Shown: positions 1 through 64,000, counted from the first letter of the stretch. The stretch is DNA of 64,000 nt from Candidatus Zixiibacteriota bacterium (GCA_024280775.1 JAJRPM010000015.1:4599-68598); one strand, 5' to 3'. The notes: a model not told the origin generated them from the sequence alone. Made by a program: numbers and translations.

Positions 1-51
1 GATTGAGTATAATCTCAAAGAACATTATGACGCATTTGCGAAAGGGAGCTT

Positions 52-2565
52 ATGTCAGCAGATAATACAGTAGCTAACGAAAATATATGGACGTGCTCGA
101 TGCACCCAGAAGTGCGAGAACCCAAGGCAGGGTCTTGTCCGAAATGTGGTATGACTCTTGAATTGGTTTCGCCACAGATGAAATCAACTGAAACTCACTC
201 GTCAACGAAAACTGATTCGTCGCCAAAAAATCAATGGACTTGTCCGATGCATCCGGAGATTCTGGCAGATAAGCCGGGGCCTTGCCCGAAATGTGGCATG
301 GCCCTAGAGCCGACCATGCCTCAGATGAAATCATCAGCAACCGAGTGGACCTGCCCGATGCATCCGGAGATTCTAGAGTCTCAGCCTGGTTCATGCCCCA
401 AATGCGGCATGGCTCTTGAAGCGAAGTCTCCTCCTGCATTAGCCACCAAAACTGAGTGGACTTGTCCGATGCATCCGGAAATCGTGAGCGACAAGCCAGG
501 CTCATGCCCAAAATGCGGTATGGCCCTCGAGCCCAAAACAGTGAGCGTCGACGATGATGAGAGTAATCCTGAACTTGAGGACATGACTCGCCGCTTTTGG
601 TTTTCCACAGCTTTGACAATTCCACTTTTAATAATAGCAATGGGCGATTTGTTACCCGGGAAACCGTTTTCGAACTTATTCCCGGAAGGTTGGAGGGTGT
701 TCGTTGAACTTGGACTCGCGACCCCGGTTTTGCTTTGGGGGGCATGGCCGTTCTATGTGCGCGCAATCCAGTCTGTTAAAACGATGAATCTAAATATGTT
801 TACTCTCATTGGATTGGGTGTAAGCGTGGCATATATATACAGTCTCATTGCAACTGTATTTCCTGAGATATTCCCGCCAGCATTCCGGGAGGCGTCCGGA
901 GAAGTTGCAGTCTATTACGAAGCCGCTGGTGTAATAGTAACCCTTATTCTGCTGGGGCAGGTTCTAGAACTGCGCGCGCGCAGTCAGACGAATTCGGCCA
1001 TCAAGAAGCTACTAGGTATGCAGGCGGTTTCAGCCAGACGAGTTGCCGCTGATGGCTCTGAAGAAGAAATTCCGTTGGAAGAAGTGCAAGTTGGCGACAG
1101 CCTGCGAGTTCGTCCGGGTGAAAAAACTCCGGTTGATGGAATTGTACTGGAAGGCAATAGCTCAATCGATGAATCCCTAGTAACCAGTGAACCGATTCCT
1201 GTCGAAAAAGTCGCTGGCGATAAAGTTATCGGGGCAACTATCAACGGCCCCGGATCATTCATCATGCGCGCCGATAGAATCGGCGCAGATACCTTGCTCT
1301 CACGAATTGTCAAAATGGTCTCCGAAGCCCAGCGCAGTCGGGCGCCAATTCAAAAACTTGCCGATATGGTCGCGGGATATTTTGTGCCGATTGTTGTGCT
1401 TATATCTGTGGTGACATTCATCATTGGGGCTAACTGGGGACCTGAGCCGGCTTTGGCTCTCGCACTCATCAATGCAGTTGCGGTGTTGATAATTGCCTGT
1501 CCTTGTGCGCTAGGACTGGCAACACCTATGTCCATCATGGTTGCAACCGGTAAGGGCGCCTCATTTGGTGTCCTATTCAAGAACGCCGAAGCAATTGAGG
1601 TTCTTCGCAAAGTTGATACTCTTGTAGTTGATAAAACCGGAACACTCACAGAAGGCAAACCGAAATTAGTGACTGTAAAAGCGACAGACGGAGACGACGC
1701 TCGAATGCTCCAACTCGTGGCCTCACTGGAACGAGGTAGTGAGCATCCGTTAGCCGAATCAATTGTCCGTGGCGCAGAAGAGCGCGGCGCAAAGATGATT
1801 AAAGCTGAGGATTTTGAATCAATAACCGGTAAGGGTGTTCTGGGTGTTGTCGATGGCGTGAAGATAGCGCTTGGTAATCACAAGCTCATGAGCGATATCG
1901 GAGCGGATGTCAATTCACTTGTCAAGGAAGCAGACGAGCTTCGCGCCGAGGGGCAAACGGTAATGTTTGTCGCTCTCGACGGAAAAACCGCTGGATTCAT
2001 TGGTGTAGCCGATCCCATCAAGGAAAGCACACCAGCGGCAATAAAAGCTCTGCATGCCGAAGGTATCAGAATTGTCCTGTTGACCGGTGACAATGAAACA
2101 ACCGCCAAAGCGGTAGCTGAAAAACTTGGTATCGACGATGTGCAGGCCGAAGCAATGCCAGACACCAAAGCCGAAGTAGTTAAGAGATTGCAAGCCGAAG
2201 GCCATATTGTGGCTATGGCCGGCGATGGTGTCAATGACGCTCCCGCGTTGGCCTCAGCGCACGTCGGAATCGCGATGGGCGCTGGAGCTGATGTAGCAAT
2301 GGAGAGCGCCGGAGTGACACTTGTTAAAGGTAACCTCGACGGCATAATACGTGCGCGTGTTCTTAGCCGTAAGACGATGGCGAATATCAAGCAGAACCTA
2401 TTCTTCGCCTTTATCTACAATGGAGCCGGTGTGCCCATAGCCGCCGGAGTCCTCTATCCATTTTTCGGAATACTCCTAAGTCCAATAATTGCGGCCGCGG
2501 CAATGAGTTTCAGCTCACTGTCAGTAGTAGCCAATGCATTACGCTTACGAGGAGTGAAAATCTGA
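52..2565 (+). CDS. copA: Copper-translocating P1B-type ATPase with four N-terminal CxMHPE..CPKCGM metal-binding repeats
   Basis: [12 protein letters not shown] (CPC), [22 protein letters not shown] and MSFSS motifs; AGGGAG RBS just upstream. Confidence 0.95.
88..531 (+). repeat. Four intragenic repeats encoding heavy-metal-binding domains (WTCxMHPE...CPKCGMxLE)
   Basis: Similar tggac.tg..cgatgca.cc.ga ... tg.cc.aaatg.gg.atg blocks start near 88, 235, 346 and 457. Confidence 0.9.
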
Positions 2566-2631
2566 TGATACTCTCTGACTATTTGTTTTCCCGAGCAGTG
2601 AGGATTAAGGTTTCGGGCAATAACTATTGAT

Positions 2632-2660
2632 TTGACATATTCAGAATATCTAGCTACTTT
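2632..2660 (+). promoter_or_regulatory. sigma70-type promoter for the lipoprotein pair
   Basis: TTGACA(2632-2637)-17 nt-TACTTT(2655-2660). Confidence 0.6.
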
Positions 2661-2709
2661 TATGAGTAGGTAATGACCCGAGTTTGAGCTCATAGGAAGG
2701 TAGCGGATA

Positions 2710-3792
2710 GTGGTAAAGTTTCGATGTCAGCTAAAAGTAGTTTTTGTGGCGGTTTTCGCATTCGTCGCCTTTTCGTCATGCTCCAATGAAACTGACAATC
2801 CTGTCAATCCATCATCGGATGTTGAATATTTCCCGAACCAAGTCGGCAATACCTGGACATACCAAATCCCAATCGAAGCCGACACAGCAACCGGCCAGGC
2901 CGCAGGATTTGCAAGAAGTGTCGTTTCAATAACAGGGGAAACCGAGATCCTCGATGGAATCCCTGTATCTATTTGGGTTCGCACTTCACCAGATTCAAAG
3001 ATCTGCCCGGAATGTCAGGACACTACATTCGTTTTTGCCAATGAAACCCGCGCCAAGTTTATCGAGCGGGTTGAAGTATCTAGAGATTCTCTGGAGCTAC
3101 AAGTAGTCGCCGAGTTCAAATTTCCCTTCCGCGCCGACGAAACTTGGGACTGGACCCCATTCACCGATGAGAGAGAACCTCCGATCATTGCCTCAACCGG
3201 CAAGACTCTAAGAACCACTACAATTGAGGTCGGCGCAGGAACTTTCACGAGCGCTCATTTGATTACGTTAGAATCGGGTGGAATTAACTCTACGATTATT
3301 CCGGGTAAGAATGGATTCTACTGGTTCGCTCCTCAAATTGGCATCATCAGTTTTGTGAAAGGGACCGGCGCAAGTGGTGGTGGAGCTTACTCAACACCGG
3401 ACGAGTTCGCAGATAGAATTCCGAAAGCTTTTACAAGTATTGCAGATCTTGGCCCTCCAGAATTCAAGTTCACCGACTTAACCATGGATTGCGATTCTAT
3501 TCACGACCTCAACGGAAATGGATTCCTGGATATAGATGACCTTGCAAGTTGCGATTTCTTTAGACCTTCCACGTCCAACGCTGGCTCAGTTTACTATGGC
3601 AGAACTTGTGACACATTGTTTGACCAAAACGGAAACGGATTTTTCGACGAAGCTGACGCTATAGGCTGTGACTTCTTCACCTCTCCACTCTTCTATGATA
3701 TAGAGGATACTTTCGTTGACCCAAACGCTATCCCCAGGACGCTACCGCAATTGTGGGAACTACAAACTTTCAATGTGGAAGGCGAGAAATAG
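2710..3792 (+). CDS. Putative lipoprotein with two Cys-flanked EF-hand/dockerin-like Ca-binding loops
   Basis: Signal peptide ending AFSSC; YFPNQVGNTWTY; DLNGNGFLDIDD and DQNGNGFFDEAD loops. Confidence 0.75.
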   Translation: MVKFRCQLKVVFVAVFAFVAFSSCSNETDNPVNPSSDVEYFPNQVGNTWTYQIPIEADTATGQAAGFARSVVSITGETEILDGIPVSIWVRTSPDSKICPECQDTTFVFANETRAKFIERVEVSRDSLELQVVAEFKFPFRADETWDWTPFTDEREPPIIASTGKTLRTTTIEVGAGTFTSAHLITLESGGINSTIIPGKNGFYWFAPQIGIISFVKGTGASGGGAYSTPDEFADRIPKAFTSIADLGPPEFKFTDLTMDCDSIHDLNGNGFLDIDDLASCDFFRPSTSNAGSVYYGRTCDTLFDQNGNGFFDEADAIGCDFFTSPLFYDIEDTFVDPNAIPRTLPQLWELQTFNVEGEK

Positions 3793-3793
3793 T

Positions 3794-4549
3794 ATGCTCA
3801 TACACTTCAGATACTTTACGTCGCGCTTGTGGATACCTTTAGCGCTAACAGCTATGCTCATTGCCTCCTGTTCCAATTCATCCGGACCGCAAGATGCAGA
3901 TAATCAACCTGAGTATTTTCCGAATAGAGTTGGAACGACGTGGGACTATGATTTTCCAAACGCCAGTAGTACATCGCCTAGCTTACACAGATCTGTACGG
4001 ATAGTTGATAAAGCGACAATACTTGACGGCATGAAAGTTTCGGTGGCGCAGAACACCTATTCATTCCAGGAAACACGATTTGCGGACACGCAATTTGTGT
4101 TCGTTGACCAAGACAGCTTGGTGATTTTCAAAAAATCAACAACATCAAATGCGCTGGTGCGAGAGCACAAATTCTTGTTCCCCTTGAGAGTAGGTGACAA
4201 AGTTAGCTGGAGTAATACTGTTAGACTTCTGCCGGACGGTTCAGACTTTATTGGGACTGCCTACCCTGGAATCGGTGAAGTCGTAGGTAAAGACTCAATG
4301 CTTGTTCGTTCCAACTTCTACACAGAGGTCTATGAAATCCTTAACGTTAGCAGAGCCTCTGTCTCAAATTCGACCATGAACCGGGAGACGACTTTTTGGA
4401 TTTCTCCCGAGGTGGGAATTATCAAGCGTTCTGAGATATTCTGTCCGATAAGACCCTACAATGGTGGTGGTCCCAAGGAAATTCCACGCGGCTGTTTCCG
4501 TGATAACGGATTGTGGGAGCTCTCAGAATTCAGCCCACCCACAAAATAG
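3794..4549 (+). CDS. Putative lipoprotein, paralogue of 2710..3792
   Basis: ATG at 3794 one base after the previous stop; lipobox LIASC; shares YFPNxVGxTWxY, WxxPxxGII and LWEL motifs. Confidence 0.75.
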   Translation: MLIHFRYFTSRLWIPLALTAMLIASCSNSSGPQDADNQPEYFPNRVGTTWDYDFPNASSTSPSLHRSVRIVDKATILDGMKVSVAQNTYSFQETRFADTQFVFVDQDSLVIFKKSTTSNALVREHKFLFPLRVGDKVSWSNTVRLLPDGSDFIGTAYPGIGEVVGKDSMLVRSNFYTEVYEILNVSRASVSNSTMNRETTFWISPEVGIIKRSEIFCPIRPYNGGGPKEIPRGCFRDNGLWELSEFSPPTK

Positions 4550-4560
4550 CGATAGTTGAT

Positions 4561-5460
4561 TCAACGAGCGCCAAGTGAACAAGTATAACTGACCCATTCG
4601 CCATCACTGGCTTTTGACCAATTTGTCACACCACATTCGCGCAACGCATTCTCAATAGATTTAGTGTCAGGTTTCGTTATACCCGAAAGTATGAGAGTTC
4701 CTGACTGGCTAACTAGCTGAACTAGATCAGATAGAATCTCCAGCAGAATTCTGCTAATCATATTCGCAACAACAATATCATAACTTCCCGCTTCCCCACT
4801 GAAAACATCAGTAGAGCCCAGGGCTATTTCTGCATTCTCACTTACACCATTGAGTCGGCAATTCTCTTTACTGTTTTCAATCGCGACTGGATCATTATCG
4901 ACTGCTTTAACAAATGATGCGCCAAGCTTCACAGCTAAGATAGACAGTATCAAAGAACCACAACCAACATCAGCCACTCGCATCCCCGGCTTGAGAGTAT
5001 CCTTTAAGGCGCACATCGCCAGTTTCGTTGTCTCATGTGAGCCAACACCAAAGGCCATTTTGGGGTCAATTACAATGTCAGTTGTAATTGTTGGAACCTG
5101 AATACTCTCACGCTCCACCCAGGTGGGCCGGACTAGAATTGTATCTGCAATGATTACTGCTTTGGTCTCGCGACGGAATTTTTCCTGCCAGTCGATTTCC
5201 GGGATGAACTCAATTGCAAATTCTGGCGCAGGCGTTGAAAGGGTATCCTGATAGAAACTAATCCAAATTTCACGGAACTTGCCCACTTCAGATTCAGATA
5301 GATAGAACCGTAGTGTAACTTGTGAATCAGAACTGCCAAGCTCCTGAAACCCGTCGGAGAGGCGCCTTTGCAAGAAATCATTAACTAGACCATACTCAGA
5401 CCGAGCGATTGAAGCGGTGATTTGCGAATGGCCAGCTTGAGCAGAGTCGCTGGTGTTCAT
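4561..5460 (-). CDS. prmA: Ribosomal protein L11 methyltransferase
   Basis: IDPKMAFGVGSHETT and DVGCGS motifs; directly follows dnaJ. Confidence 0.93.
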   Translation of the reverse strand: MNTSDSAQAGHSQITASIARSEYGLVNDFLQRRLSDGFQELGSSDSQVTLRFYLSESEVGKFREIWISFYQDTLSTPAPEFAIEFIPEIDWQEKFRRETKAVIIADTILVRPTWVERESIQVPTITTDIVIDPKMAFGVGSHETTKLAMCALKDTLKPGMRVADVGCGSLILSILAVKLGASFVKAVDNDPVAIENSKENCRLNGVSENAEIALGSTDVFSGEAGSYDIVVANMISRILLEILSDLVQLVSQSGTLILSGITKPDTKSIENALRECGVTNWSKASDGEWVSYTCSLGAR

Positions 5461-6624
5461 CTAAACGCCAAGCGAGTCACGGAGTTTTTGCAGGAATGAT
5501 TTGTCGTGCTTCGGAGGATTGAATGATTCAGATTGTCCCATTTGCTCCAGCAACTTCTTATCGGCGCTAGAAAGCTTTGTCGGAGTCCACACAGTAAGCA
5601 AAACAATTTGATCGCCTCGACCGTAACGTCTCAAGTGGGGGATTCCTTCACCGCGAAGCTTAATAGCTTTTCCGCTTTGCACACCAGCGGGAATCTTGAT
5701 TGTCTCGCTACCGCGCAATGTCGGGACTTCAAGTTTGGTTCCCAGCGCCGCAGTAGTGAATGAGATCATCTTCTGGTAAATTACATCGTCACCCTGACGC
5801 ACAAAATGTTCATGCTCTTTTTCTTCAATGACAACTTGCAAGTCACCGGGATGCCCACCTTGCGGGCCGAAATTCCCTTCGCCCTCAACAGTAAGGTAAT
5901 TACCTTCGCTAACCCCAGCAGGAATCTCAACTTCAGTCTCGCCGGAGATTTTGCTACGTCCCTCACCACCGCAATCATCACAAGGAGAAGCAATCACTTT
6001 GCCACTGCCCTGACATTGCGGACAGGTTCTAACTTGCTGAATCTGCCCGATAAAAGTGCTGGTGACAGTTCGCACCTGCCCTGCTCCGCCACACTGGCGA
6101 CAGGTCTCCGGTTGCGAACCTGCCGCGGCTCCCGAACCGTTACAAGTCTCGCAGGCGCCAAGTCGATTTACACGAAGTTTCTTGGTGGCGCCCATGGCGA
6201 TTTCTTCGAGTGTCAACGATATGCGAATCCGCAAATCTTCGCCACGATTGGATTGGCCGCGTCTTCCACCGCCAAACATATCTTCGAATCCACCACCGCC
6301 ACCACCACCGAAGTCACGCATAAAAGATCGCAGAGCCTCGTTAATGTCAAAACCGCCGAAGCCCGCATGACCACCACCAAAGCCTCCACCGGCTTGGCCG
6401 TTGAATGCCGCATGTCCGAATTGGTCATAGCGCTGACGTTTCTCCGCGTCCTTCAATACTTCATAGGCTTCAGTGGCTTCTTTGAACTTGTCCTCAGCAG
6501 ATTTGTCATCCGGATTTCTATCAGGATGATACTTCATCGCCAACTTACGATAGGCGGTCTTGATTTCAACATGACCAGCCCCGCGCTCTACAGAAAGAAT
6601 TTCGTAATAATCTCGTTCAGTCAT
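5461..6624 (-). CDS. dnaJ: Chaperone DnaJ
   Basis: J domain with HPD, G/F-rich linker, four CxxCxGxG repeats; start taken at MTERDYY. Confidence 0.97.
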   Translation of the reverse strand: MTERDYYEILSVERGAGHVEIKTAYRKLAMKYHPDRNPDDKSAEDKFKEATEAYEVLKDAEKRQRYDQFGHAAFNGQAGGGFGGGHAGFGGFDINEALRSFMRDFGGGGGGGFEDMFGGGRRGQSNRGEDLRIRISLTLEEIAMGATKKLRVNRLGACETCNGSGAAAGSQPETCRQCGGAGQVRTVTSTFIGQIQQVRTCPQCQGSGKVIASPCDDCGGEGRSKISGETEVEIPAGVSEGNYLTVEGEGNFGPQGGHPGDLQVVIEEKEHEHFVRQGDDVIYQKMISFTTAALGTKLEVPTLRGSETIKIPAGVQSGKAIKLRGEGIPHLRRYGRGDQIVLLTVWTPTKLSSADKKLLEQMGQSESFNPPKHDKSFLQKLRDSLGV

Positions 6625-6702
6625 ATATATTAGATGCACTCTAGCAACGGTCCCGCAACAGCTTCTCCTATTGCTTCTCAGCTATAGCGCTAATGTCTAA
6701 GG

Positions 6703-8640
6703 CTATTTCTTTTCCTCATCAACAACTTCAAAATCTGCATCTACAGTATTGTCAGCTGCGCTACCTGCATCGGATGACTCGGTAGAGTCTCCTCCGCCTG
6801 TATCCCCGGCTTGTCCCGCCTCTGCCGCTTTCTCAGCTGTAGCCGCTTTGTACATCTCTTCGGATAGCTTATGCGAGGCGGTTGTCAGCTCCTCTTTGGC
6901 GGAATTGATTTCTTCGATTGATTCGCCTGTCAGAGCTTCTTTGAGTTTGTCCAGCGCCGCTTGAACCTTGGTCTTCTCGTCATCATCGATTTTATCACCG
7001 TGATCTTTGAGAGTCTTCTCGGTTTGGTAATGCAGTTGGTCAGCCTCATTGCGCGCTTTGACCAGCTCCTCGCGAGTCTTATCTTCCTCAGAATGCGCTT
7101 CTGCGTCTTTCACCATTCCATCGATTTCGTTATCTGAGAGTCCTGATGAAGCCTCAATGCGAATCGACTGTTCTTTGCCGGTTGCACTATCTTTAGCGCT
7201 GACATGCACAATACCGTTTGCGTCAATATCGAATGACACTTCAATTTGCGGAATCCCACGAGGCGCAGGAGGAATACCCACCAAATCAAAACGTCCCAGT
7301 GTCCTACTATCGGAGGCCATCTTCCGCTCGCCCTGCAGAACATGAATGTTCACCGCAGGCTGATTGTCAGAAGCAGTTGAAAACACTTGCGACTTCTTGG
7401 TCGGAATTGTGGTATTGCGCTCAATCAGCGGAGTCATTACACCACCAAGAGTCTCAATGCCCAATGTCAGAGGTGTCACATCCAACAGGACCACATCTTT
7501 AAGGTCGCCAGCGAGTACGCCGCCCTGAATCGCCGCGCCAATAGCTACCACCTCATCAGGATTCACACCCTTATGTGGCTCCCGACCAAATATCTCTTTT
7601 ACTATCTCATGAACCTTCGGCATACGAGACATACCGCCAACGAGCACCACCTCATCCATATCAGAGGCTTTAAGCTTAGAGTCAGCAAGCGCTTTTTTGC
7701 AAGGGCCGATAGTTCGTTGCAGAAGTTCATCAGTTAACTGCTCAAGTTTGGCGCGTGAGAGTGTCAGGTCCAAATGCTTTGGGCCATCCTGGTCCGCAGT
7801 CACGAAAGGCAAATTGATATTGGTCTGCATTGCGCTTGATAGCTCGATCTTCGCTTTTTCCGCCGCCTCACGCAAACGCTGAAGCGCGATGCGGTCTTTA
7901 CGCAAGTCTATGCTGTTGGTCTTTTTGAACTCCTCTGCCATCCAATCAATTATCTTCTGGTCAAAGTCATCGCCACCCAAATGAGTGTCACCGGAGGTGG
8001 CATGCACTTCAAAAACACCGTCGCCGATTTCAAGAACTGAAACATCAAACGTACCACCACCGAGATCGAAAACCACTATCTTCTTGTTGCCGCCCTTATC
8101 AAGTCCATAGGCCAGTGATGCGGCTGTCGGCTCGTTGATAATACGCAACACTTCAAGCCCGGCAATTTTGCCAGCATCCTTAGTGGCCTGACGTTGTGAG
8201 TCATTGAAATATGCAGGAACTGTGATTACCGCTTTCGTCACTTCAGAGCCAAGATGATTCTCTGCCGCTTTCTTCAGATACTGCAGAACCATCGCTGATA
8301 GTTCAGGTGGAGCATAAGTTTTGTCACCGACATGAACCACGACATTGTCGTTACCATCGCCTTGAACATCATAGGGAACTAGTTTCTCTTCAGAGGAAAC
8401 CTCAGCGTGCTTACGGCCCATGAAACGCTTGATAGAATACAGAGTGTTTTCCGGGTTAGTGACAGCCTGACGTTTCGCCGCCGCGCCGACTAGCCTTTCG
8501 CCGGTTTTTGAAAAAGCCACCACCGAAGGAGTCGTGCGTGCGCCTTCCTGATTCGGGATAACTGTCGGCTCATTTCCTTCGAGGACTGCGACACAACTGT
8601 TTGTTGTCCCCAGATCGATTCCGATTACTTTGTTTGACAT
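6703..8640 (-). CDS. dnaK: Chaperone DnaK (Hsp70)
   Basis: [27 protein letters not shown]-terminal DADFEVV. Confidence 0.98.
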
Positions 8641-8757
8641 CTTGGGCAAAACTCCAATCTACATATTGTTACTGGACGCAAAGGCTCTCTGCGACTCTGG
8701 TATTATTTTCTATCAACAAATCTCTAGCAATAACTCTTTATATAATAACCGCAATTT

Positions 8758-9336
8758 CTAATCTTGTGTCTTCTTCCTGGATGCCACACCGACTTTCGAG
8801 TGACGTAACACTCTATCGCCGCGTCTATACCCCTTGGAGATTACCTGTGAAATATGGTCCTCGGGGTGTTCATCAGTTTCGATTTGCACTACCGCCTCGT
8901 GAAGTGACGGGTCAAATTGTTTTCCCTCAGTCTCAATTTCTTCAACACCCTGCGACTTTAACACACCAAGTAACTGCTGGTGTATCATTTTCGCGCCTTC
9001 ATGAAGAGAGCTGTAAAGTTTCTCGGGGTTTTCATCGCCTTGCCCTCTTTCTGCCGAGGCAAGCGCGCGTTCAAAATTATCCACTGTCTCAAGCATTTGC
9101 AACAGCAGTCTGTCATTGGCGGAATTGATTAAGTCATTTCTTTCGCGAGCAGTGCGTTTCTTGAAATTCTCAAATTCAGCCGCCAAACGCATGTACTTAT
9201 CCTGAGCCTCTTGCAACGCCGTTTCCGTTCCGGTAGTATCTGCCTGCCCGGACGATACCTCACTTGCTTGCGATTGTTCATTCGCGGATGAAGTCTTTTC
9301 TGTATCTGCAAATGGTTCTTTTGATTCAGTCGTCAT
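8758..9336 (-). CDS. grpE: Nucleotide exchange factor GrpE
   Basis: RLAAEFENFKKR, FDPSLHEA, KGY..GDRVLR. Confidence 0.96.
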   Translation of the reverse strand: MTTESKEPFADTEKTSSANEQSQASEVSSGQADTTGTETALQEAQDKYMRLAAEFENFKKRTARERNDLINSANDRLLLQMLETVDNFERALASAERGQGDENPEKLYSSLHEGAKMIHQQLLGVLKSQGVEEIETEGKQFDPSLHEAVVQIETDEHPEDHISQVISKGYRRGDRVLRHSKVGVASRKKTQD

Positions 9337-9359
9337 ACTACTTTGCTTCTCTTATTATT

Positions 9360-10418
9360 TCAGTTCTTCAACTCATCTGAGTCTGCGAGACTCTCGGAAA
9401 TTGATTTGGCCGCGTATTCGACCATAGAAAGCAACTTAGAGTAACGCATCCTGGTTGGTCCGATTACTGCGATTTTGCCCTCTATAGAGCCAACTTTGTA
9501 ACTGGCGCTAACTACCGAACAGCGTTTCATCTCTTCAAGGTTGTTCTCATCACCTATTTTGACAATGACTCCGGTACTTGTAGTTCCATCACCGTTGTCA
9601 CACTTAAGCTCCTGCGAAAGTTTCTCCTGGTTTTCTAAAGTGCGTACAAATTGCACTAGTTGCTTACGGTCTGCAAACTCCGGTTGTCCGAGCAAATTCT
9701 CGGCTCCAACTACATGCAATTGAATATCTGAAACTCCCTCCCAGATTCCAGACTCCGGATCAATAAACAGCTTCAAAAGTCGTGCATTGCCAGTTACATT
9801 CGCCAGTCGGCTGGTGATAGTCCTGCGGATTTCACCTAATGTCAGCCCGCATAATTTCTCATTGAGAATCTGCTCCAACGTTCGCATATCCTCATCAGGC
9901 AATGAAGCCTCAACTTCAAGAATCACCGAACGCGCCAACCCAGATTTGACTACCAGAACCACCAAAGCCTTATCGGAATTCAACGGAACCAATTCCAATC
10001 GTGTCAAAGTTCCTTCGTCAAATCGCGGGGCAATTGTAACTCCCATTTGCATCGCGATGTCCGCCAAGGCGCGTGTTGATTGCCCGAGAATCGCATCGAT
10101 GGATTTACCCGAGTTAAACAGAGAGTTGCGAATTTTCTTACGTTCGGCGGCGCTCAAGGATTCGGGTTTCAAGAGGCTATCTACATATAGCCTATAACCA
10201 ATATCAGTTGGCACCCTACCAGCGGAAGTATGCGGCTGAGAGATAAAGCCCATATCCTCCAAATCCTGCATGGTATTGCGGATAGTGGCCGACGAGAGGC
10301 CCATGCCAAACTTGGTGGCAATAACCCGCGAACCAACCGGGTCGGCGGTTGCGACATAGTGGTCGATTAGATTCTGGAGAACCTCTCGCTCCCGGGTATT
10401 TAGATTTTCAAATGCCAT
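9360..10418 (-). CDS. hrcA: Heat-inducible transcription repressor HrcA
   Basis: PVGS, SSATIRN, QPHTSAGRVPT, IGPTRMRY. Confidence 0.96.
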   Translation of the reverse strand: MAFENLNTREREVLQNLIDHYVATADPVGSRVIATKFGMGLSSATIRNTMQDLEDMGFISQPHTSAGRVPTDIGYRLYVDSLLKPESLSAAERKKIRNSLFNSGKSIDAILGQSTRALADIAMQMGVTIAPRFDEGTLTRLELVPLNSDKALVVLVVKSGLARSVILEVEASLPDEDMRTLEQILNEKLCGLTLGEIRRTITSRLANVTGNARLLKLFIDPESGIWEGVSDIQLHVVGAENLLGQPEFADRKQLVQFVRTLENQEKLSQELKCDNGDGTTSTGVIVKIGDENNLEEMKRCSVVSASYKVGSIEGKIAVIGPTRMRYSKLLSMVEYAAKSISESLADSDELKN

Positions 10419-10491
10419 ATTTTTTTCGTTCTTCAAATTGTCCCTCTCGCTTCGGCCTGCCGTTTCAGAGTCAGAAGCGCAGATAAAAAAA

Positions 10492-10518
10492 CTGGCAGTC
10501 CTTCTGCCAGAGCGCTAA
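10492..10518 (-). promoter_or_regulatory. CIRCE operator (HrcA binding site)
   Basis: Minus strand TTAGCGCTC-N9-GACTGCCAG versus consensus TTAGCACTC-N9-GAGTGCTAA, upstream of hrcA. Confidence 0.85.
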
Positions 10519-10519
10519 T

Positions 10520-10547
10520 AATTTACACGCCAAAGCTTATATGTCAA
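10520..10547 (-). promoter_or_regulatory. sigma70 promoter of the hrcA-dnaK operon
   Basis: Minus strand TTGACA-16 nt-TAAATT immediately upstream of CIRCE. Confidence 0.7.
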
Positions 10548-10616
10548 CTAATAAGCCTAAGTTCCCTACTTCAATATGTGTGGCGTTTTGTGTGGAAATA
10601 TGGATTTTCGGGGAGA

Positions 10617-11486
10617 TTATTCAGGAGCAACCATCGGAGCCCGGCCCCAATGCAGTTTTTGCCTGATAACTTTGTAAAATGAGCTATTTTTGAATCTGAG
10701 CAATCTCACCGAATTTTTCCCTTTTCGCACGACAAACTCGGCGGATTCAGGCAATTCGATTGTAAATTGGCCATCGATAGTCAATGCGCTACATCCGTGA
10801 CTGGAGTATACCCTGACAACAAGCTCGGTCTCATCAGAGAACACAAACGGCCTGCTGAAAAACCCGAATGCAGAAATCGGTGAAACTACCAATGCGCGCA
10901 TTTCAGGAGCTAAAATCGGTCCCCCGACTGATAACGAATAAGCGGTAGAACCTGTCGGAGTGGCGACAATTAGTCCATCAGCGCGGTAATTTGCGATCGG
11001 ACGATCCCCGCTAAAGAGGTCAATTGTGATAATCCTACTAGTGGCGCCCCGGTCGATAACCACTTCATTGAGAGCCGGCGGTGTCTCAACGCCATCAAGA
11101 ACGGTTTCGAGAGTCATGCACTCATCGATATGATAATCCCCTGCGACTATTCGTTCTAGATTTGCTTCCATTTCAGCCAGCGAAGACTCGGTCAGAAACC
11201 CCAGAGTGCCAACATTGACCCCAAAAATAGGAACCCCCGATCCTGCGACCAAACGAGCAGAAGTGAGTATTGTGCCGTCCCCGCCAAGTGAAACCAAAAT
11301 ATCAATTGATTCACGTAATTCATTGTCTGGCAGTGCATTTTCCGGCTGGCCCAAAAGTTCCGCTGCGGATTGAGAGAGTTTTATAGCATGACCGGTGCGT
11401 TGCCCCCAGCCGATAATCTGCCTGGCGGTTGGCCCAGTTTCGGGGCGTTTCGATTTAGGATTGAGATTAAGGCCGAAGGTCAGCAA
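10617..11486 (-). CDS. nadK: NAD kinase
   Basis: GGDGT, G.LGFL, LNE, DGLIVATPTGSTAYSLS.GGP. Confidence 0.95.
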   Translation of the reverse strand: MLTFGLNLNPKSKRPETGPTARQIIGWGQRTGHAIKLSQSAAELLGQPENALPDNELRESIDILVSLGGDGTILTSARLVAGSGVPIFGVNVGTLGFLTESSLAEMEANLERIVAGDYHIDECMTLETVLDGVETPPALNEVVIDRGATSRIITIDLFSGDRPIANYRADGLIVATPTGSTAYSLSVGGPILAPEMRALVVSPISAFGFFSRPFVFSDETELVVRVYSSHGCSALTIDGQFTIELPESAEFVVRKGKNSVRLLRFKNSSFYKVIRQKLHWGRAPMVAPE

Positions 11487-11545
11487 TGGACTATGTCCGA
11501 AGGGTAGGGCTAGATTCGCCGGTTAGAATATCACTTCGTGGAAGC

Positions 11546-13576
11546 TTATGAGCCAGCTGAAGATGAACGCCCAGGTGTAGTCAGGTCAGAAACCAGCGTC
11601 TCAGTCTCAGCTGTCTTGTGAATTCTTGGCCGCTGGCCTTGTTTGCCAAATCCGAGCCGGTCAAGAATGCCTCGTTTGCCATTCGTTCTGGTAGTATGGC
11701 TGGAATCCTTTAGAGCTGTTATCATCTTCTGAGCCAGTGAATCGGAGTCAAGACCAATATCGCGCCACAATTCCTCGACTCCGCCATGCCAAATGAATTC
11801 ATCAGGAATACCGCAATTGATTACCTGCCCCGAATATCTCGATTCATGCATCATTCGTGAAATAGTCGAGCCAAATCCGCCTAGTAACGCATTCTCTTCA
11901 ATAGTCATTATAGCCGCATGAGAATCGGCCACCTGCTTCAGCGTTTCGGTATCCACAGGTTTGACGAAGCGCGCGTTTATCACAGTTATAGATTTGCCGG
12001 TTTCGGCCAGGACTTTGTTAGCGGCCGCCAAAGCGTTGATAACCATAGTGCCAACAGCCAAAATACACAGCTCGCTACCTTCGCGTAAGACTTCCCATTT
12101 ACCCCAAGCGATCGGCTCAAACCCGGGTTTGATTTCGGTCGGCACGCTACCTCGAGGATAGCGAATCGAAATTGGCCCGCCAATATCTTCTTCTATAGCG
12201 TAACGAAGCAAGGAGCGAAGTTCATTCCCATCTTTAGGAGCAGTGACGGTGAAATTCGGAGCGGTTTGCATATAGCTCAAGTCAAAGACCCCATGATGTG
12301 TCGGTCCATCGGCTCCGACAATTCCCGCTCTATCGAGACAGAGAATCGCCGGGAGATTTTGCAGGGCGATATCGTGCATGACCTGATCATAGCCGCGCTG
12401 TAAGAAAGATGAATACACAGCAAACAACGGACGCACACCTCCGGCGGCCAGACCGGCGGTGAAACAAACGCCATGCTCTTCGGCTATTCCTACATCATGG
12501 TAACGCTTCGGATACTTTTCGCCGAAAGGCAACACGCCAGAGCCAGTCGGCATAGCGGCGGTAATTACATTTAGATTCTTGTTCTTTTCACCAAGCTCTA
12601 CAATAGCATCGCCAAAAACCGAGGTATACGCCGGTAGAGATTTGGGCTTCGGGTGCATTTTGCCGGTCTTCAAATCAAAGGGAGTAACCGCGTAGAACTT
12701 GAGCGCATCTTCCTCTGCGCGCGGATAGCCTTTGCCTTTTTTGGTAAAGACATGTAGCACCTTCGGGCCGCTCATCTCGCGCAACTCTGTAAGAGTCTTG
12801 CGCAACAACGGAATGTCATTTCCGTCAATCGGCCCGAAGTAACGCAGTCCCAGATGCTCGAAAAGCGCCCCGGGTTGTACTAGGGTTTTGAATGATTTCT
12901 CAAGACGACGAACTGTTTCGCGTATACTTTCGCGACGTTTGAATTTACCTGTTAAATCCCAAACCTCCGAGCGGAGTTTGTTGAAACGCTCGTCGGTCAT
13001 AATTCCTGTCAGATATTTTGACAGGGCGCCAACAGTTCTTGAAATCGCCCAGCTATTATCATTGAGAATAATCAGCATATCTTTCTTGGCGCCACCGAGA
13101 TGATTCATGCCTTCGTAGCAAAGACCGCCTGTCATGGCTCCATCACCGACGACCGCCACAACTTTGTGATCCTCGCCGCGCGCATCACGAGCGCAGGCAA
13201 AACCCATTGCCGCCGAAATTGAAGTGGAAGCGTGTCCGGCGATGAAGGAGTCATACTCGGACTCTTCGCGGCGAGTGAAGCCTGAGAGTCCGTTCTTCTG
13301 ACGGATAGTGTTCATCCTATCGGCGCGACCAGTCAGAATCTTATGCGGATAGGATTGATGGCTGACATCCCAAATGAGCTTGTCGGTCGGGGTATCATAG
13401 ACCGCATGGATAGCCACAGCTAATTCCACTACGCCCAAATTGGAGGCAAAATGTCCACCGGATTCGGAAACTGATTCCAGCAATTTGACACGCACTTCAT
13501 CTGCGAGCTGGATTAACTGCTCATCGGTGAACGTCTTGAGTTCCGAGGTGGCTTTAAGGTCTTCTAGTAATGACAT
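11546..13576 (-). CDS. dxs: 1-deoxy-D-xylulose-5-phosphate synthase
   Basis: GGHFASNLG, HQSYPHK, GDGAMTGG..N, DVGIAEEH, DRAGIVGADGPTH. Confidence 0.97.
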   Translation of the reverse strand: MSLLEDLKATSELKTFTDEQLIQLADEVRVKLLESVSESGGHFASNLGVVELAVAIHAVYDTPTDKLIWDVSHQSYPHKILTGRADRMNTIRQKNGLSGFTRREESEYDSFIAGHASTSISAAMGFACARDARGEDHKVVAVVGDGAMTGGLCYEGMNHLGGAKKDMLIILNDNSWAISRTVGALSKYLTGIMTDERFNKLRSEVWDLTGKFKRRESIRETVRRLEKSFKTLVQPGALFEHLGLRYFGPIDGNDIPLLRKTLTELREMSGPKVLHVFTKKGKGYPRAEEDALKFYAVTPFDLKTGKMHPKPKSLPAYTSVFGDAIVELGEKNKNLNVITAAMPTGSGVLPFGEKYPKRYHDVGIAEEHGVCFTAGLAAGGVRPLFAVYSSFLQRGYDQVMHDIALQNLPAILCLDRAGIVGADGPTHHGVFDLSYMQTAPNFTVTAPKDGNELRSLLRYAIEEDIGGPISIRYPRGSVPTEIKPGFEPIAWGKWEVLREGSELCILAVGTMVINALAAANKVLAETGKSITVINARFVKPVDTETLKQVADSHAAIMTIEENALLGGFGSTISRMMHESRYSGQVINCGIPDEFIWHGGVEELWRDIGLDSDSLAQKMITALKDSSHTTRTNGKRGILDRLGFGKQGQRPRIHKTAETETLVSDLTTPGRSSSAGS

Positions 13577-13731
13577 ATATATTTTGCGTCGACGACCAAT
13601 GTCGTCTATTTCACTTATACTAAAGATGTGTACGATAGGTCAGAAATGGCAAATAAAAATATATTCGCCTGTGGGATGATAGTGTGATTTGTGCGTAGGG
13701 GCAAGTTTGCACATAGGACATTCGAAACACA

Positions 13732-14850
13732 TCAATCCCAAGAAATGCTGGCCCCGTCCCAATGCACTCTTTCAATTCTTGTGCCTGCAGCGAGCATTCG
13801 TGAATCTGGGACTACTAGATTACCGTTGCTATCCTCTTCTCGACAATCTAGAGCTGTTCGAAGAAAATCGTACGCCTCTAGGAATTCCCTTTCAAGTTCC
13901 TTCGCGTTCGGGTCAACTATAACCACTCTTCTGTCCTTGGAGCCTTCCAGCCAATGGACAATTAGATTGTTGACGCCCAAATCGCCAAATCCATAACCGA
14001 TCGAAAGTAGCTTTGAGCTTTCTCTAAGTGAATTCGCTAATAGCTGCAAGCCACTGAAGTATATCCCTTGGGTGTACTCGAAATACTTGTTTAGAGTACC
14101 CAAAAGCAGTTCCGGAGGGCCGTAACCTGGCACTTCTGCGTCTATCTTTCTAATAGCTTTGAAATAGTTTGGCCCAGAGGCCTTGCGCCAATCGATAGAA
14201 CCGTGCAGTTTTACCAACCAAGGAAGTTTTGAATCTTGGAACTGGCGTACATCCCACACGTACTCTCTTCCTTTCGTGAAGTTGAAACCGTCCACATAGT
14301 CTTGATCTATTTCCCTGAAGATTCGCTCCAACACTAGATCATGATTAGTTGTAAATACTCTTACCCCCGCCGGTGAGAGATCTCTCAACATTGCACAGAA
14401 GTGCTCGAGTGGTGAAACAGAGGTTATCCTGCGATTCAGATCTCCGTGAACAATGTCAAGAATCGACTCCATCATTACATGAAGAACTCCATCAGCACAA
14501 TCACCTCCGCATTTGTGCCCAAGCGTGCTCTCCAACTGAGCGTGAAACTCCTTTCTTGCGATACTTGCGTTTGCATCGTGTATGGGATCAGCGTATGCTC
14601 GACTTATCGTAGTAGAGTAATAGTAGATTTCTTCGTAGTTAGGCCGTTGCTTCAACTTCCACTCTCTAGGTAGCACAGTTGAGTAAATGGGCTCAAGAGT
14701 ATTGAGTATCGCTCGGAGAGCGTCTGAAGCATTGCCTTCCATGCTTCTAGTTCTTTGAGTAAGCTCATCTACACTCGGAAACTTGAGTGCCCTAGAGAAA
14801 CCCGATCCGATCAGCATTACCCCAGAGTCTTTGACCAGTATTTCAGGCAA
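13732..14850 (-). CDS. Stand-alone SIR2-like (SIR2_2-type) domain protein, candidate NADase
   Basis: LIGSGFS, VFTTNHD, VKLHGSIDW, IGYGFGD motifs; AGGAG RBS 7 nt before a TTG start. Confidence 0.85.
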   Translation of the reverse strand: MPEILVKDSGVMLIGSGFSRALKFPSVDELTQRTRSMEGNASDALRAILNTLEPIYSTVLPREWKLKQRPNYEEIYYYSTTISRAYADPIHDANASIARKEFHAQLESTLGHKCGGDCADGVLHVMMESILDIVHGDLNRRITSVSPLEHFCAMLRDLSPAGVRVFTTNHDLVLERIFREIDQDYVDGFNFTKGREYVWDVRQFQDSKLPWLVKLHGSIDWRKASGPNYFKAIRKIDAEVPGYGPPELLLGTLNKYFEYTQGIYFSGLQLLANSLRESSKLLSIGYGFGDLGVNNLIVHWLEGSKDRRVVIVDPNAKELEREFLEAYDFLRTALDCREEDSNGNLVVPDSRMLAAGTRIERVHWDGASISWD

Positions 14851-14876
14851 TGAATCTCTCCTATGAGTTTAGTTTC

Positions 14877-15776
14877 TCAACTCTCACGTTGCGCAATATA
14901 TCGCGCCAACTCAGTTAGACGCTGGGTTGGGAAGTCGCAGTTGCTTAGGGCGGCTATGGCTTCTTTGATTAGATTGTCTGCTATGCGGTGGGATTCGGGT
15001 AGGCCTACTGCGGCGGGGTAGGTGGCTTTGCTGTTTTTTTCGTCGGAGCCGATTTCTTTGCCGAGTTTGTCCTGGTCACCCTCGATATCGAGAATGTCAT
15101 CGACAATTTGGAACGCCAGGCCTAGCTTTTCACCGTACAATGTGAGCGCTTCCATGCAGGGAGCTTTGGCGCCAGCTAGAATCGCTCCGAATCTCAAGGA
15201 ACAACGGATTAATGCGGCGGTTTTTCGGGTGTGAATGAATTCGATTTCCCCGGCGGTTACCGGACGACCTTCGGCCTCCATGTCGGCAACCTGACCGCCT
15301 ATCATTCCATAAGAGCCGGTGGCAATTGCGAGTTCATGCACCAATTCGATCTTGCCACTGCGCGCAGTCCATTGGAACGCCAAATCATGCAGAGCATCGC
15401 CGGCAAGAACCGCGATTCCTTCGTCGAATTTCTTATGCACAGTCGGCAAACCACGACGCAAGTCATCATTGTCCATGCAAGGCAAATCATCATGAATCAG
15501 CGAGTAGGAGTGTAATAACTCAAGCGCGCAAATCGGCGGCAGAGCCATTTCGAAATCACTTCCGCCAAGCGCCTCATAGGCTGTCAGCGCCAAAATCGGA
15601 CGCACGCGTTTGGCCTTCGCCAGCGCTGAGTAGCGAATCGCCTCGTGAAGCTCCCGAGGATGTTCGGTTACTTTCGGAAGTAGGCGGTCGATTTCACCAT
15701 CTACTAGTTTGCGTTTTTCCGCGAGGTAATTCTGGAAGTCTGTCATTGGCTCAACCAACTCGGCGCTCTTATTCAT
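14877..15776 (-). CDS. ispA: Polyprenyl (farnesyl) diphosphate synthase
   Basis: YSLIHDDLPCMD.DDLRRG and FQIVDDILD motifs; xseB-ispA synteny. Confidence 0.93.
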   Translation of the reverse strand: MNKSAELVEPMTDFQNYLAEKRKLVDGEIDRLLPKVTEHPRELHEAIRYSALAKAKRVRPILALTAYEALGGSDFEMALPPICALELLHSYSLIHDDLPCMDNDDLRRGLPTVHKKFDEGIAVLAGDALHDLAFQWTARSGKIELVHELAIATGSYGMIGGQVADMEAEGRPVTAGEIEFIHTRKTAALIRCSLRFGAILAGAKAPCMEALTLYGEKLGLAFQIVDDILDIEGDQDKLGKEIGSDEKNSKATYPAAVGLPESHRIADNLIKEAIAALSNCDFPTQRLTELARYIAQRES

Positions 15777-15784
15777 TTTCGCTA

Positions 15785-16042
15785 CTACTCATTATCAATA
15801 AAATCTTTCTCAACCATCTCGCCGTTCTCTTCAACTAAGAGCTTGATTTTCTGCTCGGCCTCAGAGAGTTTTTCCCGGCAAAATTTCGCGTTTTTCATGC
15901 CCTCAGTGTAAAGAGCAATCGCATCATCGAGTGTAGGCTCTCCCTCTTCGAGCTCTTCACTAATTACTGTCAGACGAGCCAAAGACTCCTCAAAATTCTG
16001 ATTATTATCTGATTCGTTTGTTTTCTTTTTTGCTGTTGCCAT
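15785..16042 (-). CDS. xseB: Exodeoxyribonuclease VII small subunit
   Basis: FEESLARL..I...LE, LD.AI.LY.EG, L..AE.KI. Confidence 0.92.
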   Translation of the reverse strand: MATAKKKTNESDNNQNFEESLARLTVISEELEEGEPTLDDAIALYTEGMKNAKFCREKLSEAEQKIKLLVEENGEMVEKDFIDNE

Positions 16043-16069
16043 ATTTTTATTCCTTATCGAGGGAGGACG

Positions 16070-17323
16070 CTATTCGGAGGTCGAAATCACCTGCGTCACG
16101 GCCTTCCCCTTGTTAAGTATAATCTCAATTTCGTCGTCTTTGCGCAACTGCGCCGCCTCACGAATCACCACTCCTGGGCTAACTTTTTCAGCCTTCAGCG
16201 CCCGGGCCACAGAATATCCTCGCGCCAGAGTTTTCAGAGGCGAAAGTGAATCCAGCCTTTGGACAGCTAAGGCCAATGCGTTTTGTTTGTCTCTAAGGTT
16301 ATTGGTGGCCGCCAAGGCGAATCTGCGGCTTTGATGATCAAGCTCCTGTTCGCGACGCTGGACAATTTGATATGGGTCGGCAAAAACTCCCCGGCTTAGA
16401 AGATTTGACAGATCATCTCGCCCACTGGCTACCAGCCGTTGCAGTGATTCAGCCATCTCACTGGCGATATTCCGCACACCTTCCCGCGCTCGGTCTAGCT
16501 CCCAGGCTACCACCTCAGCGGCGGCGCTGGGAGTTGGGGCGCGAAAATCCGCCACAAAATCCGCCAGTGTCCAGTCGATTTCATGTCCCACTCCGGTAAC
16601 TACCGGCTTGACTGAGCGCTCGATGGCCCGCACAACAGTCTCGGTGTTGAAGCGCCAAAGGTCTTCCAGAGAGCCACCGCCTCTACCTGTGATAATCAAG
16701 TCAATATCTGCGCGTGTGTTGAAATAATCAATCCCGCGTTCAATCTCGAATTCCGCGCCCTGCCCTTGTACCGCGGCGGGATATATCACCAGCTTGATCA
16801 GAGGATTGCGACGAGTGAAAATATTTATCATATCGCGTACTGCCGCGCCGCTTGGCGAGGTGACAATTCCCACCGTAAATGAATACTGAGGCAGAGCCTG
16901 CTTGCGCTCGGGTGCGAAAACACCCTCGGCATTTAGCTTTTCATATAGTTGACGGAAAGCGATTTCCAACTCGCCTACACCCAGCGGTTCGACTCGACGG
17001 ATATTCAGTTGATACTGTCCACGCGGTTCATATAGCGCCAAAGAGCCATAGGCCCGGATTTTCATTCCGTCCTCAAGTTTGAATTTCAATGAGGCCGCAT
17101 TGCCTTTCCACACTACCGCGCTTAGTGTGGCGCCTGCGTCTTTGAGCGAAAGGTAATGATGGCCCGAGGGGCCGTAGAGTTTGTGGTTGGAAATTTCACC
17201 CTCCACAATCACCTGTGCGAAATTACCCTCTAATACCCCTTTAATACTGCGGGTGATTTCAGTGACTGAGAAGACTCGCACATCGGAGGGTTTGGATTGA
17301 CTACCAGCTTGTGAGTATTGCAT
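16070..17323 (-). CDS. xseA: Exodeoxyribonuclease VII large subunit
   Basis: GEISN, RGGGSLEDLW.FN, GVGHEID, PTPSAAAE, LSPL.TL.RGY. Confidence 0.96.
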   Translation of the reverse strand: MQYSQAGSQSKPSDVRVFSVTEITRSIKGVLEGNFAQVIVEGEISNHKLYGPSGHHYLSLKDAGATLSAVVWKGNAASLKFKLEDGMKIRAYGSLALYEPRGQYQLNIRRVEPLGVGELEIAFRQLYEKLNAEGVFAPERKQALPQYSFTVGIVTSPSGAAVRDMINIFTRRNPLIKLVIYPAAVQGQGAEFEIERGIDYFNTRADIDLIITGRGGGSLEDLWRFNTETVVRAIERSVKPVVTGVGHEIDWTLADFVADFRAPTPSAAAEVVAWELDRAREGVRNIASEMAESLQRLVASGRDDLSNLLSRGVFADPYQIVQRREQELDHQSRRFALAATNNLRDKQNALALAVQRLDSLSPLKTLARGYSVARALKAEKVSPGVVIREAAQLRKDDEIEIILNKGKAVTQVISTSE

Positions 17324-17406
17324 GAGGGTATAATACTGCCAATGAGCGAGTGCGGCAACTGATTCGGAAACTGTTTCTAGAGTGACTAGTCGGATTCTAT
17401 CGTCCT

Positions 17407-17458
17407 AATAAACAAAGAAGCGGACCAGTGGTAGATCGCTCTACAAATAGTCCGCTTC
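17407..17458 (-). terminator. Probable rho-independent terminator after uvrC
   Basis: GAAGCGGAC(17417-17425)/GTCCGCTTC(17450-17458) stem with inner GTAGA/TCTAC pairing, followed by TTTGTTTATT on the minus strand. Confidence 0.6.
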
Positions 17459-17475
17459 ACTCACAGGTAAAAGAT

Positions 17476-19347
17476 TCAGGAGGTTGCGAGGCTGGCCTTA
17501 ATCTGCTCGGCCAACGTAGTTGATACACCGGAGGTCTCGGCAAGTTCCATAATTGAGGCCTCGCCTATTTGTTTCACCGAGCCAAATTTCTTCAGCAACG
17601 CCGCGCGTTTCGCGGGGCCAATCCCCGGGATTTCATCCAGCTTTGAAGTGATTGTGCGCTTCTTACGAATAGCGAGATTATACTTAACTCCAAACCGATG
17701 CGCCTCGTCACGAACCTGTTTCAACAGCGCCAGCGCTGGCGCGGCTTTCGGAATAGTTATCGGTTCGGAATGATCGGGAAAATAGACCTCTTCAAGCCGT
17801 TTGGCTAATCCAATAATCAATTGGTTCTCAATCCCCAACGATTTCAATTCCTTTACGGCAGTGTTCAATTGTCCTTTACCGCCATCAACCACAACCAGGT
17901 CTGGGAATTCCTTCTTCTCTTCTTTCAAGCGGAAAAAATAGCGGCCGATAATCTCACGCATCATCGCAAAATCGTCCTGACCGGTTACACCCTTGATTTT
18001 GAACTTGCGATACTCACGTTTGAGCGGTTTGCCTTTGCGGAAATAGGACATTGAACCGACTGCGTCGGTCTCTCCGGTGTTGGATATATCAAAACAGCAA
18101 ATAGAATTTGGGGCTTTCTTCAATGATAATTCTTTCTGTAAAGACGACACCATCGGGGCGATCTTCTCTCGATAGCCGTGCTTTTGCACTAGAACTTCAC
18201 CAAGGAGCAATCTCGCATTCGATGCCGCCATCTCAACTAGACGGAGCTTCTCCCCTCTCTGCGGCGATGCGACTTTGACTTTTTTCCCGCGTTGTTCCGA
18301 GAGCCAATCAGCAATCAAAGACTCATCTGGCAGTGCGAACGGCAAATACACTTGCTCAGGCAAATTAGGCTGGTGATTGTAATACTGACTGAGGAATTCG
18401 CGTAGCACTTCCTCACTGGTCGCCAACTCACCCGGCTTGATGCGAATATCCTGACGACCAATCATAGCGCCTTCGCGGATTTGTAAGACAACCGCTACGG
18501 CTTCACGTTCACTTTCATCATAGGCCAGAGCGACAATGTCACGATCGACATTCTCACCGCTATCGACCTTTTGTCTCTCGGTTATGGTTTTGATTCCGGC
18601 GATTTGGTCGCGCAGTTCTGCGGCGCGCTCATACTCTGAAAGTTCAGCGGCTTCGCTCATCTTAGCTTCCAGATCACGCACAAGCTTATTGCCTTTACCC
18701 GATAGGAACAGCAACAACGCATCGACTGATTCCTGATAACTCTCAACTGACTGAAAATCCTCACAGGGACCACCACAACGCCCAATTCGATAATCGAGAC
18801 ATACTTTGTATTTGCGCCCCTTGGGATGCGGTATCACCAAATCGCAGGAACGAATTTTCAGCAATCGGCTAATGAATCTGATAGTCCGACGCATCGACAT
18901 CGCAGATGTATAGGGACCAAAATATTTTGCGCCATCATTATCAATTTTACGCACCACTACAATTCGGGGAAACGCCTCCTGCACTGTCACTTTGATATAG
19001 GGATAATGTTTGTCGTCTTTTAGCGCGATGTTGTAGCGTGGCTTGTGTTCCTTGACGAGATTCGCTTCAAGTATCAGCGCCTCCATCTCGTTGTCAGTGA
19101 CGATGATTTCGAGATCGGCGATTAGTGACATCAGGCGAGCAGTTTTTGTCTCACGGGAGCCTTTGCTTTGGAAATAGGTGCGTACCCGGTTCTTTAGTGA
19201 CTTGGCTTTACCAATGTAAATCACTTTGCCGGCTTTGTTCAGGAAGAGGTATACGCCCGGTCCGCCTGGAAGGTTTTTGAGCTTTTCCCTGACGAGCTTG
19301 TCCTGCGAAGAAGGCTTCTTAGATGTAGATTCGGAGGTGGATTCCAT
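17476..19347 (-). CDS. uvrC: Excinuclease ABC subunit C
   Basis: GIY-YIG (GVYLF..IYIGKAK), FDISN, VDGGKGQ, RDEAHRF, C-terminal HhH; start set at MESTSE to avoid overlap. Confidence 0.96.
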   Translation of the reverse strand: MESTSESTSKKPSSQDKLVREKLKNLPGGPGVYLFLNKAGKVIYIGKAKSLKNRVRTYFQSKGSRETKTARLMSLIADLEIIVTDNEMEALILEANLVKEHKPRYNIALKDDKHYPYIKVTVQEAFPRIVVVRKIDNDGAKYFGPYTSAMSMRRTIRFISRLLKIRSCDLVIPHPKGRKYKVCLDYRIGRCGGPCEDFQSVESYQESVDALLLFLSGKGNKLVRDLEAKMSEAAELSEYERAAELRDQIAGIKTITERQKVDSGENVDRDIVALAYDESEREAVAVVLQIREGAMIGRQDIRIKPGELATSEEVLREFLSQYYNHQPNLPEQVYLPFALPDESLIADWLSEQRGKKVKVASPQRGEKLRLVEMAASNARLLLGEVLVQKHGYREKIAPMVSSLQKELSLKKAPNSICCFDISNTGETDAVGSMSYFRKGKPLKREYRKFKIKGVTGQDDFAMMREIIGRYFFRLKEEKKEFPDLVVVDGGKGQLNTAVKELKSLGIENQLIIGLAKRLEEVYFPDHSEPITIPKAAPALALLKQVRDEAHRFGVKYNLAIRKKRTITSKLDEIPGIGPAKRAALLKKFGSVKQIGEASIMELAETSGVSTTLAEQIKASLATS

Positions 19348-19366
19348 TGAAGTAGGCGCCTTTTTC

Positions 19367-19981
19367 CTAGCGGCCTGTATGCTTGGAGCTCTTGGATTTT
19401 GATTCTTCGACGAATACGACTCTGCGGGCGCTATGGTAGTATTTGCGCCAGTAGGAAGCGCCGAGCTTGGCAATTACCACGCCACGACTCGAGGAAGCAT
19501 GAATAAAACGTTCATCACCAACATAGATACCGACATGCGATACAGTCTTACCGCCAATAGCAAAAAACACAAGATCGCCATAGCGCAAATGACTACGAGT
19601 GACAAGCTCACCTGCCCCAGCTTGGTCACGCGCCACTCGCGGTAGTCTTAGTCCGTTGTAGCGACGATAAACTTCTGACGTAAACCGACTGCAATCGAGC
19701 CCCTCCTGGTATTTTGAGGCTCCCTGATAGGGCGCGCCCAAATACTCCTGTAGCAATCTCCCGAATTTATCCTGCTCAGTTGTACTCCATGGCCCAATCG
19801 AATACGGTCCCGAAAGCGGGCTGGCTGGAGTTTGCTTGCGCATAACTTTTCTCTTGGGCTCTTCATTGCGTCCTGAATCGGAAACTCTACGACAAGAGAC
19901 AACACCAGTGAGCGCAAGCGCCAATACTGTCACTATTACAGTTGTACTAAATATCTTGTTCTCAGCTTTTTCCATATCCAT
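19367..19981 (-). CDS. NlpC/P60 family peptidoglycan hydrolase lipoprotein
   Basis: Lipobox VVSC; GAPY..G...LDCS; GDLVFF; HVGIY; FIHASSS. Confidence 0.9.
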   Translation of the reverse strand: MDMEKAENKIFSTTVIVTVLALALTGVVSCRRVSDSGRNEEPKRKVMRKQTPASPLSGPYSIGPWSTTEQDKFGRLLQEYLGAPYQGASKYQEGLDCSRFTSEVYRRYNGLRLPRVARDQAGAGELVTRSHLRYGDLVFFAIGGKTVSHVGIYVGDERFIHASSSRGVVIAKLGASYWRKYYHSARRVVFVEESKSKSSKHTGR

Positions 19982-20011
19982 TCTCTCATATCAAAAGCAT
20001 CTCATCACGAA

Positions 20012-20950
20012 TCAAGCAAGTTTCGGATAGACTATCCCAAAGCGCTTCTGGTAATAAAGGCGCGTAAGAGCCACCAGAGCAAGCAGAAAAACACCATACG
20101 CAGGATGCTGATAGGCCACAAACGCGCTTAAGACCAAAATAGGAGCTTTCGCGGCCAGAAGCATATGGCCCGACTTGCCAGTTAGAAGAGCTACAACTGA
20201 TAAGGCTGTCGCAAAAGCGGCAGTGACGTATAGGGCCATTGAATCCGCAAGGACTCCGAATAGTAATGAACCAAATAACAGCCCGACAGCTCCCTTGAGA
20301 GCCACTCGGGGGCCAAAGCGCACTGCTATGGTCTGCTTGTTCGTCTTAGCGTCACCGCTCATATCTGGAATCGTCGTAATCAAGTATATTCCCCCTAAGG
20401 CGCACACCAATGAGCTCAACGTTTGCGCGCTGGTAGGACTCATTAGCGCAAATGCCTCAATAGCCCCGCGCTCTTGGGCGACTAAAGCCCACCAAATAAT
20501 CACACTGTAGGGGATTGCATTAAGGACCAGACCTGCAAACGGCCTGTCCTTGCCGCGAAATAGCGGAGCTGAATACAATAATCCGACTATCACCGAAGCG
20601 CTAAAAGGCGCTAGTAATTCTATGTGATTGAAAGCGAAAACGTAAGAGCTCAATATGAGAGCCGCATACAAAGTCCAGGCAAAGCTCAGCTTCAACGAAA
20701 TCGGAGGTTCAAGAAAACCTAACTTATTATTTATGCTGTCGCTACGGCGGTCAAAAATCTGATTGATGACATAGCCCGAAGCAGTAAGACTACTTATCAG
20801 TGTCAAATTTAGCAATTGTTCAAATGTGAAAGGGGAGTTGGAATACTCAAAATCATACAGCAGTAGAAACACAGTCCATACAGGAATCAAAAGCAATGGG
20901 CGACAGAAGAAAATATATCGAGCGCTCGCATAACAAGATTTGTGTGCCAT
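20012..20950 (-). CDS. UbiA-superfamily membrane prenyltransferase
   Basis: NQIFDRRSDSINN (NxxxDxxxD) and IPDMSGD (DxxGD) motifs; multiple hydrophobic segments. Confidence 0.85.
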   Translation of the reverse strand: MAHKSCYASARYIFFCRPLLLIPVWTVFLLLYDFEYSNSPFTFEQLLNLTLISSLTASGYVINQIFDRRSDSINNKLGFLEPPISLKLSFAWTLYAALILSSYVFAFNHIELLAPFSASVIVGLLYSAPLFRGKDRPFAGLVLNAIPYSVIIWWALVAQERGAIEAFALMSPTSAQTLSSLVCALGGIYLITTIPDMSGDAKTNKQTIAVRFGPRVALKGAVGLLFGSLLFGVLADSMALYVTAAFATALSVVALLTGKSGHMLLAAKAPILVLSAFVAYQHPAYGVFLLALVALTRLYYQKRFGIVYPKLA

Positions 20951-20959
20951 TTTCCTGCG

Positions 20960-21799
20960 TCATTTGTTGAACATCAAAACCAAATACCCATAAAGCGCTG
21001 GCGCCGCGAAGGCAAGTGAATCAAATCTATCCAACACACCACCATGCCCCGGAATTATCGACGAGGAATCTTTCACTCCAACTGAGCGCTTCCAAAGTGA
21101 TTCCACCAAATCACCAAGTTGGCCGACCAGTGAAATCAAAAACGCAGCGCCTACAACTAGCAGAACAGAAGTATCGGGAAATACAGTAAGTTGCAATACA
21201 TAGCCAGTTATCCCCGCTGAAACAACCCCCCCCAGGAATCCCTCCACTGTTTTGTTAGGCGAAACTGTCGGGGCCAGTTTGTGTTTGCCCAGAGCCATCC
21301 CCACACCCATCGCGGCTGTATCACTAATCCAAATTATCGCCAGGAGCGCAATAATCCAGTGGAAACCATCAACCGCTGGAAACTCTCGCACGTGATACAT
21401 AAACGGATACAACATAGAAACTGAAAACACTCCCCAACCCAATTCACACAATTCACCGAATAGAGTCTCAGGTGTTTCCTTACCTAAGGCCTGCGCCATA
21501 CCCAGAAACAGAAGCGCAACAACCAGCGCAGTCAGCGCCACGGAGATTCCAAACCAAAGATGAAGCGCCGCTATTGCAACAGTAATCGCCCAGGCAAAAG
21601 CGCCAAGCGCAGAACCGACACCCTGACGAGCAGGAGATTTCCGTCTGCGGAAAACCACCCGAATATATTCATAAGCCCCAAGCGCCGTCACCAATAGCAG
21701 AAATCCTCTCAGCCAGTCGCCGCTTTGGTAACAAATCCAAACGACAGCCGGAATCCCTATCAGGGCGACTGTGATTCTCTGTAGGAGATTCTTGCTCAT
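20960..21799 (-). CDS. cdsA: Phosphatidate cytidylyltransferase
   Basis: SPNKTVEG, GDLVES..KR...VKDS...PGHGGVLDRFDS. Confidence 0.95.
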   Translation of the reverse strand: MSKNLLQRITVALIGIPAVVWICYQSGDWLRGFLLLVTALGAYEYIRVVFRRRKSPARQGVGSALGAFAWAITVAIAALHLWFGISVALTALVVALLFLGMAQALGKETPETLFGELCELGWGVFSVSMLYPFMYHVREFPAVDGFHWIIALLAIIWISDTAAMGVGMALGKHKLAPTVSPNKTVEGFLGGVVSAGITGYVLQLTVFPDTSVLLVVGAAFLISLVGQLGDLVESLWKRSVGVKDSSSIIPGHGGVLDRFDSLAFAAPALYGYLVLMFNK

Positions 21800-21803
21800 A
21801 GAG

Positions 21804-22571
21804 TCAGGAGGTTACTTTTCCAAATCGTCGCTCGCGCCCCAAGTAATCTTCTACTCCATCGAGAAACTCATCTTCGCCGAAATCCGGCCAAAGGGTGTCT
21901 GTCAGGTATAGCTCAGTGTAACTGGTCTGCCAAAGCAGAAAATTGGAAAGCCTTCGCTCACCTGAGGTGCGAATCAGTAAATCCGGATCGGGTAGCCCTG
22001 CAGTATAGAGGAACTCGGAAAACTTGCTTTCGTCAAGCTGGTCAATATCGACTTTGCCATCAAGCGCGGCCTTGCAAAGGGCCTTGACTGCATCAAGAAT
22101 CTCAACCCTTCCTCCGTAGCTCAAAGCCAAATTCAAAGTTAAACCATCGTTAGAAGCCGTCCTTCGGATTGCATCCTGCAGAACTTTGCGCCGAATGTAA
22201 GGAATATCCTGAAACCTGCCAGTGACTATCAACCTGACATTATTCCTCACTAGATCATCGATTTCCTGCAATGTAGACCGGGAAAGAAGCGACATCAGAG
22301 CCTCTACTTCCTCTTTGGGGCGCTTCCAGTTCTCCTGAGAAAATGTAAATAGTGTCAAGTACTTCACACCCAACTCCGAAGCCACTTGCACAACACGCTT
22401 AACAGCCTTGACTCCAGCCTCGTGGCCGTCCTTGCGCTGAAGACCACGCGCGCCAGCCCACCTGCCGTTGCCATCCATGATAATAGCCACATGCGCCGGT
22501 ATCTTATCCACCCCGCCAGCGGCTTTCAAACGAGCGATTCGCTCAGCGTGTTTTGTCTGAACTTCAACCAT
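21804..22571 (-). CDS. uppS: Undecaprenyl diphosphate synthase
   Basis: HVAIIMDGNGRWA, FSQENWKRP, IRTSGERRLSNFLLWQ. Confidence 0.97.
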   Translation of the reverse strand: MVEVQTKHAERIARLKAAGGVDKIPAHVAIIMDGNGRWAGARGLQRKDGHEAGVKAVKRVVQVASELGVKYLTLFTFSQENWKRPKEEVEALMSLLSRSTLQEIDDLVRNNVRLIVTGRFQDIPYIRRKVLQDAIRRTASNDGLTLNLALSYGGRVEILDAVKALCKAALDGKVDIDQLDESKFSEFLYTAGLPDPDLLIRTSGERRLSNFLLWQTSYTELYLTDTLWPDFGEDEFLDGVEDYLGRERRFGKVTS

Positions 22572-22635
22572 ATTCTCTTACAGCATTTTCTTATAAAATT
22601 TTCTTGCAGAATTTTCTTGTAGAATTTTCTTACAA
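22571..22635. repeat. Five imperfect 13-nt tandem repeats over the uppS start region
   Basis: tattctcttacag/cattttcttataa/aattttcttgcag/aattttcttgtag/aattttcttacaa. Confidence 0.8.
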
Positions 22636-22814
22636 CTACGTATTCTCTATCTAAAGGCAATTCGACTTCCACCGGCCGGAATCTCCCGCCGATTTCACAC
22701 TTCAAATAGTAGTCTCCCAAACCAACCGGGGCAAGGCAAAACCCCCTGTTGCTGTCGCTTTTGATCTTGAATTTACCATTTCCATCATGGCTCTACTCGA
22801 TGCGCGAGAATCTC

Positions 22815-23516
22815 TCATAATTCATCTAGAAATTTTAGGTTAAGGAGAATAGTCTCGCGGATTTCATATCGATTCTCCCAAAAACCTATTTCGCTAAACT
22901 GCTCAACAATCTTCGCCGGAATAGTGTAGCCCATGATAGTCTGATAGGATGTCTCTCTTGAATATCTAGTGTTGCTGTTCTGGGAACGAATGAGCAATGT
23001 CACATAGCAAAGGACACCTGTAGTCCTGTCCAATGTCAAAACACCGCTGGAACCAAGTTGACTAAGCCCCCCGCTCTCAGAAAGAGAATCATAAGAAACC
23101 GCAATATCACCGGTTCCGGGATCATTGGGGAACAATGAATACACGAATTTGCCTTCCCATGACGGTTTGGTGAAACAAGCCGGCAACACTGGCTTATCAT
23201 CGACAAAAGAGCTGCGCAACACGATCATCGAATCCGGAGCTAGCGAGTCCGATAACGCACTGGCGTTCGGTGAGAAAAATAGACGAACAACAGCTGTGTC
23301 CAATTGTAAAGTATCTAAATTCGCCGCCAGTGTATAGCGACGGACAATCACCGTAATCCCGAAAGAACTATCAGCAAACCGGACATCGCGCTTGTGAAAG
23401 ACTTCACTTGCTGTCTCCACATAGTAACGCGCTAACGCTTCGGTGTGACTCTCCTCTGCGAAAGCTGACGATGAGGCGCCCACAACAAGCAAGAGATATG
23501 CTGGCCCCTTCACCAT
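22815..23516 (-). CDS. Hypothetical exported protein
   Basis: Long ORF filling the gap; signal-peptide-like MVKGPAYLLLVVGASSSAFA; start uncertain (ORF is open to 23606). Confidence 0.6.
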   Translation of the reverse strand: MVKGPAYLLLVVGASSSAFAEESHTEALARYYVETASEVFHKRDVRFADSSFGITVIVRRYTLAANLDTLQLDTAVVRLFFSPNASALSDSLAPDSMIVLRSSFVDDKPVLPACFTKPSWEGKFVYSLFPNDPGTGDIAVSYDSLSESGGLSQLGSSGVLTLDRTTGVLCYVTLLIRSQNSNTRYSRETSYQTIMGYTIPAKIVEQFSEIGFWENRYEIRETILLNLKFLDEL

Positions 23517-24006
23517 TCCAGCGAGGCTGAACAATCGCGCAAAAACGGAATTACTTTTGGTTTTTCTTCTAATATGAAGCAACAAAATCACCTTCTCTAT
23601 TGCCATTGACGCAGACTAATTAACGCGCAACACCATGCGTTACAGCTCTTTATACACTCTAACAGTTCAATTGACCCCTGTAAATAATTCAGCGGCGCTC
23701 AAGAAAAGTTTTATATTGCGCGTCGCATTTGCGAATTATTAGTTATATTAACATAAAGGAGGAGGTCTACTCCCTTCCGCGAATCATATCTTGTATTGCA
23801 ACCTTGACGTGTGGCCAGTTTAAGTGAGCGGGTGAGTTGGGCATTTCTTGATGCGCCATATTTCTCGGCGCTCTTCTTTGTGTTCGCGCCATGTTCACGC
23901 TCTCTTGTGCGCATAGTGTTGTACTTTTGTTGTACGAATACGAGTCGAAAAACAAGCCCATGCTGTTGCAATACGCGCGCAAGCGCAAAACCCTCTGGAG
24001 ATATTT

Positions 24007-24456
24007 ATGCAAGTCAAAGATGTCTTGAAGAACAAAACCCTTCGATCTATTACTATCCATCCGGAAAAAACTCTTAGGTCTGCAATGGGATTGATGATTG
24101 AGAACAAGATCGGCGCTTTGCCGGTGATGTGTGACGATGGCGGACTTGTCGGAATCGTCACCGAGCGTGATTTGTTTCGCTACTGTTACCATAACAAAGG
24201 GCTGGACTCAAGCGCTGTCGTCGCTGACACAATGACCCAGGAACTAATAGTCGGTGTGCCTGATGACAACTTGGACTACATCGCCAGAATCATGACTAAG
24301 AATCGTATTCGCCACGTACCTATTGTCGAAGAAGAGCGATTGGTCGGAATCGTTTCAATTGGCGATGTCATCAAGGCCAGACTCGAAGATGTTTCTGTTA
24401 CGAATCGCTACTTGATGGAATACATCAACGGCGGACCGGCGCTGGGCCTTTTCTAA
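24007..24456 (+). CDS. CBS-domain pair protein
   Basis: IGALPV..GIVTERD and IRHVPIV..GIVSIGDV; GGAG RBS. Confidence 0.92.
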   Translation: MQVKDVLKNKTLRSITIHPEKTLRSAMGLMIENKIGALPVMCDDGGLVGIVTERDLFRYCYHNKGLDSSAVVADTMTQELIVGVPDDNLDYIARIMTKNRIRHVPIVEEERLVGIVSIGDVIKARLEDVSVTNRYLMEYINGGPALGLF

Positions 24457-24544
24457 ATAGACACCAGAGACAAAAAGACTCAAGAAAGGAAACAACATTC
24501 TCTTAAAAAACCCCGAAGATTCGCAAAGGTTCTCTAGGATTCGC

Positions 24545-25102
24545 TTAGACCGACATTACTTCTTTTTCTTTTGAGTTCACCAATGCGTCTAGTGTCTCGC
24601 AATGTCCATCAGTGACCTTTTGCACATCGTTCATCGCATCATGCATCAAGTCGCTGGTTATATCTTTATCTTTTTCCAACTTCTTAAGATTGTCGTTGGC
24701 GTCACGTCTGATATTGCGAAGCGCAACCTTGCCGTCTTCGGCAACCTTCTTCGCGAGTCTCACCAAATCACGACGTCTTTCTTCATTGAGAGGCGGAACC
24801 GGAACACGCACTACTTCGCCTTCGACCTGCGGATTCAATCCCAGGTCTTCCTGCTGAATTGCCTTGACAATATCCCCAATCAACGACTTATCCCAGGGCT
24901 GAACAACCAACGAATGTGCATCCGGCGCCGAAACCGAGGCAACCTGATTTAGAGGGCTTTGCTGGCCATAGGATTCTACTCGCACAGTCTCCAACAAATT
25001 CACACTGGCCTTACCCGTACGAATCGCCGCTAGCTCATGTTTGACAGACTCAACTGTCTTGTCCATCCGAGCTTTGCTTTCCGCTACTATTTCCTTTTGC
25101 AT
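24545..25102 (-). CDS. frr: Ribosome recycling factor
   Basis: IRTGKA, LGLNP, PPLNEERR, RNIRRDA. Confidence 0.97.
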   Translation of the reverse strand: MQKEIVAESKARMDKTVESVKHELAAIRTGKASVNLLETVRVESYGQQSPLNQVASVSAPDAHSLVVQPWDKSLIGDIVKAIQQEDLGLNPQVEGEVVRVPVPPLNEERRRDLVRLAKKVAEDGKVALRNIRRDANDNLKKLEKDKDITSDLMHDAMNDVQKVTDGHCETLDALVNSKEKEVMSV

Positions 25103-25165
25103 CGCGTCCTCCTGTCAGTTCGGTTTTGCTTTGAAGAAGTTCACTACAACTTGCTGTTTACAATC

Positions 25166-25891
25166 TTAGTGTTTTTCGCTTGAAACAAGAGTCCCGATTT
25201 GTTCACCTTGAATCAAACGCATCAAATTTCCTTCTCGCAACATATTAAAAACTAGAATCGGTGTATTGTTCTCGCGGGCCAATGAAATCGCAGTGGCGTC
25301 CATTACTCGCAAATCATTCTTGAGAACATCCATAAATGTCAGATTAGTATACAACTCAGCGCCAGAATCTTTCTCCGGATCACTGGAGTAGACACCATCA
25401 ACCCTTGTACCCTTAATCAGCACATCGGCCTCAATTTCGGCGGCTCTTAGTGATGCCGCTGTATCAGTAGTAAAAAACGGGTTGCCGGTTCCGGCTACAA
25501 ATATTATCAAACGGCCCTTTTCAAGATGTCGCATTGCGCGACGCTTGATATAACCCTCAGCTAATTCCTCCATACGAATAGCGGACATAACACGCGTTGG
25601 CACCCCCATGGATTCAAAAGAACTCTGCAGGGCCAAACCGTTCATTACCGTTGCCAGCATTCCCATTTGGTCACCGGTAACCCGGTCTATGCCGTTCTTG
25701 GTGGCCGCTAGTCCACGGAAGATATTGCCACCACCAATAACAATTGCGATTTCGACACCCCAATCACGAACCGCTTTGACCTGCTGGCAAATTGAAGTCA
25801 CCGTTTGCGGGTCAATATTGATACCGCGCTCACCAAGGAGCGCTTCACCTGAAAGTTTGAGTAAAACTCGCTTAAACCTAACTTTGGACAT
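25166..25891 (-). CDS. pyrH: UMP kinase
   Basis: [31 protein letters not shown]. Confidence 0.97.
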
Positions 25892-25980
25892 AGGCTCCGC
25901 CTGTTAAACGCATTAGCTGTAAAAGAATAGCGCGAAATAAACACGCCACTACCTGACGCATGATTCGCTCTATATATAGC

Positions 25981-26010
25981 AAGACCGGCCTGATATTTCA
26001 AGCCGGTCTT
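25981..26010 (-). terminator. Hairpin after tsf (possible terminator or attenuator)
   Basis: AAGACCGGC/GCCGGTCTT stem; no clear U-tract. Confidence 0.4.
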
Positions 26011-26072
26011 GAAGCAAATCAATGATTTGCGAATCCGAATCAGTAATCTGAGATGTAAAAGTAATGTTGCTC

Positions 26073-26957
26073 TTACGATACCTCGCCTAGAACAAATCGA
26101 GCAAACCTGGTGACAGTAACTCCCTCACCCACTTCCGCCGATTTGCTCTTTAGCAGTTCGCTAACAGTCACATCCGGGTCCTTAACAAAGGACTGCTCAA
26201 GCAAACTGACTTCCCCGAAAAACTTGTCGATTTTGCCGTTGACAATCTTATCGACAATTTTCTCCGGCTTGCCCTCGTTGAGAGCCTGTTGACGATAGAT
26301 TTCACGCTCTTTTTCAATCACTGCTTGATCAAGCTCATCACGACTCACCGCCTGAGGGCCGGTTGCCGCAACATGCATAGCAATATCGCGTGAAAGCGCC
26401 TTGAAGGTGTCGGAATCAGAAGAAGTTACATTTGCGAACTCGATTACAACACCGAGTTTATCACCGGGGTGCACATAGGTCGACAAGGCGCCATTTTCCG
26501 GCGCCTCGAATTTCGCAACCCGTCGGACAAGCATATTTTCACCAAGTTTGGAGAAAAGCTCTTTCAAAGCGAATTCCACTGAAATTTCGGGCTTATTCTT
26601 GAATGGGCGGGCCAAGAACTCCTCTAAGCTCTCGGGGACCTTCTCCTCAGCGACCTGATTGGCAAGGGTTTCGCAGAACGCCACGAAATCATCAGTACGC
26701 GCTACAAAATCGGTTTCACAACCAACTTCGACCACAGCGCCACTGCGAGAATCTGACGATATAACAGTGGTAACCCGGCCTTCGGTAGTTTCGCGACCGA
26801 CTTTTCCAGCAGCCTTGGCAATACCTTTTTCACGAAGGAAGTCCACTGCCTTATCAAAATCACCATCGGTCTCTACCAGAGCCCTCTTGCAATCCATCAT
26901 CCCCGCGCCTGACCTCACGCGCAGGTCTTTCACCATACTCGCTGTAATTTGAACCAT
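26073..26957 (-). CDS. tsf: Elongation factor Ts
   Basis: GAGMMDCKRAL, CETDFVAR, AMHVAA, KPEKIVDKI. Confidence 0.97.
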   Translation of the reverse strand: MVQITASMVKDLRVRSGAGMMDCKRALVETDGDFDKAVDFLREKGIAKAAGKVGRETTEGRVTTVISSDSRSGAVVEVGCETDFVARTDDFVAFCETLANQVAEEKVPESLEEFLARPFKNKPEISVEFALKELFSKLGENMLVRRVAKFEAPENGALSTYVHPGDKLGVVIEFANVTSSDSDTFKALSRDIAMHVAATGPQAVSRDELDQAVIEKEREIYRQQALNEGKPEKIVDKIVNGKIDKFFGEVSLLEQSFVKDPDVTVSELLKSKSAEVGEGVTVTRFARFVLGEVS

Positions 26958-27118
26958 AATATGCGCTGCTTTCTCAAAAAATGTTTTGTTTCTCGACTAT
27001 CCTGTTGGCTTGGACTACTGCTAGCTTCGCCTAAAGACTACAAGGCGACATACAGTCTAATCGTTGCTTCAAATTGCTATTACTGCAATATCTTTACGAA
27101 CAAGTTGTTGATTCAGAA

Positions 27119-27892
27119 TCAACCGGTTTGCTCTCCACCGGCGGGAGCGGAAGTCGCGGCGACTGAAAAGCCGTTCTCACTTTCCTCGCTAACCATCTCT
27201 TCAACGCTAGTCTTATTCTTTGCGGCCAGCGCGGCGTCAACTAATTCGTGGAGAATCACCCGAATTGACTTGATAGCGTCATCATTCGCGGCAATTGGAA
27301 AATCAATAGGGTCAGGATCAGCATTGGTGTCAAGAATCGCAATAATAGGGATTCCCAAACGACGGCCCTCGGCGACAGCAATACTTTCCTTCTTAGCGTC
27401 CACTACCAAAATCAAACCCGGCAGGTGAGTCATTTCTTTGATGCCACCGAGCACACGCTCAAGCTTCAAATACTCGCGCTCTTTGATAGCGCGCTCTTTC
27501 TTGGTGAATTTTTCCAGCGTACCATCTTCTTTCATTTGCTCGAACTCTTTGAGCTTTTTGATGGAACGCTTAATGGTGTCAAAATTGGTGAGCATACCGC
27601 CCAACCAACGATGAGCGATAAAATACTGTCCGGCGCGTATAGCCTCTTCTTTGACTACCCCGGATGCCTGTTTCTTGGTGCCTACGAAAAGCACCGAACG
27701 GCCACGTTGTAAAACTTCGGTAATCTTGCGCTTGGCTTCATCGATTGCCACAAGAGTTTTCTTGAGGTCAATAATGTAAATGCCGTTGCGGGCTGTGAAG
27801 ATGAAAGGCTTCATTTTCGGATTCCAGCGACGTGTCTGGTGACCGAAATGAACTCCTGCTTCCAAAAGAGTCTTAATCCTCGGATCAATCAT
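27119..27892 (-). CDS. rpsB: 30S ribosomal protein S2
   Basis: LLEAGVHFGH, WNPKM, RWLGGMLTN, ANDDA. Confidence 0.98.
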   Translation of the reverse strand: MIDPRIKTLLEAGVHFGHQTRRWNPKMKPFIFTARNGIYIIDLKKTLVAIDEAKRKITEVLQRGRSVLFVGTKKQASGVVKEEAIRAGQYFIAHRWLGGMLTNFDTIKRSIKKLKEFEQMKEDGTLEKFTKKERAIKEREYLKLERVLGGIKEMTHLPGLILVVDAKKESIAVAEGRRLGIPIIAILDTNADPDPIDFPIAANDDAIKSIRVILHELVDAALAAKNKTSVEEMVSEESENGFSVAATSAPAGGEQTG

Positions 27893-27914
27893 GTGTTACA
27901 CCTACGATTTGTGA

Positions 27915-28016
27915 AACGGTTGTTTACTTTGCTCCCTCAATCTTCCTTTAGCGGGACCCACGGTCACTTGGAGAATAACATTCAAGTGACGCAATGAGCA
28001 CCTCCGCGCAAAGTCC
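27915..28016 (-). promoter_or_regulatory. Putative rpsB (S2) autoregulatory leader RNA
   Basis: Outer ACTTTGC/GCAAAGT stem, inner GTCACTTG/CAAGTGAC hairpin flanked by GGUGC and GGGU on the minus strand, in the rpsB 5' UTR. Confidence 0.55.
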
Positions 28017-28160
28017 CGAAGAAGCGCCTATTTTGCCGAGCGCCATATACAAACCATATATAATATGGCGCTCTGCCTCTATTTCAACTCTTAGGCCAGC
28101 CGATTTAGCTCAGAAAACTGAACCCGGCCAACCCAACAGGTGATCTCAATTCTAAACGGC

Positions 28161-28553
28161 TTAACGCTTGGAGAACTGGAATTTCTTACGCGCTTTCGGC
28201 TGTCCGTATTTCTTACGCTCAACCTCACGAGCGTCACGAGTCAAAAACCCGCCAGACCTCAGCTTCGGACGTAAATCCGGGTCAATCAAACTCAACCCGC
28301 GAGCCAAAGCTAAAGAAATAGCCCCGGCCTGACCGGCAAGTCCACCGCCGTTTACGCTGCAGATAATATCCAGTTTTCCCATCGTCTCAGTCACTTCCAT
28401 CGGACGTTGACTGAGATCAACTAATACCTGGCGTTTCAGATACTGCAACGGCTCACTTCCATTGATGCTAAATGAACCGGAGCCGACTTTTATCCTCGCG
28501 CGACAAACCGACGTCTTGCGTCGACCTGTTGCCTCTGATGCAGTGGTACTCAT
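28161..28553 (-). CDS. rpsI: 30S ribosomal protein S9
   Basis: TGRRK, GGG..GQAGA, LTRD.R.VERKK.G, QFSKR. Confidence 0.97.
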   Translation of the reverse strand: MSTTASEATGRRKTSVCRARIKVGSGSFSINGSEPLQYLKRQVLVDLSQRPMEVTETMGKLDIICSVNGGGLAGQAGAISLALARGLSLIDPDLRPKLRSGGFLTRDAREVERKKYGQPKARKKFQFSKR

Positions 28554-28604
28554 ATTCTGTTTCTTGTCCTTCTTATATACTTAGCGGCGACCATTAAGGC
28601 GAGC

Positions 28605-28636
28605 GCCTACTTCTTATTCTGCCTACTTCTTATTCT
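28605..28636. repeat. Perfect 16-nt tandem duplication in the rplM-rpsI spacer
   Basis: gcctacttcttattct x2. Confidence 0.85.
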
Positions 28637-28678
28637 CTAGTATCGTCTTTGAACAATCCGCAATCATCGAACCATCGC

Positions 28679-29137
28679 CTAGGCGAAAGTCAGCTTCTCT
28701 GGCTGTTGAGCCTCATGCGGATGATCAGTCCCGGCGTATACATGCAATTTCCTGAACATGCTACGACCCAGCCTGGTCTTCGGAAGCATACCACGCACTG
28801 CATGCTCAAAAATACGCTCAGGGTGCTTAGACCGCATTTTCTCAAGAGCAACTTCAGACAGTCCACCCGGATAACCTGAATAGCGATAGTACTTAATGCT
28901 CTTTTCTTTATCGCCACTCACTTTTACTTTTTCGGCGTTTATCACTACAACATGATCGCCCACATCCATATGCGGAGTATAAATAGGCTTGTTCTTGCCG
29001 TGCAGAATATCTGCGACCTTGGTAGCTGTGCGGCCAAGGGTGACTCCTTCTAAATCGACAATCCACCACTTTTTGTTATTGTGATCGACTTTCGGCAAAA
29101 ATGTTTTGCCTGATTTTGTTGCGACGCTTGAACTCAT
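28679..29137 (-). CDS. rplM: 50S ribosomal protein L13
   Basis: LGR.AT, GKNKP.YTPH.D.GD, SGYPGGL, GMLPK. Confidence 0.97.
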   Translation of the reverse strand: MSSSVATKSGKTFLPKVDHNNKKWWIVDLEGVTLGRTATKVADILHGKNKPIYTPHMDVGDHVVVINAEKVKVSGDKEKSIKYYRYSGYPGGLSEVALEKMRSKHPERIFEHAVRGMLPKTRLGRSMFRKLHVYAGTDHPHEAQQPEKLTFA

Positions 29138-29305
29138 AATTTCTTACCTGATAACCACTTAAGTAACTTGTCCCCGGCTCATAAAACGTCAGTCCGTGGA
29201 CATATTTCCACATCTATTTCTTCTTAATTCTGATATGGCCTGCAGAGTCGAAATACTCCATACCACACCATCTCCTCGACAAGACACCCCGTCAGAGGAA
29301 CGCCA

Positions 29306-29333
29306 AATATATAGTGAAATCTTTGCCTGTCAA
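29306..29333 (-). promoter_or_regulatory. sigma70 promoter upstream of rplM
   Basis: Minus strand TTGACA-16 nt-TATATT. Confidence 0.55.
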
Positions 29334-29459
29334 GGGATTATTGCGCTAATAGCCATAACATACGCTTTTTCTTAGCTCAAGAGTAAAAACGCTATCCGGC
29401 GCCAGCTCTCTTCGCGCTAATCCAGTATACATCAGCAGATTACAGCACATTTGCGGAAT

Positions 29460-30191
29460 CTAAGCTGAGATCGCTTCGAACATGCCCCCGACCTTCTTGT
29501 CCTGTGCATTGCGCACCAGGTGTAGTTTGAATCGTGAATCAAAAGCCCCGCCGGAGCATGAACCGCAGGAAGTCTCCCGCAGACGCTTCTGACGCGGGTA
29601 TTGGGCCTTGCAGGCTGGACATTGATATAGATAGCGAGGCTCCCGCTTCAAATCGGGATGAAACTTGGCATGAACCGAGACTCCCAGCTCCGCGGCCTTG
29701 GCCTTGAAGCGTTTGTCATGATGAAAATGAACTAAATGGATCATCTCATGTTTGAGCGTGTCCTCTAACTCCTCACGGAAAATCCGGTGATAACGAACGC
29801 CAATCTTGATCCTGCGCCGCACAGGTTCACACGAACCTGCGGCAAGCATTCGAGTTGAATACTCAATAGTCGGTTTCGGCAGAGCGCTGTCAAAATGGAT
29901 AGAGTTATATAGGTCAAAGAGTCGATACAATTCCTCAATAGTGGGCAACTCGCCAAAACGATGAGTAGATTGCGGCCTAGGGTCGGGAGTTGATGGAACA
30001 ACACGCAACTCTTCACGGACTTTGGCCAATTCAGCCGCTGGAATATCCGGCGAATCCGAGCGAACCCATTGGATATTCTCAAACAAGTCATAGTTGATAA
30101 GCCGCGACAGATTGCGTAGGATCCCCGCCTTGCCTCTCTTGCGCGAACTAGCCGGGCTTGATGTTCTTCTTTTCCTGGTGACCTTTATCAT
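29460..30191 (-). CDS. SprT-like zinc metalloprotease with zinc ribbon
   Basis: HEMIH (HExxH), H...F, CxxC..CxxC. Confidence 0.85.
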   Translation of the reverse strand: MIKVTRKRRTSSPASSRKRGKAGILRNLSRLINYDLFENIQWVRSDSPDIPAAELAKVREELRVVPSTPDPRPQSTHRFGELPTIEELYRLFDLYNSIHFDSALPKPTIEYSTRMLAAGSCEPVRRRIKIGVRYHRIFREELEDTLKHEMIHLVHFHHDKRFKAKAAELGVSVHAKFHPDLKREPRYLYQCPACKAQYPRQKRLRETSCGSCSGGAFDSRFKLHLVRNAQDKKVGGMFEAISA

Positions 30192-30196
30192 TGCGA

Positions 30197-31228
30197 CTAT
30201 TTCCTCCCCCCGGGAATCACTCCCCTGTCGGTGATGAATGCGCTAATCAATTCCTTGGGCGTGATATCAAAGGCCGGCGAATAAACATCAATCCCCTCCG
30301 GCGCCGTCTGTGCGCTAAACCCGCAGGTGACTTCCTTTGAGTCACGGAGCTCAATCAGCTCATCAGACAATCGGGGTAATGACCTATCAAAAGTTGTCTC
30401 TGGAGCCGCGATGTAGAAGGGTATCCCATGCGCTTGCGCGAGTATGGCCAAAGTGTATGTGCCAATCTTGTTGGCCGTGTCACCATTCTCGGCAATCCTA
30501 TCGGCTCCCGCAACAACAAAATCTATCTCCCCTTTTTTCATCAAGGCGCCTGCGACACTATCTACAATCAGTGTCACATTGATTCCCGCCTGTTGTAACT
30601 CCCAGCAAGTTAGCCGCGAGCCCTGCAACAAGGGTCGCGTTTCGCAAGAGTAAACCCTTTTCAACTTCCCCTGCTCTTTAGCGACATACAAAACCCCCAA
30701 AGCAGTTCCTATCCCTCCGGTGGCCAGCGCTCCGGCGTTACATATAGTCAAAGCTGTCGAACCGTTTGGAATCAGCTCTGCGCCAAAGGAGCCAATCGCA
30801 TCGCACATTTGACGGTCTCTTTCATGAATCTCACTAGCTGACCCCAAAAGACGCGCCACAAGTTTTTCATCGACTATATCACCGGCGACGATTCTGTTTT
30901 CTGCAAATATCTCACGCTGGACCTTCACCGCATAAGAAAGATTCACAGCCGTAGGACGCGCCGATTCAATCTCATCGAGCGCTTTGCCCAGGAACTCACA
31001 ACGTAGCGCCGCATCCAACTTCAACGATTCTACAGCGACCAAAACCGCCGCATAAGCCCCTGCAATCCCAATTGCCGGAGCCCCGCGCACAGCCAAAGTC
31101 TTTATTGCCTCTATCACACCGTGGTAAGACTCCAACTCAAGATGCACCAGCTCCACCGGTAACATAGTCTGATCGACAATTCGCAACTTCTCATCAGACC
31201 ATTCAATGGCCTTTACTACATCTCTCAC
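30197..31228 (-). CDS. mtnA: S-methyl-5-thioribose-1-phosphate isomerase
   Basis: VRGAPAIG, RPTAVNL, CNAGALAT, ETRPLLQGSRLT, NKIGT, PAFDITP. Confidence 0.95.
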   Translation of the reverse strand: MRDVVKAIEWSDEKLRIVDQTMLPVELVHLELESYHGVIEAIKTLAVRGAPAIGIAGAYAAVLVAVESLKLDAALRCEFLGKALDEIESARPTAVNLSYAVKVQREIFAENRIVAGDIVDEKLVARLLGSASEIHERDRQMCDAIGSFGAELIPNGSTALTICNAGALATGGIGTALGVLYVAKEQGKLKRVYSCETRPLLQGSRLTCWELQQAGINVTLIVDSVAGALMKKGEIDFVVAGADRIAENGDTANKIGTYTLAILAQAHGIPFYIAAPETTFDRSLPRLSDELIELRDSKEVTCGFSAQTAPEGIDVYSPAFDITPKELISAFITDRGVIPGGRK

Positions 31229-31350
31229 CAGTCACACCTCAAAACAATATTCATATCCATCGACACACGACTAACTACAACTAGAGTATATCATCACGAT
31301 TCAATAGAATCACCAAAAAACCACACAACACCTCACCGCACGGCGCTTCC

Positions 31351-31741
31351 AGTCATTGCGAGGAGAAAGGCGCAAAGCGCCTATCGACGCGGCAATCCCG
31401 TCGATGCAAAGCAGTTCTACGAATCCAAGGGATTGCCGCGCTTCGCTCGCAATGACTTCTAGGTGCCCGTTTCCACCATTGAGTCATTGCGAGGAGTCAT
31501 GCGCAAAGCGCGAGACGACGCGGCAATCCGGCAGACTCAAGTCAACTCTCATCTTCGCAACCTGTCACTCTGAGCGAAGCCAAAGAGTCTTCTTCCGGTT
31601 CATCCTGCTAACACCCGTCAAGATACTTCGCTACGCATGACATCAGTTTGCTATTTTGCATGGTATCAATGCGGCAATCCCGTCGATGTTAGGCAGTCCC
31701 TTGAATCAACGGGGATTGCCGCGCTTCGCTCGCAATGACTC
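31351..31741. repeat. Cluster of REP-like palindromic elements
   Basis: GTCATTGCGAG...GCGGCAATCC / GGATTGCCGCG...CTCGCAATGAC units at 31351-31457, 31481-31529 and 31671-31741; a different TGTCAxTCTGAGCGAAGC..AGAT.CTTCGCT..CATGACA element at 31563-31642. Confidence 0.85.
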
Positions 31742-31765
31742 GTGTTCAGGAGGGCGAAAGATAGG

Positions 31766-31805
31766 CACAAAAAAAGGAAGCTCTCAAGTGAGAGCTTCCT
31801 TTGTG
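31766..31805 (-). terminator. Rho-independent terminator of fliC
   Basis: AAAGGAAGCTCTC-aagt-GAGAGCTTCCTTT hairpin ending in a T7 run on the minus strand. Confidence 0.88.
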
Positions 31806-31846
31806 AAACTATGCTACTATTCAAATAATGATTATCTGAACAATGC

Positions 31847-34024
31847 TTATCTGAACAATGACAAGACTCCCTGAGGAATCTGGTTTGCCTGGGCAAGCAT
31901 CGCGGTGCCGGCCTGGACCAGAATCTGGTTCTTGGTGAACTCAGACATTTCCTTGGCGATATCAGCGTCACGGATATTCGACTCTGAAGCGGTCAAGTTC
32001 TGTGAAGCGATACGCAAGTTACGCAAGTTGGATTCCAGAGTGTTTTTCTGGAAACTTCCAAGCGTTCCACGTGTGGTGGAGACTTCGTCAATCGCGGCGT
32101 CGATGATAGCTAGGGCGTCTTGCGCTCCGGCTGTTGATGTGACATCGATGTTGGAAAGGCTTCCAAACATGTTACCGGCGATATCCTTACCAAGAGACTT
32201 GGCAGCCATACCACGGAGACCGATTGAAGCAGTCTGACCAACTGATCCACCAATTTGGAAGACAAGTGACTGGTCAGTGTTAAAGATGGTTTCGGTTCCA
32301 CCAGTTGAAGCCAGGCCATATCTCAACTTTATTGATTGAGTGCGGTCGGCAGTAAAGATAACTGAATCTTTACCAGCGGTGACTGAAGTCGCCGGGCCGG
32401 CGTCCAAACGAACGTCAAACTTTGCGGCTTTGGCGTCGAGCAACAAGTTACCGACGTTGATACCGGTCTGACCATTGGCAATCGCCATCTTGACAGTGCC
32501 CATATTGGCTGTGCCAGTTGCCGCATCCTGCAAGGTAACGGTGCCGGTGGCGCCATATTTGACAGAACTGATTGTGTTAGTGAAGTTGTTGAAACTCACC
32601 AATGCGTCAGTTCCGGAATTTGCAGTAGTATCGTTAGTCAGATTCAACACATTCTCAAGATCGCCAGTGGCAAGGCCAAGAGCATTATGCTTGATGGTGT
32701 ATGATGAACCCTCGTCACGAGTGGCAAACTCAATCTTATCGCTAGAGGCGCCTGTGACTGTCGAAATGATGTCGTTGGCTGTGTTATCACCCTGTACTTT
32801 TGCGAAAGCTGTTCCCAACGCGGTGTTAATGGCAGTGTTGAGCGCCGCCACTGAGGTATATGCGCCGTTTGCAAGAGTTACAGCAGATGTAGCTCCTGAG
32901 TTTGAGGCGGTGCTGACTGTGAAGTTCAAAGTATTGTCTGAAACACCACGGTCGGAGGTATTCGCGGCAAAAGTGAAGTAGTTGGCAGTTGCATCATTGG
33001 AAGCTGATGAAACTTTGAAGGAGTAATTGGCTCCTTCATTAACTGCTTCAAAACGAAGGCTGTTGGTGTTGATTGCTGCGGAAACCTTACCCTGCAATGA
33101 TGTATTAGCAGTGATAGCGGTTTGGAACTTGGCGGCAACCTGGGCTGAAGTGTCACCAGCTACGAGGGCTACTGTCAAAGTCTGGTCACCAGTGGTGGCT
33201 TCGCCATTCTCCTGATAGTTGATAACGACGGTATAGTTACCGGCGGTTGAAGCATCAACTGTAGCGGCGCCAACTGTAGCGGCTGAATCAACATTGGCTT
33301 TGTCCGCTGTGGCGGCCAAGGTCAATGTATTTGCGAACGCATCAGTGATTTTCACTGAGCCGGAGGTTTTCTTGGCGACATCGGAGGCCTGAAGTACGTC
33401 GATATTGTGAATCTTCTCTTCAAGGTTTATCGGTGTGCCATTGCCGACCAAAGACAGGCCGAGCGACGTGGTGTTCAATGTCGCGGTAGCGTCAGAGGTT
33501 TTGGTGGCAGTGATAGAATGTGTGCCAGATTTCAAACCGGACTGCACAACTGAAATACCGGCGCTGTTTGCGCTGGTGATGGTTGCGATATTGTCTTTGG
33601 AACCGTCAAGCAACTTCTTGGTGCCAAACTCAGTATTCGCGGCGATACGATCGATCGTCTTCAAAGCGTTTCCAATTTCAGCCTGATCAGCGGCGAGCTG
33701 ATTGACATCGTTGAAACCTTCGTTAGCGGCATGAATCGCCAGCTCTCTCATGGAGACGAGCAATGAGTTGATTTCAGTCAATGCGCCCTCAGCAGTTTGG
33801 ATCATGTTGATTGATCCCTCTGAGTTGTCAATCGCACGGTTGAGACCGGCAATCTGAGCGCGGAACTGTTCGGAGATAACGAGACCAGCCGGGTTATCGG
33901 CGGCTCTGTTGATGCGGAAACCTGAGGACAATTTCTCCATTGATTTGGAGAGCATGTTCGATGAATTTGCGAGGTTTCTGTTCGCGTTTAACGCGGCTAT
34001 GTTGTTGTTAATACGAAGCGCCAT
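31847..34024 (-). CDS. fliC: Flagellin (725 aa, large Thr/Ala/Ser/Asn-rich variable region)
   Basis: MALRINNN, LSSGFRINRAAD, QTAEGAL; C-terminal ESNIRDADIAKEM, MLAQANQ.PQ.VLSL. Confidence 0.97.
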   Translation of the reverse strand: MALRINNNIAALNANRNLANSSNMLSKSMEKLSSGFRINRAADNPAGLVISEQFRAQIAGLNRAIDNSEGSINMIQTAEGALTEINSLLVSMRELAIHAANEGFNDVNQLAADQAEIGNALKTIDRIAANTEFGTKKLLDGSKDNIATITSANSAGISVVQSGLKSGTHSITATKTSDATATLNTTSLGLSLVGNGTPINLEEKIHNIDVLQASDVAKKTSGSVKITDAFANTLTLAATADKANVDSAATVGAATVDASTAGNYTVVINYQENGEATTGDQTLTVALVAGDTSAQVAAKFQTAITANTSLQGKVSAAINTNSLRFEAVNEGANYSFKVSSASNDATANYFTFAANTSDRGVSDNTLNFTVSTASNSGATSAVTLANGAYTSVAALNTAINTALGTAFAKVQGDNTANDIISTVTGASSDKIEFATRDEGSSYTIKHNALGLATGDLENVLNLTNDTTANSGTDALVSFNNFTNTISSVKYGATGTVTLQDAATGTANMGTVKMAIANGQTGINVGNLLLDAKAAKFDVRLDAGPATSVTAGKDSVIFTADRTQSIKLRYGLASTGGTETIFNTDQSLVFQIGGSVGQTASIGLRGMAAKSLGKDIAGNMFGSLSNIDVTSTAGAQDALAIIDAAIDEVSTTRGTLGSFQKNTLESNLRNLRIASQNLTASESNIRDADIAKEMSEFTKNQILVQAGTAMLAQANQIPQGVLSLFR

Positions 34025-34148
34025 TTCTGACTTCCTCCTTGAATGACTCGCTAGTCAATTTAGTTTATTGTTAATTGCGAGTGCGCAGACAAATAACTCT
34101 TTGTGATGCTTTCTTTAAGAGTCATCTTTTCTAAAACAGTCTACGCAG

Positions 34149-34162
34149 GAACATCCATGTTC
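34149..34162 (-). promoter_or_regulatory. CsrA-binding hairpin in the fliC leader
   Basis: Minus strand GAACA-TGGA-TGTTC (GGA in loop, CANGGAUG core); second CAAGGAGG site overlaps the SD. Confidence 0.75.
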
Positions 34163-34211
34163 ACTTCGGTCCGATCGTGTGACTAATGTAATGATGCAGT
34201 GTTGTAAACAA

Positions 34212-34238
34212 CTATCGTAATCAACAACCTCTGCTTTG
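34212..34238 (-). promoter_or_regulatory. sigma28 (FliA) promoter of fliC
   Basis: Minus strand CAAA-N15-TACGATAG versus TAAA-N15-GCCGATAA. Confidence 0.6.
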
Positions 34239-34667
34239 TGCTCTCCAAAATGACGCAGTCACGACGTCAAATTGTTGTTCTCCCCCTCCTATTTTCTATT
34301 GGTTCTCTCAGTAATATTCTTAGTATTTTCAGCTCTTAGCTTTTCAATTACATCGCTGAATCGACACACTCGCATATGCAATGGGATTTCTCCAACTCCA
34401 TAGAGAGGTATGTATTTATCCGTTATTTCGACAAATGCCCTGGAATCTTCACTGTTATAGCGATTGATTTTGCTCATTGTTGTGGACATTTCCTATTTGA
34501 ACATAGACCATACTCGCTCGAAAACGATAAGTGACACCAAACGGTTTCAAATTGAACATCATTTTGCGCTTGTTTCAAAACAAGACACAATACTAGAGGA
34601 TGATTGTGTTGATGGAAGGCGGCAAAACCTGTGTCGAGAGTACAACGTGCGCGAAATCACACAGTTA

Positions 34668-37217
34668 TTAGCTAACCGGGCTTTGCTGAGTTTCGATCGC
34701 GGTCAGGCGCTCTTTGGCGATAGCATGATTCGGATTAGCCTGTAAGAGGCGCCTATAGCCTACTTCGGCCGCTTGAATGCCGCCCAGGGACAGATAGCAA
34801 TCAGAAAGAGCCAAGAGCGCGTTCTGGTCCTCAGGCTCTTCTCGCAGCAGCGTTTCATAGACAGCCAGCGCCTCGGCGCCGCGTTCTAACTTCAGGAGCA
34901 GGGCCCCCAAAATGAAACGTGACTCGCGATCATCAGGGGCTATTGGCGCATAGTTGGCCAATCCTTCCACCGCCGCCTCCAGTTGACCGGTTCTTGCTAG
35001 AGCGATTGCATGATTCCGCATCAAATGGGCAGAATGCGGATCCTTCTGAAGGGCGCGCATGTACCATTCGCAAGCCTCTGCATTATTCTCAAGCATCAGA
35101 TTTGCATCAGCCAATCCAGTAAGAACTTTGCAATCACCTGGAGATTTTTTCTCGGCGACAGTGAGCGAATCCAGAGCTTCGGCGGTTTGACCGACTTTCA
35201 GCTCGACTCTGCCACGCGAGGCAAGATAGTCAGCTCTATGGGATAGCGAGTTGCGATGCTTGTTAAGCAAATCCAGAGCCTCACTTGCTCTGCCGGTTCC
35301 TAGAAGCAGATCACTATATCGCGAGCATATGTTTCCAGAATTATTGGTAGCTTGCATAGCATTCCGCAAAGTGGCTTCTGCCGCTGAATAGTCGCCGACT
35401 TCCTCAAAAGTCTCAACCATACCCAGGTAGGCCGGTTCACGTTCAGGATACACTTCGATTTCACGACGGAAGAACTTTTGCGCAAGCGCTCGATTAGACA
35501 ATTTGTAACACATCCAACCGGCGCGAGCCGAAGCATCCAAATAGTCTGGCTCTTCTTGCAAGGCTTTCTGGTAGGCCGCCAGTGCGGTCGCATAGTTTTC
35601 CAGGGCCTCGGCGGCTATACCGATATTGTAATGAGCATTAGCCCGGGAATTCAGGTGTACGATAATCAGTGTACTAGTTTGCTGATGCTCGGAGTAGTTC
35701 TCTTGTAACTTCAGATATCTGTTGTAGCTTTCTATAGACTCAGTGAATCTCTTTTGAGCTCTTTGGATATGCGCCAACATTATGACACAATCGAGATATT
35801 CACTGTCATTATCCAGCGCTTGCAAACACGCTTCTTCAGCGAGATGGTATTCCTTGAGCGAATAGTTTGCGGTCGCTAGTTGATGATGAGCCATCAAGTG
35901 AATGCTGCCAAATTCCAAAGAAGACGGTTCGGTAAGCTCTATGACGCGAGTCGCGTGTTTTATTACTTCTCTACAGTCGGCGTCATTGTTGAGATTGCTT
36001 TTCGCGCGGATTAGTTGCGCAAGGTTAAAATGTGCAAAAGCGTTGTTATCGTCCTGCTTAATTTGCTCGCGCAACAATGTCATTGAGCGCTGATGTTTGA
36101 GTTTCATTTTCTCAGGGGCGAGATCATAGCCATGATGAATCAGCCCTACCGGACAGCGCAACTCTTTCATATCAGTTGCAAAATTCAAACGATTGTGGAC
36201 AATCCCCTCATATTGCAATCCCAATTCACGCCGGAATATCCTGACAGAAGGCAACACTGTGGTTTCCTTGCCAGATCGCTCCGCGACATTGTAGACAGTC
36301 AATGAAAGTAAATCGAATTCTGTCCTTTGCAGACATTCTTTCAGTTTGGGAATGTCTTTTTCTACCAGTCGCTCGTCGGCATCGATTACAAACAGCCAAT
36401 CTGAGGACGCCTGCTCAAGAGAATAGTTTCTGTGCTTGGAAAAGTTCCCTTCCCACTTCTGGTGGAATATCTTACAGCCGAATGACTCCGCTATCTTGAT
36501 AGTCCTGTCCGTTGAGCCAGTATCGACAAGGATTATTTCGTCGGCGATGTCCCTCACTGAAAACAAACAGCCTTCAAGGAATTCCTCTTCGTCCTTGACT
36601 ATCATGCACACAGACACAGTCGGACGATTCGTTACGGCTTGCTGATACATGCGTAACTCCGGAGAGCTTTCTATCTTCTGCAACCCTGCGGCAACTATGC
36701 GCGAGGATAATTCTCGCATGCCAAGCCGCTGAGACAATTCTGCCCAATGTAGATAGGCGTCCTGCATCAAAGGATTGACTTCGATCGCTGTTTCAAAGCA
36801 TAGAGCCGCGCGTTGATATTCTCCAAGCTGAACATAGGCTTGGCCCATTAGCTCAATGAGATAACCAGCGTTTGTGTGGCATTGTGTGCGCAATGACTTA
36901 TTATCAGCCTCGGCTAAGACATTATCAATCCCGGACATGAAGGTTTCACCAATCCGGCACACATCTGACCAGCGCTTCAATTTGTGGTAAAGGATTGAGG
37001 TCAGCAGAGCATCTTCGCAATGATGCAACTTGGCGAACTCTGATTCCGCTCCATTTTCGAGCCACTCTGCGAGTTCACTAACTCCTGCACTCCGCAAGCG
37101 GCTGTGAAGTTCAACAGCGTTATCACTAGTAAGAACTGGCGGACGTTGGACAACACGCTTCTGCCCTGTAGCTTGCTTCTTTACTGACTTGCTTTTCGTC
37201 TGCTTTTTCTTCACCAC
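34668..37217 (-). CDS. TPR-GT2-TPR glycosyltransferase, probable flagellin glycosyltransferase
   Basis: SVCMIVKDEE, VDTGSTD, IDADE, GIVHN, HHGY; many TPR-like repeats on both sides. Confidence 0.88.
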   Translation of the reverse strand: MVKKKQTKSKSVKKQATGQKRVVQRPPVLTSDNAVELHSRLRSAGVSELAEWLENGAESEFAKLHHCEDALLTSILYHKLKRWSDVCRIGETFMSGIDNVLAEADNKSLRTQCHTNAGYLIELMGQAYVQLGEYQRAALCFETAIEVNPLMQDAYLHWAELSQRLGMRELSSRIVAAGLQKIESSPELRMYQQAVTNRPTVSVCMIVKDEEEFLEGCLFSVRDIADEIILVDTGSTDRTIKIAESFGCKIFHQKWEGNFSKHRNYSLEQASSDWLFVIDADERLVEKDIPKLKECLQRTEFDLLSLTVYNVAERSGKETTVLPSVRIFRRELGLQYEGIVHNRLNFATDMKELRCPVGLIHHGYDLAPEKMKLKHQRSMTLLREQIKQDDNNAFAHFNLAQLIRAKSNLNNDADCREVIKHATRVIELTEPSSLEFGSIHLMAHHQLATANYSLKEYHLAEEACLQALDNDSEYLDCVIMLAHIQRAQKRFTESIESYNRYLKLQENYSEHQQTSTLIIVHLNSRANAHYNIGIAAEALENYATALAAYQKALQEEPDYLDASARAGWMCYKLSNRALAQKFFRREIEVYPEREPAYLGMVETFEEVGDYSAAEATLRNAMQATNNSGNICSRYSDLLLGTGRASEALDLLNKHRNSLSHRADYLASRGRVELKVGQTAEALDSLTVAEKKSPGDCKVLTGLADANLMLENNAEACEWYMRALQKDPHSAHLMRNHAIALARTGQLEAAVEGLANYAPIAPDDRESRFILGALLLKLERGAEALAVYETLLREEPEDQNALLALSDCYLSLGGIQAAEVGYRRLLQANPNHAIAKERLTAIETQQSPVS

Positions 37218-37288
37218 AAATGGACTCTCGATCTCTATATCACTTCACAATATGTCACTTTACAGTATGTCAGTTACAATACCTGCCC

Positions 37289-38257
37289 CTAAACTAATGC
37301 CGGTACGCGCTCGATGATTTTTGATTTATCCTGTTGCGGAGCGTCGATGCCATACTCTTGTCGCATCCAGTCGATAGTGCGTGGGACACCCTCTTCGAGA
37401 GTGGCGTTCAGCTGATGATCGAATTCATCCTGCGCCAGCGCAATCGCCGGGCGCTTGTTTACCACATTGTGTTTGTCTTCTGGCATGTAGGTCACCAGTG
37501 ACGGATCAGCGCCAGTGTAGTTTAGGATGATATTTGATAGTTCTTTTACTGAACGGTACTCGGTTCCGCCAATGTTGTAGACTCGTCCGGGAGTGAAACG
37601 TTCACAGACATTTGCCAAGGTGGGAATGAAATCATCGATGTACATGAACACCCGATGATACCCCTCAAAGACCTCATAGGGAATCCCCATCAAAGCGCGA
37701 TAGCAAAACAGACACACGACAGAGCGGTATCTATGGTAGTGCTCACCGGGACCATAGGCGTTGAAGAAGCGCAAGCGCACAATCGGTGACTCGAAGCGCT
37801 TCTCGAAATTCATTATTTGCACTTCATTCACCCACTTGGTGATTGCGTAATCATTGTGTTGCATGATCGGCTTCTGTAGCGGCAATTCTTCGGAGAGAAT
37901 CGGCTCTTCACTCTCACCGTATATCTCTGATGAAGATGAAAAGATGAGTTTGAAGCCTTTGCGCTTTTGCCATTCGAGGATGTTTCTGGTTCCGATTACA
38001 TTTGTCGCCCATAGGGTGTCGTAGTATTCTTCACCATTGATGCGACCAAACTCAGCGGCAAGGTGATAGACGTAGTCGTAGTCGTTTTCGAAAACTCTTT
38101 CCAATTGACGATGATTGCTAACATCAGCGCGGATATAGTTGTCGAGTCCATGATGCTGTAAGTCACAGCCCCATACTTCATGCCCGCGTCTCTGCAATTC
38201 TGCCATCAGCGGCTTGCCTAGGGTGCCCATGCACCCGGTGATTAGTATCTTAGCCAT
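37289..38257 (-). CDS. NAD-dependent nucleotide-sugar epimerase/dehydratase (extended SDR)
   Basis: ILITGCMGTLG, HLAA, SSSEIYG, YAITK, RFFNAYGP. Confidence 0.92.
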   Translation of the reverse strand: MAKILITGCMGTLGKPLMAELQRRGHEVWGCDLQHHGLDNYIRADVSNHRQLERVFENDYDYVYHLAAEFGRINGEEYYDTLWATNVIGTRNILEWQKRKGFKLIFSSSSEIYGESEEPILSEELPLQKPIMQHNDYAITKWVNEVQIMNFEKRFESPIVRLRFFNAYGPGEHYHRYRSVVCLFCYRALMGIPYEVFEGYHRVFMYIDDFIPTLANVCERFTPGRVYNIGGTEYRSVKELSNIILNYTGADPSLVTYMPEDKHNVVNKRPAIALAQDEFDHQLNATLEEGVPRTIDWMRQEYGIDAPQQDKSKIIERVPALV

Positions 38258-38297
38258 CTTCTCTACACTCCTTGTATTGATTCTTTCTGTTTCTTTT

Positions 38298-38891
38298 CTA
38301 TAGTCTGCGAACCGCTACAATCGCTCGCGAATCGCATTCCGGTTTGTCGTCGAAAAATCCATCTATCACTACAGTAGCAAAACCGATTTCCTCTAACTCC
38401 TCAGGCTCCCAAGAACTCCTGTGCAACTGGAACTCCTCACCGCCCATACCGAATGCATCACCTTCTTGGGGATGATTGCCTGCCGGGCAGTGAACGAAGA
38501 TATTCTTTCGTGCGATGCGCTCGACATCCTCCAAAAGCTTCAGGGCCACAGGCTTTGTCAGATGCTCAATGAAATCAACTAGCATCACACCATCGAAACT
38601 ATCCCGGGTAAACAAGTCTGCGACTTTTGTTGCGTCATAACGAACCGCAACCACACTGCTGTCACATATTCTGCGTTTGATGTACGGCTCATGTATTTCA
38701 ACACCTACACGCACTGGAGCTTTCAGCGCTCCAATCATTTCGAAATGCCCGGCGCCAAGCTCCAATACAGATTTACAGTCTTTTAACTGCTCCTGAAGGA
38801 CCTGAATGATTTGGCCTCGTTTGGAATCAGCGGCCGCATGCGACGCTACGACTTTTCCAACTCGTGATGGTTGTGTAATTACTGTTGGCAT
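38298..38891 (-). CDS. Class I SAM-dependent methyltransferase
   Basis: VLELGAG, GVEI, FDGV...DFIEHL, HRSSW. Confidence 0.82.
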   Translation of the reverse strand: MPTVITQPSRVGKVVASHAAADSKRGQIIQVLQEQLKDCKSVLELGAGHFEMIGALKAPVRVGVEIHEPYIKRRICDSSVVAVRYDATKVADLFTRDSFDGVMLVDFIEHLTKPVALKLLEDVERIARKNIFVHCPAGNHPQEGDAFGMGGEEFQLHRSSWEPEELEEIGFATVVIDGFFDDKPECDSRAIVAVRRL

Positions 38892-38897
38892 AGATTG

Positions 38898-41800
38898 CTA
38901 TTCTCCCAATATTGCCGAGGTCAGATGATGCACCAAGCGCGAAGGGCGCCAATACTCTCGCATCCAATCATAGGTTTCCTGTTGTAGCTGTAATAGCTTG
39001 TCGGGCGCTTTCAGTAGCGCCTCTATTCCAGCCTTCAGTTCAGATTCATTTCTCACTATTCGCCAGGGCAAAGTGTCGGTACGTAGTGTCTCAGCGATTT
39101 TGTTTCTGCCGAACTTATCTACATAGACGAAATTGACTAATCCCAGCGCCGAGTTTTCCAGTGATGACATGCAATAGTAGCCATCATTAACTTGCATTTG
39201 ATCCAGGGCGATTTGTCCCTGACGCTTGAGGTTCAGCGATTCTTCGTAGGATAAGCCGGTCTTTATGGCTAACGCTACATTGGTATATCTTGAGCTAAGC
39301 TCACGAACCACTTTTTCCAGCTCCGCAGAGTTTTTGATTGGCGGATCAGTAGGCGTTTGGACCACTAGTGTTTTCTTTGACGGCTCAATGATTCTCTTGT
39401 AGCGTTCTGCGTCTATATCGAGCCAGGTCGGAACATAACTGGCATCATCCCAGCGACGTTTCAAATCTAGTTGCCCTGTTGCGATGCGCCACTTCTTATC
39501 ATTCACGAAGTGATTATGGTACCAATCAGCATTCATCCTAGTTGCGGTAGACCCGAAAAAGAAGGCCACGCAAGGTTTTTTAGCTGAATAGTCGGCCCAA
39601 TCTAGCTTGCCCCAGAGCATGCCATCGGTGTCATCGACAATACTATTGCCACTTGCTGAACCGGCATAAGTCGAAGCGCTGAAGACCAGGACATCCGCTT
39701 TCTCCGCTAAACTTCTCAGGCGCTCATCCTCTGAACGAGTCAATTGGTTATTGATTGGGTCATTGCCGGCTGAGTCATGCAATCTCAGCGCTATGTCTCT
39801 GTCGAATCCACGCGTTTCCTTGAAAGTAACCACGCGGCAAAGGTGTTCGGTGTGTCGGTTTATCGCTCTAGCATACATTGCGGCGTTGCCACAGGGATCT
39901 GCGGTTCCTATCCAGAGGATGCGCTTTCCGCCGGGCTTTTCTTCCGGGAAATCAGGATCCACTTCATAGCCCAAACGCTCGGTTGAGCCCATAGAACATT
40001 CTCGCGGACCAGGTTGCGCTATTGTCGTTTGTTGCGCTTGGCTCTGCCTCTCAAAATAGTCCTGCATGTATTGCTGGTATTCTTTTTGCGATTTTGGAAT
40101 ATCGGCTTGATGAGTCACCTGACCGGGATGCAATCGGTAATACACCAGGGCTTTAGGAATAAACTCAAATTCAAAGTGATAGCCCATCTTGTGCCACAAG
40201 GCTCCATCGGCTCCGTAGCCAATCTTGCCGCCCAATGACTCGTCGAAGTAGTCGGTTTTATCCAAAACACTCTTGCGGAACATCACCGAGCAACCATGAA
40301 TCGGGTTGCCCTTGAACATGTCATCGACAAAAGTGGCATTTTCTAACGGGGTCACATTGGCTCTATCCTTGAGCTGTGATTGCGCGGTCATATAGAAGAA
40401 ATCGCCATATACCCAACCCAATTGAGGCTTATTGGCCAGAACTTTAATGTTCTCCCATACTTTATCAGGATGGTACGCATCATCGGATGATAGCCAGGAA
40501 ATGTATTCACCTTTTGAATGCTTGATTGCGCTATTGAGCGCCGCTGAAACGCCTTTGTTTTCCTGGGTGATAATCGTGATCTTATCAGGATATTCTGATT
40601 TGTACTTCGCGAGAACTTCCTGCGTATTATCAGTCGAGCCGTCATCAACTACTACTATTTCGCAATGGGGATAGGTTTGAGACAGAGCTGATGAAAGCGC
40701 TTCGGGCAGATAGTCCGCACGATTGTAAGTGGGAATCACTATTGACACTAAGCCCAGATCCACAGACTTATCTATTGAGGCATCCGGTGACTCGATCGTC
40801 GACTTGATGACATTGGCAATTTCTTTGACCTGTTTTTGCAGTCCGAAGTTTGATTCTATGTGCGCACGATAAGCCTTTGCTTGCTCTGCTCTGTCACCTT
40901 CTATGCTCTTCTTTACAAGTGACAAGCAATCTTCGGGGGTCAGATAGCGGCATGTATCAGGATAAATGTTGTCAGCTCCAAACCAATCATGTACTAAAGG
41001 AATCACACCGCTGGCCATGCCTTCGGCAATTGACAAATGAAAAGATTCAAACAATGAGGTTGAGATTACGTAATCCATCTCCTGATAGAAAGCTGGCATA
41101 TCCTCTATCCAACCGTGATAGTGAATATCAATTCCTAGTTTTTGCGCCATATCTCGCATGTACAGCTCAATACGAGAGTCCTGATGTTTACCAGCGATGT
41201 GCAATTCGAATTCAGGATCCCAGTCATGGATAGCTTTGAAGCAATACAACAGTAACTGGGGATTCTTCTTGTAATTGATATAGCCAACCGAGGCGATTTT
41301 CTTGCCGTACTTTTTCCCTGCCGGTATTTGAAACTTCTTCAAATCGACAGCATTGTGGGCTATGCTACAAACTACTGAAGATGGAATCCGGCCGGTCATT
41401 AGATGCTTTACAGATTCATTTACGAAGACAAGGTTATCTACCTTGCTCCAATCTACTTGTGAGGGCATTTCGGTGAACGCTTCGTAGCTATGCAGTCGGC
41501 AGATTATCGGGCAGAGCTTCGGAAGATGATTTGTCGCCTGAATCAATAGCGAATCACACCAATCGAACCATGCAACATCGCACCATTCCAGCATGCGTTT
41601 CATATCACCGACACTGCCCTGCTGGAATGAGCGTGTTTCATTGTTGACGCTTAGATCGGTGATAATCTCGGCCAGGAAAGAAGGTTGCGTAGCGAAAAAT
41701 GCTATTTTCTTGCCTGTTACAATGCTACTCGAACTGTCATCCGACTTTTTCTGCGCTCCTGCGTCAAGTAGCTCTGAAATAAGCCCAGAATTGACTCCCT

Positions 41801-42476
41801 TGACAGTTGTGGTTTTTGATTCAGATATATCTATGCTACTCGCTTGGTCAACACGCGTTTGCCACTGAGAAAACTCCTGTTCAGGTTGCGCTTTGCGCCA
41901 TACTTTCAAGTATCTCTTCGCCCTGCGCGATTCTTTGGCATCGAAGCACAACTCCATTAGCGCCGTAAAACTCTCTTCGGGATTCTCAGCCAGGCGAATT
42001 GACTCGCAAATGGAGTCCAGCGCGGGTTTGAATTGCGCTAGTTGCGCGAATGTGACACCTAAGTCTCGAAGCATCGCAGAGTCTGCAACCCCGATATCGT
42101 AAGCGGCGCCGAATACCTCTGCGGCAACTGCATACTGCCCTTGTCGGAAATACACTAAGGCTAGATTGTGATAGGCATTGGGATTTGTCGGATCGTTTTG
42201 TAATGCGATTTTGAACCAATCGACGGCTTCGTCCTGTTTGTCCAATGTTACAGCTAGACAACCGGCGAGCATCATTTGTTCATCGGTAGCGTCACTTCGC
42301 TTGGCTATGGCGCAAACCAATGGGTAGGCCTCTGCTGGCTCTCCACTTACCAGTAGAGCATTTGCTTCAACCGCCTTCTTGGTGTATGCCGTATCAGAGT
42401 GTTTGGAACTGCTATTATCTAATAGGGCTGAATCTGAAGATTGGGTGTTTTCAATACTTGTTGATGCGGGTTCCAT
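38898..42476 (-). CDS. Multidomain TPR + GT4 + GT2 + C-terminal GT-like glycosyltransferase
   Basis: N-terminal TPRs; ESFHLSIAEGMASG (EX7E); VSIVIPTYN..VDDGSTD..SSDD; C-terminal DQ...GYY.MSSLE..ALG; start set at MEPAS to avoid overlap with fliW. Confidence 0.85.
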   Translation of the reverse strand: MEPASTSIENTQSSDSALLDNSSSKHSDTAYTKKAVEANALLVSGEPAEAYPLVCAIAKRSDATDEQMMLAGCLAVTLDKQDEAVDWFKIALQNDPTNPNAYHNLALVYFRQGQYAVAAEVFGAAYDIGVADSAMLRDLGVTFAQLAQFKPALDSICESIRLAENPEESFTALMELCFDAKESRRAKRYLKVWRKAQPEQEFSQWQTRVDQASSIDISESKTTTVKGVNSGLISELLDAGAQKKSDDSSSSIVTGKKIAFFATQPSFLAEIITDLSVNNETRSFQQGSVGDMKRMLEWCDVAWFDWCDSLLIQATNHLPKLCPIICRLHSYEAFTEMPSQVDWSKVDNLVFVNESVKHLMTGRIPSSVVCSIAHNAVDLKKFQIPAGKKYGKKIASVGYINYKKNPQLLLYCFKAIHDWDPEFELHIAGKHQDSRIELYMRDMAQKLGIDIHYHGWIEDMPAFYQEMDYVISTSLFESFHLSIAEGMASGVIPLVHDWFGADNIYPDTCRYLTPEDCLSLVKKSIEGDRAEQAKAYRAHIESNFGLQKQVKEIANVIKSTIESPDASIDKSVDLGLVSIVIPTYNRADYLPEALSSALSQTYPHCEIVVVDDGSTDNTQEVLAKYKSEYPDKITIITQENKGVSAALNSAIKHSKGEYISWLSSDDAYHPDKVWENIKVLANKPQLGWVYGDFFYMTAQSQLKDRANVTPLENATFVDDMFKGNPIHGCSVMFRKSVLDKTDYFDESLGGKIGYGADGALWHKMGYHFEFEFIPKALVYYRLHPGQVTHQADIPKSQKEYQQYMQDYFERQSQAQQTTIAQPGPRECSMGSTERLGYEVDPDFPEEKPGGKRILWIGTADPCGNAAMYARAINRHTEHLCRVVTFKETRGFDRDIALRLHDSAGNDPINNQLTRSEDERLRSLAEKADVLVFSASTYAGSASGNSIVDDTDGMLWGKLDWADYSAKKPCVAFFFGSTATRMNADWYHNHFVNDKKWRIATGQLDLKRRWDDASYVPTWLDIDAERYKRIIEPSKKTLVVQTPTDPPIKNSAELEKVVRELSSRYTNVALAIKTGLSYEESLNLKRQGQIALDQMQVNDGYYCMSSLENSALGLVNFVYVDKFGRNKIAETLRTDTLPWRIVRNESELKAGIEALLKAPDKLLQLQQETYDWMREYWRPSRLVHHLTSAILGE

Positions 42477-42547
42477 TTGCGTTCCAATCGCATTTAGTCC
42501 AAGCGTATGCCGGTTGGCCCACGCTTTGGCGCTCAACTTCCTGTGAG

Positions 42548-43090
42548 CTATACACTGACTGCTTCGTGTCTTGCTGACGTTTTCTTTGACTGTGTTTCTA
42601 TTGTATCTGAAGCAAACAGTGGTTGGCAAACCGAATGACGCGAGTTGGCCAACACCAGTTGCTTGGCTTGTTTGGTGTTTGTGTTTATTACAATTGGTCC
42701 CTGAAGATTGGCTGTCATTTTTCGCGGATCTCCGGGGGCTGTGACTATTACAAAGGTTTCTACTTCTGAGCCGTCAATTACACCGATGTCCTCAACTTCT
42801 CTGGGATTGACTTCAATACTGTAGTCCTCGAAAAACAACGCAGGGTTAATCATCAGGAAAGCCAGCTCAGGCTCATCCACGGCTTGTAGCCAAATAAACG
42901 GCGCCATTTCCTCATTCTCAACGAGGATGAAGCGCTTGTAGTTTTCAAATCCTAAGACCGGTTTTTCCAAGTCGATGATTCGGTCCACTCCGACTTTCAA
43001 ATCTCCGAATCGTGTAGTTACCACTACTTTGATTAGCATCTCTGATACATCACCTGTAGCGGTTTGTGTGTTTTCTTTCAACATTCTCAT
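42548..43090 (-). CDS. fliW: Flagellar assembly factor FliW (CsrA antagonist)
   Basis: TTRFG, GFE, WLQ, MTANLQGPIVIN, KQLVL. Confidence 0.93.
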   Translation of the reverse strand: MRMLKENTQTATGDVSEMLIKVVVTTRFGDLKVGVDRIIDLEKPVLGFENYKRFILVENEEMAPFIWLQAVDEPELAFLMINPALFFEDYSIEVNPREVEDIGVIDGSEVETFVIVTAPGDPRKMTANLQGPIVINTNTKQAKQLVLANSRHSVCQPLFASDTIETQSKKTSARHEAVSV

Positions 43091-43112
43091 ATCCTATATG
43101 TTGTCGCTGTAT

Positions 43113-45047
43113 TTATCTCAGAAAGTCCAATAATGACGGTTGTATTATCTTTGCTGACGCTATTAGTCCTGCGCGATAGTTATTTTCATGCGATGCTAGT
43201 TTTGTCACCAGCTCAGTAATGTCTGCGTCTTCAATCTCACTCATTTGCCTGATAGCTTCGAACTCGGTGTTGCCTAATTGGGCAGCTGTCGCATCGAGCC
43301 TTTTTTGCTTTGAGCCGATACCACCACGCAGGTTCAACAACTCACTCATGCCGGCCTTGATGACTGCCATAACTTTATCCAAGTCATCTTTGCTGATACT
43401 GTCGGCGCCGGTCTTCTCAAGCTCGTGCTTGAGTAGTATCATCGAGCCGACTAAATCCGCCGCACCGAAGATTCCCAGAGCGCTAGCTGTATCTGTGTTG
43501 TCAGCATTTTCTACAGTGAATGAATCAGTCGGACTATTGGAGATTATTTGAATACCCCCATTTGTTGCATTGATTGATGCAGTCACATTCAATCCGCTGG
43601 TATTGATAGCGTTTAGTGCATCCCCTACCGTTACGATTGTCGGGGCTGAAAGATCGACTATTCGTGAATCCATGCCTTGGGTAAGTTTGATTGACCCGAG
43701 AGTCAGGTCGTTTGCATTGTTTAACCTTGAGAGTGGTGTATTCAATGTCAGATTCGCATTTACATCAGTTCCTGCCATCTCGCCTACGAAAGATCCGGCA
43801 ATCCCCAGGTTAGCGGCAGTTGAGCCAGCGCCTTCGGCGATTGTGAATGCATCGGCGGGAACTAGCGCACCACCGCTAAGAGTCGGTGCTGCAAGACCTG
43901 CTATACCTAGACTGGAGGCTCCGGTTGAGCCTGTGTTGTTTTCGAACACTAAATCCAATGGAGTTCCATTGGTGTCAGTTATATCTATTCCTGTTCCGGC
44001 AGAATTGATTGCGGCGGTCACATTGCTGACACCGTTTGAAGCTAGTTGAGTGTTTATGGCCCCAATGATATCACCTAGTGTGCTTGAACCGGAGGCGTCG
44101 ATTTGGAAGTCAATAGCCCCGGATTGACTGCGCACGTGAATTCCGCCTTGCAGATCTACTCCGGCGCCACCATTTAGGTTGGCCACCGAGGTGGTCAAAG
44201 ACACTTGCCCTGTGGGCGTGGCCTTGAAGACTATATTGTTACTTCCACCGATACTGGCCGTTAGGTTTGTTATCCCTCCGGCGGTTAGGGCATTGTTTAT
44301 TTGTGTAATAGCATCATTAACGGTAGTCGGCGCTGATGGGACGCTTAAATCTATGGCAACAGTGACACCCAGGTTGTCATCAGTGACGCTGAAGGTATTT
44401 ATGTCCACCCCTGTTCCACCCTGCAGGTCCGCTAGTAGTGTTGCTCCGTCAATTCCAACCTGTAAATCGCTGTCGGAGCCCTGAATCGACAAGCGCTTCA
44501 AAAGTGTTTCCTGCGCATTCAAGTTCATCTGAACAGTGACACCATCATCAATCTCGACAGACATCGCCCCATTATCGCCGACATATCTGATTCCATCGGG
44601 TGAGTTTATTATTGGCGAGGTATCGGTGCGGTGCCCGGCAAAGACTTTTCTGCCGTTTTGCTCGGTGTTGACCAATTGGAGCATACGCTCAATTACAGAT
44701 TCTACTTCATTGAGAAACGCAGGCCTAGCTTCCGGGGAATCATTGCTTTCGTTTGAGACAGCCAGCGCTATGTCCATTGTCTGTCGCGCGAGGTTGTTCA
44801 TATCGGTCAGGATAGTTTCATAACCTGCCAATTGGCTACCACCCAGGCTGATATTGGTATTGAATTGCTCAATGCGTGATAGCTGACTGCGAAACTCCAA
44901 TGTTCTTTGCAAGCCAAGTGGATCATCGGACGGACGGTTCATACGTTTACCGGTCGTCATCTTCTCCTGAATATCCATAAACGCAGAAAGAGAACGTTGT
45001 AGATTCACCAAAGTCAGATTGGCTATCATGTTATTTGTTACACGCAT
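43113..45047 (-). CDS. flgL: Flagellar hook-associated protein 3 (enlarged)
   Basis: MRVTNNM, TGKRMNRPSDDP, IEDADI, KIIQPSLLDFLR. Confidence 0.93.
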   Translation of the reverse strand: MRVTNNMIANLTLVNLQRSLSAFMDIQEKMTTGKRMNRPSDDPLGLQRTLEFRSQLSRIEQFNTNISLGGSQLAGYETILTDMNNLARQTMDIALAVSNESNDSPEARPAFLNEVESVIERMLQLVNTEQNGRKVFAGHRTDTSPIINSPDGIRYVGDNGAMSVEIDDGVTVQMNLNAQETLLKRLSIQGSDSDLQVGIDGATLLADLQGGTGVDINTFSVTDDNLGVTVAIDLSVPSAPTTVNDAITQINNALTAGGITNLTASIGGSNNIVFKATPTGQVSLTTSVANLNGGAGVDLQGGIHVRSQSGAIDFQIDASGSSTLGDIIGAINTQLASNGVSNVTAAINSAGTGIDITDTNGTPLDLVFENNTGSTGASSLGIAGLAAPTLSGGALVPADAFTIAEGAGSTAANLGIAGSFVGEMAGTDVNANLTLNTPLSRLNNANDLTLGSIKLTQGMDSRIVDLSAPTIVTVGDALNAINTSGLNVTASINATNGGIQIISNSPTDSFTVENADNTDTASALGIFGAADLVGSMILLKHELEKTGADSISKDDLDKVMAVIKAGMSELLNLRGGIGSKQKRLDATAAQLGNTEFEAIRQMSEIEDADITELVTKLASHENNYRAGLIASAKIIQPSLLDFLR

Positions 45048-45085
45048 TGTTTTACCTGTATTGAGGCTAGACGGATTATCTTGAT

Positions 45086-45259
45086 TTAGTCTTCGTGGTA
45101 GACAAAACCGGAGTCGTATCCGTTTTTCTTAAAACGCTCCATGATTGTCTCACGCTTGCGCCGTTTGTCATTGTCATCTTGCTTGCGCCTGCGGTCATCT
45201 TTATTATCCTCCGCGCTTTGCGAATCACGACCGTCAAGCTTGCTTTTCTTCCCAAACAT
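45086..45259 (-). CDS. Unlisted 57-aa highly charged protein, in frame with csrA
   Basis: Hand translation MFGKKSKLDGRDSQSAEDNKDDRRRKQDDNDKRRKRETIMERFKKNGYDSGFVYHED*; GGGAG RBS 8 nt upstream; fills the csrA-flgL gap. Confidence 0.6.
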   Translation of the reverse strand: MFGKKSKLDGRDSQSAEDNKDDRRRKQDDNDKRRKRETIMERFKKNGYDSGFVYHED

Positions 45260-45277
45260 TCTCGTATCTCCCGTTAC

Positions 45278-45598
45278 TTACTTTTGCTTGCCTCTGTCCT
45301 CGGCTCCCGGGTTGTTGCGCTTGCCTTTTTTCAGCGAGACTCGCGCTTTGTCGGACGTTGAACCTGTAATTTTCCCTTTGAGCGAGGAAACCACACTCAG
45401 GATGTCATCCTTAAGTGTCTTCGAGGCTTTACGGTTTTCCTCTTGAATCTTGACATAGATTTCCTCTCGATGTACGATTACATCAAGAGGAGCATCAACT
45501 CCCAAACGAACCTGTCGACCATATACGCCAAGCACAGTGACTTTGATATTGTCACCGATGGTGATTGACTCACCCAACTTCCGTGTTAAAATCAGCAC
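45278..45598 (-). CDS. csrA: Carbon storage regulator CsrA with C-terminal extension
   Basis: [38 protein letters not shown]; GGAGG RBS before GTG. Confidence 0.96.
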
Positions 45599-45715
45599 CT
45601 CACCCTCCGTGGTGGTTTGCCGTTATCGTTTGAATTGCAACTTCTGCAATTCGCTGTTTATTGTAATGCTAAATCTATTTGCTACTTTGTTTATTACTCT
45701 GTATTAGGATGCGCT

Positions 45716-47125
45716 CTATCTACCAACGATACCCATAGTCTTGATTACTGTTTCGAATGCTTGATCTACGGTAGTGATAACACGCGCGGCGGCGTCATAT
45801 GCATGTTGCGCTTTGATTAGATTGGTCATCTCTTCGTCAAGCGACACACCCTGCACTGCTTCTTTGCTTGCGGTTATCTGCTCTACTACTAGCTGGAAGT
45901 TAGCGCGGAAATTCTTAGCCTGGCGTGTCTCAACACCTACTCCGCCAACCATTGCTCCATAGAATTCGTTGAAAGTTCGAGAACCACCACCCAAGAGACG
46001 AGTTGAACGCATTCTTGATAGCGCCAACGCATTTGAGGCGTCACCGGGCTCGCCGGATTGCGATGCCGCGATTAATGACACATCGTTAAGCACACCGATA
46101 TCAACCGCAAACGTTTGGGCGCTCACTGAGGCAGGGTCAAAGAAATTGTTTCCTGTTGGAGCGTTCGCCGCTCCAGCGGACTTCAGTCCAAAACCGGTAG
46201 AATGCACTTTGTTAACTTCGGTCGCTATGGTGCGAGCCAATTCGTCCAGTTGATTGATGTATTTGGGAATGACTTCATCCCTTGTTTCAACGAGTCCTTT
46301 TATCTCACCGTTAAGGTTTTTTATCTTAACATCTGTCCCTTTCAGAACAATTGAACTCTTTTGCCGACCATTTATGGTTTCGGTCTTGGTGGCAATTTCA
46401 TATTGGACGTTGCCATCCACTAGCGCCATGCTACCTATGTAGACACGCGCGGCGCCATTGGTGTCCTCTACCACATTGACATCCACCAAATCTGAGAGCT
46501 TGTCTATCAGCAGGTCTCTTCTGTCACGAATATCGTTGGCCCGGTTTCCACCTAGCTCCATGCGTGCAACTTGTTGATTGAGGTCTGCTATTTCAGAGCT
46601 GAGTCGATTAACTTCACCTACACGATTACCTAGATCACGATCCACTGAGTCTCGCAAAGAGTTTAGCTGAGCGCTGAGCTGTCTGAAATCATTGGTGAGT
46701 GTCACTGCTTTGGCGACTATGTCGGTGCGAGCGGTATTTGACTCCGGCGCATTTTCGAGTTGGGCAAAAGAGTTGAAAAGATCATCCAGATGGGTTCTCA
46801 GTGAAGTCTCTCCCGGCTCGTTAAACATGGTTTCCATTTGAGAAACTATCTTTTCACGAAACTGCCATCTGCCAAGTGACTTGTTTTCTTGACGCAACTG
46901 ATCCCCCAAGAACAAATCACGCACTTGCCTGATATCCTGAACCTGCACACCCGTGCCTATCAGCCCGAGGCCGGTTTTCAACGGTTGTGACGCCGCCAGA
47001 CTAACCCTTTGCCGTGAGTATCCTGGAGTGTTTACATTGGCGATGTTCTGGCCAATCGTACTTAGTGTCAACTGATGGCTTAGAAGAGCGCGTTTGCCGG
47101 CTTCTAATGTTTGGAAGAGACCCAT
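45716..47125 (-). CDS. flgK: Flagellar hook-associated protein 1
   Basis: NIANVNTPGYSRQ, DRRD.L, GVSLDEEM..L...Q.AY.AAAR. Confidence 0.95.
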   Translation of the reverse strand: MGLFQTLEAGKRALLSHQLTLSTIGQNIANVNTPGYSRQRVSLAASQPLKTGLGLIGTGVQVQDIRQVRDLFLGDQLRQENKSLGRWQFREKIVSQMETMFNEPGETSLRTHLDDLFNSFAQLENAPESNTARTDIVAKAVTLTNDFRQLSAQLNSLRDSVDRDLGNRVGEVNRLSSEIADLNQQVARMELGGNRANDIRDRRDLLIDKLSDLVDVNVVEDTNGAARVYIGSMALVDGNVQYEIATKTETINGRQKSSIVLKGTDVKIKNLNGEIKGLVETRDEVIPKYINQLDELARTIATEVNKVHSTGFGLKSAGAANAPTGNNFFDPASVSAQTFAVDIGVLNDVSLIAASQSGEPGDASNALALSRMRSTRLLGGGSRTFNEFYGAMVGGVGVETRQAKNFRANFQLVVEQITASKEAVQGVSLDEEMTNLIKAQHAYDAAARVITTVDQAFETVIKTMGIVGR

Positions 47126-47129
47126 ATTG

Positions 47130-47651
47130 CTATACTCTCCTATCCAATGTCAGGCTTAGTCGTCTTGCGCCTGCGCCTGTTCTAGTATGTGTCGCGCCTT
47201 TGGCGCTATATTCGGCGCCCTTTTGTGATGAATTGCCCATTCTGTTTATCATCTTGAGAGTCTCGGAGACTAACACACGTGATTTTTCAATTAGAAATGA
47301 ATTGCGCTGACGTCCTTCTTCGATCTTTTCATTTAGATCCAGAATAGTGTCACGCATCATACTCAACTGAGCGCCCTGCTCAGCTGAAACTGACTCCAGT
47401 AAACGACTCACTGTCACATCACCCTCAATATCATTTTGTCGGGCGACTTCCTGAATCAAATTGCGACGGCGTACATCCAGGATTCTACTAAACGCGAGTT
47501 TTTCTCTTTGCTCTGCTGTAACCTGGTTCAGACCGTCGATGTTATTTGTAACCAGCATTTCCTTCTGCCGGTCAAGCAAATCCAGGAAGGAGGCGAATAG
47601 TCCCGCCTCTTGATTCAATACTTGTATTAGTTCACTCACATCGACCGCCAT
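47130..47651 (-). CDS. flgN: Flagellar export chaperone FlgN
   Basis: Helical ~170-aa protein directly upstream of flgK; N..LI, Y...G, C-terminal LDRRV. Confidence 0.8.
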   Translation of the reverse strand: MAVDVSELIQVLNQEAGLFASFLDLLDRQKEMLVTNNIDGLNQVTAEQREKLAFSRILDVRRRNLIQEVARQNDIEGDVTVSRLLESVSAEQGAQLSMMRDTILDLNEKIEEGRQRNSFLIEKSRVLVSETLKMINRMGNSSQKGAEYSAKGATHTRTGAGARRLSLTLDRRV

Positions 47652-47775
47652 AATTGTTAACTCGTTTTTGTTCAATTTAGCCAGCGTAACGTCTTAACTA
47701 CGTCAGTCTTTGGCTGTAATATGGGTTTCGGCCCATATGGGGATGGCCCAATATGGGGAGTTTCCCCTACTTCTT

Positions 47776-47802
47776 GTGTCGGTAACTGCTTGACTTCCTT
47801 TA
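47776..47802 (-). promoter_or_regulatory. sigma28 promoter of the flgN-flgK-csrA-flgL-fliW operon
   Basis: Minus strand TAAA-N15-ACCGACAC. Confidence 0.7.
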
Positions 47803-47808
47803 GGTATT

Positions 47809-48207
47809 CTAGTCCTTAGCGCCTACTGCGCTTTGCCGGGCGCTCGCTTGCACATCGCTGGCGTGCTTCGTTTCTATTCTCTTGACGAGGTTTTGGTACA
47901 GAATATCAGCGAGTCCGCCGCGAGAACCATCGGCCATTTTGCGCGATAGTTCCTCGTCGAACATTGATTGATAGATATCTTTACCCAGTCCAGAATCACC
48001 TACTCCCTGCTCTGACTCAACTTTGGGAATTGTTTGGCGCATAGATTTCAACATTGAAGACATGAAAAACGCCTCAAATTCATGAGTCGCTTTCTTTAAC
48101 TTGACTTTGTCCCGCTCCAATTCACTGAGCTCAACTTTCTTTGGAAGCAGAGCTTTTTGTTTTGATTCATTGAGCTGAATCACTGGAGTGTTTTGAATTG
48201 GCTTCAT
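47809..48207 (-). CDS. flgJ: Rod-binding FlgJ (N-terminal domain only)
   Basis: LKKATHEFEAFF..MLKSMR, MFDEELS, GLADILY; no muramidase domain. Confidence 0.88.
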   Translation of the reverse strand: MKPIQNTPVIQLNESKQKALLPKKVELSELERDKVKLKKATHEFEAFFMSSMLKSMRQTIPKVESEQGVGDSGLGKDIYQSMFDEELSRKMADGSRGGLADILYQNLVKRIETKHASDVQASARQSAVGAKD

Positions 48208-48236
48208 AATAACTTTCTCAGTTACGCAATCTTCAA

Positions 48237-49403
48237 CTACAGAATCACTAACTCAGCTCGAAGCGCTCCGGCTTGTTTCAAGGCCTGGAAGATTGCTATG
48301 ATATCTCGCGGGGCGGCTCCGATAGTGTTCAACGCCTGCGCAACATCCGCAATCGAAACAGCTTCATCCATGTACATTACACGCGCCGTTTCATCCTGAA
48401 TCGAAATCTGAGACTCGGAAGTGACTACTGTCTCGCCTTGCGAGAACGGTTCCGGTTGTGAAATAACCGGTGTCCTTTGAATGTTTACCGTTATGGTTCC
48501 ATGAGCTATTGCAACCGGAGCTATTGAAACATGCTCTCCTGCTACGATGGTGCCGGTTTTTTCATTGATTACCACTCTGGCGGCTACATCCGGATTCACT
48601 CTAAGTTGACCCACCGTTGAGATGAACTTGATTCTCTCGTTTGGTCCGCTTAGTGAATCAGGTAGATCGATGCGAATGTTTGCATCATCAAGTGGAAACG
48701 CTACGTCACCATAGATCAGGTTAATTTTTTGCGCTACTCGCGAGGAGGTCGTGAAGTCCGGAGAATTCAAAGTGAGACCGATTTCATTCGCGGTTTGGAC
48801 TCCCTCGATAGGTTGCGGCAGTTTTGCAGTTATTCTTGCCCCATTAGGCACACGACCCACGAGTGTGTAATTATTAACGATTCGGTTGCCGTCATCTACT
48901 GAGACATTAAAGCCACCAATGGATACTGGTCCTTGCGCGATGCCGTAGGTTACTCCTGTTACATCTGAGAGCGGCGTTAAGAGAAGCGTACCTCCCTGCA
49001 ACGACGTTGCATCACCAATCGAGCTTACTGTCACATCCACCAGCGAACCTGGCTTGGTGGTGTTGCTGACCCTTGAAGTCACAATGACAGAGGCTACATT
49101 TTTGACCTTGATAATATTAGGATCTACTGTCAAGCCCATGCGCTCAATCATATTGGCAAGTGATTGCGTTGTGAAAGTTGCGCTTTTGCCATCACCACTA
49201 CCGTCGAGACCGATTATTAGTCCGTATCCGATAAGGTCTATTGTCTGTTGGTTTTTTATTGAAACGATATCTTTGATACGCACAGATGCATTAGCTGTAG
49301 CGCTGGCAACTATCACTATTGCGGATACTATCAATGTTATGGTTTTCATTCTCCGTTTCATACGGCTCTTTCGGTCTTGCGATTGTTCCATCGTGGTTAT
49401 CAT
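48237..49403 (-). CDS. flgI: Flagellar P-ring protein
   Basis: RIKDI, GYGLIIGLDGSGD, SLQGGTL, INEKTGTIV, QALKQAGALRAEL. Confidence 0.96.
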   Translation of the reverse strand: MITTMEQSQDRKSRMKRRMKTITLIVSAIVIVASATANASVRIKDIVSIKNQQTIDLIGYGLIIGLDGSGDGKSATFTTQSLANMIERMGLTVDPNIIKVKNVASVIVTSRVSNTTKPGSLVDVTVSSIGDATSLQGGTLLLTPLSDVTGVTYGIAQGPVSIGGFNVSVDDGNRIVNNYTLVGRVPNGARITAKLPQPIEGVQTANEIGLTLNSPDFTTSSRVAQKINLIYGDVAFPLDDANIRIDLPDSLSGPNERIKFISTVGQLRVNPDVAARVVINEKTGTIVAGEHVSIAPVAIAHGTITVNIQRTPVISQPEPFSQGETVVTSESQISIQDETARVMYMDEAVSIADVAQALNTIGAAPRDIIAIFQALKQAGALRAELVIL

Positions 49404-49421
49404 CGTGTGTTCTTCTCTTCT

Positions 49422-50009
49422 CTAGAACAACCACCCCAAGACACGAGAAACAATCCCCGGCTTGGTGGCATGTTGACTGGGACCAACTCCGTCATAGGTA
49501 ATTGTCGCATCTGCTATCAAATATGAATCGACTGTGTTATCGGCTTTAACATCACGTCTGCGCACAACGCCGTCTAGAGTCATTGTTTCAGTATTGGGTC
49601 CCACACCAACGCTACGAGAACCCTGGATAACTAAATCGCCGTTGGACTTTAGACCCACCACAGTAACCGTCATTTTGCCTCGCAATGATTGATTTTTTCG
49701 CACCTCACCCTTGCCGTCGTATGCGTGGGAATTCTTGGTACTCATTCCAAATAGTGGAATAAAATCCAAGACTCCGGTGCCCGGGCTACCACTGACAGAC
49801 GCATCAACAGTTTCTTCATTGATGGTTTTTGATCGATTGGTTGCATTCGTCAGTTCAAAAATCAGAACCGTTAGGTTGTCACCTATATTGGTGGCTTTGA
49901 TGTCGGTGAATAATGATTGCGAACTACCGAAGTCTGAGCCGAAAACCTTCACAGTAAATGGCAACAACGTCAAAACTGCCGCCAGCAATAGTATTCTTCC
50001 TAATTTCAT
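49422..50009 (-). CDS. flgH: Flagellar L-ring protein
   Basis: SLFTDIKA..IGD.LTV, NGDL.I.G, GVVR..D, IADA.I.Y.G. Confidence 0.92.
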   Translation of the reverse strand: MKLGRILLLAAVLTLLPFTVKVFGSDFGSSQSLFTDIKATNIGDNLTVLIFELTNATNRSKTINEETVDASVSGSPGTGVLDFIPLFGMSTKNSHAYDGKGEVRKNQSLRGKMTVTVVGLKSNGDLVIQGSRSVGVGPNTETMTLDGVVRRRDVKADNTVDSYLIADATITYDGVGPSQHATKPGIVSRVLGWLF

Positions 50010-50014
50010 AGTGA

Positions 50015-50812
50015 CTACCTGCTCCCGGCGCCTGGCGCCATTAGTGACACAATGCCGACTCCGGATATTGTGCCTGTTATGATTTTCTGCGAGGACAGAT
50101 TCTTGACGCGAATTGTTTCACCGACGATACCTTTGCCCAGCGACCTGCCGCGCATTTGCAAAAGCAATCCACCTCTTTGATATTTGATTACCACTTCATC
50201 GCCGGGCAGAATATCAGGAATGTCTTCCAGCATTTCTGCGGTCATGATTGCTCCGACTCGCGCCACCCTGCGAAATTGTTTGTTGTCCAGTTCAGAGCGC
50301 GACTTCAGCGGCGTTTCAATTATCTTCGTGATATCGCTAAATTCACTTTTGGGTTTAGATACTATTCCGGGTTGACCGCGTCTCGCGGATGAGCCAATTA
50401 CTAGTACCGAATCAAATCTCTGGGCATAGAGGGTAACTTGCCCGTGAATTTCTGTTCCATCAGACTGATGCAAATACGCTACTATCGGATACAGACCCTT
50501 CGGTGGCGTTGTCAGCAGTAATCGTACGCCAACTGAATCCAACTCTATTCCTTCAATTGCGCTTTCTGCAAAAGAATTCCGATGGACTGTGAAGACACAG
50601 TGCATTCTGTCGACTTTTGTGTCGATGTACACTTGATCGATGATTTCAGTCTCAAGAGCGTTCATGGTCAGCTCGCTCTTTGCGATTGTGGGCAATGCCA
50701 CCAGCGCCAATTGCAGAGCAATAATCAGTAGGAGGGTGAGGCGTTTGTACAGACTTGGGATGTGACTTTCCTGCTGTTGGCGCCTTGCGTTGATTTCAGT
50801 TGATGTAATCAT
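50015..50812 (-). CDS. flgA: P-ring formation chaperone
   Basis: SAF-like C-terminus GD.V.I, G..GETIRVKNLSSQKII; position between flgG and flgH. Confidence 0.85.
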   Translation of the reverse strand: MITSTEINARRQQQESHIPSLYKRLTLLLIIALQLALVALPTIAKSELTMNALETEIIDQVYIDTKVDRMHCVFTVHRNSFAESAIEGIELDSVGVRLLLTTPPKGLYPIVAYLHQSDGTEIHGQVTLYAQRFDSVLVIGSSARRGQPGIVSKPKSEFSDITKIIETPLKSRSELDNKQFRRVARVGAIMTAEMLEDIPDILPGDEVVIKYQRGGLLLQMRGRSLGKGIVGETIRVKNLSSQKIITGTISGVGIVSLMAPGAGSR

Positions 50813-50833
50813 TTGGTTCGTCTCGCTAAGAGG

Positions 50834-51622
50834 TTAGCGTTTAAGATTATTCGCTATTTGCGTCATGTCTTCACTGGTTTGAATAGCCTTGGAGTTAATC
50901 TCGTAGGCTCGTTGCGCGATAATCATATTGACCATCTCATCGACTACTTCGACATTAGAAACTTCCAAAGTTCCCTGGTCTATTCTTCCCATTCCATCAA
51001 GCGTCGGTGTGCCGGTGATTGCCTGCCCTGACGCGGCGGTTGTGATAAATAGATTGTGTCCAACAGCGCTTAATCCTGCGGGGTTAATGAACCTCGCTAG
51101 TTCAATTTGCCCCAGTGATTGCGGATCCTGATTTCCAGGAACTAAAACAGTGACCTCGCCGTCAAGGCCGATTGCTATTGAGCTCGCGTCCTGCGGAATC
51201 GTGATGTCCGGAGTCAAAAAGAATCCATCACTGGTGACAAATTGTCCATCAGCGCTGATTTTGAATGCTCCATCACGTGTGTAGCCGGTTGAACCGTCGG
51301 GCATTCTTATTTGAAAGAACCCATTGCCGGAAATTGCCAAATCCAACGGATTGCCGGTGGCATTCAAGTCACCCGGGGAATAGTCACGAACTGTTGCGAC
51401 CGCTCGGGCGCCATATCCAACCGCTAGATTTGTCGGGGCTTTTGAACCAACTGATGTAACCGATCCGGCCCTGCGATAGTTTTGATACAGCACATCCTGA
51501 AACTCCACCTTGGAACGCTTGAACCCTGTGGTGTTAACGTTTGCAAGGTTGTTGGAGATATTATCAACATTCAACTGCTGGGCCACCATACCTGAGGCCG
51601 CTGTGCGCATTGCCTTAATCAT
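50834..51622 (-). CDS. flgG: Flagellar basal-body rod protein
   Basis: NNLANVNTTGFK, YTRDG, SNVEVVDEMVNMI.AQRAYEINSK. Confidence 0.96.
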   Translation of the reverse strand: MIKAMRTAASGMVAQQLNVDNISNNLANVNTTGFKRSKVEFQDVLYQNYRRAGSVTSVGSKAPTNLAVGYGARAVATVRDYSPGDLNATGNPLDLAISGNGFFQIRMPDGSTGYTRDGAFKISADGQFVTSDGFFLTPDITIPQDASSIAIGLDGEVTVLVPGNQDPQSLGQIELARFINPAGLSAVGHNLFITTAASGQAITGTPTLDGMGRIDQGTLEVSNVEVVDEMVNMIIAQRAYEINSKAIQTSEDMTQIANNLKR

Positions 51623-51684
51623 TATCTTTACTGCTCCTGTCTATAACTTTTCCGTACTCTACAGCCATAATCTACAACCATATT

Positions 51685-52419
51685 CTACAGCTGAGTTCTA
51701 CCCACATCATTGATGAGCCTTCCAAGCGACTCATCCTGAGTCTGAAGAGCTTTCGAGTCTGCTTCATAGTTTCTATAGCTCGAAATCATCTCCACCATTT
51801 GCATTACTACATCTACATTTGAGGATTCTATGTATCCTTGACGCACTGCGAAATCCAGCGCCGCGGTTAATTCGACTCCTTCGGGGGCCTTGTATTTGCC
51901 CGGACGGACTTTCTCAAGCGTTGTAGGATCATCGACTATTACCACTGACAAACGACTTATCTCTTCGCCATCAACTGACACTATTCCATCGTCTGAGATA
52001 CTCACTTCACCTTGCGGCAACTGAATCGGCCCGCTATCACTTTGAACCATCTCTCCGTCGGTCGTTACGAGAAACCCTAATCCATCACGAGTGAAGACAC
52101 CATCGCGAGTCAAAGCGTTTTCTCCTGCGGCGTCCTGAGTTACGAAGAAACCGGGACCGTCAATGGCGATATCCATCGGATTGCCAGTTTGGTCGAGCGA
52201 ACCCTGTCCGTAGTCTGTGTAAACTTGATCCAGCATCGGTCTTTCCCAATCAGACTTACGTGGCAGGTTGTTGATCTGCGCCCTTCCTAATTCTGACATG
52301 AAGACTGAGTCTTTCTTAAAACCCGGTGTGGAAGCATTCGCTATGTTGTTGGCGATTACTTCCTGTTGCCTGATGCGCGGTATCATCGCTGATGCGCTAT
52401 TGTATATTCCTTTTATCAT
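51685..52419 (-). CDS. flgF: Flagellar basal-body rod protein
   Basis: MIKGIY, ANNIANASTPGFKKD, TRDG, ESSNVD; GGAGG RBS. Confidence 0.9.
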   Translation of the reverse strand: MIKGIYNSASAMIPRIRQQEVIANNIANASTPGFKKDSVFMSELGRAQINNLPRKSDWERPMLDQVYTDYGQGSLDQTGNPMDIAIDGPGFFVTQDAAGENALTRDGVFTRDGLGFLVTTDGEMVQSDSGPIQLPQGEVSISDDGIVSVDGEEISRLSVVIVDDPTTLEKVRPGKYKAPEGVELTAALDFAVRQGYIESSNVDVVMQMVEMISSYRNYEADSKALQTQDESLGRLINDVGRTQL

Positions 52420-52445
52420 ATAGACATTCCTCCGGCGAGTTGTAA

Positions 52446-52462
52446 TGCAAGGAGGGCGCCGA
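52446..52462 (-). promoter_or_regulatory. sigma54 -24/-12 promoter of flgFGAHIJ
   Basis: Minus strand CGGCGC-CCTCC-TTGCA (GG-N10-GC). Confidence 0.75.
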
Positions 52463-52639
52463 CATTGCGTAATTGTAGCTATGGCGTTGTGTAAGTGGCG
52501 GTTACACGAATCCAAAAAGAGGCGTTCAGACTAGATATCTCCGGGAGACGGAAATATTTTCGGTTGAGTCAGGAAAACTCTACCAAGGGGTGGATTGGAT
52601 GTATTGATTGGGTGAATTGCTTGTAGTTGTAAGACGGGA

Positions 52640-52867
52640 CTACTTCAGAGCCAGGTTTTGGTCTTCGGCTCGCACTTTGTCGATCAGAGAATTCATCGCG
52701 CGATCAAAATCCTCGTCCGATAGCATCTCTCGGTTTGAACGCAGATACAAAGCGCAGTCAGCTTTGAATCCGTAGCAGTTTAGCGCATCAGCTAAATAGC
52801 AACAGCGAATATAGGCGCAACGTTCATGACGTTTAGCAATGGTTGGATTGGCTCGGACCTGTTCCAT
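52640..52867 (-). CDS. Small Cys-rich hypothetical protein (75 aa), probably sigma28-driven
   Basis: MEQVRAN...CAYIRCCYLADALNCYGFKADC...; ATG lies 8 nt after a GCCGATAA box. Confidence 0.65.
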   Translation of the reverse strand: MEQVRANPTIAKRHERCAYIRCCYLADALNCYGFKADCALYLRSNREMLSDEDFDRAMNSLIDKVRAEDQNLALK

Positions 52868-52875
52868 ACTTAGAA

Positions 52876-52902
52876 TTATCGGCCTCTTCTCTACATTGTT
52901 GA
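52876..52902 (-). promoter_or_regulatory. sigma28 promoter of the small Cys-rich gene
   Basis: Minus strand TCAA-N15-GCCGATAA (perfect -10). Confidence 0.75.
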
Positions 52903-53326
52903 GGTTTTGTTGATCTTCAAGTTTGGAGATGTGCTGGGCTATCTGAATACGCATGGATTTGCAGAGTAAAATCTGTGGATTCGCAGACTGCTCCAGCAAT
53001 GAGATATTTTAGCCATTTTTCTCCCAGAATCTCATGGGCTAATAGGTTATGAGACTTGCACTTAGCGAGCCTGTTGAAAAATGTGCCGCGATATGGCGTG
53101 AAATCCTTCGAAATAGCGCTATCTTTGCTCTGAGGGTCTCCGAAGTCCATCGCGTGGCTGCCTGAATTGTCGCGGTAATTGCCAATATTTTTTCTGATTG
53201 CCGTTAGAATCAATGCCGCCACGCCAAAATACAATGCTTCAATTTTGCTGGAGAGATGTATTCCGTTGATACAGACGGAATCAGAACGAATGGGAGATCG
53301 CAAGTGTTGAGCAACGAGGAATCTTT

Positions 53327-54745
53327 ATGGTAGGACCGACATCAAACTACAATATTGGCCCAAAGGCCGCGCGCTCTGAGGCTCATGAGGCTTCGCCGCA
53401 TAAGACAATAGCGTTTGTCTTTGCGTTGTTGAGCTTCGCACTAGCATTGGTCAGCTTCCCTATTGACGCCAGCGGGTCTGTTCTGGGTGGAAACGTTTCA
53501 GACCCGGGGATTCCTGATACAGTCAGAATTGACTCAGTGGATGGCCTTCGCGGTGGAGCTGTTGTCGTTCCGGTGAATTTCTTCGCAGACGAAACTCTCG
53601 GAGGACTCACTCTCGTTTTGCGCTTTGATCCGGTAGCGCTGATTCTTGACTCTGTATCGTTGGCGGGGACGCTTGCCGAACCATTTTCGATTAGAATCTT
53701 CAACATTGATTCAACGACCGGTATTCTTGATGGAGCCGCTCTAAGTTTTGACAGCGCCAATGTAATACGACCCGGCTCTGGGGTTTTGGCAAATCTGCAT
53801 TTTACTGTGTCAGATTCAGCGGCGGCAGGGGTCTACCTCATTGACACTACTACAGTAGACCCACCGGGGCCTGCTTTTTTGCAGACATCTTTCAGCACAG
53901 TTCAAACTGATTCTATTAACGGCAATGAGACAGTGCTGCCGACTTTTGTAGCCGGCTCTATTACAGTTGCAGACCGCGCCGCGACTTTCGATTCGGTTTG
54001 GGTAGACACAGTCACTGGCGCTCAGGGCGAGACAGTCACTGTGGATGTGTTTCTACACAACGAGTTGCCACTGACTATAATTAAGATTCCTCTGAGATAC
54101 AGTTCGCCCAAGCTTCTTTTTGACACGGTTCTTTTTGCAGGCACACGCGGGATTCTTGCCGGGCAATCACGTCAAAGCCAGGTCAATACTGATTCGCAGG
54201 AGGTGCTCATCACACTAGAGTACCTGGATAGCTCCCCATTGACACCGGGTGACGGCCCGATAGCGCGTCTGAGGTTCACAATTGACAATACTGCCCCTAA
54301 TGACACTTTCTCGATTGACAGCGCCGCTTACCTGGGAATTGTGCCACTCGAGCTAACAACAACCATCGCTGACGGATCTTTTCGATTTACACCATTTTTC
54401 CATCCAGGAGCGATCATCGTTGACTTTAGAACTGATGTGGATGACGGCGAGAACCCCAATCTTCCGACTGAATTCAGACTTAGGCAGAATTTTCCGAATC
54501 CTTTCAATCCGACTACTAAGATAGGATTCTCATTGCCGCGAGGCTCAGAGGTGTCACTCGAAGTATATAACTTGTTGGGGCAAAAGGTTCGTACTTTGGT
54601 AAACGGGTATCGCCAAGCTGGGGACTATACAGTGGAATTTGATGGCTTGAGTGACAGAGGCTCAACCGTCGCATCAGGTATGTATTTCTATCGAATCAAA
54701 ACCGCCGCTAGAACCGAAACGCGCAAGATGACACTGTTGAAATAA
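53327..54745 (+). CDS. Secreted protein with two cohesin-like domains and a FlgD-Ig/T9SS-type C-terminal domain
   Basis: Signal peptide; repeated D.V.(I/V)D.V.G..G..V.V.V modules with PG.G..A.L.FT; tail FRLRQNFPNPFNPTT..YNLLGQKV..SGMYFYRI..KMTLLK. Confidence 0.85.
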   Translation: MVGPTSNYNIGPKAARSEAHEASPHKTIAFVFALLSFALALVSFPIDASGSVLGGNVSDPGIPDTVRIDSVDGLRGGAVVVPVNFFADETLGGLTLVLRFDPVALILDSVSLAGTLAEPFSIRIFNIDSTTGILDGAALSFDSANVIRPGSGVLANLHFTVSDSAAAGVYLIDTTTVDPPGPAFLQTSFSTVQTDSINGNETVLPTFVAGSITVADRAATFDSVWVDTVTGAQGETVTVDVFLHNELPLTIIKIPLRYSSPKLLFDTVLFAGTRGILAGQSRQSQVNTDSQEVLITLEYLDSSPLTPGDGPIARLRFTIDNTAPNDTFSIDSAAYLGIVPLELTTTIADGSFRFTPFFHPGAIIVDFRTDVDDGENPNLPTEFRLRQNFPNPFNPTTKIGFSLPRGSEVSLEVYNLLGQKVRTLVNGYRQAGDYTVEFDGLSDRGSTVASGMYFYRIKTAARTETRKMTLLK

Positions 54746-54806
54746 ATGTATGGCCGTGAAGATATTGAAACAGGGAATGCGAGAGTTGCATTTTCTGAAT
54801 GGCAAA

Positions 54807-55271
54807 CTAAAACGAATCAGGTAGGTTCGTTCTGCGCATGAACTGAACAGCTCCAAGCTCATCAAGCTCCTTCTGCTCCACTTTTTCCATCTCCTGCAAA
54901 TGCCTCAACTGAAGTTTTTCTTTGAATTGCTCCAAGGTTTTCTTCTCTCTTGATGACTCAACCAGCTCCAATCGTTTGACCTCCGCCTTTTGTTGCAAAG
55001 AGCGTTTGATTTGAGTGGTCATCATCTTTTGCCCTCGCAGATGATGGAAATAACGAGAATAAGTTCTTAGCTTTTCAACGTCGACTCCCTCGCCTATCAG
55101 ATGCTCCTGTGCGGCGTCGCAATGATGTAACCGCTCTGCTTCAAGTGAATCCAGGGCTTGCGCACGGTCACTGACGCGCCGTAACGCTGTTCCATATTCA
55201 CCGCGCTTTAGAGACTCCATTCTCTCTTTTAATCCCAATAGTTTTTCAAGACGAAACGAGAACTTCTTCAT
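54807..55271 (-). CDS. fliJ: Flagellar export protein
   Basis: MKKFSFRLEKLL, EQKELDE; follows fliI. Confidence 0.88.
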   Translation of the reverse strand: MKKFSFRLEKLLGLKERMESLKRGEYGTALRRVSDRAQALDSLEAERLHHCDAAQEHLIGEGVDVEKLRTYSRYFHHLRGQKMMTTQIKRSLQQKAEVKRLELVESSREKKTLEQFKEKLQLRHLQEMEKVEQKELDELGAVQFMRRTNLPDSF

Positions 55272-56673
55272 TGTTCTTACGACTCATTTCTGAGGATTTG
55301 GGGCTGGTGGTGGTCATTTTGGGATTTGCAGTATTGGCTTTGTTTTCCTGAGTCACATGAGAGTCCTCGATGATTTCCTTGAGCTCATGGATGACTTCTT
55401 CGTATGTTCCCCGCTCTTCGATACCCTGTTTGAAAAAAGTGTTAAGCTTGTCTATGGCGCTAATTGCGCGGTCAATTTTCGGAGACGAACCGGCAGTGTA
55501 TGCTCCAACGTTTATCAGGTCTTCAGCCTCACTGTATACAGCATAGATTTCTCTCACCGCTCCAGCTAGTTCCCGCAACTCAGAGTCAGCCACTCGCGTC
55601 ATGAGCCTACTTATCGATTGTAATATATCGACGGCGGGATATTGATTGCGCGCGGCCAATCTCCGGGAAAGCGTAATGTGTCCGTCAAGGATTGAGCGAG
55701 ACAGATCAGAAATCGGCTCGTTCATATCGTCGCCCTCAACCAGAACAGTGTAGAACCCGGTGATAGAACCTTTCTCGGTTGTTCCAGCTCTTTCCAGCAG
55801 GCGCGGCAGTAGTGTGTAGACTGACGGAGTGTAACCTTTGGTTGCCGGGGGTTCGCCGATAGCTAAACCGATTTCACGCTGGGCCATTGCGACACGTGTC
55901 AATGAATCCATCATCAGCAACACGTTCTTCCCCTGATCACGAAAATGCTCGGCGATTGTGGTGGCAACCATGGCTCCCTTCAGGCGCAACAATGGAGCCT
56001 GGTCGGAAGTGACAGCAACTACAACAGAGCGCCTAAGGCCACTCTCCCCTAGCGCATCGAGTATGAACTCCTGCACCTCACGCCCACGTTCGCCAATCAG
56101 GGCTATCACGTTTATATCAGCGGTTGAATTGCGGGCCATCATTCCCAGCGTCACTGATTTACCCACACCTGAACCGGCAAATATGCCGATGCGCTGTCCT
56201 TCACCACAAGTGCAAGTCATGTCGATGCTTTTGATGCCGGTATAAAGCGCTTTTTGAATCGGAGGTCTTGAAAGTGGCTGTGGGGCAATAGCGTTTACAC
56301 CGCGCATATGAAGAGCCATCAATGGGCCTTTGCCATCGATTGGCTTTCCGAGTCCATCGACAACTCGCCCAATTAGCTCATCGCCAACGGGTATGCGAAG
56401 TTGATCACCAGTAGAAATTACAATTGCGCCCGATGTTATGCCTCTTAGATCTCCCAAGGGCATGAGCAAGAGACGGCTTTCCTTGAAACCGACAACCTCA
56501 GCTTCTATGCGATCTCCGCTATCTGGACTTTCAATGTGGCAAAGGTCGCCAATGGAAACCACGGGGCCTTCGGACTCAACGGTGAGACCAATCACGCGAC
56601 TTACTCGCCCTGTCTGAAGGATTGTACGCGCCTGATCAATGCTGGCGCATACATTGTTGTAGTCAATTGCCAT
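55246..56673 (-). CDS. fliI: Flagellar export ATPase
   Basis: FAGSGVGKS, LIGERGREV, MDSLTR, GEPP..KGY, LDGHI. Confidence 0.97.
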   Translation of the reverse strand: MAIDYNNVCASIDQARTILQTGRVSRVIGLTVESEGPVVSIGDLCHIESPDSGDRIEAEVVGFKESRLLLMPLGDLRGITSGAIVISTGDQLRIPVGDELIGRVVDGLGKPIDGKGPLMALHMRGVNAIAPQPLSRPPIQKALYTGIKSIDMTCTCGEGQRIGIFAGSGVGKSVTLGMMARNSTADINVIALIGERGREVQEFILDALGESGLRRSVVVAVTSDQAPLLRLKGAMVATTIAEHFRDQGKNVLLMMDSLTRVAMAQREIGLAIGEPPATKGYTPSVYTLLPRLLERAGTTEKGSITGFYTVLVEGDDMNEPISDLSRSILDGHITLSRRLAARNQYPAVDILQSISRLMTRVADSELRELAGAVREIYAVYSEAEDLINVGAYTAGSSPKIDRAISAIDKLNTFFKQGIEERGTYEEVIHELKEIIEDSHVTQENKANTANPKMTTTSPKSSEMSRKNNEEVLVSS

Positions 56674-56712
56674 TTGTTAGAGACTCTCTAGTCTGATTAT
56701 TGCGCTTGCTAT

Positions 56713-57420
56713 CTAGGTTTCTTCAACTGCCAGGGTTTCCGCTATGACATCCAGTTGCGATTCAAGTCTGGCGTCAATATCACCTGAGGGTGTGTGAATG
56801 AAACATCCGCCATAGTTTATGCGCGCGTCCGGCTCAATTGATAGTTTCCTTATTTCAGTGGAAAGCGCTCTGAATTCTTCAATACGGCTCTTGAGTTCTT
56901 CATGATGTTCAGGATTCACTTTGACGTGAATTTCACGACGATCTGCGAGTTGCTCTATTGAACCTTTGATTATCGCCACTGTGACTTCAGTATCTATCTT
57001 AGCCGAATCACAAGTGACCTTGCGGGCGATTTTCAAAATCACATTGAGCGCATTCGATTCTGCGTCACGTAGAATCGACTCTCGTTGGTCAATTGCCGCG
57101 GTAACAGCGCCACTAAAAGAGTCAAACACTTTCTTTGCTTCGGCTTGCCCCTCTTGAAGCCCGGCCGCTTTGCCGGATTCAAAGCCGCTTTGGCGAGCCT
57201 GTTTTTCTCGTTCCAAGCAGACATTCACGATCTTTTCAATTTCTCGAAGTGGAACAAATCGGACTCCATCCAACGCCGTTTCGCAATGTGCATCAGGGAA
57301 ATATTCCTCGAGCAACTTTCCTCCCCGAAGAGCCTTATCAATATCCTCGCGTCCTTCACCGATACGGCGGGAGCAATTCATAAGTGTCGTGCGAATCACT
57401 TTCACAGTTGCCTTAGACAA
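56713..57420 (-). CDS. fliH: Flagellar assembly protein
   Basis: GxxxG repeats (SGFESGKAAGLQEG), VNP, GGC.I.T.SG.IDA. Confidence 0.9.
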   Translation of the reverse strand: MSKATVKVIRTTLMNCSRRIGEGREDIDKALRGGKLLEEYFPDAHCETALDGVRFVPLREIEKIVNVCLEREKQARQSGFESGKAAGLQEGQAEAKKVFDSFSGAVTAAIDQRESILRDAESNALNVILKIARKVTCDSAKIDTEVTVAIIKGSIEQLADRREIHVKVNPEHHEELKSRIEEFRALSTEIRKLSIEPDARINYGGCFIHTPSGDIDARLESQLDVIAETLAVEET

Positions 57421-58438
57421 TTACATCATCCTTGCCGCCGCCGCGGCCGCTAATTACGATTTGTCCTTCTTCTTCTAGTCTTCTCACCGACTCAACAACA
57501 CGTTGCTGTGCGGCCTCGACATCTGATAGTCTCATCGGCCCCATGAACTCCATTTCCTCACGAATCATTACCGCCACACGCTCGGACACATTCGAGAATA
57601 TCTTGGTCTTGACTTCGTCAGTTGCGGCTTTCAGGGCGATTGACAGATCCTTAGTTTCGACTTCCTTCAGCACACGCTGGATAGAACGATCATCAAGGAG
57701 AATCAAGTCGTCGAAGACAAACATCATATTCTTGATTTCGCCGGCAAGGTCAGCGTCCTCAACTTCGATTGACTGAATGATATGCTTTTCTGCACTGGTA
57801 TCCATTAGGTTAAGAATCTCTGCTATTGACTTGGCGCCACCTGATACATCAAGCGAGCCTCCCAATCCTGAGGAGAAGTGATTCTGCAAAGTTAGTTCAA
57901 TCTCACGGAGCACATCCGGTGAGATTTTCTCCATGGTCGCAATTCGGTATGACACTTCCGACTGCACTTCCGGGTTCAGCTCTGTCAGCACCGAAGACGC
58001 CTGCTCTGGTCTCAGTTGGGTCAGAATCAGGGCTATAGTTTGCGGGTGCTCCATTTGGATATATCCCGCGAGTTGTTTGGGATCAATAGTCTGCAACAGA
58101 TTAAATCCTGTTGTGCGCAGTGAACCTTCGACACGAGCCATAATTTCTCTGGCGCGTGTACCGCCCACAACTTTTTGCAGGACATCCATGGCAAAGTCTA
58201 CACCACCTTGTGACACGTATTTCCGGGCCATGAAGATGTTGTAGCAATCCTCAATTACAAGACTCTCAACATCCGGCGGGACATCGCGCAGATTCGCAAT
58301 TTCTATTGTCAGAGCCTCAAGTTCCTGCTCCTTCATGCCTTTGAGCACCTCTGCAGAAACTTCAGGGCCGAAGGCTACTAGCGCAATCGCCGCCTTTTGG
58401 GTTGAGTTCAGATCTTCAAATTTTATACTGTCTTCCAT
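57413..58438 (-). CDS. fliG: Flagellar motor switch protein
   Basis: QKAAI, GG, EHPQTIA, MFVFDD, VEAAQ. Confidence 0.97.
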   Translation of the reverse strand: MEDSIKFEDLNSTQKAAIALVAFGPEVSAEVLKGMKEQELEALTIEIANLRDVPPDVESLVIEDCYNIFMARKYVSQGGVDFAMDVLQKVVGGTRAREIMARVEGSLRTTGFNLLQTIDPKQLAGYIQMEHPQTIALILTQLRPEQASSVLTELNPEVQSEVSYRIATMEKISPDVLREIELTLQNHFSSGLGGSLDVSGGAKSIAEILNLMDTSAEKHIIQSIEVEDADLAGEIKNMMFVFDDLILLDDRSIQRVLKEVETKDLSIALKAATDEVKTKIFSNVSERVAVMIREEMEFMGPMRLSDVEAAQQRVVESVRRLEEEGQIVISGRGGGKDDVIV

Positions 58439-58453
58439 AGTTCTGACTCACAC

Positions 58454-60010
58454 TTATTCGGAACTGCCTACCATCATCGTCTTTATGACCTTTGCCAATT
58501 CTTCGGGTTTCTCCTTGGCGGTCTCTTGCATCTGATCTATCAGCTTCGGAGTTCGTCGCTCCATTTCGTATGAGACAGGTTCATCGACAATTGGTCCGAC
58601 ACGTTCCGGCTCGACTTTCGGAGGCGGAGGCGGAGCTATCTTACTCAGCGCCTTGAACAGTTTTGTGGCTTTCTTGCGGAAGTACATCACAAATACGGCA
58701 ATCAATATCCAGCCGCCGAATCTTTTGACCAAATTGACATACATGTAGAGGTCGTTGCTCTTATCAAGCTCATCTTGAATGCGGTTAAAGGCGCTGTTGT
58801 CGAACGGAATATTATAGACTTCTATTTGGTCATTGCGGTCAGAATCAAACCCGATGGTTGACTTTACGATATTGGATAACCTATCTATTTCTTCCTGAGG
58901 TCTAGGCGTATAGCTCTCGGTGATAACTCCGTCGCCGTCCTCTATTTGTTCGGTAGTTCCATCCAACATCACCGCCACCGAGAGTCTCTTTATTACTCCC
59001 ACGTGATTTACGATGTGTTCTATTGTTTTTGGAATCTCGTAGTTAGTTATAGTAGTTTCGACCTTGGAATCGTCTGAACTTTCATCGCTTTTGTCCCCTG
59101 ATTGGTCTTTGGAGTTAGCAGACTGTTCACTACGCTCTTCGCTACGAACTACTGCGCCATTTGCGTCATAAATTTCGTTGGTGCGTTCCGCCTGAGTGAA
59201 ATCCAATTCCGCAGACACCCGCACCACTGCTTTCCCCAAGCCAATAACATCGTTTAGCATACTTTGGGCTTTGTTCTCAAGGTAGCTTTCAACGTCTTTG
59301 CGAACTTGCAATTGCGTTGAAGAAAGTCCGGCCATCGTGTCATTCCCAGAAGGATTAGAAAGCAGATTTCCGTTGTAATCAATTATTGAGATGTTTTCTG
59401 TGCGAAGCCCCTCCACTGACGAGGCGACTAGGTGGTTGATTCCGGATAATTGTCTTCGGGTCAGCCCCCCGGATGAGAGCTTTAGTAGAATCGACGCTGT
59501 TGTTTCTTTTTTGTCGCGCCCGAAGAGGCGCTCTTTGGGCATTACAATATGCACTCGCGCGGACTTGACAGCGCTTATCTCCATGATAGTCTTGGTCAAC
59601 TCACCTTCAAGCGCCCTGCGAAAGTTCACTTTCTGCAGGAAGTCGGTCATGCCAAAATTGGTTTTGTCGAAAATCGAGTAGCCAACGCTTCCGCCTGTCG
59701 GCACACCCTGTGACGCCATTTCCATCCGCAACATGTGCACTTTATCGTCCGGAACAAGAATCGATCGTCCGCCATCAGAGACCTGGTAAGGAATCTTATT
59801 GGCGTCAAGATATGAAAGCGCTTCGCCGGCTGAGGCGTCGTCTAGATTTCTGTAGAGAGTTGAGTAGTTTACTGATGTCACAAAGACAAATAGCGCGGCG
59901 ACTCCGGCAATGACACCGGCTCCAACACCCAAGAGCATCAGCGCTTGACTGGCTGACATTTGTTTTATGAAAACTAGTAATGATGAAGAAATGCGTTTGA
60001 GTTCGTCCAT
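58454..60010 (-). CDS. fliF: Flagellar MS-ring protein
   Basis: FGMTDF, RALEGEL, ARVHI, LVASSV.GL, RLSVAV, two TM segments. Confidence 0.96.
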   Translation of the reverse strand: MDELKRISSSLLVFIKQMSASQALMLLGVGAGVIAGVAALFVFVTSVNYSTLYRNLDDASAGEALSYLDANKIPYQVSDGGRSILVPDDKVHMLRMEMASQGVPTGGSVGYSIFDKTNFGMTDFLQKVNFRRALEGELTKTIMEISAVKSARVHIVMPKERLFGRDKKETTASILLKLSSGGLTRRQLSGINHLVASSVEGLRTENISIIDYNGNLLSNPSGNDTMAGLSSTQLQVRKDVESYLENKAQSMLNDVIGLGKAVVRVSAELDFTQAERTNEIYDANGAVVRSEERSEQSANSKDQSGDKSDESSDDSKVETTITNYEIPKTIEHIVNHVGVIKRLSVAVMLDGTTEQIEDGDGVITESYTPRPQEEIDRLSNIVKSTIGFDSDRNDQIEVYNIPFDNSAFNRIQDELDKSNDLYMYVNLVKRFGGWILIAVFVMYFRKKATKLFKALSKIAPPPPPKVEPERVGPIVDEPVSYEMERRTPKLIDQMQETAKEKPEELAKVIKTMMVGSSE

Positions 60011-60159
60011 GCTACTTCCTGTAATCAGACGTTAATTGCTATCGTGGCTCTGTTTCTATTTCTCCGTCGCGACGCATGTGCTTTCAATTCATCCGATGAT
60101 TTGAAACCCTGCGTTCCTGTGCGCGAAGACCTTTATGAAGACATCTACAATGATGATTT

Positions 60160-60492
60160 CTATAGTGGCATTCTTATTAGATTCTTATAGGCATCTAGTA
60201 GTTTGTTGCGTATTTCCAATAACAGATCGAAGGCGATACCTGACTCTTCACCGGCTATCATGACCTCATGTAGATCAATATCTTCTCCATTGAGAAAAGC
60301 ATTCCCGGCGTCCTCGGCGACATTGCCTAGCTCGTCGACAGACTCTACAAACTTATTGAGAAACGACGTGAAATCCTCTTTTTGAGTTCCTGGGATTTCC
60401 GCAGTCAGTTGCTCAAGAGGAGGACGTTGAATCGACTGTGTCGACTCAAGCCCCGGCAGAAGTTTCATGCCTGTTATTGGAATTCCACTCAT
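60160..60492 (-). CDS. fliE: Hook-basal body complex protein
   Basis: DLHEVMIA, EIRNKLLDAY..L.RM. Confidence 0.93.
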   Translation of the reverse strand: MSGIPITGMKLLPGLESTQSIQRPPLEQLTAEIPGTQKEDFTSFLNKFVESVDELGNVAEDAGNAFLNGEDIDLHEVMIAGEESGIAFDLLLEIRNKLLDAYKNLIRMPL

Positions 60493-60875
60493 ACTCTAAA
60501 GTCCACACTACCACCCAAACGCGGGGTATTGTTTTGTTGGCCCTTGGCGCTATAACTGACATCAGAGCGCTCATTCTGTGTATACTTGGCAAAAAGCAAG
60601 TCGATTGCTTCGCGCTCCTCGGCGCTTAGTAGCTGAGTGAAGTCACTTTGAGCTTTGACCGCTAACGAAGAGCTGGTCTCCGAGCCACGTTTCGCAATAG
60701 TTACCGAATTGCTTTGCTCAGATTTTGCAGATCTTTTAACATCTGCATTATCTTGTGTGGCGCTTTTTTGAGCTTCCAGAGCGAATTGCTCCTGAGCGCG
60801 TTGCGCCGCATCGGGTGTTTTGCGAGTTACGTCGGTTTTGCCGTATGCTGAAATACCTAGGGGGTTGATGTTCAT
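60489..60875 (-). CDS. Hypothetical flagellar-operon protein (128 aa)
   Basis: Co-oriented between flgC and fliE with ATGA overlap; ends in LGGSVDFRV. Confidence 0.75.
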   Translation of the reverse strand: MNINPLGISAYGKTDVTRKTPDAAQRAQEQFALEAQKSATQDNADVKRSAKSEQSNSVTIAKRGSETSSSLAVKAQSDFTQLLSAEEREAIDLLFAKYTQNERSDVSYSAKGQQNNTPRLGGSVDFRV

Positions 60876-60942
60876 GTCTCTTATCCTATTCTTGCCTTGA
60901 GCCTATTTTCTTGCAATTATCTAATAGAGTTTCCATAGAACG

Positions 60943-61437
60943 CTATATATCCAGCGCCTCGTTTAGCATTTGTTTCGAAGATGATATTGTTGCGATGTTC
61001 GCTTCATAAGCGCGATTCGCCGCAATCATATCCACCATTTCGTTTATCATTTCAATATCCGGCATCTGAACATACCCGTCCTCATTCGCATCGGGATGAC
61101 TGGGGTCAAAAACCAATTTGAAACTTGATTCCGGATCACTAATTTCCTTGCCGCTGACCTTGTTGGTGTCCTTGGCGTCATTCAGTGAAATAATCTGCCC
61201 TTTGAGGTGGCGAGAGTTTGTCCGAGAGAGTTTGTTATGCGCGGTACTCATCGCCTCGCTGAATTGAGGACGAGAATTGGCTTCACTGACTACAACTCTC
61301 TGGCGACGATACGGCCCGCCCTCGGCGGTTCGGGAGGTGTCAATATTCGCGATGTTTTCAGATACGACGTCCATCTTCTGACGTTGCACTGTCATCCCGG
61401 TAGATGCGATATCTATGGCTTTGAATATTCCAGACAT
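60943..61437 (-). CDS. flgC: Flagellar basal-body rod protein
   Basis: SENIAN, GGPYRR, DPSHPDA, EMVDMI.A.RAYEAN. Confidence 0.96.
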   Translation of the reverse strand: MSGIFKAIDIASTGMTVQRQKMDVVSENIANIDTSRTAEGGPYRRQRVVVSEANSRPQFSEAMSTAHNKLSRTNSRHLKGQIISLNDAKDTNKVSGKEISDPESSFKLVFDPSHPDANEDGYVQMPDIEMINEMVDMIAANRAYEANIATISSSKQMLNEALDI

Positions 61438-61488
61438 TTTCTATGCTTCCTTTTTCTCAACTTAACAATGGAATTGATAGTAGTGACA

Positions 61489-61908
61489 CTACTTGGTTCC
61501 AGTAATCGCCTGTCGCAAGCCGTTGAATTTGTTTTTCAGCATTCTCGCCGCGACAGTGTAGCTGATTTGGTTTGTTGAAAGTTTGGTCATCTCTTTGTCG
61601 ATATTCACTCTGTTAACGCCATTGCTCGGGGATTTCTTATCTACAACTATTTTGGCGCCGCCGTTTTTGCCTACACCTATCGGAATGTGTCTCGCATTGG
61701 TAGTGACACCTTTAAGACCTATGCCTTCGCCCTTTAAGCGCTGGAATTCTTTCTGAAAATCTATGTCTTTGGCTTCATAACCCGGAGTGAGAACATTAGC
61801 GACATTTCCGGCTGTTAGCTTGTGTCGTAGTGATGTCAGATTCAGATAATTTCTGAATTTCGGCACCCCGACTTTGTTGAGAATAGCGTCTTGAATAATG
61901 TTACTCAT
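61489..61908 (-). CDS. flgB: Flagellar basal-body rod protein
   Basis: NVAN..TPGY...D..F, N.VNIDKEM. Confidence 0.93.
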   Translation of the reverse strand: MSNIIQDAILNKVGVPKFRNYLNLTSLRHKLTAGNVANVLTPGYEAKDIDFQKEFQRLKGEGIGLKGVTTNARHIPIGVGKNGGAKIVVDKKSPSNGVNRVNIDKEMTKLSTNQISYTVAARMLKNKFNGLRQAITGTK

Positions 61909-62009
61909 AATGAACTACCCGGCTTTGATTCTATTCTTATATACTTTCGCCAATCTATTGGCTTTCGATATACAGGGCGCCGATACGGCGGTCTCCCGCA
62001 ATCCGGTAT

Positions 62010-62026
62010 TGCAACTTGGGCGCCAA
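62010..62026 (-). promoter_or_regulatory. sigma54 -24/-12 promoter of flgBC-fliE-J
   Basis: Minus strand TGGCGC-CCAAG-TTGCA. Confidence 0.8.
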
Positions 62027-62161
62027 CGGCGCTCAATTGCGTAATTCGTTGTGTATGAATGTGTTAGCTGTCGCTTCTGAGGAACGACCAAGAGGAAGTA
62101 TGAAGATTATTCCCACCTGAGTGGACAGATTTTCCGTACTGATATGCGGATGCGTGCAGTA

Positions 62162-62956
62162 TTACGGTTTGCGGTTTTTGACAAACAAGGCTGAGCTAGG
62201 CTCTTTACGCGAGAGGGAATTGGTAAGGACGACGACATCGACTCTGCGATTCTTAGCCCGATTCTCAGGTGTGTTATTGGGACGTATTGGTCGGTATTGC
62301 CCATAGCCCAACGCCGAGATTCGCCGACCGGAAAGACCGTGGGCGTTTATGAAGTAACGAACAACTTCGGTCGCTCGGGCTGAGGAGAGTTCCCAGTTGG
62401 ATGGATACTTGCCGGTAGCAATCGGCGAGTTATCTGTGTGGCCCTCGACTCTGACGTGATTCGGAATTGAATCCAGTTCTGAGGCGACAAGATCAAGAAT
62501 TCGCAGGGCGCTGTTTGAAAGTTTTGCGCCGCCGGGTTTGAAAAGAGCAGATTCCATGATGTGAATCACCAGGCCGCGCTCAGTTATTTCCGCTTCAAAT
62601 TTCTTATTGTCTAGTCCCTGATCAAAGGCTTTTTGCTCTATTGAGCGAAGCATGACACGATTGCGATTGATTTTCAACGGGCCGCTACCGTCTTCAGTGT
62701 CGTAATCAGGTTCGAGCAAATCCCGACTTTCACCGGAGAGAACACCTGATAGCGCTCGTGATACTTTCCCGAAGCGCTTGGCGTCCAAATGAGACATCGA
62801 AAACATGATTATGAAAAACGCCAGGAGCAAGGTTATCAAGTCTGCATAGGTTAAGAGCCACCTGTCGCGCGTGGATGAGGATTCAATCCGCATTTGATTG
62901 CGAACTGACCTCGGGAACCTTCGCTCATCGAGATTGAAATGCTTCTCGGTAGACAT
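62162..62956 (-). CDS. motB: Flagellar stator protein MotB
   Basis: WLLTYADLITLLLAFF; OmpA-like domain EGHTD, NWELS..RA, NRRV. Confidence 0.95.
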   Translation of the reverse strand: MSTEKHFNLDERRFPRSVRNQMRIESSSTRDRWLLTYADLITLLLAFFIIMFSMSHLDAKRFGKVSRALSGVLSGESRDLLEPDYDTEDGSGPLKINRNRVMLRSIEQKAFDQGLDNKKFEAEITERGLVIHIMESALFKPGGAKLSNSALRILDLVASELDSIPNHVRVEGHTDNSPIATGKYPSNWELSSARATEVVRYFINAHGLSGRRISALGYGQYRPIRPNNTPENRAKNRRVDVVVLTNSLSRKEPSSALFVKNRKP

Positions 62957-62962
62957 TAGAAC

Positions 62963-63727
62963 CTAGTAATCCAAGTCACGCATGGAAGGTGAGAGGAATG
63001 ACTGCAAACGGCGACGAATCAATCGTGGTGTTTCACCAGCTTGAATCGCTAAGACACCCTCTGCGATAAGCTCTAATGAGGCTATCTCGTCCTCGTGACG
63101 TGTACGCAGCTTATCAGCTATTGGAATATAGACAATATTGGCCATACCCACTCCCCATAGCGTGGCTATAAACGCCGAGGCTATGGAACTGGCCATTTTG
63201 TCTGGATTGTCAACGCTACCGAGAGTGTGAACCAGGGCTAGTACAGTGCCGAGGATTCCCAGAGTCGGCGAGAATCCACCCATGCGGTTAAAGAGGTCGA
63301 TTCCTCGCTGATGACGTTGAGTCAGATAAGCGATTTCGGTATAGAGGACTTCGCGCAGAGTATTGGCGTCCACGCCATCTATTACAAGTAGTGTCGCCTT
63401 AGCAAAAAACCTATTTGATAAAGACTTTACCTCGCGCTCCAGTGAGAGAATCCCCTCTCGCCTTGAGCGCTCGGCAATATAGATAACCTGCTCAATTAGG
63501 TTGGCGTTGTCCTCACCTTTGCCAAAAAACGAGATACGTAGATAGGCTGGTATTTGGAGAACCACGCTACCATTTGCCCCTACTATTGAGACACCTATGG
63601 TTCCTCCGACGACGAGTATCATCGGGGCAAGGAGAAAGACTGACTCCGCCTCACCGCCCTCCATCCAGAAAGATGATACGACAGCGACTACTGCAGTTAG
63701 TATTCCTATTACTGAGGCAATATCCAT
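62963..63727 (-). CDS. motA: Flagellar stator protein MotA
   Basis: RREGILSLE, PTLGILGTV, AFIATLWG; start set at MDIASV. Confidence 0.95.
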   Translation of the reverse strand: MDIASVIGILTAVVAVVSSFWMEGGEAESVFLLAPMILVVGGTIGVSIVGANGSVVLQIPAYLRISFFGKGEDNANLIEQVIYIAERSRREGILSLEREVKSLSNRFFAKATLLVIDGVDANTLREVLYTEIAYLTQRHQRGIDLFNRMGGFSPTLGILGTVLALVHTLGSVDNPDKMASSIASAFIATLWGVGMANIVYIPIADKLRTRHEDEIASLELIAEGVLAIQAGETPRLIRRRLQSFLSPSMRDLDY

Positions 63728-63794
63728 ATGCTTACTTGAATCCGCCTTTCGCAGATTTGCGGACGTCCAGAATTGAAACGCCCGCTGTATTCTT

Positions 63795-63821
63795 GCATCG
63801 GCGCTCAAAATTTGAACTTTA
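63795..63821 (-). promoter_or_regulatory. sigma28 promoter of motAB
   Basis: Minus strand TAAA-N15-GCCGATGC. Confidence 0.8.
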
Positions 63822-64000
63822 GCGATTATGGGAGATAATAATTCTGCGCCAGGCTCCGGAAGAGGGCGCGAAGCCTAGCAACTACGCCAAGACTATGACT
63901 ATAGGGTGCAAAAACAAAGAGGTAGATGCCGCAAAGCAACAATGATTAACAGACTCAGTTATTCAGCGGAGGTGGAACCGTTCCCGCTCATTTTGTCAAC

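Follow-up and report, generated by a model that had tools for sequence, protein, structure and literature searches.

The question raised by this locus is what a small cysteine-rich open reading frame (ORF) encodes, and how it is expressed, when it lies immediately behind a promoter-like sequence inside a flagellar gene cluster. The window (the whole 64,000-nt stretch of Candidatus Zixiibacteriota DNA analyzed here) contains, on its minus strand, TCAA at 52902-52899, a 15-nt spacer, the octamer GCCGATAA at 52883-52876, the sequence TTCTAAGT and an ATG at 52867-52865. The 8 nt of TTCTAAGT between the box and the ATG include no GGAGG-like run. Translation of the ORF at 52640-52867 (minus strand) gives 75 residues and a TAG stop that ends at 52640. 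A 27-nt promoter-like pattern 8 nt before the ATG of a 75-aa ORF had been described in a sequence-only reading of the window, and it is indeed present in that form. Our preferred reading, to which we assign a probability of roughly 0.6 on the basis of sequence comparison, is that this is a Zixibacteria-specific, FliA-dependent and mostly leaderless gene, and that its product is a small, probably metal-binding protein with four Cys that serves as an accessory or regulatory factor of the late flagellar stage. The features concerned are as follows.

52899..52902, minus strand: TCAA, the -35-like element of a putative sigma28-type promoter; the equivalent columns are conserved in 83 aligned loci of leaderless arrangement
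52876..52883, minus strand: GCCGATAA, the -10 box, an exact match to the sigma28/FliA consensus octamer
52865..52869, minus strand: the ATG (52867-52865) together with the expected transcription start (about 52867-52869), which is predicted from the distance to the box
52640..52867, minus strand: coding sequence of 75 aa plus TAG, based on translation, codon differences and relatives in 120 of the 285 genomes of the phylum
52754..52819, minus strand: the core with four Cys, residues 17-38 (RCAY...CYLA..L.C.GYK.DC), its Cys near-invariant over 120 genomes
52661..52717, minus strand: predicted C-terminal amphipathic helix, residues 51-69, based on AF2 models and on the conserved F54, A57, L61 and I62

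According to Pfam scans and the window ORFs, the small Cys gene is contained in a flagellar cluster on its own strand, with fliF-fliG-fliH-fliI-fliJ upstream and flgF-flgG-flgA-flgH-flgI downstream. The minus-strand order before it is motA, motB, two rod-like ORFs with flgC, fliE and then fliF to fliJ, and a plus-strand gene for a cohesin/type IX-tail protein (53327-54745) lies between fliJ and the small ORF. It is followed by flgF (51685-52419), flgG, flgA, flgH, flgI, a gene for a rod-binding protein, flgN, flgK, csrA and flgL, beyond which the window holds glycosyltransferases and a 725-aa flagellin. A sigma54-like GGCGCC-N4-TTGCA (52460-52446, minus strand) and a GGAGG precede flgF. The terminator scan at the locus found no terminator-like hairpin 3' of the small Cys ORF, and thus its transcript may continue into the flgF region. 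Just upstream of the promoter there is also a 128-aa ORF (52917-53303, minus strand) with no Pfam or NCBIfam match. Its same-genus similarity is patchy (27 aa at 59% and 78 aa at 35%), which leaves it an uncertain gene.

Sequence comparisons indicate that the small ORF is almost certainly a real conserved protein. A six-frame profile search of all 285 Zixibacteria genomes detected relatives in 120 of them, distributed over six GTDB families (designated f1, f2, f3, f5, f9 and f16): 4/4 genomes plus the window's own genome in f1, 78/108 in f2, 6/14 in f3, 18/21 in f5, 4/6 in f9 and 9/10 in f16. The same search detected none in fourteen other Zixibacteria families, including the sister family f4 (0/33), and the 700 nt upstream of flgF in 26 f4 loci contain no comparable small Cys ORF. 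Relatives were also retrieved by a word-indexed search (12, at 64-97% identity) and by exhaustive phmmer against 1.84 billion representatives, which gave 27 matches at E <= 0.001, one of them spurious. The spurious match, P0030 (1373 aa), was considered as a longer form of the protein and rejected as a repeat protein. P0038 (170 aa), the only longer relative, was likewise rejected as a fused or longer form, since it is an over-extended ORF call, and it provides no informative fusion. A pattern scan of one genome per species across 185,579 species yielded 86 relatives, and the 80 loci that were kept are all among the 120. The family therefore appears to be confined to Zixibacteria, as far as the scan pattern reaches. 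The source names seen for its members are all "hypothetical protein" or blank.

Codon differences are consistent with selection on the protein: 44 synonymous and 8 non-synonymous differences separate the window's gene from that of the same-genus genome G156, with which its coding sequence is 72% identical in DNA, and the corresponding numbers for G155 are 34 and 12. Upstream starts at 52954 or 52999, which the sequence-only reading had named as the alternative to the short ORF, lose their appeal because the open frame in G156 spans only 77 codons and family conservation starts at about residue 12, so that the longer frames are unconserved. Nor are the homologues found mainly in non-flagellated genomes, as all of them belong to a phylum in which FliA is present in 275/285 genomes. 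Among the checks proposed earlier, the homologue search was productive, and co-occurrence with fliA turned out to be uninformative given that near-ubiquity. In the maximum-likelihood protein tree (117 distinct sequences and 67 columns, with weak deep forks), f1, f3, f5, f9 and f16 each form one clade with support of 96-99, and the tree agrees with vertical inheritance accompanied by losses. A total of 165/285 genomes of the phylum lack the gene, while 275/285 have FliA. Judged by this absence, and by the f16 copy, which is located off the flagellar genes and has no box in 7/9 genomes, the Cys gene is an accessory one and no core part of the flagellum.

We then consider the promoter. The sigma28 consensus is TAAA-N15-GCCGATAA. 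The octamer alone is unremarkable in the window (6 occurrences vs 2.1 expected; 6 were reached in 2/100 shuffles), and the whole 27-nt pattern TCAA-N15-GCCGATAA occurs twice vs 0.03 expected, a number reached in 0/100 shuffles. The other exact copy, at 17925-17951 (plus strand), is antisense inside a 665-aa minus-strand ORF (17476-19473) and is followed by no sizeable ORF; it is probably a chance occurrence or an antisense promoter. A sigma70 scan also flags TCAACA-16-GATAAT at the promoter site of the Cys gene, with 9/12 matches.

Comparison across the phylum places the box near the ATG in several families. The upstream region could be read in 119 of the 120 loci, each anchored on the first Cys codon (one locus is too short upstream). 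A strict box, [CTA]CGAT[AG], is located 7-10 nt before an in-frame start in 67/119 loci, and a relaxed box, CGA[TC]N, has the same arrangement in 16 further loci, which brings the total to 83/119. The strict box lies further upstream in 25/119 loci, and 11/119 have no box. The corresponding rates at 24,000 positions drawn at random from these loci are 0.97% (strict), 2.2% (relaxed) and 15.9% (box further upstream). The leaderless class is therefore enriched about 50-fold over random, and the class with a box and a leader is unenriched overall. By family, the leaderless arrangement is found in 5/5 loci of f1, 72/77 of f2, 3/6 of f3 and 3/4 of f9, and in 0/18 of f5 and 0/9 of f16. When the 83 leaderless loci are aligned on the box, they read cTCAa-TTTT...tGCCGATA. 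The -35-like columns, which played no part in locus selection, lie 15 nt upstream of GCCGATA and contain C in 53/83, T in 74/83, c or a, A in 64/83, and a. The hexamer-to-ATG distance is 8 nt in 66/83 loci and 9 nt in 14/83.

The f5 loci have a different layout. In 17/18 of them, a full octamer (GCCGATAA, TCCGATAA or GTCGATAA) stands at a fixed place and is followed by a leader of about 30-36 nt that contains an AGGAG or GGACGAG Shine-Dalgarno run. Three f3 loci resemble f5 in keeping the box together with a Shine-Dalgarno leader, and over both families the leaders span 20-36 nt. Since the box is common to leaderless and leadered loci, it behaves as would be expected of a promoter and not of a translation signal, and we consider it very likely that a sigma28 (FliA) promoter drives the Cys gene. 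In model systems, sigma28 transcripts begin about 7-8 nt after the -10 element. If this distance is valid here, the message would begin at the AUG or within 1-2 bases of it, and the geometry thus makes a leaderless mRNA probable. The arrangement can be set against canonical sigma28 (FliA/SigD) class-3 promoters, with which it shares the -10 octamer GCCGATAA, the 15-nt spacer and a T.AA -35 element. It differs from them in that the -35 element is TCAA (cTCAa in the family) and not TAAA, and in that the box is placed such that the transcript should start at the AUG, whereas in model organisms the leaders of late genes contain a Shine-Dalgarno site.

The genome also encodes FliA, with a score of 253 bits in the profile search vs a cut-off of 189.6. 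TAAA-N15-GCCGATAG precedes fliD-fliS, TAAA..GCCGATG precedes motA, and a GACGATAA box with a Shine-Dalgarno run lies ahead of a candidate flgM gene that is described below. A sigma28-like promoter, TAAAGTTCAAATTTTGAGCGCCGATG, is located at 63796-63821 (minus strand), at the called motA start, and the true start of motA is thus probably downstream of 63808. The 725-aa flagellin gene (31847-34024, minus strand) has no CCGATA-type box within 200 nt upstream, only ACGATAGT at -194; it follows that the sigma28 motif does not define the whole of this organism's late class.

Several further observations concern this regulon. The longest reading of FliA is 428 aa (G000:C1:400032-401318, minus strand; L040:1465-2751) with FlhG directly upstream, and about 185 of these residues form an N-terminal extension in which Lys, Thr and Ser are abundant; FliA frames of other Zixibacteria mostly span 252-330 codons. 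Nine further genomic sites match T.A.-N14-16-.CCGATA followed after 6-10 nt by the ATG of an ORF of at least 40 aa, including G000:C2:39333 (minus strand), C5:55698 (plus strand) and C11:~42886 (minus strand). Behind them lie, among others, the genes for an HDOD/HD-domain protein (463 aa) and a prepilin peptidase. Leaderless sigma28 transcripts may be a habit of the organism. A second small Cys protein, of 68 aa, is encoded at G000:C14:43529-43732 (plus strand; L211:130-333). This protein, which reads ...FKCC.VY.RIYL...FVGWCPKC...SP.GS..RFFTA, is found in 59/61 sampled genomes of the order, and a sigma28-like box 8 nt before its ATG occurs only in the three genomes of the window's genus.

The position of the Cys gene is conserved along with its promoter. 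Outside f16, flgF lies downstream in 103/104 readable loci (5/5 in f1, 72/73 in f2, 6/6 in f3, 18/18 in f5 and 2/2 in f9); seven loci were too short downstream and were left out of this count. The gap between the two genes is mostly 135-280 nt (median 163-221 nt), with three outliers of up to 1077 nt. The upstream neighbour is variable and may be fliJ, a type IX-secreted protein, biotin carboxylase or TPR proteins. In the nine f16 genomes, flgF is downstream in 0/9, and the Cys gene is located between a citrate-synthase-like gene and pgk-tpi-secG. Because the gene is absent from many genomes and its f16 copy is uncoupled, neither flagellar linkage nor sigma28 control is universal, as far as these comparisons extend. 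With regard to the spacer before flgF, a sigma54-type GGYRC-N5/6-TGCW is present in 62/103 loci, ending 22-27 nt before the flgF start, and 49 of 103 loci have the form TGGCAC-N5-nTGC[AT]. A second motif, GAAA-N4-8-TCC, occurs in the spacer of 76/103 loci vs 6% of shuffles and may be a candidate binding site for a sigma54 activator. In the window, the two sites are at 52446-52460 and 52550-52561 (both minus strand).

The protein itself is small (about 65-75 aa) and has a short, variable and basic N-terminus. In the window, Cys residues are found at positions 17, 22, 23, 31 and 38 (C-x4-CC-x7-C-x6-C), and the tail is EDFDRAMNSLIDKV, also given as EDFDRAMNSLIDKVRAEDQNLALK. Four of these Cys bear out the earlier expectation of a conserved pattern: C17 is kept in 118/120 genomes and C23, C31 and C38 in 119/120 each, the shortfalls being two gapped or truncated rows and one Tyr. 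The CC doublet does not hold, as C22 is present in only 12/120 genomes and is mostly replaced by Val or Ala elsewhere. The family signature is therefore C-x5-C-x7-C-x6-C and not C-x4-CC-x7-C-x6-C. In the 117-row alignment, seven columns are invariant (C17, C23, C31, G33, L40, F54 and I62), and Y19, Y24, A26, K35, D37, C38, Y41, N45, A57 and L61 are kept in at least 107 of the 117 rows (L61 in 113, A57 in 111). Lys or Arg occupies position 12 in 95 rows and position 16 in 109. The consensus consists of a core, (K/R)xxxRCAYxxxCYLAExLKCFGYKTDCPLYxKSNG, a variable linker and the helix FxxAMDxLIDKTxAK, one face of which is formed by F54, A57, M58, L61, I62 and V/T65. No signal peptide or membrane segment was found in the protein (Kyte-Doolittle values over 15 residues peak at 0.89).

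The AF2 models have low confidence (mean pLDDT of 57.8 with 36 sequences and 62.9 with 117), and the Cys region is their weakest part apart from the N-terminus, whose 8-12 residues are variable and poorly predicted. The C-terminal helix, at 51-74 and 51-69 in the two models, is the best-predicted part (pLDDT 72-79) and the only confident one. Foldseek with such a low-confidence model as the query returned nothing from the PDB at E <= 0.001, and VIA-align, with the same kind of query, reached a best Z of 3.0 against 48,161 chains. Neither the 75-aa nor a 119-aa reading matched a Pfam family at E <= 1, NCBIfam matched no family, the best hit of a PDB profile search was an unrelated chain with an E-value of 2.1, and the ESM Atlas gave nothing usable (best score 0.83, an unnamed cluster). 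Across Pfam, NCBIfam, PDB and fold searches, the protein thus appears to belong to no known flagellar or other family, in agreement with the earlier failure to assign it to any flagellar one. For solved Fe-S proteins in particular, such as ferredoxin, HiPIP, WhiB-like and CDGSH proteins, the PDB profile, Foldseek and VIA-align searches gave no match, which carries little weight given the poor model.

Going by the invariance of the Cys alone, we would guess that these four residues hold a metal site (an Fe-S cluster or Zn), and consider this reasonably probable. WhiB-like proteins, DksA/TraR zinc fingers and zinc-binding anti-sigma factors are small regulators with four Cys that act on the transcription machinery. 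The protein studied here is like them in its comparable size, its four invariant Cys and its potential docking helix. It is unlike them in its 5/7/6 spacing without CxxC or CxxC-x5-C and in having no Pfam match at E <= 1. The paired CxxC (or CxxH) knuckles typical of zinc-ribbon and zinc-knuckle proteins are likewise lacking: the conserved columns of the 117 rows include no CxxC, no zinc-ribbon model of Pfam matched, and the 5/7/6 spacing fits no metal-site family among those compared.

A small protein behind a sigma28 box in a genome with no match to the Pfam FlgM model (PF04316) might be a stand-in for the anti-sigma28 factor FlgM. This candidate was rejected, as a divergent FlgM is encoded at a separate locus of the same genome. 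In tblastn, seven Zixibacterial FlgM ORFs, chosen among weak Pfam matches, all match G000:C5:~203660-203850, with a best E-value of 1.5e-4. The ORF concerned (146 aa, G000:C5:203413-203853, plus strand; L209:3714-4154) ends in ...RVNSGFYDRPDVIDEIARRIIEGV, a C-terminus typical of FlgM, and aligns with Zixibacterial FlgM, for which 7/8 aligned sequences match PF04316. It follows fliD, fliS and a FlgN-like gene, and was overlooked by Pfam and NCBIfam. Many genomes carry both FlgM and the Cys gene, f16 and f9 providing examples, and in G035, G036, G072, G134, G149 and G151 the two lie on one contig at a distance of about 19-20 kb. Both proteins are small members of the flagellar regulon that probably have a sigma28-type promoter, and in both the N-terminus is disordered and the C-terminus helical. 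They are unlike in sequence and profile, the Cys family reaching a probability of 0.09% against an alignment of eight Zixibacterial FlgM in hhalign, and the core with four Cys is absent from FlgM.

In the preferred reading, these pieces would combine as follows. A vertically inherited Zixibacteria gene would encode a small soluble protein of about 65-75 aa with four Cys. RNA polymerase with sigma28 (FliA) would transcribe it from the -10 box ending 8 nt before the ATG, and in most lineages the mRNA would start at or beside the AUG, i.e., be leaderless. It would thus be a late-class gene of the flagellar regulon, held directly upstream of the putatively sigma54-driven flgF-flgG-flgA-flgH-flgI operon. 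The four Cys, amid conserved Tyr/Phe and often before Pro, are guessed to hold an Fe-S cluster or Zn, and the amphipathic helix is guessed to contact a partner, which would make the protein a small accessory or regulatory factor of late assembly or motor control. A regulatory or adaptor role in motility is tentative, and we would put it below even odds; the "feedback or redox-sensing regulator" suggested earlier is a guess. Quite unlikely, in our view, is its most specific form, in which an oxygen- or redox-sensitive Fe-S checkpoint factor is made only after sigma28 release and docks through its helix on sigma28 or on the sigma54 activator of flgF.

Other explanations have to be weighed against this one. 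The protein could be a general small metallo- or redox protein whose adjacency to flgF is historical and whose sigma28 promoter was acquired in some lineages. The f16 copy speaks for this, being well conserved beside citrate-synthase-like, pgk, tpi and secG genes, boxless in 7/9 genomes and never followed by flgF, as does the absence of the gene from most flagellated Zixibacteria. However, f1, f2, f3, f5 and f9 retain both the promoter geometry and the location ahead of flgF (103/104 loci with flgF; 83/119 with the leaderless box), and a neutral neighbourhood would not preserve a sigma28 box across the change from a leaderless to a leadered message; we therefore hold this explanation to be unlikely. 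A binder of a sigma factor or activator would provide late-stage feedback, for instance by acting alongside FlgM as another anti-sigma28 factor or co-regulator, or by counteracting the sigma54 enhancer-binding protein of flgF as an anti-activator. Since flgM is driven by sigma28 in model organisms, sigma28 control of the Cys gene would form a parallel, and its place directly upstream of the flgF sigma54 promoter, with a candidate upstream activator site, and its conserved amphipathic helix would also suit such a role. The lack of any relation to FlgM in hhalign and Pfam, and a separate FlgM gene here and in many other genomes with the Cys gene, make it very unlikely.

Still less probable is that the protein is a late substrate of flagellar type III export whose Cys form extracellular disulfides instead of a metal site. 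Flagellar export substrates do have variable N-termini without a signal peptide, which is what the variable and poorly predicted first 8-12 residues resemble, and the likely sigma28 timing would fit. Yet no export chaperone gene adjoins, the f16 copy is away from flagellar genes, and the Cys core, conserved and rich in aromatic residues, is more suggestive of a folded cofactor site. Finally, the peptide might be irrelevant, with the leaderless Cys ORF or the sigma28 promoter acting in cis on the flgF operon as an attenuator or read-through promoter. The absence of a terminator between the two genes and the Cys codons of an ORF that is leaderless by its geometry would allow this, and there is a precedent in mycobacterial leaderless polycysteine sORFs, which are very short, contain consecutive Cys codons, stall ribosomes and attenuate downstream genes (10.1101/834739). 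Our locus is like them in having a Cys-containing, probably leaderless ORF upstream of an operon. It is unlike them in that a 75-aa sequence is conserved as a protein, with strong purifying selection over its whole length, including G33, L40, F54 and I62 in 117/117 rows, and in that it has no run of Cys codons (at most two adjacent Cys, in 12/120 genomes). Moreover, in 62/103 loci a sigma54-type promoter belonging to flgF itself lies 22-27 nt before the start of that gene, and f16 retains the protein without flgF. A polycysteine attenuator ORF was thus rejected, given selection on the whole peptide, the lack of a Cys tract and the flgF promoter, and we regard any purely cis-acting role as scarcely credible.

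For the preferred reading of a FliA-dependent accessory or regulatory factor, neither the promoter type nor the notion of small accessory proteins of the late class is new. The protein family, its signature of four Cys and the conserved leaderless sigma28 arrangement are unannotated in Pfam or NCBIfam, and the titles and abstract openings of the literature on Zixibacteria flagella, leaderless FliA genes and small Cys-rich flagellar proteins contain no description of this protein. Flagellar hierarchies are among the best-studied cascades, and knowledge of them comes almost entirely from a few cultured phyla. If the product is an ordinary small metalloprotein, the finding would mainly serve to improve annotation and to provide the phylum with a sigma28 promoter consensus. 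An Fe-S cluster at the site of the four Cys, if true, would connect the motility of sediment anaerobes with redox conditions. A checkpoint factor, if that reading were true, would tie the change from middle to late flagellar genes to the redox state, a strictly leaderless mRNA would add a second, translation-level control, and an uncultured phylum would have supplied a class of flagellar regulator that is new. Promoter and start codon appear to have co-evolved, at a fixed distance of 8 nt, in over 80 genomes, and sister lineages have changed to a Shine-Dalgarno leader. The leaderless and leadered lineages may therefore offer a clean natural comparison of how the same gene is expressed.
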